NCBI GenBank assembly: GCA_963741205.1
Contig: CAVUHW010000013.1
Coordinates: 64,001-128,000, forward strand
DNA: 64,000 bases
Reading direction: 5' to 3'
Origin: Nitrospirota bacterium
Lineage (GTDB): Bacteria; Nitrospirota; UBA9217
Position 1 is the stretch's first letter. Every line of letters begins with the position of its first letter. The notes beneath the pieces are model-generated. The model worked only from the letters and a program-made list of their open reading frames with translations. It was not told the origin of the DNA and searched no databases. This document shows, piece after piece, positions 1-64,000 of this stretch. Position numbers and translations under genes: made by a program.

Positions 1-250
1 CGATCTGAAGGGCCGGGAACTTGTTCGGGACCACCCGGAGCCGCCAGCCCGGGCCGTCGGGAGAGGACGCGCCGTTGTCGCGATAGGCGAGAACTTCGTG
101 CGGCGTGGTCCGCTCGTTGCCGGCGCAGAAGGGGCAGAACCCTGTTCGCTTCTTGTCACGCTGGTCCTTAAAATCGTTGGGGCGTTTGCCCCGCTCCGAT
201 GAGATGATGACCCATCGGCCTGTTATGAGATCTTTTCGTAATTCTGGCAT
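1..250 (-). CDS. galT: galactose-1-phosphate uridylyltransferase, 5' part (runs off window)
   Basis: Manual translation [24 protein letters not shown]...CPFCAGNE...[11 protein letters not shown] is the GalT N-terminal signature; not in the ORF track. Confidence 0.9.
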
Positions 251-354
251 CGACAACTCCTCGGCCCCGCAATCGTTGAATCAAGGGCGTCTCTATTATA
301 ACCATCCTCTTCCCGGTTGTCAAAAGAACTCTTGCTGTGCTATGATGAAACGTC

Positions 355-831
355 ATGGCGCGCAGGATCGACAAACTTTCGGCAACCCTCTTCAGGATTC
401 TCAAGGCACGTGGGATGGAGGGCCGGCTTCACGAGTACCGCATATTCGGGCTGTGGGGCCGCACGGTGGGACCTGCCATTGCCCGCCATGCGCAGCCACG
501 CGCGCTTCGAGGCAAAAAGCTCGCCCTGATCGTGGATAGCCCTGCCTGGATGCAGCAGCTTTCGCTCATGAAGCCCGAAATCATCGAAAAGCTGAACCGG
601 GAGCTGGGCGGCGCAACTATCGGCGACCTCACAATGAGGCTGGGCGAAGTCGCGTCATCGGGCGAGCCGGAAGCGGATGAGGGGTCTACCGGCGTGGCGC
701 TCTCCGCCGACGAGCGGGACACGATAGAGCAGTATGTTCACGACATCGGCGACAGTGAAACCCGCGAAGCCATCAGGCGCGTGATAGAAAAGGATTTCAT
801 AAACAGGAAAAAAAGGCAGCAACAATCATGA
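355..831 (+). CDS. DUF721/DciA family protein (helicase loader-like)
   Basis: W...VG..IA.HA.P..LRGKKL.L.VDSPAWMQQLSLMK.EII.KLN motif. Confidence 0.8.
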   Translation: MARRIDKLSATLFRILKARGMEGRLHEYRIFGLWGRTVGPAIARHAQPRALRGKKLALIVDSPAWMQQLSLMKPEIIEKLNRELGGATIGDLTMRLGEVASSGEPEADEGSTGVALSADERDTIEQYVHDIGDSETREAIRRVIEKDFINRKKRQQQS

Positions 832-925
832 GGCACAGGTCTTCAGCGAATGATGCAACCCATCCAGGGGGCGCTGGGGAATTACGGCCGTCATGGCGCC
901 CGCTGCGTTGGTTCCCGCGCAGCAT

Positions 926-1468
926 TCATTTTTTTGGATAGGCAATACGCCCCTCACGGACCTCGGCCCAGGGCGTCAGCGTGTGGGCCTTCTCAGAGGT
1001 CCTGCTTATGATGTCCATGACCGCAATCCCTTGCACGGTAAGCGCGTCGCCTATGAGCGACCGGTGGCAGCGCCAGGGCACTGCCTCGGCGCACATGATA
1101 ACAGTTCTTCGCTCCTTTGCTGCCGCGATGAGTTCCCGAAGGCTTTCCTCGAACGCCTCTGTCTGCATGTAGTCGGCAAAACCCCGGAACGAAGCATTCT
1201 CCCATCCCTGGTTCACAGAGTCTTTCTTCGCATGCCGCAATCCTCCCAGCCCCGGCATATGCGCATAACCAATACCGGAAGCCTTGAGACTGTTTGCCAG
1301 CGTGTCGCTGGTAAACTGCGGGTTGTGGCGCGACCGGGGAATGGTCCGCACATCGGCCACGAGCTGAATGTCATGCCCTGTCAGCATGTTGATGAATTGA
1401 TCGATGGGATGGGTTGAATGGCCGATGGTAAAGACGACAGTGGCTGTTTTTTCCTCGTACGGTGTCAT
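926..1468 (-). CDS. DUF488 domain protein
   Basis: FTIGHST, DVRTIPRSRHNPQF, LGGLR and MCAEAVPWRCHRSLI motifs; start codon approximate. Confidence 0.85.
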   Translation of the reverse strand: MTPYEEKTATVVFTIGHSTHPIDQFINMLTGHDIQLVADVRTIPRSRHNPQFTSDTLANSLKASGIGYAHMPGLGGLRHAKKDSVNQGWENASFRGFADYMQTEAFEESLRELIAAAKERRTVIMCAEAVPWRCHRSLIGDALTVQGIAVMDIISRTSEKAHTLTPWAEVREGRIAYPKK

Positions 1469-1486
1469 GATAAAAACTTTGAACAA

Positions 1487-1573
1487 CCCCTCACCTTAAT
1501 CCTCTCCCCTGAAGGGGAGAGGAAACAAAGGAAGCCCCTCTCCCCGAGGGTGAGAGGGCCGGGGTGAGGGGGG
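1487..1573. repeat. REP-like palindromic repeat (CCCTCACC...CCTCTCCC..GGGAGAGG...GGGGTGAGGG type)
   Basis: Two CCTCTCCCC/GGGGAGAGG-type hairpins enclosed by CCCCTCACC/GGTGAGGGG. Confidence 0.75.
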
Positions 1574-1590
1574 TGTATTCATGCTCACCA

Positions 1591-2166
1591 TCAAATTGAT
1601 CTCGGCCTGCTAATGAGCGAGAAGAATTCCTCCCTGGTCGCCGGGTTCGTCCGGAAAACACCCAGGACCGAGGAGGTCACGAACATGGAATTCTGTTTCT
1701 CGACGCCCCGCATCATCATGCAGAGGTGGCGCGCCTCGATCATGACGCCCACGCCGTCGGCGTTGATCGAGTCCTTGATCGCGTAGGCGATCTGCTCGGT
1801 GAGCCTCTCCTGGATCTGGAGCCGCCGGCTGAACATGTCCACAAGGCGGGCCAGCTTGCTGATGCCGAAGACCCTCCCGCGGGGGATGTAGCCGATATGG
1901 CAGCGGCCGTAGAACGGCAGCATGTGGTGCTCGCACATGCTGTACATCTCGATGTCCTTGACGACGACCATGCTGGTCGTTTCCTGCTCGAAGCAGGCCT
2001 GGTTGATGAGCTTTTCGACGTCGGCCTGATAGCCCGAGGTGAGGTACGCCAGGGAGGCAGCGACGCGCTTGGGCGTGTCGACGAGCCCCTCGCGCGCCGG
2101 GTCTTCACCGAGTTCGACCAGCAGTTCCCTTACCAGGTTCTGAATCCGTTCACTGTTTCCGCTCAT
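1591..2166 (-). CDS. folE: GTP cyclohydrolase I
   Basis: [45 protein letters not shown]. Confidence 0.95.
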
Positions 2167-2677
2167 GGGATAGTTCCTTTCTGAGGAGTTCTGTGTAGCC
2201 TTCAAGCGGCTTCATGGCCTTTCCCGATAAAGCCGCAGCAACCTTATGAATCGGCGTGCCCGAGCCGGGCATCATAAGCCCCGGCGACAGCTCGTGAAGG
2301 GGGAGCGCGAGATACGGCCGCCTGGCGATGTCCGGGTCCGGAAGCGTCAAGTCCTCCGTCTGTGTGACCAGTTCGTCATAGAGAACAAGATCGAGATCGA
2401 TGGTCCTGGCCGCATACCGGTCCTTCGTCCGTATGCGTCCCAACTCTGCCTCGATGCGCCGCAGAATGTGGTGCTTCACATCAACGGCCGGGAGTTCTGT
2501 TTCGATTTCGACGACGCAATTGTAATACGAAGGCTGTTCAGGCCTATCTTCCGCCTCCGTTAGGTAGACCGTGGAGACCGCGCGGACCGTCGTCAGGCCG
2601 GAAAGAAGGAGTAAGGCCTTTTTTACGTTCTCTTCGGGATCGATGTTCGATCCGATGCTGACAAAGGCACGCGTCAT
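2150..2677 (-). CDS. folK: 2-amino-4-hydroxy-6-hydroxymethyldihydropteridine diphosphokinase
   Basis: [26 protein letters not shown] motifs. Confidence 0.93.
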
Positions 2678-3036
2678 GATCTGCCCGGCTGCCGCCTCGT
2701 GATCTCCACCCCCACACTCCGGGCAAACCGGAGGGCCGTGGGTTTTTCAACCCTCACGCAAACGTCCGCGACGGCCGGGTGTTCGAGGCAGACCGCGGCC
2801 ACGGCTTCGGCCAGTGCCTCCACGAGAAAGAACTTCGAGCTTTCGGCCATGACCACGACTTTTTTCTTGATGGCCCGGTAATCCACCGCGTCCTCGAACC
2901 GGTCGCTTTTACCGGCCCTGCTGAGGTCCGCGGAGAGGGCAAGGTTGATCAGCACATCCTGTTTTTCCCGCCGCTCGTCGTCGTTGATCCCGACGATACA
3001 GCGTACGAGCAAATCACTAATCAGGATTCGGTCCAT
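2674..3036 (-). CDS. folB: dihydroneopterin aldolase/epimerase (FolB/FolX family)
   Basis: MDRILISDL...VGINDDERREKQDV...AVDY...LVEALAE...VRVEKP. Confidence 0.88.
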   Translation of the reverse strand: MDRILISDLLVRCIVGINDDERREKQDVLINLALSADLSRAGKSDRFEDAVDYRAIKKKVVVMAESSKFFLVEALAEAVAAVCLEHPAVADVCVRVEKPTALRFARSVGVEITRRQPGRS

Positions 3037-3805
3037 TTGCCGCCTCCAGAAGGTGCCTGCCCCCGTCAACGTAGATGACCTGACCGGTCACGAAATCACT
3101 CGTGAGCAGGTAGATGACCGCGTCCGCGATGTCGTCAGGTCCGCCGTGCCTCTTGAGCGGCATGGACTTCGCAAGTTGTTCAAGATAGCCTTCGTCTTTG
3201 CCCGCGGGAGGGAGGATGAGTCCAGGCGCCACGCCGTTCACGGAGACGCCGGGGGCAAACTCCAGGGCGCACATCATAGTCAGCGTCGCGAACATCTGCT
3301 TGCTCAGGACATATGCTACATGGGTCCCGTCGTACCCGCGTATTCTCGTATCCAGAAGGTTGATGATTTTTCCGCGGTTGACGAGCCTCGCAAACTCCCG
3401 GGAGAGGACGAAGGGCGCCCATGCGTTTACCTGCATATGCTGCACCACGTCCCCGAATCCGACATCCATGATCGTGCTGGGAAGAAAAATGGAGGCGTTG
3501 TTGACCAGGATATCGAGCGACCCCGCGGCCTGGAGCGCGCGCGCGATCAGCATCTCGTACTCCTCGGGCTTCTCCAGGTCGGCCATGACCCTCCAGGATT
3601 TGGCCCCGCAGTCTACGACCTCGCCGCAAACCTTGATGGTGTCCGCTTCCAGGTTCTTCCGGTCATGTGCCACGATATGCACGCCCTCTTCGGCAAGCGC
3701 GATGGCAAGGGCGCGGCCGATGCGTTTGCTCGCGCCGGTGACCAGGGCGACCTTTCCCTTCAGTTTGTCGTTAGCAGTACTCTGTCCGCCGGTGTGCAGG
3801 GTCAT
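3017..3805 (-). CDS. SDR family pteridine reductase (FolM/PTR1-like)
   Basis: TGASKRIG (Arg-containing, pteridine-reductase-type), LVNNAS, YxxSK, TGQVIYVDGG; located inside the pterin operon. Confidence 0.8.
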   Translation of the reverse strand: MTLHTGGQSTANDKLKGKVALVTGASKRIGRALAIALAEEGVHIVAHDRKNLEADTIKVCGEVVDCGAKSWRVMADLEKPEEYEMLIARALQAAGSLDILVNNASIFLPSTIMDVGFGDVVQHMQVNAWAPFVLSREFARLVNRGKIINLLDTRIRGYDGTHVAYVLSKQMFATLTMMCALEFAPGVSVNGVAPGLILPPAGKDEGYLEQLAKSMPLKRHGGPDDIADAVIYLLTSDFVTGQVIYVDGGRHLLEAANGPNPD

Positions 3806-4149
3806 GCAGCCCTCTCGCCCCGCTGTTGGGCGGCCAGAAGGTCGATCTTGGCCGCCACGATGAAGTCGTTCATGGACAACCCGCCGATCTTGTGCGTCGA
3901 CAGCGACAACCTCACCTTATTGTACGAGATGAGGATGTCGGGATGATGGTCCTGCTCGTTCGCGATGGCGGCGACGGCGTTCACGAAGTCCATGGCCTGG
4001 CGAAAATCCTTGAAAAGAAAATCCCTGGTGACCATGGTTCCGGTCAGAGACCACTGCGGGATCTCGCGCATGAGCTCCCCGGCCTCTTCCCGCGACAGGG
4101 GTGCGCTCCCCTTAACAATCGGTTTCGCTGTTTGTTCTGCGAGTTTCAT
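3802..4149 (-). CDS. pterin-4-alpha-carbinolamine dehydratase
   Basis: FKDF.QAMDFVN.VA..A..QDHHPDI...LSTHKIGGLSMNDFIVAAKID. Confidence 0.92.
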   Translation of the reverse strand: MKLAEQTAKPIVKGSAPLSREEAGELMREIPQWSLTGTMVTRDFLFKDFRQAMDFVNAVAAIANEQDHHPDILISYNKVRLSLSTHKIGGLSMNDFIVAAKIDLLAAQQRGERAA

Positions 4150-4170
4150 AATGACCTCCTGAAATATCTA

Positions 4171-4275
4171 TGGACGCAGATTTGCGCGGATAAAAGCAGA
4201 TCAATCCGTCGTATCTTAAAACCAAGCCATACACCTTGAAGTTAAATCCGATTTTCCCGCCTTTATCTGCGTCCA
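4171..4275. repeat. inverted repeat element (TGGACGCAGAT / ATCTGCGTCCA arms)
   Basis: 11-bp perfect inverted repeat at 4171-4181 and 4265-4275 with imperfect internal arms. Confidence 0.6.
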
Positions 4276-4292
4276 AAATATATTTAGTATCT

Positions 4293-5499
4293 TCACCGTA
4301 TCAATCCGCGCAGGCTTTCTTTCGCTACCGGTTCCGCCTTCCGTATCAATTCCCGCGCGGCCTCCACTTTGTCCCACACATTGCACATCATGGCGCCCCG
4401 GACCTTGCCGTTCCTGAGGTAATAGATCACGCCGGTGTCGTTCTCCTTTTGCCAGTCGGCGAAGGTCTCAAGATCCGCGCTCACCTCGCCGACGGCCTCG
4501 TATCCGAACTCGAAGAGGTCCGAGAAGAAGTAGGGCATGTAGGTGTAGGGCTCCCGCGCGCCGGCCATGTTCCTGCCCGCCCACTTGCCCTGGTTCAAGG
4601 CGTTGTCCCAGTGCTCTACGCGCGTCTGTTTCCCGAGCGCCTGGTAGGGGAAGAACGCGATGTCACCGGCCGCGTAAATGTCCGGGAGTGAAGTTTGAAG
4701 ATACTCGTCGACGATGACCCCGTTTGCGGTCTGCAGTCCAGCCTTGCGCGGCAGATCAAGAGAGGGCGCAATGCCGATTCCGGCGATCACCATGTCCGCT
4801 TCGATCTCCTTTCCGCTTTCGGTGCGGACAACGAACCCGCCCCCCTTTTTACGGAGCGATGAGGGTTTTTCCCCCGCAAGAGTCCGCACCCCGCGCAAAC
4901 GATACTGTTCCAGAAGCGCCTTCCCCAGGTACTCGGGAAAGACCCGGTTCACGAGGTAGGAATCGGGAAAGATCATCGTCACGTTGACCTTATTTACAGC
5001 GAGCGCAGCGGCGATTTCCGAGCCGATAAAGCCTCCTCCGATGACGACCGCGGATTTTCCCTCTGTCGATTCCTTCCGCATCCTCACGTAGTCGTCAAGT
5101 GTCCGGAAATAGCAGACACCGTCGAGGTCCCCGCCGGGGATAGGCAAGGTCCGCGGAACGCCGCCCGTCGCAAGGAGAAGCTTTTGAAACCGGTATTCCT
5201 TTCCTGCTCCGGTCATAATTTTTTTCTGTTTCGGATCGAGCGTTGTAACCGTGACACCGGATGCCAGGGTCACCCCGTTCCGGTCATAAAACGCCTGGTC
5301 GTGGAGAAAGATATCTTCGACCTTCTTTTTGCCGAACCAGAGTTTCTTCGAGAGCGGAGGGCGGTCGTAGGGGAGGTGCTTCTCGGAACCGATGAGCAGG
5401 ATGCCGCCGTTTCCTGTCCCGCTCCCGGATGCCTTCTACAGCCGACGCCCCGGACAGCCCGCCGCCGATGATGATATAGGTGTATGTCTGATCAGCCAT
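4293..5499 (-). CDS. NAD(P)/FAD-dependent oxidoreductase (ferredoxin reductase-like); frameshifted in this sequence
   Basis: N-terminal IIIGGGLSG (start 5499), KLLLATGG, VVIGGGFIGSE, IYAAGD, RVEHWDNA, PYFFSD; split over frames near 5270-5410. Confidence 0.85.
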
Positions 5500-5752
5500 A
5501 TCGTGCGCCTCCTGAATCTGCCCCGGTCCCGAGACGGAACCTTGAGGAGTGTCGTAACGGGTACGCAGGCTGCGTCGTCGAACGGCGCAGCCCGAAATAG
5601 AATGATTCCGGACAAGCTGTAAGACCCCCGATTGAATCATTCGAGGGCCGGCTAAAAGGCTGCATTCGACTTTTTACGTCTTCTTCAATATTACTATATC
5701 ACACTTGCTTACGAGTATTCGGGAGGGTGGCCAGGCGAGTAGGGGGCGTACC

Positions 5753-6484
5753 TCATGGCAGATCATAGATTTGCCGCATCTCTTCGGAGTTTCCTCCGTT
5801 CGCTCCGTGTACAATAAGCGGCGGCAGGACCTCGATCCCGGTTCCGGCAGCCTTAACCGCCTCGATCAGCACAAGCGATGCGGGCTTGTGATGAAGGGGA
5901 TGCACGAAGCGCAAACGCTTCGGCTCAAGTTTTTTCTCCCGCATCAGCGACATCAGTTCCGCCGTGCGAGGTGCTGGGAATATGAGGAAGTATCTTCCGC
6001 CGTTTTTCAGCATTGTATGGAGATTTATCCACACATCGAGAGATGCCATCCGGTCCTGCCGCGCGGTTTGCCGTTCCGCGAAGGGGCTTGTTTTGCCTGA
6101 ACCGTATTTTGTATAGGGGGGATTCGCAACGATGACGTCGAAGCAGTCAGGTGAAAACGACCGGTCCAAATACCTGATGTCCCGACCCGCAGGGGAAATA
6201 TGGTCCTGAAGTCCGTTTTTTTCAATATTACGGCAGAGCAGGTCGTAAGCTTGCGGTTCGATCTCATCTGCAACGAAGCGGGCTTTGGGGAATTTTTTCG
6301 CGAGCAGAAGTGAGATGATCCCCGTGCCGGAGCCTGGTTCCAGAACGCTGTCCCCGGGTTTTATGCGACAAAAGTCAGCGAGGAGGATACTGTCCTGGGT
6401 AAAGCGGAAGCCCTTCTGGGGCTGCTCGATCCTCACCACACCCGCTCCGCGAAGCGAGATGCTGTCCTGGGTGACGGAGGTCAT
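5753..6484 (-). CDS. tRNA1(Val) (adenine(37)-N6)-methyltransferase-like
   Basis: QPQKGFRF..DSILLADF, EPGSGTG, ANPPY motifs. Confidence 0.85.
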   Translation of the reverse strand: MTSVTQDSISLRGAGVVRIEQPQKGFRFTQDSILLADFCRIKPGDSVLEPGSGTGIISLLLAKKFPKARFVADEIEPQAYDLLCRNIEKNGLQDHISPAGRDIRYLDRSFSPDCFDVIVANPPYTKYGSGKTSPFAERQTARQDRMASLDVWINLHTMLKNGGRYFLIFPAPRTAELMSLMREKKLEPKRLRFVHPLHHKPASLVLIEAVKAAGTGIEVLPPLIVHGANGGNSEEMRQIYDLP

Positions 6485-6873
6485 GGTATCTTTTCCACAT
6501 ACTCGGAAGGCAGCCGTTTGGGTCTTCCATTAGGATCGACATACACCATTTTGGCCCTGCATTCTGCTAAGACCCGACGGGATGTCTTCTCCCGCATAAT
6601 ATGTTCGAATATCATGGTGGCTCGGGTGACATCCCTGACCCAGGTCTCGATTTCGAGCGTGTCGCCGTACCGCGCGGGAGATTTGTAGTCTATTTCCACG
6701 CGGAGCACCATGAATATTGTGCCCTCGTTCATGAGGCCCTTGACGGAAAAACCCTTTGCCGCCAGGTACTCGGTACGCGCCCGCTCCATGTATCGGAGGT
6801 AATTGGCGTAGTAGACCACCCCGCCGCAGTCGGTGTCCTCATAATAGATATGAACATCCATGGTGTGGTTCAT
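6481..6873 (-). CDS. ybgC: YbgC/FadM family acyl-CoA thioesterase
   Basis: YYEDTDCGGVVYYANYLRYMERAR motif. Confidence 0.88.
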   Translation of the reverse strand: MNHTMDVHIYYEDTDCGGVVYYANYLRYMERARTEYLAAKGFSVKGLMNEGTIFMVLRVEIDYKSPARYGDTLEIETWVRDVTRATMIFEHIMREKTSRRVLAECRAKMVYVDPNGRPKRLPSEYVEKIP

Positions 6874-7112
6874 ATGCTCTCCCTTTGGGGAGACAGTGTA
6901 AGATATTTCCTTCGTTTTGTCGAGCGGAAGATAAAGGGGTAAGATAGTATAGGGTAGAAAGAGGAAAGAACAGGGCTGAGCACATCTCGAGCGCACAATA
7001 AACGAGCATCAAGCGATATGCAGATGGAATGCGGTATGGAGAGTCGGGAAGGACAGGCGAATGAACGCCGGGCGCTGTGGAGTACGGAGAAAGCAGTATG
7101 TATCGAAAAAGT

Positions 7113-7430
7113 AAAAAAAAGGCGCTGCCCGCGAACCGGTTTTGATATTCCGCTGAACCCCACGTTCTCCCGGAAAGTACAACCTGCTTCTGCGGCTCCG
7201 CTCTGCAGACCCTATGAAGCGTAGTGTGTGTATTGCTCTTTCCGAGCGCCGTGCGGCTTAGGGGTTTTGGCTCTTCCGTTCTTTATGGATGCCTGTAAAA
7301 CAACCGGGAGACTGGCCACTCAACTTGCAGCCCTCTTACCGGCCTCGGCGACCCATCGAGCGCGGTGCCTGATCCCCTTTAAGACGGGTTATCATCTGAA
7401 CACCTATTGGTGATGGTTCGGCAACGCCCT
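7113..7430 (-). ncRNA. putative ~310-nt structured non-coding RNA of unrecognised family
   Basis: 5' and 3' ends pair (7415-7428 with 7121-7137); internal helices present; G-U wobbles favour the minus strand; U8 tail at 7113-7120; upstream extended -10 and boxA-like motif; no credible ORF. Confidence 0.6.
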
Positions 7431-7445
7431 GTAAACTTTCTTACC

Positions 7446-7492
7446 GTTATCAAAGAACGACTTTCTGAATATTTTCTACTAATACTATACCA
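7446..7492 (-). promoter_or_regulatory. extended -10 promoter (TGGTATAGT) and downstream boxA-like GTTCTTTGATAAC
   Basis: Read on the minus strand at 7484-7492 and 7446-7458. Confidence 0.5.
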
Positions 7493-7621
7493 CATTTGCA
7501 ATGCAGTCGCGAAATTTTTTTCATATAACCCTTGCCTCTGCAGTCGACGAGGACAAGCTCCCATCATCAGAATTATCTTGACCATCAAGAGAATTGTCTT
7601 TACAATTTCATCCCGTTATAT

Positions 7622-9150
7622 ATGGTTAGGATCATTCCCTCAAAAGAAGAATTTCTCCGGAAAGCGGGGTCGAGCGAGGTCCTGCCTCTTGCCGCGGAAC
7701 TCGATGTGCAGGAGCTGACGCCGCTGGCGGCGCTCGAGGCCTTGAGACCCTCGGGATACCCCGTCCTTCTTGAAAGCGCGCGAGTGGATGGCCGGATCGG
7801 ACGATATTCTTTCGTTACCGCTGATCCATACCTGATCTTTCAATCCCGCGGCGATACGGTAGATCTTATCCTTCCAGCGACTCCCGCCGGAAAATTCGGC
7901 AGACGGGCGGCAACGAGGCGCAAACCGCTTTTAAAACTGCGGGAACTTCTGAACAACTACCGGACTGCCAGAGTTTCCGGCCTTCCTCCTTTTACCGGCG
8001 GGGCGGTTGGTTTTTTTTCTTATGACTTCGTTCATCAGCTTGAGAATCTTCCGCGCAACGCAGCTGCCGATGTTGATATTCCTGAAGCATATTTTATCTT
8101 CGTAGACCTTGTTGTTGCCTTCGACCATGTCCTCAACAAAAGTTGGGTGATCGTAAACCCCGGCGCGCGAGAACAGGAACTGGGGTTCCGGAGGCCCGGT
8201 CCGGAAGAGTGGGATGGGCTCTATGACCGGGCCGCGGCAAGACTAGTCGCCGCGATCTCAAAGCTGGACGCCGCATCACTGCGGAGCGGGGCGTCCAGCG
8301 CGGAAGCCCATCCGGCGCATAAGCGGTCTCCCTCGTTTCCAATCTGAGCCGGGCCGCATTCGAGTCGATGGTCCGGCGATGCAAGGAGTATATCGCCGCG
8401 GGAGACATCTACCAGGCCAACCTTTCCCAGCGGCTATCCGCGGCCATCGGCAACGCGGACCCGCTCCGCCTGTACCGCATCCTGCGCACTATTAATCCCT
8501 CTCCCTTTGCTGCCTTTCTCGATTTTGGCGATCTGCAGCTCGTGAGTTCCTCGCCCGAGCGCCTTGTGCGGCTCCGCGAAGGGGTCGCCGATACCAGGCC
8601 GATCGCGGGCACGCGCCGGAGGGGGACCGACCAGGCGGAGATGCGTGAACTGTCCGCCGAACTGCTGACGAACGAGAAAGAGCGCGCCGAGCATATCATG
8701 CTTCTGGACCTCGAACGGAACGACCTCGGCAAGGTGTGCGAATACGGCACCGTCTCCGTCGATGAGTTTATGGTTGTGGAGGACTACTCCCACGTGATCC
8801 ACATCGTTTCGAATGTTCGCGGTTCACTTGCGCCGGGCAGGGACGCCTTCGATCTCGTAGGCGCCGTATTTCCGGGAGGGACGATTACGGGCGTTCCGAA
8901 GGTGCGCTGCATGGAAATCATCGACGAACTCGAACCGGTGGCGCGCGGGCCTTACACCGGTTCCATCGGTTACTTCTCGAACACGGGTGATATGGACCTG
9001 AACATCATCATCAGGACATTCGTGATCAAGGACGGTCACGCCTATATCCAGGCAGGTGCAGGGATCGTTGCCGATTCCGATCCCGAACGGGAATATTTCG
9101 AGACCCTTCAGAAGGCCGAGGCACTCAAGAAGGCGCTTGAGATGCTGTAG
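7622..9150 (+). CDS. anthranilate/aminodeoxychorismate synthase component I (TrpE/PabB family); frameshift ~8340
   Basis: LLESA...GRYSF, FTGGAVGFFSYD, AGDIYQANLS, PIAGTRRRG, KERAEHIML.DLERND, GAGIVADS. Confidence 0.9.
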
Positions 9151-9180
9151 CGCGGGGCCTTTTCAAAACATTTAAAAGGC

Positions 9181-9210
9181 TTGACAAACCCGATGGACAC
9201 CGTATAGAAT
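9181..9210 (+). promoter_or_regulatory. sigma70-type promoter TTGACA-18-TAGAAT upstream of cysS
   Basis: Direct sequence match. Confidence 0.65.
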
Positions 9211-9293
9211 CATATTTCCTGCTGTCAATCCGTAAGTCCGACCTGTTTGAATCGTCGGAGCGGTCGAACGATCTTAGAGAAGGATTTTTGTTC

Positions 9294-10769
9294 ATGATCA
9301 AACTCTATAACACACTCACGGGAAAGAAAGAGGAATTTATCCCCATCAATCCCGGCAAGGTCGCTATGTACGCCTGCGGCGTGACGGTCTACGACTTTTC
9401 CCATCTCGGCCATGCGCGCGGGGCCGTGGCCTTCGACCTGATACAGCGTTACTTCCGGAGAAAGGGGTTCGACGTCAAGTACGTTCGTAACTTCACGGAT
9501 GTCGACGACAAGATCATCAACCGCGCGAAGGAAGAGGCCATCAGTCCCGCCGAGGTTGCGCATAAATATATCGCCGCCTATCAGGAGGATATGAAGCGCC
9601 TGGGCGTCGGCAGGGCGGATGTGGAGCCCAAGGCCACGGAGCACATAGCGGAGATGATCGAAGTCATCAAGGGCCTTGTGGAAAAGGAGCACGCCTATGT
9701 CGTGGAGGGAGATGTGTATTTCCGCGTGTCCAGCTTCAAGGATTACGGTAAACTCTCGAAACGAAACCTTGAGGACTTGAAGGCGGGCGCTCGCGTTGAG
9801 GTAGACGAACGAAAGCAGGACCCTCTGGACTTCGCGCTTTGGAAGGCGTCGAAGCCTGGAGAGCCAGCCTGGGACAGCCCCTGGGGTCCAGGACGGCCCG
9901 GCTGGCACATTGAGTGTTCGGCCATGGGGTTTAAACATCTGGGCGACACTTTCGACATCCACGCGGGCGGCAAGGATCTGATCTTTCCGCACCATGAGAA
10001 TGAGATCGCCCAGAGCGAGGCCTATTCGGGCAAGAAGTTCGTGAACTACTGGCTCCATAATGGTTTTGTAAATATCAACCAGGAGAAGATGTCCAAGTCG
10101 CTCGGCAACTTTTTCATGATCCGCGACATCCTGAATGAGTACGATGCCGAGGTGGTCCGGCTGTTCCTCCTGTCAACGCACTACCGCAGCCCTATAGACT
10201 TCTCGGACGCGAATTTGAAGGACGCGCGCTCCGGCCTCGACCGCTTCTACACCATGAAAGAAGGAATCATCAAGTTTCTCGCCGGAAAGGAACCGTCATC
10301 CGCCAAGCCCGAAGAGGTCGTTGAGGTAGCAGACCGGCCGCTGTATGCGAAGATACAGAACCTTCCGCAAGGCTTCGAAGAGGCCATGGATGACGACTTC
10401 AACACCGCTTTCGCCATCGGCCTCATCTACGATCTTGTGCGCGATATCAATAAATATCTTACTGAGGCGGACAAAAAGAACCAGGATGCGGCGTACTGCA
10501 TCCTGTCCTCGGCCATGGCTTCCTTTGAGAATGTGAGCAAGACCCTCGGCATTTTCCTTCGCGAGCCCGAGGAATGGTTCAAAGAGGGCAGGCTCGCCGA
10601 TGCCAAGGTCACGATTCCTACCGAGCGAATCGAAGAATACATCCACCTTCGGAACGAGGCGCGGGCCCGCAAGGACTGGGCCGAGGCGGACCGGATCCGG
10701 AAGATCCTCGATGAGGGCGGCGTGGAGCTTTTTGACCGGGCCGACGGAACGGTCTGGAAGCCGAAGTAG
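9294..10769 (+). CDS. cysS: cysteine--tRNA ligase
   Basis: [30 protein letters not shown]. Confidence 0.97.
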
Positions 10770-10910
10770 TTCGAATCAAGCTCCCCAATCCCAAGCATCA
10801 AATAATAAATTAAATTTCAATATTCATAAATCAAGTTCCAAACAGATTAAGATTCTTATTTGTTTTTTGGATATTATTTGGAATTAGGAATTTGAGTTTT
10901 GAGATTTCTC
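10770..10910. repeat. AT-rich 7-nt periodic imperfect inverted repeat spacer
   Basis: AATCCCA/AAGCTCC-like units on the left, TTGGAAT/TTGAGAT-like units on the right. Confidence 0.5.
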
Positions 10911-10917
10911 ATCCATC

Positions 10918-11664
10918 ATGCATCGACAAAAAATATTCGGTATTAATCCGGTTACTGAGGCCCTGAGGTCCGGACGGCCGATGCAGCGGATCCTGATTGC
11001 CGAGCAGCGGAAGACGGGCAGGGAAGTCATCGAGATCGCCCGTCTAGCCAAAGAACGGGGCATCGAGGTGAGGTTGGCGTCCCGGGACATGCTGAACCGG
11101 GAGGCGCCAAATGCCCCGCATCAGGGTGTTATAGCGGTCGTCTCGGCAACTCAATATGTGATGTTGGACGATATCCTTGGGATACCGGCACAGCTCGGCG
11201 AGGCGGCGCTGTTCCTGGTTTTGGACGGCGTCGAAGACCCCAGAAACCTCGGTGCCATATTGCGGACCGCTGAGGCCGCAGGAGTCCACGGCGTTATCGT
11301 TCCCGAGCGGAGGGCGGCCGGCCTCACCGAAACGGTGGCAAAGGTAGCCGCCGGTGCGCTGGAATATGTGCCGGTGGTTAAAGTCGTCAACATCGTAAAC
11401 ACAATCGAAGTCCTTAAGGCAAACGGGATTTGGACTGCCGCGGCTGAGGCAGGGGGTGAAGCCGTGTTCTGGGATGCAGACTTTGTCCGGCCCACGGCAC
11501 TTGTATTAGGCGGTGAGGACAAAGGGGTGCGCAGACTGGTGAAAGAGCATTGCGATGTCCTCGTATCCCTGCCGCTCACGGGACGCATCAATTCGCTGAA
11601 TGTATCGGTTGCGGCAGGGGCCCTGCTGTACGAGGTTATGCGGCAGCGCAGAAAGAGCTCATAG
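10918..11664 (+). CDS. rlmB: 23S rRNA (guanosine(2251)-2'-O)-methyltransferase
   Basis: LDGVEDPRNLGAILRTA, GGEDKG, SLNVSVA; conserved position after cysS. Confidence 0.93.
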   Translation: MHRQKIFGINPVTEALRSGRPMQRILIAEQRKTGREVIEIARLAKERGIEVRLASRDMLNREAPNAPHQGVIAVVSATQYVMLDDILGIPAQLGEAALFLVLDGVEDPRNLGAILRTAEAAGVHGVIVPERRAAGLTETVAKVAAGALEYVPVVKVVNIVNTIEVLKANGIWTAAAEAGGEAVFWDADFVRPTALVLGGEDKGVRRLVKEHCDVLVSLPLTGRINSLNVSVAAGALLYEVMRQRRKSS

Positions 11665-11736
11665 GTCATACCCTCGTGCCTCTCCGGGGCGGACGACGGA
11701 GAATTTTTTCAAGGCCCCATAATCCAATCTTTTTGC

Positions 11737-11766
11737 TTGACAATATTGTCCTCAATATCATATAAT
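11737..11766 (+). promoter_or_regulatory. consensus sigma70 promoter TTGACA-18-TATAAT for the tRNA/tuf operon
   Basis: Perfect -35 and -10 hexamers. Confidence 0.8.
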
Positions 11767-11869
11767 TACAATTCTTTGGCGCGGCAGTCATAAGTGTATG
11801 ATATTACGTGATAAGCAAATGGGCTTGTCATCACGGGACAAAGCGGCGCGGTGTGTCCAGAGATTTCTT

Positions 11870-11945
11870 GCCACCGTAACTCAGTTGGTAGAGTAGCTGA
11901 TTTGTAATCAGCCTGTCGGGGGTTCGAGTCCCTTCGGTGGCTCCA
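11870..11945 (+). tRNA. tRNA-Thr(TGT)
   Basis: Cloverleaf, anticodon TGT, GGTTCGA T-loop, encoded CCA. Confidence 0.96.
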
Positions 11946-12030
11946 TTTTCCCAGTTCCGAGGATTTGAGTTTCAGCGCAAGATGATCGTGATTCCGTGGT
12001 AGAAACAATCTGCAAAGCGAGGCGGTTCCC

Positions 12031-12116
12031 GGGGAGGTGCCCGAGTGGCCAAAGGGAACAGACTGTAAATCTGTCGGCGTCAGCCTACGGAGGTTCGAAA
12101 CCTCCCCTCCCCACCA
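12031..12116 (+). tRNA. tRNA-Tyr(GTA)
   Basis: Long variable arm, anticodon GTA, encoded CCA. Confidence 0.96.
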
Positions 12117-12119
12117 GTT

Positions 12120-12187
12120 GTGAATTGCAGATCGGCGATTGCGGATTGCAAATTGAAATATTTAATCCTCAATCCGCAATCCGAAAT
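12120..12187. repeat. heptamer inverted-repeat element (ATTGCGG / AATCCGC units)
   Basis: ATTGCAG ATCGGCG ATTGCGG ATTGCAA ... AATCCTC AATCCGC AATCCGA. Confidence 0.7.
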
Positions 12188-12192
12188 AGCAT

Positions 12193-12269
12193 GCGGGAAT
12201 AGCTCAGCTGGCTAGAGCGCAAGCCTTCCAAGCTTGGGGTCGCGGGTTCGAATCCCGTTTCCCGCTCCA
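12193..12269 (+). tRNA. tRNA-Gly(TCC)
   Basis: Cloverleaf, anticodon TCC, encoded CCA. Confidence 0.96.
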
Positions 12270-12270
12270 T

Positions 12271-12315
12271 AAACCGTTCAAAAGGTTTGAACGGATCAAA
12301 CCGTTGAAACCGTTT
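12271..12315. repeat. 9-nt periodic repeat (AAACCGTTN-like x5)
   Basis: AAACCGTTC AAAAGGTTT GAACGGATC AAACCGTTG AAACCGTTT. Confidence 0.65.
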
Positions 12316-12320
12316 CAGCC

Positions 12321-12396
12321 GCCCATGTAGCTCAGTTGGTAGAGCACATCCTTGGTAAGGATGAGGTCAGCGGTTCAATCCCGCTCATGGGCTCCA
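12321..12396 (+). tRNA. tRNA-Thr(GGT)
   Basis: Cloverleaf, anticodon GGT, encoded CCA. Confidence 0.96.
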
Positions 12397-12455
12397 TGAG
12401 AAACTGCAGGACAGGATGCAAGAGTAATTTCACTTTCCAACAGGAGGCGGACAGC

Positions 12456-13656
<1,201 letters not shown>

Positions 13657-13735
13657 TTTCATTGCGAATTTCAGATTGCGGATTTCGGATTTTTTTTCAT
13701 TCCGCATATCCGCAATCCGCATTCCGAAATCAATA
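13657..13735. repeat. heptamer inverted-repeat element
   Basis: ATTGCGA ATTTCAG ATTGCGG ATTTCGG ... ATTCCGC ATATCCGC AATCCGC ATTCCGA. Confidence 0.7.
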
Positions 13736-13753
13736 TAGAGTGAGGCCATACAA

Positions 13754-13906
13754 ATGCGGGAAATCGTGCTTCTCGCTTGCGGCGAGTGCAAGCGAAAAAA
13801 CTATTCAACGACCAAGAACAAAAGAAACACGCCGGACAAGCTGAACCTGGACAAATATTGCCGGTTCTGCCGCAAACACACAGTGCACAAGGAGACAAAG
13901 GCGTAG
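13754..13906 (+). CDS. rpmG: 50S ribosomal protein L33 (Zn-ribbon type)
   Basis: Manual translation [50 protein letters not shown]. Confidence 0.95.
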
Positions 13907-13940
13907 TCAGGCAGTGAATGGCGATGCGGGGTTAGGACAC

Positions 13941-14016
13941 AGGCCAGTAGCTCTAATGGTAGAGCTCCGGACTCCAAATCCGGCTGCTGGGGGTTCGAGT
14001 CCCTCCTGGCCTGCCA
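13941..14016 (+). tRNA. tRNA-Trp(CCA)
   Basis: Cloverleaf, anticodon CCA, canonical position before secE. Confidence 0.95.
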
Positions 14017-14051
14017 TTTTTTCGGAATCCTGTGCGGAGAGAGGCTTGGAT

Positions 14052-14237
14052 ATGTTCAAAAGGCTGATGGAATTTCTCCAAGAGGTAAAGCTGGAGCTCA
14101 AGAAAGTTGTGTTTCCGACGAAAAAGGAGGTCATAGGTTCTACCTGGGTGGTGATTATCACCGTGCTGATATGCGCCTTTTTTCTGGGGCTGGTAGATTT
14201 GGGGTTGGGAAGATTGATGACCCTTGCCTTTAAGTAA
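14052..14237 (+). CDS. secE: preprotein translocase subunit SecE
   Basis: EFLQEVKLELKKVVFPTKKE plus one transmembrane helix. Confidence 0.93.
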   Translation: MFKRLMEFLQEVKLELKKVVFPTKKEVIGSTWVVIITVLICAFFLGLVDLGLGRLMTLAFK

Positions 14238-14245
14238 AGACCATT

Positions 14246-14791
14246 ATGCCGATGAACTGGTATGTAGTCCATACGTATGCAGGATTTGAGAATAAGGTGA
14301 AAGCCAGCATTCTGGAGACGGTATCCAAGCTCGGACTGCAGGAAAAAATCGGCCAGGTTCTCGTTCCGACCGAAGAGGTCTTGTCCATCAAGGCGGGGAA
14401 AAAACGCAAGTCGCAGCGGAAATTTTTCCCCGGCTATATCCTCATCGAGATGGAGATGGACGACGACTCCTGGCATATCATCAAGGAAACGCCCAAGGTG
14501 ACCGGCTTCGTCGGCGGCAGCACGAACCCGACGCCGCTCTCCGAGGACGAGGTGAAAACAATCCTCAAGCAGGCCGAGGAAGGGGCGGTTGCCCCCACCC
14601 AGCCCTTGCATGCTTACCAGAAGGGGGACCGGGTCAGGGTGATCGACGGTCCGTTCAGCAGTTTTATCGGCACCGTTGAAGACGTCAATCCCGCGCACGG
14701 CAGGCTCCGGGTCATGGTGAGCATCTTCGGACGTTCGACTCCGGTCGAGCTGGAGTTCCTTCAGGTTGAACGGGAAAAAGAAACCAAATAA
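14246..14791 (+). CDS. nusG: transcription termination/antitermination factor NusG
   Basis: [31 protein letters not shown]. Confidence 0.97.
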
Positions 14792-14852
14792 AAAATTAGG
14801 ATTCAAGATGTAACATTCAAAGCGGTTTTAATAAACATACAGGAGCATAGAG

Positions 14853-15278
14853 ATGGCAAAAGAAATTACAGCAAAAATCAAGCTTCAGGTGCCGGCGGGC
14901 AAGGCCAATCCGGCCCCCCCGGTAGGCCCCGCGCTCGGCCAGCACGGCGTGAATATCATGGAGTTCTGCAAGACCTTCAATGCCAGGACCCAGAAGCTGG
15001 GCGATACCATCGTCCCCGTCATAATTTCGGTGTACTCGGACCGGTCGTTTACGTTTATCACCAAGACGCCGCCGGCCGCGGAACTCCTGAAAAAGGCTGC
15101 GGGGATCGTTAAAGGCTCCGGCGTGCCGAACAAGGACAAAGTCGGCAAGGTGACCCGCGCGCAGATCAAGGAGATCGCCCAGACAAAGCTTCCGGACCTT
15201 AATGCCGCGACCGTCGAATCGGCCATGCGCATGATCGAGGGCTCGGCCAAGAGCATGGGGCTGGAAATTGTCGATTAA
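14853..15278 (+). CDS. rplK: 50S ribosomal protein L11
   Basis: [25 protein letters not shown]. Confidence 0.98.
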
Positions 15279-15362
15279 CGACATTCTGCGAATGTCGAAT
15301 TGAAAAGGGAAGTTGGAAATTTCGTAATTTACAATCTTGCAATTTCCGAGTATGAGTTTACA

Positions 15363-15396
15363 TGCGGGAGGCTGACAACAGCCGCTACTACCGCGA
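15363..15396 (+). promoter_or_regulatory. putative L1-binding mRNA leader
   Basis: TGCGGGAG-GCTG..CAGC-CGCTACTACCGCG directly before the rplA RBS, resembling the L1 site. Confidence 0.55.
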
Positions 15397-15405
15397 GGAG
15401 GAACC

Positions 15406-16107
15406 ATGGCAGGGAAAAAGTATAAAGCAGTGGCGGCGCTCGTGGATCCGTTAAAGCAGTACGGCGTCGAAGAGGCCATCGGACTCGCCAAGAAGACGGC
15501 CAGGACCAAGTTCGATGAGACCGTTGATCTGGCGGTTAGACTAGGCGTCGACCCCAAGCAGGCGGACCAGATGGTGCGGGGAACGGTTGTGCTCCCGCAC
15601 GGGACGGGGAAAAAGGTAAAGATCCTCGTCTTTGCCAAGGGAGAGAAGGATAAAGAAGCGCGGGATTCAGGGGCTGATTATGTTGGCGCCGAGGACCTCG
15701 CTGAAAAGATTCAGAAGGAAGGATGGACCGATTTCGATGTCGTCGTCGCTACTCCCGACATTATGGGTCTCGTGGGAAGGCTCGGCAAGGTTCTCGGCCC
15801 CCGCGGCCTGATGCCGAACCCCAAGACCGGCACCGTCACGTTTGACGTGGCCAAGGCAATCAAGGATATCCGTGCCGGAAAAGTCGAGTATCGCGTGGAA
15901 AAGGCGGGCATCGTTCATGTTCCGGTAGGCAAGGCGTCATTCGATGAAAACAAACTCATCGACAATGCCAGGGCTGTGCTGGAGTCCATTCTGAAGGCAA
16001 AGCCGTCGTCGAGCAAAGGCAAATATCTGAGGAGCGCGGCCGTCTCCACCACCATGGGACCGGGTATTAAAATAGACACGGCCCAGATCGAGAAGATCGC
16101 CGGATAA
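15406..16107 (+). CDS. rplA: 50S ribosomal protein L1
   Basis: [30 protein letters not shown]. Confidence 0.98.
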
Positions 16108-16213
16108 TAAACAACAAATTCTAAATCCGAAGCACGAAATCCTACCCGTTTTAGAATTTCGGATTTAGAAATTAGAGTTTGCAGCAAAAAAGGTCGGTCC
16201 CCGCCAGGGGATG

Positions 16214-16331
16214 CGGTCCGAGACAGCGGGCACCGAGGGGGAAAACAGCGAATTACCCTTCGGTTTAATTCCGGAAACGGAGCCTGCCGAGACCCGGGTG
16301 AAAGAAAGTTTCTTTAAGCCGCTTTCTTTCA
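16214..16331 (+). promoter_or_regulatory. L10 ribosomal leader
   Basis: AGACAGCGGG...TTAA...CCTGCCGAG core upstream of rplJ, followed by a hairpin. Confidence 0.7.
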
Positions 16332-16379
16332 AGATTTCCGGGACGGTCATCGGGAATTCTTGAAAGAAAGGAGGATAGC

Positions 16380-16892
16380 GTGAATAAGCAGGAAAAAAAA
16401 GAAACCATTGACGAACTGCATGAGAAGTTTGCCCGTGCCAAGACCGCGGTGATTACCGGCTATTCTGGTATCAACGTCGAACAAATCACCGAGCTCCGTT
16501 CGAAGCTGCGTAAGTCGCAGGTAGAATACCGGGTCGTAAAAAACACGTTTGCCCGGCGGGCAGTCGAAGGCACCGGCCTCGAGCCGCTCAAGGACTACTT
16601 CGTGGGGCCGGTGGGCATCGCGCTCGGTTTTGACGATGTGGTCGCGCCGGCAAAGGTGCTTTTCGAGTTCAACAAGACGCAGGGAAAGCTCCAACTGAAA
16701 GTAGGCGTGCTCGACGGAAAGCTGCTCCAGCAGGCGGACATCAAGGCGCTTGCGACCCTGCCGTCGCTTAACGCTCTCCGCGGAAAAATCATCGGGCTTC
16801 TCCAGGCGCCTGCCTCGCGGATGGTCGGCGTTCTCGCAGCGCCCGGCGGACAGATTGCCAGGGTCATGAAGGCGAAGGCGGAAAAAGGGTAA
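16380..16892 (+). CDS. rplJ: 50S ribosomal protein L10
   Basis: ELRSKLR...YRVVKNT...LATLPS; synteny. Confidence 0.97.
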   Translation: MNKQEKKETIDELHEKFARAKTAVITGYSGINVEQITELRSKLRKSQVEYRVVKNTFARRAVEGTGLEPLKDYFVGPVGIALGFDDVVAPAKVLFEFNKTQGKLQLKVGVLDGKLLQQADIKALATLPSLNALRGKIIGLLQAPASRMVGVLAAPGGQIARVMKAKAEKG

Positions 16893-16961
16893 GGCTTGCA
16901 CGGAAACATTCGGTAATATTTCACAATAAAATTATAATAATATTCCCAGGAGGAAAATATA

Positions 16962-17333
16962 ATGGCAGATTTAGCGAAAATGGTTGATGAACTGAGCGGT
17001 CTTACCGTTCTTGAAGCGGCAGAATTGAGCAAGATGCTTGAGGAGAAGTGGGGCGTGTCAGCAGCGGCACCCGTTGCCGTAGCGGCTGCTGGCGGGGCCG
17101 TAGCAGCTGCAGTTGAGGAGAAAACCGCGTTCGACGTCATCCTGGCGGCTGCAGGCGCTCAGAAGATCAACGTGATCAAGGTCGTGCGTGAACTCACCGG
17201 GCTCGGCCTCAAGGAAGCGAAGGACCTCGTGGAAGGTGCTCCCAAACCCGTGAAGACAGGGGTCTCGAAGGAAGATGCCGAGAGCATGAAAAAGAAGCTG
17301 ACTGAGGCAGGCGCAACCGTCGAGGTCAAGTAA
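16962..17333 (+). CDS. rplL: 50S ribosomal protein L7/L12
   Basis: [25 protein letters not shown]. Confidence 0.98.
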
Positions 17334-17360
17334 TCAAGCATCATCAAAGCAGGAATGGCC

Positions 17361-17411
17361 AAGTCCTTGCCCTCCGGCATTGATCCGGAGGGCAAAGGAC
17401 TTTTTGCGTTT
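17361..17411 (+). terminator. intrinsic terminator/attenuator between rplL and rpoB
   Basis: AAGTCCTTGCCCTCCGG-cattgat-CCGGAGGGCAAAGGACTTTTT. Confidence 0.75.
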
Positions 17412-17549
17412 ATGGATGCTGCATGCCGATTCGCTGATTCGACACGCAGATCACCGCACGGGTAAGTGTACAATGAAAAATGCACATCGGGAGTCAGTAG
17501 TCGTCTGCATTTTTCAGTCTGCATTTCAAGCCGTATGAGGGGTGCGAAT

Positions 17550-20500
17550 ATGTCAAAAGAAAAAAGAGAGCTTGTCCGCGTCAGGAAGGATTTTTCCAGG
17601 ATCCCGACGATTCTGGAGATCCCCGATCTCATCGAGATACAAAAAAAATCCTATGATCATTTTCTGCAGAAGGACGTCGCGTCCGACAAGAGAAAAGACA
17701 TGGGGCTCCAGGCGGCCTTCAAGAGCGTATATCCCATCTACGACTTCAACGAGACCGCCATGGTCGACTACCTCGGCTATTCGCTCGGCGAGCCGAAGTA
17801 CAGCATCTGGGAGTGCCTGCAGCGCGGCGCCACGTTCGCCGCGCCGCTCAAAATCAAGATGCGCCTGGTGTTCTTCGAAAAGGACGAGCAGACGGCTACC
17901 AAGCGTGTCAAGGACATCAAGGAGCAGGAGGTGTATGTTGGAGACCTCCCCCTCATGACCGAAACGGGCACGTTCATCGTGAACGGGACGGAACGCGTCG
18001 TGGTGAGCCAGCTCCACCGCTCGCCGGGGGCGTTTTTTACCCACGACAAGGGCAGGACCCATGCGAGCGGCAAAATTCTCTACTCGGCCCGCATCATACC
18101 CTACCGCGGCTCCTGGCTTGACTTCGAATTCGACGTCAAGGACATCATCTACGTGCGCATCGACCGTCGAAGGAAGATCCCCGCTACGATCCTCCTCAAG
18201 GCCTTCGGGTATTCGAACGAGGACCTGCTTCGGATGTACTACCCCATCGAAGACATCCGGCTCAAGAAGGACGGCTTCACGCGCAGCCTCCACCCCGACG
18301 TTCTGGCGGGCATGAAGGCGCCCATCACGATCACCGACAAAAATACGCGCGAGCAGATCATAAAAGAGGGCGCCAAGATCACCCGGGTGGCGATCAAGAG
18401 GATGGAGGCCGCAGGCATCACTGAAATTCCCATACCCCGGGAGGAACTGATCGATCGCATCGCACTTCGCGACGTAATCGACCCCGAGACTGGCGAGGTG
18501 CTGCTCCCCGCAAACGAAAAGATCACCGAGGCGTTCCTCACGAGGGTCGCGCAAACCAAGGTCGAGAAGATGGAAGTGATCTACATGGACGGCATCCACG
18601 TGATCGCAGCCATACGCGACACGCTCCTGTCCGACAAGGTGCAGACGTCGGACGAGGCGCTCCTCGAAATCTACCGAAAGATGCGTCCCGGAGAGCCGCC
18701 GACGATCGATATGGCGCGCAACCTTTTCAACGGGATGTTCTTCAATGCCAAACGCTACGATCTGTCGCCTGTCGGCAGGCTGAAACTGAATAAGAAACTC
18801 AAGCTCGACATACCGATCGAAAAGACCATCCTGACCGCCCAGGACACTGTAGAGGTGATCCGCTATCTGGTCAGCCTCCGGACCGGCAGGGGCGAGGTGG
18901 ACGATATCGACCATCTCGGCAACCGCCGGGTCCGCTCCGTCGGCGAACTCCTCGAAAACCAGATCCGCATCGGACTCGCCCGGATGGAACGCGCCATCAA
19001 GGAACGCATGAGTCTCCAGGATATCGACACCCTCATGCCGCATGATATCATCAACCCCAAGCCGGTGATCGCGGCCATTAAAGAGTTTTTCGGGTCGAGC
19101 CAATTATCGCAGTTCATGGACCAGACCAACCCCCTCGCGGAAATTACGCACAAGCGCCGGCTATCGGCCCTGGGGCCCGGCGGACTTACCCGGGAACGCG
19201 CGGGATTCGAGGTGCGCGATGTGCACACCACGCACTACGGCAGGATATGCCCGATCGAGACGCCGGAAGGCCCGAATATCGGTCTTATCGTCTCGCTTGC
19301 GACCTATGCCCGGGTGAACGATTACGGTTTCATCGAGGCGCCGTACCGGGAGGTCAAGGCCGCGAAGGTAACCGACAAGATCGAATATCTTTCCGCCGTA
19401 GACGGCGAGAACTACGTGGTTGCCCAGGCGAACACTCCCATAGACGGACGAGGCAGGATCGCCGTGGACAGCGTGTCGGCCCGCGTGAGCGGCGAGTTCA
19501 AACTGGTCTCGGCAGAGGAAGTGCAGTTCATGGACGTATCGCCGAAACAGATCGTCTCGGTCTCGGCGGCGCTCATTCCGTTCCTTGAGAACGACGACGC
19601 GAACCGGGCGCTCATGGGATCGAACATGCAGCGCCAGGCCGTGCCGCTGCTCCGGCCTCAGGCCCCGGTCGTCGGCACCGGTATGGAACGTGTCGCCGCT
19701 CGCGACTCGGGCGCCATCGTTTCGACCAAACGAGACGGCATCGTCGAATCGGTCGATTCAACCCGAATCACGGTGAAGGGTGAAGACGCCAAGGGCCGGA
19801 CGGTTATCGATACGTATCCGCTCATCAAGTTCTATCGCTCGAACCAGAACACCTGTATGAACCAGAAGCCGATCGTCCGCATGGGCGACAAGGTGAAAAA
19901 AGGACAGGTGATCGCCGACGGGCCGGCCACGGACCTGGGCGAACTCGCACTCGGTCAGAACGTGCTCGTGGCGTTCATGCCCTGGAGCGGCTACAACTAC
20001 GAGGACGCGATCATCATCAGCGAAAAACTGGTGAAGGAGGATCGCTACACCTCGATCCATATCGAAGAATTCGAGATCGAGGCCCGAGACACCAAACTCG
20101 GCAAGGAAGAGATCACCCGAGACATCCCGAACCTCGGCGAGGAGACCTTGAGAAACCTCGATGAGAACGGGATCATCCGCATCGGCGCGGAGGTCCTGCC
20201 CGGCGACATTCTTATCGGCAAGGTAACGCCCAAGGGCGAGACGCAGCTGACACCGGAAGAAAAACTCCTGCGGGCCATCTTCGGCGAGAAGGCCGGAGAC
20301 GTGCGGGACGCCTCTCTCTATGCACCGCCGGGCATTGAAGGAACGGTTATCGATGTCAAGGTCTTCTCGCGCAAGGGCGAGGACAAGAACGAGCGCCTCA
20401 AGACGCAGGAGAGCGAGGAAATCTCCCGGCTTCAGAAGGAATATCAGGATGAAATGCGCGCGGTCAAAGAGGATAAGTACAAGCGAATCCGAAGAATTCT

Positions 20501-21542
20501 GATCGGCAAGACGGCCAGCGATAAAGTCGTCAACTCCAAGACCGGCAAGACCGAGCTTGCCAAGGGCAAAAAGATCACCGTCGAGATACTCGACAAACTG
20601 CAGGAAAAGGACCTCGCCAAAATCAAGGTGGAGTCCGAGGACTACCCCGCCAAGCTTCAAGAGGTTTTGGACAGCGCCGAGAACCAGCTCAGCATTCTGG
20701 AGTCAATCTATGACGAGAAGATCGGGAGGCTGAAGCGCGGTGATGACCTGCCGCCCGGCGTGGTAAAGCTTGTCAAAGTCTACGTGGCCATGAAACGCAA
20801 ACTCTCCGTGGGCGATAAAATGGCCGGCAGGCACGGCAACAAGGGCGTTGTGTCCCGGATCGTCCCGGAGGAGGACATGCCTTATCTTCCCGACGGGACC
20901 CCCGTCGAGATCGTCCTGAACCCGCTCGGCGTGCCGTCCCGTATGAACGTCGGGCAGATCCTGGAGACGCACCTGGGCTGGGCCGCCAAGGCCCTGGGCC
21001 TGCACGTGGCGACCCCCGTGTTCGACGGGGCCTCGGAGGACCGGATCAAGGCGATGCTCAAGGAAGCGAAACTGCAGATCACGGGCCAGTCGCAGCTTTT
21101 CGACGGACGTACCGGAGACCCCTTTGACAAGCCGGTGACCATCGGGTACATGTACATGCTGAAGCTCCATCACCTGGTCGACGACAAGCTGCATGCCCGC
21201 TCCATCGGCCCCTATTCGCTGGTAACGCAGCAGCCCCTGGGAGGCAAGGCTCAGTTCGGCGGGCAGCGCCTGGGCGAGATGGAAGTCTGGGCGCTCCAGG
21301 CCTACGGGGCTGCATACTGTCTCCAGGAATTCCTCACGGTGAAGTCCGACGACGTGTCCGGACGAGCCAAGATCTACGAAGCGATCGTAAAGGGAGAGAA
21401 CACGCTGGAACCCGGCCTGCCCGAGTCGTTCTACGTGCTCATCAAGGAGCTCCAGAGCCTCTGTCTCGACGTCGAACTCATCGAGCGCAAGAACGAGAAG
21501 GAACGAGTGATCGGACTGGAGAAGATTTCGTCGGCAAGGTAG
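17550..21542 (+). CDS. rpoB: RNA polymerase beta subunit
   Basis: [38 protein letters not shown]. Confidence 0.99.
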
Positions 21543-21590
21543 CGGGGGGAAATTATAGGTCCATAAGACCTATTTGGATTTGGGATTTAG

Positions 21591-25822
<4,232 letters not shown>

Positions 25823-25873
25823 TTATTTTCCTGTCGCGTCACGATGTTGAACGGAAAGTGAGCTAAAAAAAGC

Positions 25874-25903
25874 TTGACAAGTCCGCGCTCATATCGATAT
25901 AAT
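25874..25903 (+). promoter_or_regulatory. consensus sigma70 promoter TTGACA-18-TATAAT of the str operon
   Basis: Perfect hexamers. Confidence 0.8.
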
Positions 25904-25966
25904 TACCGGGTTTTGACTCAATGTTTTTAAAAACGTACTATTTTGTTGTTTTTAAGGAGTAATCTC

Positions 25967-26338
25967 GTGCCTACCATAAGCCAACTGGTTAGAAAAGGCA
26001 GATCACTTGCCGCAAGCAAGACGAAGAGCCCGGCGCTCAAGAGTTGCCCCCAGAAGCGGGGGGTTTGCATCAGAGTGTATACCACAACCCCGAAGAAGCC
26101 GAACTCGGCACTCCGGAAAGTGGCCAGGGTGAGGCTCACGAACGGTATGGAAGTTACAACATACATCCCGGGCGTCGGGCACAACCTGCAGGAGCACTCC
26201 ATCGTCCTCATCCGCGGTGGGAGGGTGAAGGATCTTCCGGGCGTGCGGTACCACATCGTCCGGGGAACGCTGGACACCGTCGGTGTTGCAAACCGCAAGC
26301 AGGGCCGTTCTAAATATGGCGCGAAGAGGCCGAAGTAA
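25967..26338 (+). CDS. rpsL: 30S ribosomal protein S12
   Basis: [22 protein letters not shown]; GTG start after AAGGAG. Confidence 0.98.
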
Positions 26339-26445
26339 CTACAACAAAAGATGAGCGACGAGGGATGCGAGATGCAAAATCGTCGATCGTCCCGGGCGAG
26401 CGCAGCAAGCGGTCGATCTTCTCATAATCCTTAAGGAAGACATAT

Positions 26446-26916
26446 ATGCCGAGAAAAACAGTTATCGTAAAACGAGAGACATTACCGGATCCGAAGTACA
26501 ACAGCAAGATGCTGGCAAAGTTCGTGAATGTGCTCATGCGCAAGGGAAAGAAGAGCACGGCAGAAGCGATCTGCTATAAGGCTTTGGACCGCATTCAGGC
26601 AAAGACCAACAGCGACCCCATAGCCGTTTTCAAAAAGGCGGTGGAGAACCTGAAGCCTACTCTCGAGGTGAAGTCCCGCAGAGTGGGCGGCGCATCGTAT
26701 CAGGTCCCGATCGAGGTCAAGCAGCCGCGCAGGCTTTCGCTTGCCTATCGGTGGCTGCGTCTGTATGCATCGCAGCGCCCCGAAAAATCCATGGTGGAAA
26801 AGCTTGCCGGAGAGATCCTCGATGCATCGAATAATACGGGCGCGGCGGTAAAAAAGAAGGACGATGTGCACCGGATGGCAGAGGCCAATAAAGCCTTCGC
26901 CCATTATCGCTGGTAA
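26446..26916 (+). CDS. rpsG: 30S ribosomal protein S7
   Basis: [26 protein letters not shown]. Confidence 0.98.
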
Positions 26917-26943
26917 GGTGTTCAGGTAGAAGCGGAGGAAGTT

Positions 26944-29034
26944 GTGGCTAGGCAGTATTCACTTGAAAATACACGAAACATCGGTATTATGGCTCACATC
27001 GACGCCGGGAAAACGACGACGACCGAGCGCATTCTCTATTATACCGGTGTGTCCTATAAGATCGGCGAAGTGCACGACGGTACCGCGGTCATGGACTGGA
27101 TGGTTCAGGAGCAGGAACGCGGCATCACCATCACCTCTGCTGCGACGACCTGCTTCTGGCGGGACAAGCGAATCAATATCATCGACACTCCCGGCCACGT
27201 CGATTTTACCATCGAAGTGGAGCGCTCACTTCGCGTGCTCGACGGTGCAGTGGCGGCATTCGACTCGGTGAGCGGCGTAGAGCCCCAGTCCGAGACGGTC
27301 TGGCGTCAGGCTGACAAGTATAAAGTTCCCCGGATTGCGTTCATGAATAAGATGGATCGCATCGGCGCGGACTTTTACGTGAGCGTGCAGTCTATGATCG
27401 ACCGGCTCGGCGCGAACGCAGTGCCGATCCAGCTTCCCATTGGCGCTGAAGACAAGTTTCGCGGGTGCATTGACCTCGTGAAGATGAAGGCCGTCCTGTT
27501 CGACGACGAGACCCTCGGCGCAAAATATGTGGTTGAAGATATCCCGGCCGAACTCCTCCCCAAGGCAAAAGAGTACCGGGAGAAAATGATCGAGAAGATC
27601 GCCGACGCTGACGACGTCGTGATGGATAAGTTCCTGAACGGCGAGCAGCCGACGGAAGCTGAAATCATGACAGCGATCCGCAAAGGCACGATCGCAATGA
27701 CCATTTTCCCGGTCATCTGCGGTTCGGCATTCAAGAATAAAGGCGTACAGCTTCTCCTCGATGCGGTGGTGGACTACCTCCCGTCTCCCCTGGACATCCC
27801 TCCGGTCACCGGCATTGGACCTAAGGGAGAGGAAGTAGTTCGCACTGCCTCCGACAGCGAGCCTTTTGCAGGCATAGCGTTCAAGATCATGACCGATCCG
27901 TTTGTGGGGCAGCTCACGTTCGTCCGGGTCTATTCCGGTACGCTGACCTCCGGGTCGTACGTATACAACTCGACCAAAGGGACCAGAGAGCGTGTCGGCA
28001 GGTTGCTCAAAATGCACGCGAACAAGCGCGAAGAGATCGAGCAGATATATTCAGGCGATATTTGTGCGGCTGTCGGACTTAAGAGCACGCTCACGGGGCA
28101 TACGCTCTGTGATGAAAACAAACCCGTGATCTTGGAAGCGATGGTTTTCCCGGAACCGGTGATCTCCGTGGCCATCGAGCCCAAGACCAAGGCAGACCAG
28201 GAAAGGCTTGGCTTCTCGCTCCAGAAGCTCATGCAGGAAGACCCGTCGTTCCGCGTGATGACCGATCAGGAGACGGGGCAGGTCATCATCTCAGGCATGG
28301 GAGAGCTTCATCTGGAGATCATCGTCGACCGCCTTTTACGCGAGTTTAAGGTTGATGCGAACGTGGGTAAACCCCAGGTGGCGTACCGAGAAACGATCAA
28401 GAAGAAAGTTGTCGCAGAAGGCAAGTTCATTCGCCAATCAGGCGGACGCGGTCAATACGGCCATGTGGTTCTCGAGCTCGAGCCTCAGGAGCCAGGAAAA
28501 GGCTTCGAGTTCGTGAACAAGACCGTGGGCGGCTCGGTTCCCAAGGAATATGTGGGGCCGACCCAGAAGGGTATTGAAGAGGCCATGGAAAACGGCGTAC
28601 TCGCCGGGTATCCCGTGGTTGATATGAAAGTTACCCTCATCGACGGCTCTTATCATGATGTCGACTCCTCGGAAATGGCCTTTAAGATCGCCGGCTCCAT
28701 GGGATTCAAGGAAGGCGCTGCAAAGGCCAATCCGACATTGCTCGAACCGATCATGGCAGTCGAAGTCGTGTGCGCCGAGGAATACATGGGAGACATCATC
28801 GGCGACCTCAGCTCCCGCCGCGGCCGGGTGCAGGGCATGAACATGAGAGGGGCGGGACGGGTCATCACGGCGCAGGTGCCGCTCTCGGAGATGTTCGGTT
28901 ACGCGACGGATATCAGGTCCAAGACCCAGGGTCGTGCTACCTACACCATGCAGTTCGCCCACTATGAAGAAGTACCGAAAAACATATCAGAGCAGATAAT
29001 CGCAAAAGTAAAAGGCGAAGCTGTTAAGAAATAA
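26944..29034 (+). CDS. fusA: elongation factor G
   Basis: [29 protein letters not shown]. Confidence 0.99.
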
Positions 29035-29087
29035 TAAAGTTCACCAGTTTAAATTAGATTTACACTTCCTGAGAGGAGGCGGACAGC

Positions 29088-30289
<1,202 letters not shown>

Positions 30290-30306
30290 GAGAGAAGGGA
30301 TACAAC

Positions 30307-30612
30307 GTGACACAGAAGATCAGGATACGATTAAAAGGATACGACCACAGGCTGCTGGACCAGTCCGCACTTGAGATCATGGATACGGCAAAGAGGACCG
30401 GGGCAAAGGTGTCCGGGCCGATTCCGCTTCCGACCAGGATCAATCGCTGGACCGTCTTGCGCTCTCCGCACGTGGACAAAAAATCCCGTGAGCAATTTGA
30501 GATCAGGACGCACAAACGGCTGATGGACATACTGGATCCTACCCCGCAGACAGTTGATGCGCTCATGAAGCTTGATCTGGCGGCAGGGGTTGACGTGGAA
30601 ATCAAGCTGTAG
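30307..30612 (+). CDS. rpsJ: 30S ribosomal protein S10
   Basis: [16 protein letters not shown]...[14 protein letters not shown]. Confidence 0.98.
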
Positions 30613-30684
30613 TACTGAAACCAGACCGCGAAAGGATTGGTCGGTACGATCAGAGTATCCTTGAGTCGGATGAAGGGATAGGCA

Positions 30685-31299
30685 ATGAGCAAGGGAATTA
30701 TAGGAAAAAAGATCGGCATGAGCCAGCAGTTCAGCGGCGGCGAACTCATCCCGGTGACCGTGATTCAGGCAGGCCCCTGCACCGTGGTTCAGAAGAAGAC
30801 CGCGGGGAAAGACGGCTACGACTCCGTGCAGCTCGCTTTCGTTGAGGAGAAAAAGAAGGAGAGGGTGACGAAGGCAATGGCTGGTCACTTTCAGAAGGCG
30901 AACATGCAGCCGCACCGGTTTCTTCGTGAATTCCGCACTGCGGAGTTCGAGCAAGGGCAGGTCGTCACCGTGGATATTTTTACGAAGGGCGAACGCATTG
31001 CCGTAAGCGGTGTGAGCAAAGGAAAAGGGTTCGCCGGCGTGATGAAGCGGCACCAGTTTGCCGGCGGTCCCGGCGGCCACGGCTCCATGTTTAACCGCAG
31101 ACCGGGATCCATAGGCGCCAGCGCCTACCCGTCGCGGGTATGGCCGGGCAAAAAACTGCCGGGGCACATGGGTGTGGTGAATGTCACGCTTAAGAATATA
31201 GAGATTGTAGAGGTACGTCCGGACCAGAACCTGCTGTTTGTCCGCGGAGCAGTTCCGGGCGGAGCGAATGGACTCGTCCTTATCTATAAGGCTGATTAA
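30685..31299 (+). CDS. rplC: 50S ribosomal protein L3
   Basis: [20 protein letters not shown]. Confidence 0.98.
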
Positions 31300-31324
31300 C
31301 AGCGAGAAGTAGAGGAAAGCTAAA

Positions 31325-31948
31325 ATGCCGTCAGTCTCAATGGTAGACCAAAACAACAAAAAAGTGAAGGATGTAGAACTCCCGAACCTGTTCTCCGCGG
31401 AAGTTCGTCCCTACCTCATGCACGCAGCTGTTGTCAATCAGTTGGCGAACAGGAGAGCCGGGACCGCAGCCACCAAGAACAAGGCGCTGGTTAGCGGTGG
31501 CGGGAAAAAACCCTTCAAGCAGAAGGGGACGGGCAGGGCCCGCGCCGGTAGCAACCGCTCTCCGTTGTGGCGGCATGGGGGCACGGTCTTCGGACCCACG
31601 CCGAGAGATTATTCCTACGCTCTTCCGAAAAAGGCCAAACGGGCGGCACTCATCGATGCCATCACGTCCAAGGTCGCCGAGAACAGGATGATCCTGGTAA
31701 ACAGTCTTGAGCTCGCTGAGCCCAAGACCAGACTGGTATCGTCGATGCTCGAAAACCTCGGGGTGCAGGAAAACGCGCTTGTACTCATCACCGGCGAGAA
31801 CAAAAACCTGAGGCTGGCTGCACGGAATATTCCATCGGTAAAAGTGTTGAAGATGGACAATATCAACGTATATGACCTGCTCAAGTATCGGTACCTCATT
31901 ACCACGCAGGATTCTTTGAATATGATGCAGGAGGTATACGGCAAATGA
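31325..31948 (+). CDS. rplD: 50S ribosomal protein L4
   Basis: KQKGTGRARAGS.RSP. Confidence 0.98.
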   Translation: MPSVSMVDQNNKKVKDVELPNLFSAEVRPYLMHAAVVNQLANRRAGTAATKNKALVSGGGKKPFKQKGTGRARAGSNRSPLWRHGGTVFGPTPRDYSYALPKKAKRAALIDAITSKVAENRMILVNSLELAEPKTRLVSSMLENLGVQENALVLITGENKNLRLAARNIPSVKVLKMDNINVYDLLKYRYLITTQDSLNMMQEVYGK

Positions 31949-32238
31949 CGACTGATTTTTATGACATCATCCGTGTGCCGAGGATAACCGAGAAGGGCGC
32001 CCGTCTGAAGGAGAAAAACAACGTATTGACCTTTGAAGTCAAGGTCGATGCAAACAAGGTGCAGGTGAAGAAGGCGGTCGAAGGTATTTTTAAAGTCAAG
32101 GTCGCCGACATCACTACGGTAAAGAATGCAGGCAAGAAAAAGCGTGTCGGAACGCGGTTGGGCCGCAGGTCCGACTGGAAAAAAGCATACGTGACGCTGA
32201 AGCCTGGTGAAAAGATCGATATCTTTGAGGGTGCGTAA
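31945..32238 (+). CDS. rplW: 50S ribosomal protein L23
   Basis: PRITEK, WKKAYVTL. Confidence 0.97.
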   Translation: MTTDFYDIIRVPRITEKGARLKEKNNVLTFEVKVDANKVQVKKAVEGIFKVKVADITTVKNAGKKKRVGTRLGRRSDWKKAYVTLKPGEKIDIFEGA

Positions 32239-33066
32239 ATGCCGGTAAAGTCCTATAATCCAACGTCTCCGGGAAGACGGTTCCAGACAACCTCGACGTT
32301 CGACGAGGTTACGCGCAGCAGGCCGGAGAAATCGCTGCTCGTGAAGATCAGCCAGAGCGGCGGTAGAAATAACCGCGGCAAGGTGACTGTTCGTTACCGC
32401 GGCGGCTGGCACAAGAAAAAATACAGGATAATCGACTTCAGACGTGATAAAGTCGGCGTTCCTGCAAAGGTCGCGGAGATCGAGTACGATCCGAACAGGT
32501 CTGCGCGCATCGCTCTCCTTCATTATACCGACGGCGAGAAGCGTTATATCATCGCCCCGCTCGGTTTAAAGGTGGGAGACGGCGTAATGTCCGGTCCCGA
32601 TGCCGACATCAAGACCGGGAATGCGCTCCCGATGACCGCGATCCCCGTTGGTACGATCCTCCATAACGTCGAGCTAAAAAAAGGCGCAGGTGGCCAGCTT
32701 GCCCGGAGCGCCGGCTCATCGGTACAGCTTCTAGCGCGGGAAGGCGAGTACGCTACGCTGCGGCTGAACTCGGGGGAAGTTCGCATGGTCCGCTCCGAGT
32801 GCATGGCGACGATCGGTCAGGTGGGTAACCTGGATCATGAGAATATCAGCATCGGCAAGGCCGGCAGGGCCCGCTGGATGGGGATGCGTCCGAGGGTCCG
32901 CGGTGTGGCGAAGAACCCGGTTGACCACCCCCTCGGAGGCGGCGAGGGAAAATCCTCGGGCGGAAGACCGGGTTGCTCGCCCTGGGGCCTTCCGGACGGG
33001 ACAAAGACCAGACATAATAAAGTAACGAACAAGTATATTATCACCAGAAGAACGAAGAGCAGGTAA
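32239..33066 (+). CDS. rplB: 50S ribosomal protein L2
   Basis: [25 protein letters not shown]. Confidence 0.98.
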
Positions 33067-33159
33067 GGGTAGGGCAAATTCGAAATCTTAAACCCGAAAT
33101 TCTAAACAATGAGAATCGAGAAATTAGAGTTTCGGATTTGATCCAAGCTGGAGGGTACG

Positions 33160-33450
33160 GTGCCGAGATCAGTAAAAAAAGGCCCTTTTATCGACAAGAG
33201 CCTCATGAAGAGAATAGAGACCATGAATGCAGCCGGTGAAAAGAAGATCGTGAAAACGTGGTCTCGAAGGTCGATGATTACGCCAGAATTCGTGGGCCAC
33301 ACCATGGCGGTGCATAACGGCAGGAAGTTTATTCCTGTGTACGTCAGTGAGAACATGGTCGGCCACAAGCTCGGAGAATTTTCGCCGACTCGGACATTCA
33401 AGGCGCACGGCGGATCAAAGGCAGCAGAAAAGGCGAGCGCCCCTAAGTAG
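33160..33450 (+). CDS. rpsS: 30S ribosomal protein S19
   Basis: [20 protein letters not shown]. Confidence 0.98.
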
Positions 33451-33489
33451 GATGCGTCTCACTCCGTTCATGAGAAAGAGGATAGTGCC

Positions 33490-33819
33490 ATGGAAGCAAG
33501 CGCTACAGTCAGACATATACGCATCACGCCGCGCAAGGCGAGACAGGTAATCGACCTTATCCGGGGTAAGATGGTGGGAGACGCCGTTAATATTCTCACC
33601 TTTACGCCGCTCCACGCCGCACGGATTGTCAAAAAGCTCCTTGATTCGGCGGTGGCTAATGCTGAGCAGAAGAAGGTTGGCGATTTGGACACGCTCAAGG
33701 TGACCAAGGCTTATGTAAACCAGGGAGTCACCATGAAACGGATGCGGGCGCGGGCAATGGGCCGCGGCAATGTGATCAGGAAGAGGACCAGCCACATAAC
33801 GCTGGTGCTTTCAGCATAG
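33490..33819 (+). CDS. rplV: 50S ribosomal protein L22
   Basis: [21 protein letters not shown]. Confidence 0.98.
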
Positions 33820-33838
33820 GATAGTTAACGGAGGCGGC

Positions 33839-34483
33839 ATGGGACAAAAGGTACATCCGATCGGGTTTCGGCTCGGGATCATCAAAACGTGGGATTCCCG
33901 CTGGTTTTCACAGAAGAACTATGCAGCGCTTCTGCATGAGGATATCAAGATACGCAAGATTGTAAAAGAGCGGCTTATGCATGCGGGCGTTGCGAAGGTT
34001 GAAATAGAGCGGGCAGGCCAGAAGGCGAAGATCAACATCCACACTGCACGTCCCGGCATTATCATCGGCAAAAAAGGCGCTGAGGTGGACAAGCTCAAAA
34101 AGGACCTCGAAGCGATGACCGGCAAGCAGATGTACATCAATATCCAGGAAATCAGACGTCCGGAATTAGATGCGCAACTTGTGGCTGAGAACATCGCCCT
34201 GCAGCTGGAACGCCGTATAGCGTTTCGAAGGGCTATGAAGAAGGCTGTCACTTCGGCGCTCCGCCTCGGCGCGCAGGGCATCAAGATCACCTGCGCGGGA
34301 CGCCTGGCAGGCGCGGAAATTGCGCGAACCGAGTGGTATCGTGAGGGGCGGGTTCCGCTGCACACACTGCGCGCAGATATCAACTATGGTTTCTTTGAGG
34401 CAAAGACAACGATGGGCCAGATAGGTGTCAAGGTCTGGATTTACCGCGGAGACGTTCTCCAGAAGCCCACTACCGCGGCATAA
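33839..34483 (+). CDS. rpsC: 30S ribosomal protein S3
   Basis: [25 protein letters not shown]. Confidence 0.98.
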
Positions 34484-34525
34484 GTGCAAGGCAAAACGAT
34501 TACGAGCGATTAAAGGACTGTCATC

Positions 34526-34942
34526 ATGTTAGCACCCAAACGAGTCAAACACAGGAAGATGCATAAGGGAAGAATGAAGGGTACTGCCTACCGCGGCGCG
34601 GAAGTAAGCTACGGTGAATTCGGGCTGAAGGTCCTGGAACCCGGATGGATCACGAGCAGACAGATAGAGGCAGCGCGCATTGCCATGACCCGTTACGTAA
34701 AGCGGGGCGGTAAGATATGGATAAGAATTTTCCCCGACAAGCCAATAACGAAAAAGCCGGCTGAAACCCGCATGGGAAAAGGCAAGGGAGCGCCTGAGTA
34801 CTGGGTTGCGGTCGTGAAACCGGGACGGGTGCTCTACGAGATGGGCGGCGTTGACGAGTCTGTCGCGAGAGAAGCGTTCCGGTTGGCAGCTTACAAACTG
34901 CCGATTGCGACGAAGTTTGTCTCCCGGGAGGCCGAAATATGA
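34526..34942 (+). CDS. rplP: 50S ribosomal protein L16
   Basis: [16 protein letters not shown]. Confidence 0.98.
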
Positions 34943-35139
34943 AAATACGTGCGCGGGAATTGCGTGATCTGTCGAACGACGAGTTACAGGTCAAGGCGGT
35001 TGAACTCAAGAAGGAGTTGTTCAACCTCCGGGTCCAGCAGGCGATGGGCCAGATCGAAAATCCGATGCGCCTCAGGACGTTGCGGAAGGATATCGCAAAA
35101 GCAAAAACGGTGTTAAAGGAAAAATATGGAAGAGTCTAA
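34939..35139 (+). CDS. rpmC: 50S ribosomal protein L29
   Basis: ELFNLR.Q..GQ.ENP...RKDIA. Confidence 0.96.
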
Positions 35140-35383
35140 AAAGAGAAAAGCCTACATCGGGCAGGTCATCAGCGATAAAATGGACAAGACGGTCGTGCTG
35201 GCGGTAACGAGACGCATCTCGCATGCCCGATACGGAAAAACAATCAAACGCACCACCAAGTTCAAGGCCCATGACGAAAAGAATGAGTGCAAAGTCGGCG
35301 ATGTAGTGCGGTTTATCGAGACCCGGCCCCTCTCCAAGGAAAAGCGGTGGAAGGTGCTGGAGATCATTGAGAAGGCCATATAA
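35126..35383 (+). CDS. rpsQ: 30S ribosomal protein S17
   Basis: [18 protein letters not shown]. Confidence 0.97.
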
Positions 35384-35419
35384 ATTCAAGGACGAAAAAT
35401 CTTCGTAGAGGATTGAGAT

Positions 35420-35788
35420 ATGATTCAGCAGCAGACGGTATTGGACGTTGCCGATAACTCCGGCGCAAAAAAAGTGATGTGCATAAAGGTCCTGGGCGGG
35501 ACGCGCAAACGCTATGCGACTCTCGGCGACGTAATCGTCGTAGCGATCAAGATGGCGATCCCTGAAGGGCAGGTTAAAAAAGGGACGGTAGCCAAGGCCG
35601 TGGTCGTTCGCACGACGAAGGAAGTGCGGCGGCAGGACGGTTCGTACATCAAGTTCGACCGCAATGCTGCCGTCTTGATCAACAATGCGAACGAGCCGAT
35701 CGGGACGCGCATCTTCGGACCTGTCGCCCGTGAGCTCCGCAAGAAGAACTTTATGAAGATTATTTCACTGGCGCCTGAAGTGCTGTAG
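35420..35788 (+). CDS. rplN: 50S ribosomal protein L14
   Basis: [20 protein letters not shown]. Confidence 0.98.
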
Positions 35789-35833
35789 AGACGCACAAAG
35801 ATGCCAGCTTAACGAAAAGCAGGAATAGAGGCC

Positions 35834-36145
35834 ATGCAGATAAAGAAAAATGATAATGTGATGGTGATCTCCGGCAAGGAGAAAGGGAAGCGCGGCAGGG
35901 TCATTGCCGTTTATCCCTCGAAGAACAGGCTGTTGGTGGAAAAACTCAACATGATCAAACGGCATACACGACCCAACCAGCAACTCAGGCAGGGGGGCAT
36001 CGTAGAGAAGGAAAGCCCGATCTCGGTCGCGAACGTGCAACTGATCTGCTCGAAATGCAATAAGCCTACCGCGGTATCGCGGCAAGATCAAGGTGACGGT
36101 TCCCGCGTTCGGGTGTGTAAGACCTGCAACGAGACTCTTGATTAG
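35834..36145 (+). CDS. rplX: 50S ribosomal protein L24
   Basis: ISGKEKGKRG, GGIVEKESPI. Confidence 0.97.
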   Translation: MQIKKNDNVMVISGKEKGKRGRVIAVYPSKNRLLVEKLNMIKRHTRPNQQLRQGGIVEKESPISVANVQLICSKCNKPTAVSRQDQGDGSRVRVCKTCNETLD

Positions 36146-36199
36146 GTCGCATCTTCAGCTTGGTCCGACATTCAGATGATAAAACAGGAAAATTGATCT

Positions 36200-36904
36200 A
36201 TGGCAGATAAAAAAGACAAAACCCAAGAGACAAAAGGCGGCGACCAAAAGAAGTCGGCTGCCAAGGCGCCTAAGGCGGCTGCGAAATCAAAGGCCCCGGC
36301 GGGTGCAAAAAAGGAAGTGGCTCAAGCGGAGGGCGGCAAAAAAAGTGCTCCCGAGAAGATCCCGACTCCCCGCCTGAAGCAGCGGTATCATGAAGTCGCG
36401 GTCCCCGCGCTCATGAAGGAGTTTCAGTACAAGAACCCCATGCAGGCGCCGAAGCTCGTCAAGGTGGTCCTGAATATGGGGATGGGAGAGGCAATTGCCA
36501 ATGCAAAGGCCCTCGACCACGCCGCAGAGGAAATGGCGAAGATTTCGGGGCAGCGGCCCGTTATTACCCGCGCCAAGAAGTCCATTGCTACGTATAAACT
36601 GAGAGAAGGGATGGCGATCGGATGCATGGTAACGCTCAGGCGCGAACGCATGTTCGAGTTTCTTGACCGGTTCATCAGCGCGGCGCTTCCCCGAATCAGG
36701 GACTTCAAGGGAATTTCGGCAAAGTCTTTTGACGGTAGAGGAAACTATTCTCTGGGGATAAAGGAACAAGTAATCTTCCCGGAAATCGATATTGACAAGG
36801 TGGACTCGATCCACGGCATGGATATCGTGATTGTTACGACGGCCAAGACCGATGAGGAAGGCAGGGCATTGCTCAGCCACCTGGGGATGCCGTACCGGAA
36901 GTAG
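36200..36904 (+). CDS. rplE: 50S ribosomal protein L5 with Lys/Ala-rich N-terminal extension
   Basis: [25 protein letters not shown]. Confidence 0.97.
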
Positions 36905-36935
36905 TCCGGACGGAACCGGACATGACGGAGGAATG

Positions 36936-37121
36936 ATGGCAAAGAAGTCACTGATAGCGAAGGCGCAGAGACCCGCAAAGTTCAAAGTTCGGACCTACCA
37001 CCGCTGCCCGCTGTGCGGACGGTCACGGGGGTACTTGAGGAAGTTTGACATGTGCAGGATCTGTTTTAGGAACCGGGCGCTTCGGGGAGAGATCCCGGGC
37101 GTGATTAAGGCAAGCTGGTAA
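36936..37121 (+). CDS. rpsZ: 30S ribosomal protein S14 (type Z, Zn-binding)
   Basis: 61 aa with RCPLCGR and MCRICFR. Confidence 0.96.
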
Positions 37122-37141
37122 ACAATAAGGGGTTAGAACCA

Positions 37142-37537
37142 ATGATGACCGATCCGATCGCGGATATGTTAACGCGTATTCGCAACGCCAGTAAGGCAAA
37201 GCATGAAAAAGTAGACATTCCTTCATCAAAACTGAAGATAGAGATTGCAAAAATCCTCAAGGATGAGGGATTTGTCAAGAACGTGAAGCTGGTGAAGGAC
37301 CGCCGGCAAGGCTTGATCCGTGTCTACCTTAAATATACCGACGAGGAGCTTCCGGTTATTCAGGGCCTGAAGCGGGTAAGCAGGCCAGGTTGCCGCGTCT
37401 ACGCTGGCAACGACGCCATTCCCAAGGTCTTGGCCGGCCTCGGCACGGCGATCCTGTCGACACCGAAGGGCATACAGACCGGGAGACAGGCGAAAAAAGA
37501 TAAAGTCGGTGGAGAAGTTCTCTGCCACGTGTGGTAA
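37142..37537 (+). CDS. rpsH: 30S ribosomal protein S8
   Basis: [21 protein letters not shown]. Confidence 0.98.
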
Positions 37538-37582
37538 GTATCAAACAGTGAAATCGTCCTCTAGAAGAGTGTAGGAGCTGTC

Positions 37583-38131
37583 ATGTCGAGGGTTGGAAAA
37601 AAACCGATAGATATTCCCTCCGGAGTCGAGGCGAAGCTCGAAACCGGCAAGATTACCGTGAAGGGTCCGCTGGGCGAAATTGTCCAGGCTGTGAATCCGA
37701 AACTGTTGATCAAGAAAGAAAATAACAAGCTGCTCGTTGAGCGCCCGTCAAACCAGAAGGTGTACCGGGAACTGCACGGATTAACGAGAAACCTGATCGC
37801 CAATATGGTGACCGGGGTCAGCAAGGGATATGAAAAGACCCTTGAAATTACCGGCGTCGGATTCAAGGCATCGGCGCAGGGGTCAAACCTGATGCTGAAC
37901 CTCGGCTTCTCCCATCCGATCATGTATCCTATGCCGAAGGGTATCAAGGCGACGGTGGACCCCAAGCAGACGCTGATCACCCTGAAGGGCGTCGACAAGC
38001 AGCTCGTCGGTCAGATCGCCGCGAATCTGAGAAGTTTGAAGAAACCCGAACCGTATAAGGGGAAGGGCATCAAGTACGGCGGCGAAGTAATTCACCGCAA
38101 AGAAGGCAAGGCTGGCAAGGGCGGGAAATAA
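37583..38131 (+). CDS. rplF: 50S ribosomal protein L6
   Basis: MSRVGKKPI, PEPYKGKGIKY. Confidence 0.98.
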   Translation: MSRVGKKPIDIPSGVEAKLETGKITVKGPLGEIVQAVNPKLLIKKENNKLLVERPSNQKVYRELHGLTRNLIANMVTGVSKGYEKTLEITGVGFKASAQGSNLMLNLGFSHPIMYPMPKGIKATVDPKQTLITLKGVDKQLVGQIAANLRSLKKPEPYKGKGIKYGGEVIHRKEGKAGKGGK

Positions 38132-38192
38132 TTAAATTTCGGATTGTGGACTGCGGAATGAAGAAGTAAATTCCCATTCCATAACTGGCGGG

Positions 38193-38567
38193 ATGGAGCG
38201 AACTGTGGCACAGAGCAAATTAAAGTCAAGACAGAGAAGGCACGAAAGAATCAGGAAAAAAGTGTTCGGCACGGCGAGCAAACCGAGGCTGAGCGTGTTT
38301 AAGAGTCTGAGCCATATCTACGCACAGCTTATCGACGATACGGCGGGGAAGACGCTCATTACGGCATCGACGACTGAAAAGACGGTGAAGACCGATCTCA
38401 AGCACGGCGGCAATGTTGAGGCCGCCAAGAAGGTCGGTGCGAGCATAGCCGCCCGGGCTTTGGATAAGAATATCAAGGCCGTGGTGTTTGACCGCGGGGG
38501 GTATCAGTATCACGGATGCGTCAAGGCGCTGGCGGAAGCGGCGCGTGAAAAAGGGCTCACTTTTTAG
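38193..38567 (+). CDS. rplR: 50S ribosomal protein L18
   Basis: [20 protein letters not shown]. Confidence 0.97.
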
Positions 38568-38569
38568 GG

Positions 38570-39106
38570 TTGGCATTCATTTCGGAGGCGGCATTGGCAG
38601 AGCGATACGGTAATAAAGAGGCAGAAGAAGGCGACGGCCTGAAAGATAAATTGGTGTACCTGAACCGGGTGGCCAAGGTGGTGAAGGGCGGCAAACGGTT
38701 CAACTTCAGCGCACTCGTGGTCGTCGGCGACGGCAAGGGCAGGATCGGCGTGGGCAAGGGCAAAGCCGCGGAGGCGCCGGTGGCCATCAAGAAAGCCGTG
38801 GAGCGGGCCAAGAAGAGCATGGTCCTCGTCTCCCTGAAGGGGGATACGATTCCCCATGAAATACTGGGACACTACGGCGCAGGCAAGGTGTTGCTCAAGC
38901 CGGCCTCGGAAGGTACGGGATTGATCGCAGGCGGCGCAAGCAGATCAGTGCTCGAGGTCGTAGGGGTGCGGAATGTGCTCTGCAAGTCCCTCGGCTCCAG
39001 CAACCCCCATAACGTGGTCAGCGCGACGATCAACGGATTGACCAGACTGCGGACCGCCGAACAGGTGGCATCGCTTCGCGGCAAAACCGTGGAGGAGTTG
39101 GCTTAA
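38570..39106 (+). CDS. rpsE: 30S ribosomal protein S5
   Basis: [23 protein letters not shown]; start codon uncertain. Confidence 0.97.
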
Positions 39107-39107
39107 C

Positions 39108-39308
39108 ATGGTGAAGAGCGATGCGAAACAACTGAAAATTACGCTTGTGAAGAGCGGAATAGCCCGCCCGGGCAAACATAAGGTCGTCCTTATCGGACTG
39201 GGTCTCAAAAAACTCAACAAATCAGTGGTGCGCCAGGATACCCCCGAAATTCGCGGGATGATCAATAAGGTAAGTCACTTGATCCAGGTTGAAGAAGTAA
39301 AAAACTAA
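39108..39308 (+). CDS. rpmD: 50S ribosomal protein L30
   Basis: [24 protein letters not shown]. Confidence 0.96.
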
Positions 39309-39339
39309 ATCGCAGGGTTCAAGCGTGGGATCGTATACT

Positions 39340-39780
39340 ATGAGATTAGAAGATTTAAAGCCTGTAAAAGGGTCAACAAAAAAAACAAAAAGGGTCGGCA
39401 GAGGAGTGGGCTCCGGTTCCGGAAAAACCTCCGGCAAGGGCCATAAGGGGCAGAAGGCCCGTTCGGGCGGCGTCAAAGGCGCAGGATTTGAAGGCGGCCA
39501 GATGCCCCTTCAGCGCAGGATCCCGAAACGAGGTTTCACCAATATTTTCCGGAAGGAATACGCCATTGTTAATCTGTCTGACCTCGATAAAATCGCAGGC
39601 TCCGAGCCGGTCACGCCGGAAATGCTCATGCAGAACGGCCTGATCAAGGATATGAAGAAGGGCGTCAAGGTGCTCGGCATGGGGGAACTTAAATCCAAGC
39701 TTACGGTCCGCGCCCATAAGTTCAGTAAAAGCGCTCTTGATAAAATACAGGCCGCAGGCGGCAAGGCCGAGGTGATATAA
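39340..39780 (+). CDS. rplO: 50S ribosomal protein L15
   Basis: [26 protein letters not shown]. Confidence 0.98.
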
Positions 39781-39783
39781 CCC

Positions 39784-41088
39784 TTGTTCACCGGCCTGAA
39801 GAACATATTCAACATTCCCGAGCTCAGGAAGCGTGTCATCTTTACGCTCCTGATGCTTGCTGTCTATCGCATCGGAGCGCATATCCCGACACCGGGAGTG
39901 AAGGGCGAGGCGCTCAGCCAGTTCCTGCACCAGTCGGCAGCCGGCCTGATGGGTTTCTTCGATATGTTTTCCGGCGGCGCTTTGTCGAGGGTCACGATTT
40001 TTGCGCTCGGCATCATGCCCTATATTACCGCCTCCATCGTGCTGCAGCTGCTGACGGTGGTGATTCCCGCGGCTGCAGGCGCTGGCCAAAGAGGGTGAGG
40101 CAGGCCGAAAGAAGATTACCGAGTATACCCGGTACGGCACGGTTTTGATTTCCGGATTTCAGTCGTTCTGGATGGCCGTCGGCATAGAAAAAATGGGCGG
40201 CGGGGCTTTTGTTGAGTCCACAGGATGGTCGTTCCGCATTCTCACCATGATTACCCTGACGGCGGGCACGACGTTCATCATGTGGCTCGGTGAGCAGATC
40301 ACAGAACGCGGGATCGGCAATGGGATCTCGCTGATCATATTTGCCGGCATCGTAGCGGGATTTCCGCGCGCAGTCACCAATACCGATCGGACTTGTTGAG
40401 CTCGGGTGAAATCGCCTACTTTATGGTCTTTATCATTATCGCGATTGATCGTTTCCGTCGTTGCCGCCATTATTGTGATGGAACGCGGGCAGCGAAAAAT
40501 ATCAATTCAGTACGCTCAGCGGATGGTGGGAAGAAAGATTTATAAAGGACAGAGCACGCATCTGCCGCTCAAGATCAATTCTGCCGGCGTGATTCCCCCG
40601 ATTTTCGCATCATCGATCCTGCTTTTTCCGGCTACGATCGCGGGTTTTGTACAGGTCGGCTGGCTTCAGTGGTTTGCTCAGCAGCTTGGTCCCGGGAAAC
40701 CGCTCTATACGCTGGTCTATGTGTTCATGATCGTCGGGTTTTTCGTATTTCTACACCGCGATCGTGTTCAATCCGGTGGATATTGCGGATAATCTGAAGA
40801 AGTACGGCGGCTTTATCCCGGGGATCAGGCCGGGAAAAAAGACCTCGGACTATCTGTTCCGGGTGTTGAACCGGATCACGCTCGGCGGCGCACTGTATCT
40901 AGCAGCGGTCTGTGTTTTGCCCGATATTTTCTACAAGATTTTTCAATGTTCCGTTTTATTTCGGCGGGACGTCGCTGCTGATCGTGATCGGCGTCGCGCT
41001 TGATACGGTTTCGCAGATAGAGTCGCATTTAATTCAAAGACACTACGGAGGTTTCCTGAAGGGCGTTTCGATCAAAGGGAGACGGTAA
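39784..41088 (+). CDS. secY: preprotein translocase subunit SecY; several frameshifts in this sequence
   Basis: [51 protein letters not shown] across frames. Confidence 0.95.
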
Positions 41089-41103
41089 GACCCGGGAGCG
41101 GTC

Positions 41104-41853
41104 ATGATCATTCTCAAGTCCCTTCAGGAGATCGAAAAGATCCGGCAGGCCTGTATAGTCGTTGCTGATGTACTGGACAGTATTCGCGACCTGGTCAAAC
41201 CGGGGGTCAGTACTCAGACCCTTGATGAATTCGCTGAACGACGGATCCTTGCAGCAGGCGCAAAACCCGCATTCAAAGGCTACCGGGGATATCCGAAGAC
41301 ATTGTGTACGTCGGTCAACCATGAGGTCATTCACGGTATTCCGTCAAAGGACGTCGTGCTGAAACAGGGTGACATCGTCAGCATTGACGTGGGGGCAATC
41401 GTCGACGGATTCTACGGCGACGCAGCCATTACCCTGCCGGTCGGCACAATTTCGCAAGAGGCCGAGCGGCTGATCAGGGTAACGGAAGAGTCGCTCAACC
41501 GGGGTATCGAGCAGGCAAAGGCTGGGAAGAGACTGTACGATATTTCTCATGCGGTCCAGCATCACGTAGAGGCTCATGGATACTCAGTAGTACGGGAATT
41601 TGTAGGCCACGGAATAGGGCGAAGCCTGCATGAGGATCCGCAGATACCCAATTTCGGACCGCAGGGGCAGGGGCCGAGGATCAAGCCGGGCATGGTCCTT
41701 GCCGTGGAGCCCATGGTCAATAGAGGCGCGAGCGCAACGGTTGTTAAGGAAGACGGATGGACGGCGGTTACCGCAGACGGCAGCCTGTCGGCCCATTTTG
41801 AACATACCATTGCCGTGATGCCGGATGGGCCGTGGATTCTGACAAAGAGGTAG
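41104..41853 (+). CDS. map: type I methionyl aminopeptidase
   Basis: CTSVNHEVIHGIP, GHGIG..LHEDP, SAHFEHT. Confidence 0.97.
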   Translation: MIILKSLQEIEKIRQACIVVADVLDSIRDLVKPGVSTQTLDEFAERRILAAGAKPAFKGYRGYPKTLCTSVNHEVIHGIPSKDVVLKQGDIVSIDVGAIVDGFYGDAAITLPVGTISQEAERLIRVTEESLNRGIEQAKAGKRLYDISHAVQHHVEAHGYSVVREFVGHGIGRSLHEDPQIPNFGPQGQGPRIKPGMVLAVEPMVNRGASATVVKEDGWTAVTADGSLSAHFEHTIAVMPDGPWILTKR

Positions 41854-41895
41854 TACGGAGCAATTCCCGCTGCGGCGGGACGTTCATTACGGCGA

Positions 41896-41933
41896 CACCC
41901 TGAACTCGCGCTGCTACTCGTAAGCGTTGGGTG
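41896..41933. repeat. 38-bp element with CACCC/GGGTG termini (further copies near 54094 and 54231-54314)
   Basis: CACCCTGAACTCGCGCTGCTACTCGTAAGCGTTGGGTG. Confidence 0.65.
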
Positions 41934-41981
41934 TGATCTCGTAATCGCGGGTGCGGGCACAGTTACGTTAGTCTAAAAGAT

Positions 41982-42200
41982 ATGGCCAAAGAAGATTCCA
42001 TAGAAGTTCAGGGTACGGTACTGGAAACGCTTCCCAACGCGATGTTTCGCGTTGAGATGGAGAACGGCCACAAGATTTTGGCGCATATTTCCGGCAAGAT
42101 GAGGATGCATTTTATCAAGATCCTCCCGGGGGATAAGGTAACGGTGGAACTTACTCCCTATGATTTGACGAGAGGCAGAATAACGTACCGGTTTAAGTAG
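41982..42200 (+). CDS. infA: translation initiation factor IF-1
   Basis: [28 protein letters not shown]. Confidence 0.98.
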
Positions 42201-42261
42201 GATTGAGAGACCCGTGAAGATACGGGCATAAATACACTTAGGAAAACGGAAGTAGGGAACC

Positions 42262-42375
42262 ATGAAAGTTCGCTCATCAGTAAGAAAAATTTGTCCGAAG
42301 TGCTCCATCATTCGCCGCAAAGGCATTGTGCGCGTGATTTGCGAAAATTCACGCCACAAGCAGCGACAGGGATAG
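42262..42375 (+). CDS. rpmJ: 50S ribosomal protein L36
   Basis: Manual translation [37 protein letters not shown]. Confidence 0.96.
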
Positions 42376-42514
42376 TGAAAGAACGAAATCCCAACGCTGA
42401 GATTATCGTCAAGCTCAAAATCCAAACTATAAACTATTCCGGATTTTGGTCATTCGATGCTGATTGGGATTTAGTGTTTCGAACTTAGGATTTGTTCTGA
42501 GTTGAGGAGGAAAC

Positions 42515-42907
42515 GTGGCACGAATTGCTGGGGTAGATCTCCCCAAAGACAAAAAAATCGAGATTGCACTTACTTATATATACGGGATTGGTCCGACGTC
42601 TGCGAAGAAAATTCTCGCAGAGTCCGGCATCGATCCCAATATGAAAAGCAGTAATCTGGCCGAATCTGACATCGTCAAGATCCGTGCAATTCTGGATCGG
42701 GACTATACCGTGGAGGGGGACCTCCGCAGGGACGTGACGATGCATATCAAGCGATTGATGGACATCGGCAGTTATCGCGGGCTCCGTCATCGCAAAGGTT
42801 TGCCGGCGCGGGGCCAGCGAACGAAGACGAACGCAAGGACGAGAAAAGGACCGAAGAAATCCGCGATGTCGGGCAGGGGCAAGAAAAAAGGCATGGCAAA
42901 GAAGTAA
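42515..42907 (+). CDS. rpsM: 30S ribosomal protein S13
   Basis: [27 protein letters not shown]. Confidence 0.98.
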
Positions 42908-42978
42908 TATGGCGCGGTGCCGGCGCGGACATGTGCCGGAGCGTACGCGCGGTAGTCGGCGTAGTTTCATGAGGAGGA

Positions 42979-43356
42979 ATGATGGCCAAGAAGGGCAAAG
43001 AAAGAAAGAACGTGGCCAATGGAGTGGCGCACATCCATGCTTCGTTTAATAATACGATCGTAACGATCACGGATACGGCGGGTAATGTTATTACATGGTC
43101 GAGCTCCGGCAACAAGGGATTCAAGGGATCGCGGAAAAGCACCCCCTTCGCCTCGCAGCTTGCTGCGGAAGCCGCCGCAAAGAAAGCCATGGAGCACGGC
43201 ATGAGGCAGGTCGAGGTCTACGTCAAAGGTCCGGGCACTGGCAGAGAGTCGGCCATCAGGTCGATCCAGGCAGCGGGCCTTGAAATCGTGGCGATCAAGG
43301 ATGTGACGCCGATCCCCCACAACGGATGCAGGCCGCCAAAGCGGAGAAGGGTGTAG
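42979..43356 (+). CDS. rpsK: 30S ribosomal protein S11
   Basis: [22 protein letters not shown]. Confidence 0.98.
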
Positions 43357-43427
43357 GAGAAAAAATCGTACTTGTCTGACTCGTCCGGTACACCTGACGT
43401 GTCGGACTGTTTAACACAGGAGGAATC

Positions 43428-44057
43428 GTGGCACGGTATATCGGATCAGTTTGTAAGCTCTGCAGGAGAGAGGGCATGAAGCTCTTCTTAAAGGCCGAGC
43501 GTTGTTATACGGACAAGTGCGGCGTAACGCGGAGGAGCTATCCCCCGGGGCAGCACGGCCAGGCCAGAATTAAACAGTCGGAATACAGTCTGCAGCTCAG
43601 GGAAAAACAGAAAATCCGGCGCGTCTATGGAGTGCTCGAACGGCAGTTCCGCGGCTATTTTGAAAAGGCCGAACGGATGAAGGGTGTCACCGGAGATAAC
43701 TTGCTCCAGCTCCTCGAACGCCGGCTCGACAACGTCGTCCAGCGGATGGGATTTGCCGGCGCAAAAAAGGAAGCCCGTCAGCTTGTTCGGCACGGACACT
43801 TGCTCGTCAATGGCAGGAAAGTAAATATCCCGTCCTATCTTCTGAAGGCCGGGGACATCGTAGAGCTCCGGGAGAAGAGCAGAGGCATTGTCCAGATCCA
43901 GCAGACCTTGGCGGCCGTTGAAAAACGCGGTTTTCCCTCGTGGCTGGAGATAGACAAGGTTCAATTCAAGGGGAAGGTTCTGTCCCTGCCGGCCAGGGAC
44001 GAGAGTACGCTGCCGACCGTGAAAGAACAGCTGGTCGTCGAGCTCTATTCGAAGTAA
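43428..44057 (+). CDS. rpsD: 30S ribosomal protein S4
   Basis: [23 protein letters not shown]. Confidence 0.98.
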
Positions 44058-44169
44058 GTTCCTTCATAACATTGGAAATAATGCTGAGGGCTGCGTGAGC
44101 GCTCGTAATGGCGGGTGCTCCCTGGTCTTTATTGTGTAAAAAGTTTTGTTACTCCGTTCTGGAGGACCC

Positions 44170-45193
44170 ATGCTCAAGAAAGCCAAAGATTTCCAGATGC
44201 CCAAAAAGCTCCAGTATGATCAGAAAAAGATAACCGATACGTATGGGAAGTTCACGGCCGAGCCCTTGGAACGAGGTTTTGGAACCACTTTGGGCAATTC
44301 GCTGCGGCGCGTTCTTCTTTCCTCTCTGGAGGGGTCTGCCATTACGTCACTGAAAATTTCGGGTGTGCAGCATGAATTTTCCAGTATCCCGGGAGTGATC
44401 GAAGACACAACGGATCTGATCCTGAATCTCAAGGAAATCAGGCTCAAGCTCCATACCGATAAACCCAAGACCCTTCTCCTCAAGGCCAAGGGTCCGGGCG
44501 AGGTCACGGCAAAAGACATCGAGGCGGACGCAGAAGTTGAGATCCTGAATCCGGACCTGCACCTTGCGACGATCGATAAAAACGGCAAACTCGAGCTTGA
44601 AATGCGCGCCCGGCGCGGGAGGGGGTATGTCTCCGCGGAACGGAACAAGGAGCCTGGACAGTCGATCGGCGTCATCCCGATCGATTCGATCTTTTCCCCG
44701 ATCCGCAAAGTCAATTTCAAGGTGGAGAACGCCCGTGTCGGCCAGGACACGGACTATGATAAACTGATCCTGGAAATCTGGACCGACGGCAGCATCAGGC
44801 CGGACGACGCCGTAGCGCACGCTGCAAAGCTGTTGAAGGACCATCTCATCGATCTTCATCCACCTTCCCGAGGAAGAAGAGGAACTCCTGCTTACGGAGG
44901 AGGAAATCAAAAAAGTACCCTCCTTCAACGAAAATCTTCTTCGAAGCGTCAATGAGCTTGAGCTCTCCGTGCGCGCGGCAAACTGCCTCAAGAACGCGGG
45001 AATCGAGACTATCGCGGAAATGGTGCAGAAGACCGAGAGCGAGATGCTCAAAACAAAGAATTTCGGAAGAAAGTCGCTGAACGAAATAAAAGAGATACTG
45101 GCGGAGATGGGCCTCTCGCTGGGATTGAAGGTGGACGATAAAATCGTCGCCGAGGCCAGGCGGCTCCTGGCAGAAAAACCGAGTGAAGCGTAA
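44170..45193 (+). CDS. rpoA: RNA polymerase alpha subunit; frameshift ~44850
   Basis: [22 protein letters not shown]; [15 protein letters not shown]...[10 protein letters not shown]. Confidence 0.97.
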
Positions 45194-45217
45194 TATCATA
45201 AGAGTAAGGATGCCAAA

Positions 45218-45640
45218 ATGAGACATGGATGCGCAGGCAGGCAATTTGGAAGAAACTCCGGGCACCGCAAGGCGCTGCTCCGGATGCTCGTGACCGCATT
45301 GCTGAAGAATGAAAAGATCGAGACGACCTCGGCTAAGGCGAAGGAAATTCGTCCCTTGGCAGAGAAAATGATCACCCTCGCCAAGAGGGGCGATCTGCAC
45401 GCACGGCGGCAGGCCCTCAGTTTTATTCAAGATGATTCAGTGGTCGGCAATCTCTTTTCCCAGATCGGGCCGCGGTTCGCTTCGCGGAACGGCGGGTATA
45501 CGCGCATCGTGCCGACCCGCAACCGCATGGGCGATGCGGCGCCCATGGCGGTGATAGAATTGGTCGAGCGGCCGAAAAAAGAGGCCTCGGAGACCAAGGC
45601 TTCAGGTAAGACGAAGGCCTCGAAGACGGCATCTGCCTAA
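45218..45640 (+). CDS. rplQ: 50S ribosomal protein L17
   Basis: MRH...[21 protein letters not shown]. Confidence 0.98.
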
Positions 45641-46129
45641 AATAGACCTGGCCGGCAACGGCCAGGCGCTTCCCACCAAAACCGCTTCGGATTAGGATTC
45701 GACAACATAAAATATCAGAGCCGCTGAGGACAAGACATCAGGTTTGGATCGGCTAGAGGTTGACGGCTTCAACACCGGGACTCACCGCTCATTGAGACTG
45801 CTTTCACCTCGGTTAACCACGATCCTGCCCATTCATTTCCGGATCGAATCATAGAGCTGTAAACCTCTTCCTTCCTACGGCGGCGCAACCAATCCTCCGA
45901 ACCAACTGGATACATGGCATTTCCCGAAGCGTTCGATAATGACATTCTCTGACCCTGCTAGGCCTGTTCTCCTCTACTAAAAAAACCTTACTTCGAAAGG
46001 AAATTCGTCTGAAACGCAAATACTCTGCTCAGCCGAACAGGTCCCGACGGGTATTTGCCATTTTTATTTAGATTTACACATAAATGCTTTTATGTTAAAA
46101 TATGTCGCATTGTTTCTCTGCGGAGAGCC

Positions 46130-48234
46130 ATGGCAGATGCAAAAAGCATAACCGCAGTGCCGGCGGCGCGCATGCGTCAGGTTTTCCTCAGGTGGCGGGG
46201 AGGGATCGGGTGCAGGGTATCCTTCTTTATGATGGCGGCCCTCATTCTCGTCGCCGCTCTGGTTGGAGCTTTCTTTTTCTGGGAAGGTGAAAAAAACCTT
46301 GATGCCGAGATTCGCGGCAGAACCTTTACCGCTGCGCGGCAACTGTCGGCCCTGATCGCAGAAGATATTATTACCGGAAACCGGCGCGATCTTTACAAAA
46401 AGGTTTCCCTTCCTTTCGCGGCAAATGAAGACGCTCAAGCCGGAAGTGTCCTCCTCTACCAGATGGTTTACGACAGCAACTGCGATCTTCTCATCGGCAG
46501 CACCCCTACCGATGTCTTTTTTAATCGTGACTCATATTTCTATACGCTCCCCGTGGAGAAGAAAAAAGAATGGGAAAACGTAGCATTAAAATGCGATGTT
46601 TCGCAGACGCACGCACCAGTGCTGGTCACCAGTAAAAACGGCGTTTATGATCTGACGTTCCCGGTGCTGGTAGGGAAAGAACAGGTCGGTTTTGTCCAGG
46701 TGGGCGTCTCGGGCGAGCCCTACGAGAAAAAATTTTTCGGAATAGTAAAAAAATCGGCGTTGCCCTTCTGGGGGTCCTTCTCGTGGGCCTGGCCTTCAGC
46801 CGAATCATCGCGGTCGCTATAACCAGGCCAATCCAGCACCTGAGCGAGGCGGCAGAAAAACTCGGGCGTCAGAATTGGGATTCGCCTCTTCCCGTGCGGG
46901 GAACCGATGAGATAGGCAAGCTCAGTACTGCGTTTAATCAAATGGCCCTGACCTTGAAGCAGCGTGAGGCGAGCCTCTCCCGGGGCAACCGCGATCTCTT
47001 CCTTCTCCACACGACGGGCCTGGATCTCATGGAGAGCCTTGACCGCAATGCACTGTTCGCCAAAGTCGCCGCGCGGGCCGAAGACCTGGTTCGGGCCGAC
47101 ACCGCGGCCGTATCCATCGTGGACCGCGAGGATCGCACGCTCAAATACGTCGGTGTGTACGGCACAAGAGCGGAATGGATCACCGGGATGGAACTGCCGT
47201 TTGAAGCGGGCGGCATCTACAACTGGCTTGCGAGCTATGGAACGCCGCTCCTTATTGCCGACGCTCAAGAGGATTTCAGGCTCGACGGCGCCCTGATGAA
47301 GTCCCTGGGTATCAGGAGCGTTTTGACGGTTCCCCTGTGGTCAACGAACACGATGATCGGCCTGCTGACCGCGATTAATAAGAAGGGAGGCGCCAGTTTC
47401 GACAAACACGACCTCCGGCTGTTTACGGTTTTCGCCAACATGGCATCGGTGGCGCTGCAGAATGCCTCCCTGTACGGAGACTTGGCGGCGAACATGAATG
47501 AATTGAAAACCGCCCAGGAGCAGCTCATCCATTCAACAAAGATGGCGGCGATTGGCGAGTTATCAGCCAACATCGCGCACGAAATCAACAACCCCTTGAC
47601 GAGCGTGCTCGGTTATACCACGCACCTCCTGAAGACGCTCGATCTCCCCGAAGCGCCGCGGAAGATGCTGGGGGTGATGGAGCAGGAGACCCTGAGGGTG
47701 CGAAAGATCATCCGCAATCTCCTCGATTTTACAAGGCAGCGGCCTACGTGGCTGCAGCCGGAAGATATCCTGCTGCCGATGCGCGAAACGGTGGCGCTCA
47801 TTCAAGGACTTGCCGAAGCATCCTCCGTGCGAATCAACGAAGTGTACCCTTCTGAGTCGTTTCTCGTGAATATGGACCATGACGAGATCAAGCAGGTTTT
47901 TGTCAATATTGTGAATAATGCACTCCAGGCCATGCCGCGGGGCGGGGAGATCCGGATACGGGTGGAAGCGGCGGGCGAGAACGAAATCCTCATAGAGCTG
48001 TCCGATACCGGCATCGGTATCGCGCCCGAGCACACGAACCGGATCTTTGAACCTTTTTTCTCCACGAAGGGCAACGGCCACGGAACAGGTCTTGGGCTGT
48101 CGATCAGTTACCGGATCATACAGAACCATGGCGGCAGGATCGAGATGGAGAGCATTGTCGGAAGTGGAACGACCTTCCGGATATTCTTGCCACGGTACCG
48201 ACAAGCCCAGCTCGTGCATAATGCCGGGCGATAA
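46130..48234 (+). CDS. membrane sensor histidine kinase (TM-periplasmic-TM-HAMP-GAF-HisKA-HATPase); frameshift ~46770
   Basis: HAMP (ITRPI..L...DEIG.L..AFN.M), [32 protein letters not shown]. Confidence 0.88.
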
Positions 48235-48363
48235 GGTGAGGGCGATACGGCGCACTAGGGAGACGCCCCGAACGGTGAATTCGAACAGGTCGTCATGCTG
48301 TCGACCGAGGTCGGATTCAATCTGAAAACGTATCGGTTCGCCGATAATCAAGCGAAATCTTTC

Positions 48364-49802
48364 ATGAAAAAGAGAATACTCACGGGCTTCGGCCTGCTGC
48401 TCGCAATTTTTCTCAGCGGATGCATCATTGCCGCCCTGTACATTACCAGGACGGCGCAGCGCATGGACAAATTGATCATGCTCCATCAGGTTGAAATTCT
48501 GCGTGAAGATCTGATCATTCACATACATCAGCTCCAGTCGCATATTTCTCGAAGCAAGATCCGGAGCAAGGGAGATGTGGATGTGCTCATCGCGCAGGAG
48601 CAGGATATGGACCGCTTAATGAACTCCTGCATGGGCTGTCACCATTCACCCGAATTGACGCAAGGACTTACGGGCATGCGTGACCTGGCCGATGATTACA
48701 AAAACGCGATCACACGCCTCGTCACCGCCCCGGCGAACGCGCAGCAAATCGCGGCGCTCGAGCGCCGGGCACAGGACCTCGGGCAGGAACTCATCACCAT
48801 GACGCAGGGCATGGCCTTCACAGCCAACGTGCGGCTGCAGCAGAAGACCCAGGAAACGATGACAACAATCCGAGAAATCAGAAGCGTGCTGTACGGCACG
48901 CTGCTGATCGGCTTCATCCTCGCGGTCGTTACAGCCTATCTCCTGACCACGAGCCTCGATGGGCAGCTGCAAAAATTACTCGAGGCGACACGGCGCATCG
49001 CCCGGGGAGAGCTCCAGCATCGAGTTGACATCAACGATGCCAAAGGAAGTGAATTCAAGGAACTGGGAGAGGCCTTTAATACCATGACGCAGAACCTGCA
49101 TCAGTCACAGCGTCAACTGGTCCAGAGCGCGAAGCTGGCCGCCATCGGAGAACTGGCAACCAATATTGCCTATGAGGTCAACAATCCTTTGACCGGTGTC
49201 CTGGGTTATACAGGCCTGCTGTTGAAGGCCGATGATATTCCCGCCGACAAAAAGGAGCAGTTGAGAACCATTGAGCGGGAAACGATCCGCGCCAGGGAAG
49301 TGTTGAAGAACCTGCTGGACTTCTCGAGGCGGAAGCCCCCGCAGCTCGTCAAGACGGACATCGCGGACCTCATCGAGGACACGATACTCTTGGTGAAAGG
49401 GCAGGCGAAATTGGGAAACGTGGAGATAGTCCGGGACTGCACCCCCGGTCTTCCGCCGATTTCACTGGACGCCGATGAAATGAAGCAGGTCTTCGTGAAC
49501 CTGATCAATAACGCATTTGTTGCCATGTCCAAGGGAGGGACCCTGACGATCCGATGCAGACAGGCCAGGGATCGATCGGGAAACGAGGTTGTCATGGTGG
49601 AACTCGCCGATACGGGACAGGGTATTCCCGAGGAGCACGTGGACAAGATCTTCGATCCTTTTTTTACTACAGACCTGACGGCGAGGGAACGGGACTGGGG
49701 CTCTCCATCAGCTACTTGATCGTCCAGAACCATGGGGGACGAATCGAGGTGGAAAGTAAAGCCGGGGAAGGCTCAACCTTCCGGGTCAGTCTGCCGGTGT
49801 AG
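48364..49802 (+). CDS. sensor histidine kinase-like protein with periplasmic CxxCH motif and HAMP; frameshift ~49670
   Basis: Two TM helices, [17 protein letters not shown] (Tyr in the H-box), [14 protein letters not shown]. Confidence 0.85.
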
Positions 49803-49906
49803 ACATTGAGGCTTGCGGATCTCTTTGACGGCATTCCGGCATGCTTGAAGCCCGGGTGAATCACAAAAAAGCGGCACTGCAGTGATTGGGAAAGAGGAGC
49901 ATACAT

Positions 49907-51441
49907 ATGGCTGGAGAGAAAATTCTCGTTGTCGACGACGAGGACATGATCAGAGACCTTTGTTATCATATTCTGTCCGCCGAGGGGTATCAGGTGTCCA
50001 TGGTTTCGAACGGCACAGCTGCGCTGGAAGAGCTGGGACGGACGCCGGTTGACCTGTTGATCACGGACATCAAGATGCCCGGCATCGACGGGCTGGAGCT
50101 TTTCGAGCGGGTCAAGGGCCGGAATCTCGACCTCGTGACGATCTTCATTACGGGTCACGGCACGCTTGATACGGCCATCGAGTCCCTCATGCGCGGCGTT
50201 GACGGTTTCGTCCTCAAGCCCTTCACCCAGGAGGAACTGCTCGGCGCGGTCGCGCGCGCCATCAACAGCAGCCGGCTGAAAAAGGAGAACATCAGGCTCA
50301 AGGCGCTGATCCCCCTGTTCGAGATCAGCAAATTGCTCGTGACCGAGATCGACCTCGCCCATCTTTTCAAGATCATCACCGAGGTGCTCGTGCAGGAATT
50401 TGCCGTGGACCGCGTGTCGCTGATGCTGATGGACGATGCCAGCGGGACCCTCCTGATCCGGGCCTCGCACGGGCTGCCGCCGGACATTGCGCTCAAGGCC
50501 CGCCGAGGGCAGGGAGAAGGCGTCGCTGGACTGGTGCTCAAGCACCGGAAACCCTTGATTATCTCGGCGGGAAAGCACCCGGACCAGGAAGTGATGAACG
50601 CAATCAACCGGGAGGACATGCCCGCATCGTCCATGTCGGTGCCGCTCATCGGAAAGAACAAGATGTTCGGCGTGCTCAATGTGAGCAAGTTTTCCGGGCC
50701 GCCCTTCACGACCAGCGACCTCCAGGTCGTCCTGATCCTGTCGAGCCAGGTGGTGACGGCCATGGAGAACGCGTCGTTGTATGAAAACCTGCGGGAGAAT
50801 TATTTCCGTACGATCCAGGCCCTCGTGGCCGCCGTAGAGGCAAAGGATCCTTACACCCGCTGGCACTCCACCAATGTCGCGAAATACGCCGTGGCTATCG
50901 CGCGCGACTTGGGGATGAGTCCGTCGCACCTTGAGGAGATGCACATCGCCGCCATTCTCCATGATGTCGGCAAGATCGGCATCAGCGAACTCATTATCAG
51001 TAAGCCCGACCGTCTGAGCCGCGAGGAGTTCGACTATCATGAAAGACCATCCAGCGCACGGGCTCAGGATTCTCGATCCGATCGGCTTCTCGTCGTCCAT
51101 CACAACCGCGATCTATCAGCACCATGAACGGTACGACGGCAAGGGCTATCCCCAGGGGCTGGCCGGAGAACAGATCGCGTTCTCAGCGCGGATACTGAAT
51201 GTCGCGGACACGATCGATGCCATGGTGTCCGAACGTCCTTACCGGGGCACGATTTCCAGCCAGGACGTTCTTCTTGAGCTGGAGCGGGAGGCCGGGGCGG
51301 CAATTCGACCCCGGGGTTTCCTCATCCGCCAGGCGGCTCATCGAAAAGGGCCTGCTGAAGCTCGGCATACATTCGTATTTCCAGCATTCGGGCGGTCCTG
51401 ACCAGGCAGAGCGGGAAGGCAAAGAAGCGGGCCACGGGTAG
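49907..51441 (+). CDS. response regulator with GAF and HD-GYP phosphodiesterase domains; frameshifts ~51040 and ~51295
   Basis: ILVVDDE/DIKMPGIDG receiver, GAF, EAKDPYT.WHS..VA, LHDVGKIG, HHERYDGKGYP. Confidence 0.9.
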
Positions 51442-51536
51442 AACAGGGTGGGATTACAACCCGAGTATGACCTTCCTGATCCAGGGCGTCCAGGAAGAAT
51501 CTTAACCCTGCACCTTGTTGGCAAACCAAAAACCTC

Positions 51537-51565
51537 TTGACTTAAATAAGTTACTTTGTTATAGT
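51537..51565 (+). promoter_or_regulatory. sigma70-type promoter TTGACT-17-TATAGT (with TG extension) upstream of the porin
   Basis: Direct sequence match in an AT-rich spacer. Confidence 0.55.
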
Positions 51566-52018
51566 CTGCCTTAAGTTTTGGCTGATTTTAATAAGCAGCA
51601 GCCCTTGCGCCGCATCTCGAAGCACTCGTCACATTGTAGCAGTTTGTAATAGTGGCAGATTCAAACGATTTACACGAGCTATGATTACCACTAGCAGACC
51701 TACATATTTCACGCACATCTGCGTCCGTGATGAGAAACCTGTCGGCGGACCATGCAGGGCCTTTTCAGCGCCCCCCGCACCTCGTCAATCTCCAAAGGCA
51801 AAATCTGAAGTTTACACAATCTCTCGATTTAAACTTGAGGCTTTCAGTTTTAGAACCGAGCAGAGATTCTATTTCATTTTTCATGGAAAGGGGGGGTGGA
51901 CCGAAATCATACCATAGATGAACACAGACTCATCGCAGCAACGAAGCATTCATTTCACTCTAAGGTTACCAGGTGTTTGGTTAAGACAAAGGCAAATCTA
52001 TTTTAGGGAGGATAAACG

Positions 52019-53298
52019 ATGAAGAAGTTTCTAGCAGTATTTGCAGTGCTGGCAATGGTAGGTTTGAGTTCGATCGCATTTGCCGCAGCGGAAGTGACCG
52101 TTGGCGGCAGCGTGCAGATCCGGAGCAGGGATTTCAAGATCTGAACTTTGACAAGAACGAATGCCCGCAAACACGGTCGACACGCAGGAACGTATCATGA
52201 TCGACGTGAACGCCAAGGCTGGCGACAACGTCAAGGGCAAGATCACGCTCTGGAACGATTTTGAAGACTGGGGCAGACTTGAAAGCAACCAGGGCAACGG
52301 CTTCGGAAGCGCAACCGGCACTGACGTGCTCGCAGGGCACCGACCACCACCGGTGGCAGGGTAATGGACATTTCGGTTTCCGTGAGGCATGGCTCAGTTT
52401 CAATCTTCCCGGCATTCCGGTGAACGTGACGGCGGGCCACCAGCTCCTGGCTCTGGGCAATGAGTGGTTCCTCCGAAACAAGCATTTCGGTTCCGATGCG
52501 TGGGTAATCGCAAATGTGACCGGCGCTAACACGGCCGCCTTTGTCGATATCAAGGTTGCCGAGGGTCTGGTAGGGAGAAGCGATGATGTTGACGCCTATG
52601 CCTTGCTCGACGTATTCAAGCTCAACGATGACAACATGATCGGCATCAACCTGACCAACGTGCGCCTTGGGACGAGCGACAATGCGCTCCAGAACATCGA
52701 GCTCCATTATGCCGGAAAGCTCGCCATGATCAATTTGAAGGCGCAGGGGGACATGCAAATGGGCACGGCCAAGGCCTCGGCAACGGGTGCTGCAGCCGAT
52801 CAGAAATACAAGGGCGCGCAGGCCATTATCCAGGGCAACGTGGCGCTTGATCCTGTTACGATCAACTTCTTGCTTGGCTGGGGTACGGGTCCCAAGCCTA
52901 ATCAGACCGATATAAATCAGTATATCAACTTCCTGGACATCGACCCCCACTATACCTTCCTGTATGAGTATAAGATTGCCGGCGCATGCGGCGCGAGAAA
53001 CCAGGGCTTCTGTAACACGACGGCCGCCAGCGTGGGCGCCGCGTTTGCTGCTACCAAGAGCCTGACGATAGGCGCTGATTACTATTTCCTGCAGGCGACT
53101 GAGAAGGTGTCAAACAAGAAATCCGGCATTGCCGGTGAGACGACCAACGACCTCGGACAAGAAGTCGATGTGATCGTGAACTGGAAGCTCTATGACAACC
53201 TGACCTGGAACTGGACCTTAGGCTACCTTACGCCCGGCGATGGATTGGGCAAAGATGCCGCGATGGGCGTCCAGGGTATCCTGGCCTTCAAGTTCTAA
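52019..53298 (+). CDS. outer-membrane beta-barrel porin (alginate-export-like); frameshifts in the 5' part
   Basis: RBS GGAGG, signal peptide MKKFLAVFAVLAMVGLSSIAFA, LGQEVD..VNWKLYDNL, C-terminal Phe. Confidence 0.8.
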
Positions 53299-53339
53299 CA
53301 TACTCGCACCACACGTTTACTCAACAGGTAACGGAAACG

Positions 53340-53375
53340 AAAACCCCGGGGGATCAATCCTCCGGGGTTTTTTTT
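53340..53375 (+). terminator. intrinsic terminator after the porin
   Basis: AAAACCCCGGGGGA-tcaa-TCCTCCGGGGTTTTTTTT. Confidence 0.88.
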
Positions 53376-53391
53376 GCCCATACCACAGACC

Positions 53392-53474
53392 GTCATCCCC
53401 GAAGGTTCTATCAGGGATCCGATTTCTTTAAAGACGAAGAGTGGATTCCCGCTCAGAACCACTGCGGGAATGAC
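53392..53474. repeat. GTCAT(T/C)CCCG...GGATTCCCG...CGGGAATGAC palindromic repeat (related copies at 55231-55257 and 58277-58406)
   Basis: Shared GATTCC..../GGAATGAC ends in three spacers. Confidence 0.7.
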
Positions 53475-53694
53475 AATTATGTTGTTTTTTGTCAATGTCG
53501 ATTCCCTCGAAAGATGGTGTATCTGTATATTATGTTTCTTAGATTAATAGCCTTGAGAAGCAAAATATAATGTGCTAAAATGTGTTGCCTTGCGATTTAA
53601 TAAGCACAACGGTTTTATCCAGGCAAGATGCGGGCTCTCCAAGCAGAGTTGTACCAGTTGAGCTAGACTGTGCAGGAATGGAGACGCGGGGAGC

Positions 53695-54084
53695 ATGAAG
53701 ACTCAAGTTGGTTCCGGAACAATCCTGATCGTGGAGGATGAACAGCTTGTGGCGAATCTCGCCCGAGACGTCCTTCTGCGTTTCGGCTATAGGGTGCTGG
53801 TCGTAAATTGCGGCGCGCACGCGATTGACCTGTATCAGCAGCAGTCCCGAGACATCGTGGCAGTCGTCCTGGACATGGTTATGCCGGAGATGGACGGCAG
53901 CGAGGTCTTTCGGAGGCTGCGCGCCATTAACCCCCAAGTGAAAGTGATCGTAACAACCGGTTACGACCGCGCTTCGGACATCGACGAGATGCTTAAGCAA
54001 GGTGCGGCGGGATTCATTCAGAAGCCTTACCGGATTGCAGAACTCGTCAAAGCGGTGGGCGAGGCGGTGGAGGGGGGAACCTAA
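53695..54084 (+). CDS. single-domain response regulator (receiver)
   Basis: TILIVEDE, LDMVMPEMDG, FIQKPY. Confidence 0.9.
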   Translation: MKTQVGSGTILIVEDEQLVANLARDVLLRFGYRVLVVNCGAHAIDLYQQQSRDIVAVVLDMVMPEMDGSEVFRRLRAINPQVKVIVTTGYDRASDIDEMLKQGAAGFIQKPYRIAELVKAVGEAVEGGT

Positions 54085-54146
54085 ATTGCGGATTACCCTG
54101 CACTCGCGCGACGCGCTTGAAGGCGGGCATAAACGGAATTAAAACG

Positions 54147-54176
54147 AAAACGCTCCTAAAATATCAGGAGCGTTTT
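54147..54176. terminator. bidirectional terminator-like hairpin between convergent genes
   Basis: AAAACGCTCCT-aaaatatc-AGGAGCGTTTT. Confidence 0.65.
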
Positions 54177-54339
54177 CCTATCTGAGACAGGCGGTTTTAC
54201 GCAAGAGGATTGAGAAATCCGGAACCCGCACACCCCTGAACTCACGCGTGCGCACACCCTGCATTCGCGCTACGCACTCATAAACGCTGGCCGCAGGCTC
54301 ATAACCGCTGGGTGCAGGCTCCGGATTCCGAAATTGCTC

Positions 54340-55195
54340 TTACGGATTTTGCAGTTTCGCCGCCTTGACCACATGCTTCAGCAGCACGCGTGTCGTCACG
54401 GTGCCGACGCCGCCCGGCACCGGCGTGATCGCTCCGGCCACATCCTTCGCGGGCTCGGTGTCCACATCTCCGAAGAGCTTATCTCCCTCCACATTGATGC
54501 CGACATCCATGACCGTCGCGCCGTTCTTGATGTAGTCCTTCGTGATCATCTCTCGCCTTGCCGATGGCCGCAACCAGGATATCGGCCCGCCTGCATACAC
54601 CCGGGGAGGTCCTGCGTCTTTGAATGACAGACCGTTACGGTGGCGTTCTCGCCCAGGAGCAGCATGGACATGGGTTTGCCGACCACCATGGAGCGGCCGA
54701 CGACCACCGCCTCCTTGCCGCTCATCGGGATCTGATAGAAGCGGAGGATCTCCATGACCGCCTGAGGCGTTGCCGGCGGGAAGCCGGTCATGTCTCCGGC
54801 CATGATCTTTCCCGCGTTCACCGGGTTAAAGCAGTCCACGTCCTTTTCCGGCGAAAGGATGTATTTCACCACGTCTTCCCTGATCTGCTTCGGGAACGGA
54901 CGCATCACGATGATCCCGTGGATGCTTCTTGTCCGCGTTCCGCTCTTTCAGGATATTCACGAACTCGTCCTGGCTCGTTGAGCCGGGCAGCTGTTCGATG
55001 CTCGCAGGCAATGCCGTTCTTTTCCGCCATCTTTTTTGCGCTGTTCGCGTAGGAGACGGAGTCCGCCGCGTCTCCTACGATCATGATCCTGAGCGCGGGA
55101 TTGACGCCCTTGGCCTTGAGCTCCTGCACGTCCTTCTGGATGTCCAGGTCCATCTTCTGAGCCACTTCTTTTCCTGTTAATAGTTTTGCCGGCAT
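54340..55195 (-). CDS. folD: methylenetetrahydrofolate dehydrogenase/cyclohydrolase; several frameshifts
   Basis: [39 protein letters not shown]. Confidence 0.92.
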
Positions 55196-55308
55196 GATTG
55201 CTCCTTGAAAAAAGTTAGTTGTGAGACACACTGGATTCCTGCTTTCGCAGGAATGACAAGATTTTATTCTGTTCCGCATTCCGCACTATCCGCAATCCGC
55301 ATTCGAAT

Positions 55309-55936
55309 CTATCCCATCTTCTTATACGTCGTTGCCATCACGGATTTTTCAAGGGCCGCGACCTTTGTCAGAACGTCCTGCATGCGCGTCCAGGTCTCCT
55401 TGTTGTACGCCTCGTCCTTGATGCTGTTCACGTTGATCTTGACGTTCAGCGCCGCGCTCTGGGCGCAGGCCTGGGCGAGGAGCACGGCAACCCCGGCATC
55501 GCTCACGGCGCGACATTGCCGATATCGGCGGCGCGTTCCGCGAGCTTTGGCGACTTCAAGCGACTTGAGCCCGATTTCGAACGGGACCTGGCAGGCCTTT
55601 TTGAGCGCTTCCTGCATCTTTGCGGTACGGGCCGCCTTTTCCGCATCGGTGTTCTTCGGCATCTTGTAGACCTGGGACAGCGCCCCATAGGCCTCGGTAT
55701 CTTTCTGGATGAGGTCCTGCATGTCCGACCGGAGTTTCTCCGATTCTTTGAGCAGCGCTTCGACCTGCGGCTGAACGTCCTTGTATTTTTCCTTGCCCAG
55801 CGTGAGATTGGCCACCATGCTCACGAGCGCCGCGCCGAGCGCACCCGGTAAGGGCAGCCACGCTGCCGCCTCCCGGCTCGGGGGATTTGCTTGCCAGTTT
55901 GTCCATAAAGTGCCGCAACGGCTGATCGATATACAT
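55309..55936 (-). CDS. cyclodeaminase/cyclohydrolase family (FchA-like methenyl-THF cyclohydrolase); frameshifted
   Basis: LASKSPEPGGGSVAAL, GAALVSMVANLT.GK, SAALNVKIN. Confidence 0.88.
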
Positions 55937-56282
55937 GGTTTCCTCCTGTATCCGTGATTAAGAGTCTGGGATACAAAGAATAATGAAAGCGACATTTTTT
56001 GTCAATAAAAAAATCTATCCATGCCAGGTTGTCAGGTTCACGGTTCCTGATTGGCAGCCGCACCTTTCAGGGTGCGTTACTTGCCTCCAGGCGAGTCGAA
56101 GCATCGGTCTTTATGATCTTTCCAACCTTAACCCCGAACCGTGAACTTCGAATCTGCGCATCGATCATATAAACCCGTAATTTTAGAACACATCAAGCGG
56201 AAAATAGCAAAAGTTTTACTTGACTCTTTTTCATGAGCTTTGGTATTATGTAGAATTCTGATCTCGGGAGGATGCGCCGCTC

Positions 56283-57003
56283 ATGGATGTTTCACACGGA
56301 TTAACCCTGTCTGTTCTTTTCTTTTCGCTCCTCATGGGACTCGTCTCCTTTGCGTCTCCCATGCATTCTTCCCGCTCATTCCCTCGTATGTCTCCTATAT
56401 CACCGGGATAAGCTATGATGAACTCGTAAGCCCCGAGTCGCGCAGGAAGTAACATGAACGTTACCGTTCTTCACTCCCTCGCGTTTGTCGCGGGTTTTTC
56501 GCTTATTTTTGTGTTACTGGGGGCTACGGCAAGCTTTGCCGGAAGCGTCCTTTCGCGGCACCTCGATGCCATCCGGATCGCGGGGGGGCATTCTCATCAT
56601 CATCATGGGTGTCTTCGTCATGGACGTGGTGAACATCCCCTTTCTTCAGCGCGAGGCCAAACTGCAGCTCAAGACGCGGCCTGCAGGGTATGTCGGCACC
56701 ATGCTCGTCGGCATGATTTTCGGCGCCGGCTGGACCCCCTGCACCGGCCCCTTTCTGGGATCCGTGCTCACCCTGGCCATGGGAACCGAGACCCTTGGCC
56801 GGGGCATGGCGCTCCTTGCATTCTATTCGCTCGGCCTCGGGATCCCGTTTATCCTGTCGGCCATTGCTATCAGCGCATTCCTGTCGTCCTTCAACAGGCT
56901 GAAAAAACATTTCAAGATCATCAAGATAACAAGCGGCGCCATCCTGATCATCATGGGCGTGCTGCTTATCATGGACAAGATGACCATCCTTATAATCCGA
57001 TAG
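56283..57003 (+). CDS. ccdA: cytochrome c biogenesis protein CcdA; frameshifted
   Basis: GLVSFASPC.LPLIPSY.SYITG, FGAGWTPCTGP.LGS.L, YSLGLGIPF. Confidence 0.88.
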
Positions 57004-57027
57004 ACAATCGGCGGGAGAATAACGCAT

Positions 57028-57447
57028 ATGTCAGTTGACGGTTTGGATATATTGAAAGACAAGGATGCGCCGCTCTATACCATGGGGGTTGCCGCAAAAC
57101 TGGTCGGCACCACGGCGCAGACGCTGCGCCTCTACGAGAAGCACGGATTGATCCTGCCGACGCGTGAGCGCAGGAACAGGCTGTATACGGAAAATGACAT
57201 CAAGTGGCTGCGCTGCATCCGCGAGCTGATCCACTCCAAAAAGATCAGCATCGAGGGGATCAAGAAACTTCTCGACTATGCGCCGTGCTGGGAGATCAAG
57301 GATTGTCCCGACGATCGGCGGGCTGTTTGCACGGCTTTCACGGACAAGGGCAAGCCATGCTGGGAGACCACCCGGTGCCGCATGGAAAACGACTGCTCGA
57401 CCTGCGTGGTGTTCCTGAGGAACGGGAAAAAAGCGGCGAAGAAATAG
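57028..57447 (+). CDS. MerR/HspR-like transcriptional regulator with Cys-rich C-terminal domain
   Basis: PLYTMGVAAKLVG...TLRLYEK.GLI.P.R...RLY; seven C-terminal Cys with two CW motifs. Confidence 0.85.
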   Translation: MSVDGLDILKDKDAPLYTMGVAAKLVGTTAQTLRLYEKHGLILPTRERRNRLYTENDIKWLRCIRELIHSKKISIEGIKKLLDYAPCWEIKDCPDDRRAVCTAFTDKGKPCWETTRCRMENDCSTCVVFLRNGKKAAKK

Positions 57448-57563
57448 CAGATAGAGCGACGAAGTCAGAATAGAAGATCAGACGAATCAGGAAGGTTCAA
57501 TATGTACGCTCACGTGTTCTAGTCTGATCTCCGTCGTATTCTCTGTACATTCTGGCATCTTCC

Positions 57564-58241
57564 TCACGGATGTTCCTCCACCCAGACCTCTCCCTCCGGC
57601 GTTGTTTCCTTCTTCCAGATCGGCGTGATCCGTTTTAACTCATCGATGCAGAAACGGCAGGCCTTGAACGCCTCGTCACGGTGGCCTGCGGCTACCGCGA
57701 TCAGCACGATGTTTTCTCCTACCGGCAGCGTGCCCACGCGGTGAATGATCAGTCACGTCGATCACTCCGTATTCTTTGATCGCCCGCTCCCTGATCTCCT
57801 CAAGTTTCTTTTCCGCCATGCCCGGATAGTATTCAAACTCGAGCTTGGCGACCTGCTTGCCTTTTGAGAAGTCCCGCGTCGTCCCGAGGAACGTGACGAT
57901 CGCGCCGATGGATGCGGACGCTCGCTTGAGGTCCGCGATCTCCCGGTCAAGAGAGAAGGGCTCTCGCTGGATACGTACACATCGCGGTGGGTTCGTCCCC
58001 GCCTGAAAACGGCGGCATAAGCGCCACCTCGTCTCCGTCTTTAACCCGCGATTCCGGCCTCACGAACTCCTGGTTCACGGAGACCAGTATCCCCCCGGCA
58101 GGCAAGGATGTCTGTGAGAGCAGGATGCTCCCTGGAGACCTGCTCCAGCAGGTCCGCTACCGTTTCTCCGGTGAAAGCGATGGATAATTCGCTCCGGCCG
58201 GCCTTGTCCTTTACGAGTGCGAAGAGCTTGATGGTGATCAT
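57564..58241 (-). CDS. molybdopterin synthase MoaD-MoaE fusion (MoaX-like); frameshifted in this sequence
   Basis: MoaD ending EVALMPPFSGG with no stop codon, then MoaE motifs GAIVTFLGTTR, HRVGTL..GE, PIWKKE. Confidence 0.8.
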
Positions 58242-58422
58242 AAATAGCATGGCCTCCAGCGGCAGCCAGCAAGATGGTTATCCCCGAATGAATTTATCGG
58301 GGAGTCGGTTTTTTTGGATCAAGGCAACCATGTTGCCGTGATGACGCTTACACGGTCGGTTCGCGCCATAAACACCAGATTCCCGATTAAGGCATTCGGG
58401 AATGACGGTTTTTCCCCCTGAG

Positions 58423-59265
58423 TTATTCTCCGGCCAAAAGCGCTTTGTCGGAGTGCGGAAACACGCCGCGCGCCTCCGCCTCATCGAACAACCGGCGTAC
58501 GGCGGCGAGGCCTTCCTGCCCCAGGTCCAGCGAAAAATCATTCACGTACAGGTCAATATGGCTTTTCATCACTCTTTCGTCCATCTCCTGGCTGTGCTGT
58601 TTGCAGTATCCCAGGACCTCGGCCGGGTGTGCATGGGCGTAGCGGAGACTCTCCCGGATGCCTGATTCAACGTCGAGCAGCGTTTCCCGCCCCAGAGAGC
58701 GTTTACCGAGAATGCCGCCCAGAGGGATCGGGAGACCCGAGTACTTCTCCCACCACTCCCCGAGGTCGAGCAGTTTTTCAAGCTTATAGAGCGGATAGGT
58801 AAAACGGCTTTCGTGGATGATGAGACCGGCTGTCGCTTCTCCCCGGGAAACGGCATCCATGATGCGGTCGAAGGGCATGACCATGACGTGCGTGAGCGAA
58901 GGATCGAAGAGGCGAAGAAGAAGATGGGCGGTCGTGAGCTTTCCCGGGGATCGCGATAGCGCCGTGTTTCAGGTCCGCAAGCGAAACGCCCGGCTTGGCG
59001 ACGATGAGCGGGCCCACAGCCCCGTCCGAGCGCGCCCCCGGAGCGGAGCAATGCATAGCTGTTCACGCAGATGTCCAAGGGCGTGGTACGAGATCTTGGT
59101 AAAGTCCAGCCTGCCTTCGAGCGCCATTTGATTCAGCGTCTCCACGTCTTCGAGCTGTTCGCGAAACTCGATGCCCGGGACCCGCACTTTCCCGTGGATG
59201 AGTGCATAGAAAATAAACGTATCGTTCGGGCAGGGAGAGTAGCCGATGGTGAGTGTTTTATCCAT
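58423..59265 (-). CDS. mqnD: 1,4-dihydroxy-6-naphthoate synthase; frameshifted
   Basis: IGYSPCPNDTFIFYAL, GGALGRGCGP, IIHESRFTY, HIDLYVN. Confidence 0.92.
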
Positions 59266-59385
59266 AAAATTCAAATCCTGGAAATGCTCAGGCTGCCTCC
59301 AATGCCACAGCACATGCTTTAAGACTGTTTCAATGTCCGCAATCCATGCGATTTACCTGCAAGCCATGATTCGCTTCATCACTGC

Positions 59386-60115
59386 TCATGCCCTCCAGCA
59401 ATGCTGGATCTGAACCGCCCGCTGAGCTGCCTGCGCTGCCCGGGGAATGTCCCATTTCCGAAGATCGCGGTCCTCGACGATGTTCGATATCCCGCGAACC
59501 TCAAGCCAGGGGACGTTGTGCAGCGCCGCCACCTGAGCCACCGCGGCCCCCTCCATGTTTTCGCACAGGCCGTGATAGCGTGTTTCCAATTCCTTTGCGC
59601 GCTCGGTGGTCCCGGTGCAGGTTGAGAGGGTGACGAAGGTGCCGGCGTGTATCCTTTGCACCTGCGGTCCCTGAAGAGACTTGAGCAGTTGCAGTGACCG
59701 CATTACCAATGGCTCCGGAGCGGGATAGGTGGAATAAATACTCAGACGTAGCCGTCTTGACAAGAGGTATCCCGATGTATTCCGTATCCTTGAAACCTTC
59801 GGCGTCAGCACGCCTTCGTCGCCGGCGATTTCTTCCTTCGCGAGCGCGACATCGCCCACGATTGCGCCCCCGAGAGGGATAAGCGCCGCCCACGCCAAAG
59901 ACGAGAAGGACCTCGGGGTTAAAGCGAGTCAGCAGGAGCGTTGCAGCGTGGGAGGCATTGACCTTGCCCATGCCGCCGACGCACAAAAGAACACGCTGAT
60001 TATAAAGCGTACCCTCGATCACCGATTTGGACCCAAGTTTCACCGTGCTCGAAGCGGCGATTTCTTCGAGGAGGCGGTCGGCTTCGGCCTCGACGGCACA
60101 GATGAGGGCAATCAT
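59386..60115 (-). CDS. mqnB: futalosine hydrolase; frameshifted, 3' end approximate
   Basis: GGMGKVNA, FGVGGAY, T.STCTGT, ENMEGAAVA, EVRGISN.VEDRD; adjacent to mqnD. Confidence 0.85.
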
Positions 60116-60384
60116 AGAGTCCTTTTATTAAAGCAGTGTTTGAACATCTTATTGAAAAATAAGGAATTTACGGCACCAAGCACCCTCATTCAACCTTGTT
60201 CAGATGATTGCCCGGGCAAGCCGAATACCCTGAAAATCCCCATGAATATACCATACTTTTAATTGCACTTCTACGGCAAATTTGCTATGATAAGCGCGAT
60301 TTTACAGGTGTTTTTTCGTCCGAAACGACTTTCGCCCAGGGGTTGAAGCCGAGGGGCAGCATAATTCGGTCTTGACGGGGAGGG

Positions 60385-61579
60385 ATGATGTTGCGATTTT
60401 TAACCGCCGGGGAGTCTCACGGTGAGCTGCTCATGGGAATCATCGAGGGCATGCCTGCAGGCCTCTTGATCAGGGTAACGGACATAGACCGCGATCTTGC
60501 CAGGCGGCAGGCCGGATACGGACGCGGCGGCCGTATGAAGATCGAGAAGGACTCGGTCAAGATCTACACCGGCGTGCGCTGGGGCCGGACGCTCGGCAGC
60601 CCCATCGGGCTCATGATCCGGAACAAGGACTGGGAGAACTGGCGGGACAAGATGTCGCCGGACCCCATGTTCCTGAATTCCGCGGAGCCGGTCACGCGGC
60701 CCCGTCCGGGCCATGCCGACCTGGCGGGCGCCCTGAAGTACGGGATGACCGACATCCGGAACATCCTCGAGCGCTCGAGCGCGCGCGAGACGGCCATGCG
60801 TGTTGCCGTGGGTGCGGTGGCGAAGAGGCTGCTCGAAGAGTTCGGCATCGAGGTCGTGAGCCATGTGCTTTCCATCGGCGGGGTCTACGCCAAGGTGCCG
60901 AAGGTGTCCCCTGCGGAATCAAAAAAAGGGCGGAGGCCTCGGAACTGCGCTGCACCGACCATGAAGCGGAAAGACGGATGATGCACAAGATCGACGAGGC
61001 CAGGGCGGCAGGCGATTCCCTGGGCGGTGTTTTCGAGTTGATCATAACCGGCGTTCCGACAGGGCTCGGCAGTCATGCGCACTGGGACCGGAAGCTCGAC
61101 GGCAAACTCGCCGCGGCGCTCATGAGCGTCCAGGCGATCAAGGGCGTCGAGATCGGCGCGGGATTCGGCGTGGCGAACCGTCCCGGCTCCCTGGTGCATG
61201 ACGAGATCTTCTGGAGCAGGAAGGAAGGGTTCTTCCGCAAGACGAACATGGCCGGCGGCATCGAGGGCGGGATGAGCAACGGCGGGCCCATCGTCGCTTC
61301 GCGCCGCCATGAAGCCGATCCCCACGCTCATGAAGCCGCTTCGCTCCGTCGACATCGTGAGCAAGAAGCCCTTCAAGGCGGGCGTCGAGCGTTCCGACGT
61401 CTGCGCCGTGCCAGCTGCCGGCGTGGTGGCCGAGGCCGCTGGTGGCCTTCGAGATCGCGTCGGCCATGATCGAGAAATTCGGCGGCGACAGCATCGACGA
61501 GATGAAGCGGAACTACATCGCGTATGAAAAGCATCTGAAGGCGCGAATGGAAGTGGAAGAAGAACAGGAGAAGAAGTAG
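60385..61579 (+). CDS. aroC: chorismate synthase; frameshifted
   Basis: [36 protein letters not shown]. Confidence 0.95.
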
Positions 61580-61676
61580 GAAGTCAGAGTCAGAGAGTCA
61601 GAGACTCATGGCACGTCAGAGGAAGTCAGATCTTCCTCAGTGCATCTACGGTTTGCTCATGCAGCTGGAAAGACTC

Positions 61677-63290
<1,614 letters not shown>

Positions 63291-63373
63291 CAGTGAGTAC
63301 AGTAGCAAGGTTTTGATCACCTTGCCCCTTGCTACTTGACCCTGACTCCTGACTCCTGACCCACGGAGGGAAC

Positions 63374-64000
63374 ATGAGCGAATATCTCTGGCATTGCCCG
63401 TTCTGCAACAGGGAGCAGACCGTTACCGAGAAGGACAGGCAGACGGCCTTCGCCGATCTCACCATTGATAATGCGGATGGCCCGCGTCGTCTCGTGACCA
63501 AGTTCGTGGTCTGTCCCAATCCCGAGTGCCGGAAGTTCTCGCTCTCCGCATCCCTGCACGGCACTGAAGCAGAGCGGAGGCCGTTCCTACACAGGGCAGC
63601 TTCAGAAGACCTGGGACCTCGTCCCGCCGTCCCGCGCCCGTTCCTTTCCCGTCGCCATCCCCCAGAACGTCCTTGAAGACTACCAGGAAGCCTGCATCAC
63701 CCTGGAACTAAGCCCCAAGGTCGCAGCAGCCCTGTCGCGTCGCTGCCTTTCGAAGATGCTGAGGGACTTCTGGCAGGTGCAGCCCGGCAGGCTCATCGAT
63801 GAGTTCCGCCAGATCAAGGGCGCGGCAGACCCCCTGACCTGGGAGGCGATCGAGTCCGTGCGAAACAGCGGGATGATCGGCGCCCGGTTCGAGAGCGAGG
63901 GTGCCGAGATCTTCGACATCGACCCCGGCGAGGCAAAGCTCCTGATCGGCCTGATCGAGACGCTCATCGAGGACTGGTACATCGGCCGGGAGGAGCGCAG
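63374..64000 (+). CDS. DUF4145 domain protein with N-terminal Zn-ribbon (partial, frameshifted)
   Basis: CPFC...CPNPEC; DYQEAC..L..SPK.AAALSRRCL; WEAIESVR..G.IGA. Confidence 0.7.

Follow-up and report, generated by a model that had tools for sequence, protein, structure and literature searches.

The minus strand of positions 7113–7492 of the window (the whole 64,000-nt stretch of Nitrospirota DNA analyzed here) is an independent gene whose product, about 310 nt long, belongs to a new family of highly structured RNAs. The RNA gene occupies a fixed back-to-back position with the trpE/pabB-like gene, being divergent from it in 29 of 30 loci. The closest downstream open reading frame (ORF) is convergent with the RNA gene in 10 of 23 loci. 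In the window itself, the downstream gene lies on the same strand, encodes a thioesterase, and begins about 117 nt past the U-tract. No protein partner gene is encoded in the positions adjoining the RNA, and a blastn search of the genome returned a single copy of the RNA unit. The preliminary description, made from the sequence alone, had proposed a stand-alone non-coding RNA gene with its own promoter, boxA-like leader, and U-tail. This core reading of a stable, large non-coding RNA that belongs to no described family is supported by the null result against Rfam, by covariation, and by RNA contigs that are limited to the unit. The extended −10 element, the boxA-like element, the terminal helix P1 (both strands), and the U8 tract can all be read in the sequence at the positions originally given for them (Table 1).

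Table 1. Features of the RNA gene in the window.
Feature	Position	Strand	Basis
Extended −10 promoter TG-n-TATAGT, TGGTATAGT	7484..7492	-	Read in sequence
boxA-like leader element CGTTCTTTGATAAC	7446..7459	-	Read in sequence; orthologs
Variable purine-rich leader spacer, boxA to mature 5' end	7431..7445	-	Sequence not conserved; RNA-contig depth near zero upstream of 7439
RNA body, conserved, ~310 nt	7121..7430	-	Sharp onset and stop of alignment conservation; 321.8 bits with covariance model; RNA-contig bins 7116–7439
P1, 5' strand	7415..7430	-	Pairs with 7119–7137; 97.6–99.1% of cells paired
P2 hairpin CACC-AAUA-GGUG	7401..7412	-	98.3% paired (helix 3)
P3, 5' strand UGAUA-A-CCCGU	7383..7394	-	Pairs with 7143–7154; 87.0% paired (helix 4)
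Domain A, nested helices ending in long hairpin 7302–7344	7261..7378	-	Helices 5–11
Domain B	7156..7258	-	Helices 12–16; helices 15 and 16 paired 97.8% and 98.1%
Domain B outer helix	7249–7258 with 7156–7164	-	Consensus structure
Domain B CGGRAAG/CUUYCCG helix	within 7156..7258	-	Consensus structure
Domain B unpaired A/C-rich linker	about 7221–7234	-	Consensus structure
Domain B hairpin with conserved G·G mismatch	7186–7220	-	Consensus structure
P3, 3' strand, includes nearly invariant CGGAAU	7143..7154	-	Alignment
P1, 3' strand, with 3-nt bulge	7119..7137	-	Pairs with 7415–7430
U8 tract directly 3' of P1	7113..7120	-	Read in sequence

Fold, covariation, and non-coding nature

The minus strand folds with a minimum free energy of −129.3 kcal/mol, compared with −104.0 ± 5.1 kcal/mol for shuffled sequences (z = −5.0, a value equalled by none of 100 shuffles); the plus-strand fold has a z-score of −1.54 and is equalled by 7 of 100 shuffles. 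The alignment of orthologs also carries a strand signal, with 277 G·U cells versus 99 A·C cells. In the first consensus structure, double changes were found at 42 of 72 pairs, against 16.6 ± 2.2 in shuffled alignments (a number reached by 0 of 500 shuffles), and 95.6% of the cells were paired, against 35–46% when the partners were slid. In the refined structure, compensatory changes occur at 50 of 85 base pairs versus 22.0 ± 2.6 in shuffles. Covariation in related genomes, which the preliminary description had proposed as a check, is thus in excess of the shuffled background. Helix conservation is expressed below as the percentage of paired cells over 45 distinct orthologs, a measure by which the consensus structure reaches 92–96% and the slid controls 33–47%.

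The earlier statement that the spacer holds no credible ORF needs some qualification, as mechanical ORFs of 57–103 aa overlap the RNA region in the window, although the three overlapping ORFs that were tested gave no Pfam match. Among the orthologs, the longest stop-free stretch varies between 40 and 108 codons and keeps to no constant frame, and 318 of 347 indels are not divisible by three, the other 29 being divisible. A protein-coding gene was, on these grounds, rejected.

Structural elements of the RNA

The RNA fold is multi-branched and includes many invariant junction nucleotides. Within P1, nine base pairs are invariant, paralogs included, and 10 of 45 sequences have G-C in place of A-U at the pair formed by alignment columns 15/412. 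P2 appears in the paralogs as CACU...AGUG, a compensatory change, and one pair of P3 is converted from A-U to G-C in 4 sequences. The long hairpin of domain A displays changes on both sides at 11 of its 14 pairs, and its AAGUUGA loop (7320–7326) shows strong conservation among the orthologs linked to trpE.

Comparison over the orthologs separated the helices that had been proposed from the single sequence into two groups. The hairpin 7412–7409/7404–7401 (98.3% of cells paired) and the GCUUC/GAAGC helix (97.8% over the 45 orthologs) were both borne out. Conversely, the ACCCGUC/GAUGGGU helix (67.6% paired), the 8-bp helix UCUCCCGG/CCGGGAGA described as perfect (58.7%), the AACCCC/GGGGUU pseudoknot (56.7%), and the GCUC-GGAAA-GAGC hairpin (43.9%) are not conserved over the same 45 orthologs; all four can form in the window's own sequence, and other pairings take their place across the family. 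The AAUACACACACUAC tract, suggested to be an unpaired binding or template segment, does remain unpaired, but its sequence changes between genera, which speaks against a conserved template; it might still serve as a species-specific pairing segment. When the sequences were read by eye, candidate TRAP-like triplet repeats, CsrA-type GGA loops, a kink-turn, and a GNRA tetraloop with an 11-nt receptor all appeared irregular or did not co-vary, and were set aside.

Distribution and presence in RNA libraries

The covariance model matches 62 of the 64 genomes of the class-level lineage, with all 32 high-quality genomes and all 19 genera represented, although genomes within one lineage are kin and these counts are not independent; the family, order, and class scopes comprise the same 64 genomes. 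Homologs in related genomes, another of the checks proposed at the outset, are therefore abundant. Of the 64 genomes, 59 have a high-scoring copy, with 126 bits or more, and the other five also lack the orthologous trpE locus. Among 123 genomes from 21 other families of the phylum, no match was obtained under strict filters with 11 candidates per genome, through which weak relatives may escape. Exact-pattern searches of 185,579 species, one genome each, gave 27 matches, all 27 in records titled Nitrospirota, Nitrospirae, Nitrospiria, or Nitrospiraceae. The initial taxon guess, Nitrospirota and Desulfobacterota, was hence correct in its first half, no record with the motif being titled Desulfobacterota. 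The RNA family has been seen only in one class-level Nitrospirota lineage.

In four RNA runs from four soil/paddy studies, assembled contigs, which are summed over relatives and show neither strand, true ends, nor level, fall in bins 7116–7439 only, with one run extending to 7466. Contig depth is zero across all bins of 6900–7115 and 7467–7700, that is, on neither flank; this lack of flank cover is weak evidence, since the flanks of the relatives are too diverged to align. Summed word depth extends to 7495. A single back-joined contig could reflect circular or head-to-tail forms. The RNA thus appears to be abundant in environmental RNA libraries.

Promoter, boxA leader, and 3' end

In 44 of 46 ortholog rows, the extended −10 element ends 40–75 nt before the start of the conserved RNA body, and its position in the window would place the transcription start at about 7476–7477. 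A consensus promoter scan yielded no −35/−10 pair for the RNA unit. Downstream of the promoter, 39 of 46 ortholog rows have TCTTT[GA] no more than 70 nt upstream of the RNA, and 6 more have TCTTTC. The TCTTTGA core of the leader is the same as that of the lineage's own rrn boxA, being present in the 16S leader of all eight genomes examined (GGTCTTTGAAAAC) and in the 16S–23S spacer of G000 and G002 (2/2), and a 13-nt degenerate boxA motif occurs just four times in the 4.27-Mb genome. Judged by sequence, the leader qualifies as an rrn-type boxA antitermination site, and boxA activity is predicted for it. In a survey of boxA sites, from which non-coding RNAs were left out, the gamma-proteobacterial boxA consensus is GYTCTTTAANA (PMC5725501), close to the RNA-leader motif. 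Our literature search found no paper describing a boxA before a small stable RNA, although the supplementary tables of PMC5725501 may contain further boxA sites.

In genus g18, the RNA leader carries TCTTTCT or TCTTTC, while the 16S leader keeps GGTCTTTGAAAAC (TCTTTGA) in 5/5 cases. Hence the boxA-like motif of the RNA does not vary in exact step with the rrn boxA, and co-variation of the two was rejected, the g18 16S leaders being unchanged. A TCTTTGA word also lies 10 nt before the RNase P RNA of G000; being absent before RNase P in 4/4 relatives, it was taken as chance, and a boxA leader is accordingly not general to the stable RNAs of the lineage.

At the other end of the gene, at least six U are found within the first 8 nt past P1 in 45 of 46 ortholog rows, and a separate downstream hairpin in just 3 of 46. 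We infer that P1 plus the U-run would constitute the 3'-end signal. A terminator scan of 6900–7700 gave 0 sites because P1 is a long-range helix, and a classical intrinsic terminator was rejected, as the U-run adjoins a helix closing about 290 nt and not a local hairpin. Complementarity of the rRNA type between RNA leader and trailer is weak overall: predicted duplexes have a mean energy of −12.5 kcal/mol, mismatched pairings one of −11.7 kcal/mol (permutation p = 0.034), and few loci show a strong effect.

Paralogs

Several paralogs with their own strong promoters are present per genome, and the divergence between copies of one genome is about 50%. The second family member in the genome was matched by the covariance model alone, at 48.5 bits. 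None of 19 divergent paralogs has a transcribed boxA. Their extended −10 element ends 4–14 nt before P1 in 11 of the 19, and a separate hairpin terminator is present in 15 of the 19. Orthologs thus combine boxA with a U-tract after P1, whereas paralogs combine the lack of boxA with a separate hairpin, which links boxA to the proposed use of P1 as a terminator. The conserved unit of the paralogs runs past the terminal repeat into the promoter block. Rfam searches over five paralog loci gave nothing above threshold.

Comparison with known RNA families

With Rfam 15 (4227 models, gathering thresholds), the whole window yielded only five tRNAs, at 11870–14013. At E-values up to 10, the region 7000–7600 gave two noise matches, one of 14.7 bits (threshold 45) and one of 11.6 bits (threshold 60), and 12 ortholog loci gave no match within the RNA up to E = 5. 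The earlier impression that the RNA belongs to no recognized family therefore stands, in that no Rfam family reaches its threshold at the locus. The same holds for the more specific statement that it is not RNase P RNA, tmRNA, SRP RNA, or a standard 6S RNA. In each of five genomes, bacterial RNase P RNA (RF00010, 265–280 bits), 6S RNA (RF00013, 85–106 bits), tmRNA (RF00023, 194–205 bits), and a small SRP RNA (RF00169/RF01854) were all located elsewhere and none of them at the locus. A Y RNA was likewise rejected: the Ro60 (Rsr) protein domain TROVE (PF05731) was detected in 0/5 genomes and in the Deinococcus and Bacteroides controls, and no Y RNA matched. Our literature search, confined to the papers themselves, found none on this RNA.

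Several known RNAs nevertheless share features with the family. Abundance, stability, and paired ends are traits it has in common with 6S RNA, a non-coding RNA of which some bacteria have two paralogs; unlike 6S, the RNA is branched and not a rod with a central bubble, and a canonical 6S (105.6 bits) is encoded elsewhere in the genome. 4.5S/SRP RNA, tmRNA, and RNase P RNA have paired mature ends and are excised from a longer primary transcript; the paired mature 5' and 3' ends recall our RNA, although all three are encoded elsewhere. OLE is about 610 nt and ROOL and GOLLD are larger still, so that our RNA is the smaller one. With OLE, ROOL, GOLLD, and raiA, it shares unusual size, an intricate fold, conserved junctions and loops, restriction to a lineage, and apparent abundance; it differs in having no Rfam match to them and no conserved partner gene adjoining it, and in being chromosomal and near-universal in its lineage, not patchy or prophage-borne. 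In the accounts of such large ornate RNAs that bear on their function, they are suspected ribozymes or RNP cores, some forming RNA-only assemblies (PMC12286853, PMC11332333).

Discussion

On balance, we consider it probable that the gene produces a stable, trans-acting RNA or ribonucleoprotein, made via an rRNA-like pathway assisted by Nus factors and boxA, and belonging to a lineage-restricted family. In the proposed mechanism, transcription would begin about 50 nt upstream at the extended −10 promoter, and the rrn-type boxA of the leader would recruit NusB/NusE and the remaining antitermination complex. This complex may shield the untranslated transcript, and the 5' leader, held at the polymerase, may help the long-range P1 to close around about 290 nt. 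P1, directly followed by U7–8, would then end transcription, and the leader would be trimmed back to P1. The mature RNA would act in trans as a stable and specifically folded molecule and not as a cis-regulator, most likely as the core of a housekeeping ribonucleoprotein and possibly with a tie to ribosome synthesis or translation.

A precedent for part of this scheme is offered by rRNA, for which boxA–NusB tethering is proposed to promote formation of the leader–trailer helix (PMC10250234). The RNA gene resembles the rrn leader and rrnTAC in its promoter-proximal boxA core, its untranslated structured product, and its ends that pair over a long distance; it is unlike them in being 310 nt long, in lying outside any rrn operon, and in that a leader–trailer helix beyond P1 is weakly supported. 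Antitermination complexes are expected to resist terminators, an expectation that sits awkwardly with P1 plus U8 as the end of transcription.

Other explanations need to be weighed against a boxA-assisted, trans-acting RNA. The size and the paired 5' and 3' ends recall several stable RNAs, and a very divergent RNase P, 6S, tmRNA, SRP, Y RNA, or OLE/ROOL/GOLLD/raiA RNA might have passed unnoticed; given the null Rfam results in the window and, to E = 5, in 12 orthologs, the four housekeeping RNAs found above cut-off elsewhere, and the TROVE/Ro60 gene detected in 0/5 genomes with a working positive control, we regard this as scarcely credible. A regulatory decoy or sponge like 6S or CsrB, which would titrate a protein (RNA polymerase, a Nus factor, or a translational repressor) and have no structural or catalytic role, is a more serious candidate, though still an improbable one. 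It would be compatible with the abundance of the RNA in RNA libraries, with several paralogs under their own strong promoters (cf. 6S-1/6S-2 or CsrB/CsrC), and with a terminal helix that is invariant between paralogs, as for a protein-binding site. However, the fold is multi-branched with invariant junctions and has neither the form of a bubble rod nor repeated loop motifs, a canonical 6S is present elsewhere in 5/5 genomes, and GGA motifs, at about 6 in 318 nt (sequence read by eye), are not enriched.

The termini of the RNA form a 9-nt perfect inverted repeat in DNA, which raises the question of a mobile-element RNA (guide, bridge, or omega-type) or a MITE, of which the trpE-linked copy would be domesticated. 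The paralogs lie in varied neighborhoods among unrelated genes, and one of them (L066) has an IS110-family transposase about 520 nt away; units of type B measure about 460–520 nt, have sharp borders, and are 80–88% alike between genera, and one genome carries three tandem copies. Against this origin, which we rate as quite unlikely, the main copy is orthologous and syntenic over 19 genera, copies within a genome are diverged and not near-identical, no gene for a nuclease, recombinase, or reverse transcriptase is found repeatedly next to the copies, and P1 locks both RNA ends and leaves no free guide. Some type B and type C copies have common flanks, which points to vertical descent. Viral contigs, phages, and plasmids are also without a match: pattern scans of viral contigs returned 6 and 0 matches, none of the 6 fitting the covariance model, and blastn found no plasmid or phage sequence matching a type B unit. 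A MITE or transposon end in particular was rejected, as there are no near-identical dispersed copies and blastn finds one copy in the genome. Finally, the same-strand gene just beyond the U-tract, the resemblance of P1 and its U-run to a switchable terminator, and the trpE linkage kept in 29 of 30 loci could be explained by a cis-acting leader or riboswitch for the downstream thioesterase or the divergent trpE/pabB-like gene, with P1 and U8 as a regulated terminator. This is very unlikely, since 10 of 23 loci have their closest downstream ORF on the opposite strand, transcription of the RNA runs away from trpE (a strand backed by the fold z-scores and by G·U versus A·C cells), 15 of 19 paralogs have their own hairpin terminator, and in four studies the RNA contigs end at the unit.

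Few bacterial RNAs are both large and intricately folded and, to our knowledge, almost every such class of known function acts as a ribozyme or riboswitch or forms the core of a fundamental ribonucleoprotein. A bolder version of the trans-acting reading, which we put forward as a tentative and rather doubtful proposal, is that the RNA founds a new class of housekeeping RNA restricted to this lineage and serves either as a ribozyme or as the core of an as yet undescribed ribonucleoprotein; its synthesis would borrow the rRNA machinery, with boxA-loaded Nus factors tethering the leader so that P1 can close and P1 plus the U-run terminating transcription. If true, dependence on rrn-type antitermination would be a first among known small stable RNAs, and the long-range helix with its U-run would represent a new way to build an intrinsic terminator.

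The RNA family is common to nearly all searched genomes of an uncultured soil and groundwater class of Nitrospirota and has nothing curated in Rfam; a covariance model is now available for annotating it in metagenomes and metatranscriptomes. The boxA-bearing orthologs and boxA-less paralogs offer a directly testable model of a long-range helix as a transcription end signal. A leader with the organism's own rRNA-type boxA suggests that Nus antitermination or chaperoning is used beyond rRNA, for a small stable RNA.

Locus and architecture of the RNA gene

The spacer between a thioesterase gene and an anthranilate-synthase-I-like gene hosts an RNA unit whose successive elements are all read on the minus strand. 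The trpE/pabB-like gene and the RNA lie back-to-back in 29/30 loci; the downstream neighbour varies, with the closest ORF of 90 aa or more on that side lying convergent to the RNA in 10 of the 23 loci. The unit is a gene, not a leader. In the window, the trpE/pabB-like gene occupies two reading frames (7532-8347 and 8368-9150, plus strand), and in relatives (e.g. locus L002) its N- and C-terminal parts share a single frame. The split probably reflects an indel in the assembly and not a pseudogene, since an Amt-like gene on contig C8 of the same genome (G000) also looks frame-broken.

Features of the RNA locus and consensus architecture of the RNA
Feature	Position	Strand	Remark
4HBT/YbgC-type thioesterase gene	6481-6996	minus	flanks RNA unit
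Anthranilate-synthase-I-like (trpE/pabB-like) gene	7532-9150	plus	flanks RNA unit
Extended -10 promoter TGGTATAGT	7492-7484	minus	first element
boxA-like CGTTCTTTGATAAC	7459-7446	minus	second element, after promoter
Block opening with GGCGUUGCCGAACC and closing with its complement	7428-7415; 7137-7121	minus	third element
U8	7120-7113	minus	directly after closing strand
P1	7430-7415 with 7137-7119	minus	terminal helix
P2	7412-7401	minus	hairpin
P3	7394-7383 with 7154-7143	minus	
Domain A	7378-7261	minus	ends in long hairpin, loop AAGUUGA
Domain B	7258-7156	minus	hairpin 7220-7186; conserved G·G mismatch

Folding of the 318-nt unit on the minus strand gave a minimum free energy of -129.3 kcal/mol versus -104.0±5.1 for dinucleotide shuffles (z -5.0; 0/100 as good); on the plus strand, z was -1.54 and 7/100 shuffles were as good. 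RNAalifold on 22 sequences predicted 72 pairs, with compensatory double changes in 21. When 45 distinct orthologs (trpE-linked copies) were aligned to the model, pairing was seen in 95.6% of cells versus 35-46% with partners slid, and double changes were found in 42/72 pairs versus 16.6±2.2 in shuffles, a count reached by 0/500; this alignment, being fitted to the model, is biased toward the structure, and the MAFFT alignment of the 22 sequences gives the same helices. A refined 85-pair structure was 92.1% paired, with double changes at 50 pairs versus 22.0±2.6 in shuffles. The excess of G·U over A·C cells (277 versus 99) is consistent with the minus strand, and invariant nucleotides are numerous in the junctions and loops. 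Indels are mostly not multiples of three (318/347) and no constant open frame was found across the region, which is not coding.

The terminal helix, the P2 hairpin and the GCUUC/GAAGC helix of the preliminary description were drawn correctly, whereas its ACCCGUC/GAUGGGU, 8-bp UCUCCCGG/CCGGGAGA and GCUC/GAGC helices, together with the AACCCC/GGGGUU pseudoknot, lack conservation, with only 44-68% of cells paired.

Distribution in the lineage

By blastn, the RNA is single-copy in its own genome and has full-length relatives of 68-83% identity in 31/36 genomes from its family versus 0/24 from other families. A covariance model (R1), built from an alignment of 22 full-length orthologs (A1), matched 62/64 family genomes, including 32/32 high-quality genomes and 19/19 genera. 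The order and class scopes comprise the same 64 genomes as the family, which makes the lineage a single-family class. High-scoring copies (at least 126 bits) are present in 59/64 genomes, and the assemblies of the remaining five lack the orthologous trpE locus as well: two of them have a best chorismate-binding match of 58-59% identity and three have none, compared with 78-90% for the C-terminal half of trpE in the 27 RNA loci where it was detected. Under strict filters, a phylum sample yielded matches in 27/27 family genomes and in 0/123 genomes from 21 other families. An exact 5'-end pattern of 22 specified bases, searched in one genome per species across 185,579 species, matched 27 records, every title being Nitrospirota, Nitrospirae, Nitrospiria or Nitrospiraceae. 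Some loci carry several copies: three tandem members, two ortholog-like and one paralog-like, lie beside trpE in genome G015 (L075:11010-12212), and two ortholog-like copies lie 3 kb apart in G016 (L076:4001-7243).

R1 also finds full-length members that diverge far more (24-80 bits), in about 20/64 genomes. These paralogs keep the invariant termini and overall architecture and lie next to unrelated genes (UDG, ImpB-like, radical SAM, PRTase, prismane, IS110 transposase, NmrA, DUF72). The paralog of the window's own genome (C8:51054-51370, equal to L060:4001-4317, minus strand; 48.5 bits) is without P2, adjoins a UDG-family gene and an ImpB-like fragment, and is syntenic with the copy in genome G007 (L068). 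Type B paralogs form units of ~460-520 nt that are 80-88% alike between genera, sometimes with one flank in common. Upstream of their -35/-10 promoter lies a conserved ~90-nt block (L062:3910-4000, same place in L061-L072), a possible binding site for a regulator.

Comparison with known RNAs

No Rfam family matches the RNA above threshold. With Rfam 15 at gathering thresholds, the whole window gave nothing but five tRNAs, whose genes are clustered at 11870-14013 (plus strand) downstream of a cysteinyl-tRNA synthetase gene (9288-10769). At E up to 10, region 7000-7600 gave two noise matches far under threshold; at E up to 5, twelve diverse orthologs gave no match inside the RNA; and the paralogs gave none above threshold. 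RNase P RNA, 6S, tmRNA and SRP RNA each occur elsewhere, above cut-off, in 5/5 lineage genomes including the window's own, making this a fifth conserved RNA. The bin of that genome holds two RNase P RNA matches over cut-off (C10:64992-65363, 274.7 bits; C15:24401-24835, 232.5 bits), and the second copy may come from a contaminating organism (stated contamination 4.94%). The Ro60/TROVE gene was found in 0/5 genomes with working positive controls, ruling out a Y RNA identity. A literature search found no description of this RNA. The family is real and new, bearing out the initial proposal of a stand-alone large structured RNA of no known family, with several structural details corrected.

Representation in RNA libraries

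Part of the stretch is contained in 20 public runs, 14 of them recorded as RNA, from 7 studies (shares at most 0.19). In four RNA runs, each from a different study (soil, rice paddy), the contigs that aligned to the window at 85% likeness or more covered bins 7116-7439 only, with 7440-7466 also covered in one run. In all four, contig depth was zero over 6900-7115 and 7467-7700, where diverged flanks of relatives would not align. Peak summed word depths were 160, 2350, 30 and 7495, with 0, 2, 1 and 16 contigs at least 99% alike to the window; these contigs are summed over relatives and carry no strand. The locus encodes an independent, conserved, structured RNA, and the contigs in RNA libraries are confined to the unit. 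In run X7, two loose ends, which we take to resemble sequencing adapter, abut 7125 and ~7458 (the upstream edge of boxA). One X7 contig (184 nt, depth 46.8, likeness to the window ~84%) connects 7437 back to 7132, head to tail with one extra letter; a chimera, a circular form or a reverse-transcriptase template switch at a 5' end could explain it.

Transcription signals and proposed role

In 29 orthologs, an extended -10 lies ~45-70 nt, and a (G/T)TCTTTGA(A/C)A word 20-30 nt, before the conserved 5' end. A script count over 46 ortholog rows found the extended -10 at 40-75 nt in 44 and TCTTT(G/A) in 39, with TCTTTC in 6 more, all of one genus (g18). The lineage's own rRNA operon carries GGTCTTTGAAAAC ~120-135 nt before the 16S gene in 8/8 genomes, and TGTTCTTTGACAAC in the 16S-23S spacer of both genomes looked at. 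A 13-nt degenerate boxA motif occurs four times in the 4.27-Mb genome, against an estimated chance expectation below one: in the rrn leader, the rrn spacer, the RNA-unit leader and at C8:174472 (plus strand), ~60 nt upstream of an Amt-like ammonium transporter ORF. This last site may be one more target of Nus factors, or it may match by chance. A boxA survey gives the gamma-proteobacterial consensus as GYTCTTTAANA and leaves non-coding RNAs out of consideration (PMC5725501).

The transcription signals of the paralogs are unlike those of the orthologs.

Transcription signals of orthologs and paralogs
Signal	Orthologs	Paralogs
Extended -10 ending 4-14 nt before P1	0/46	11/19, plus 3 at 17-23 nt
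Transcribed boxA-like word	39/46 plus 6 variants	0/19; two such words upstream of -10
6 or more U among the first 8 nt after P1	45/46	7/19
Separate G+C-rich hairpin and T-run ~45-60 nt after P1	3/46	15/19

We propose that transcription of the ortholog would start near 7477 and that boxA would recruit NusB/NusE and partners. The recruited complex would shield the untranslated RNA and hold its leader at the polymerase, where the 5' strand of P1 would be within reach when the 3' strand emerges ~290 nt later; P1 and the U-run would then end transcription, and the leader would be trimmed. For the leader-trailer helix of rRNA, a boxA-NusB tether has been proposed to aid formation (PMC10250234). The model put forward here predicts a split in signals between orthologs and paralogs, as seen. 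Three points count against it: antitermination complexes are expected to resist terminators, pairing of leader with trailer outside P1 is weak, and the g18 RNA leaders depart from the rrn boxA.

That the RNA acts as a decoy seems unlikely. Given its size, its invariant junctions, its near-universal occurrence in the lineage and how abundant it appears, the mature RNA is more likely to be the core of an RNP or a catalytic RNA.
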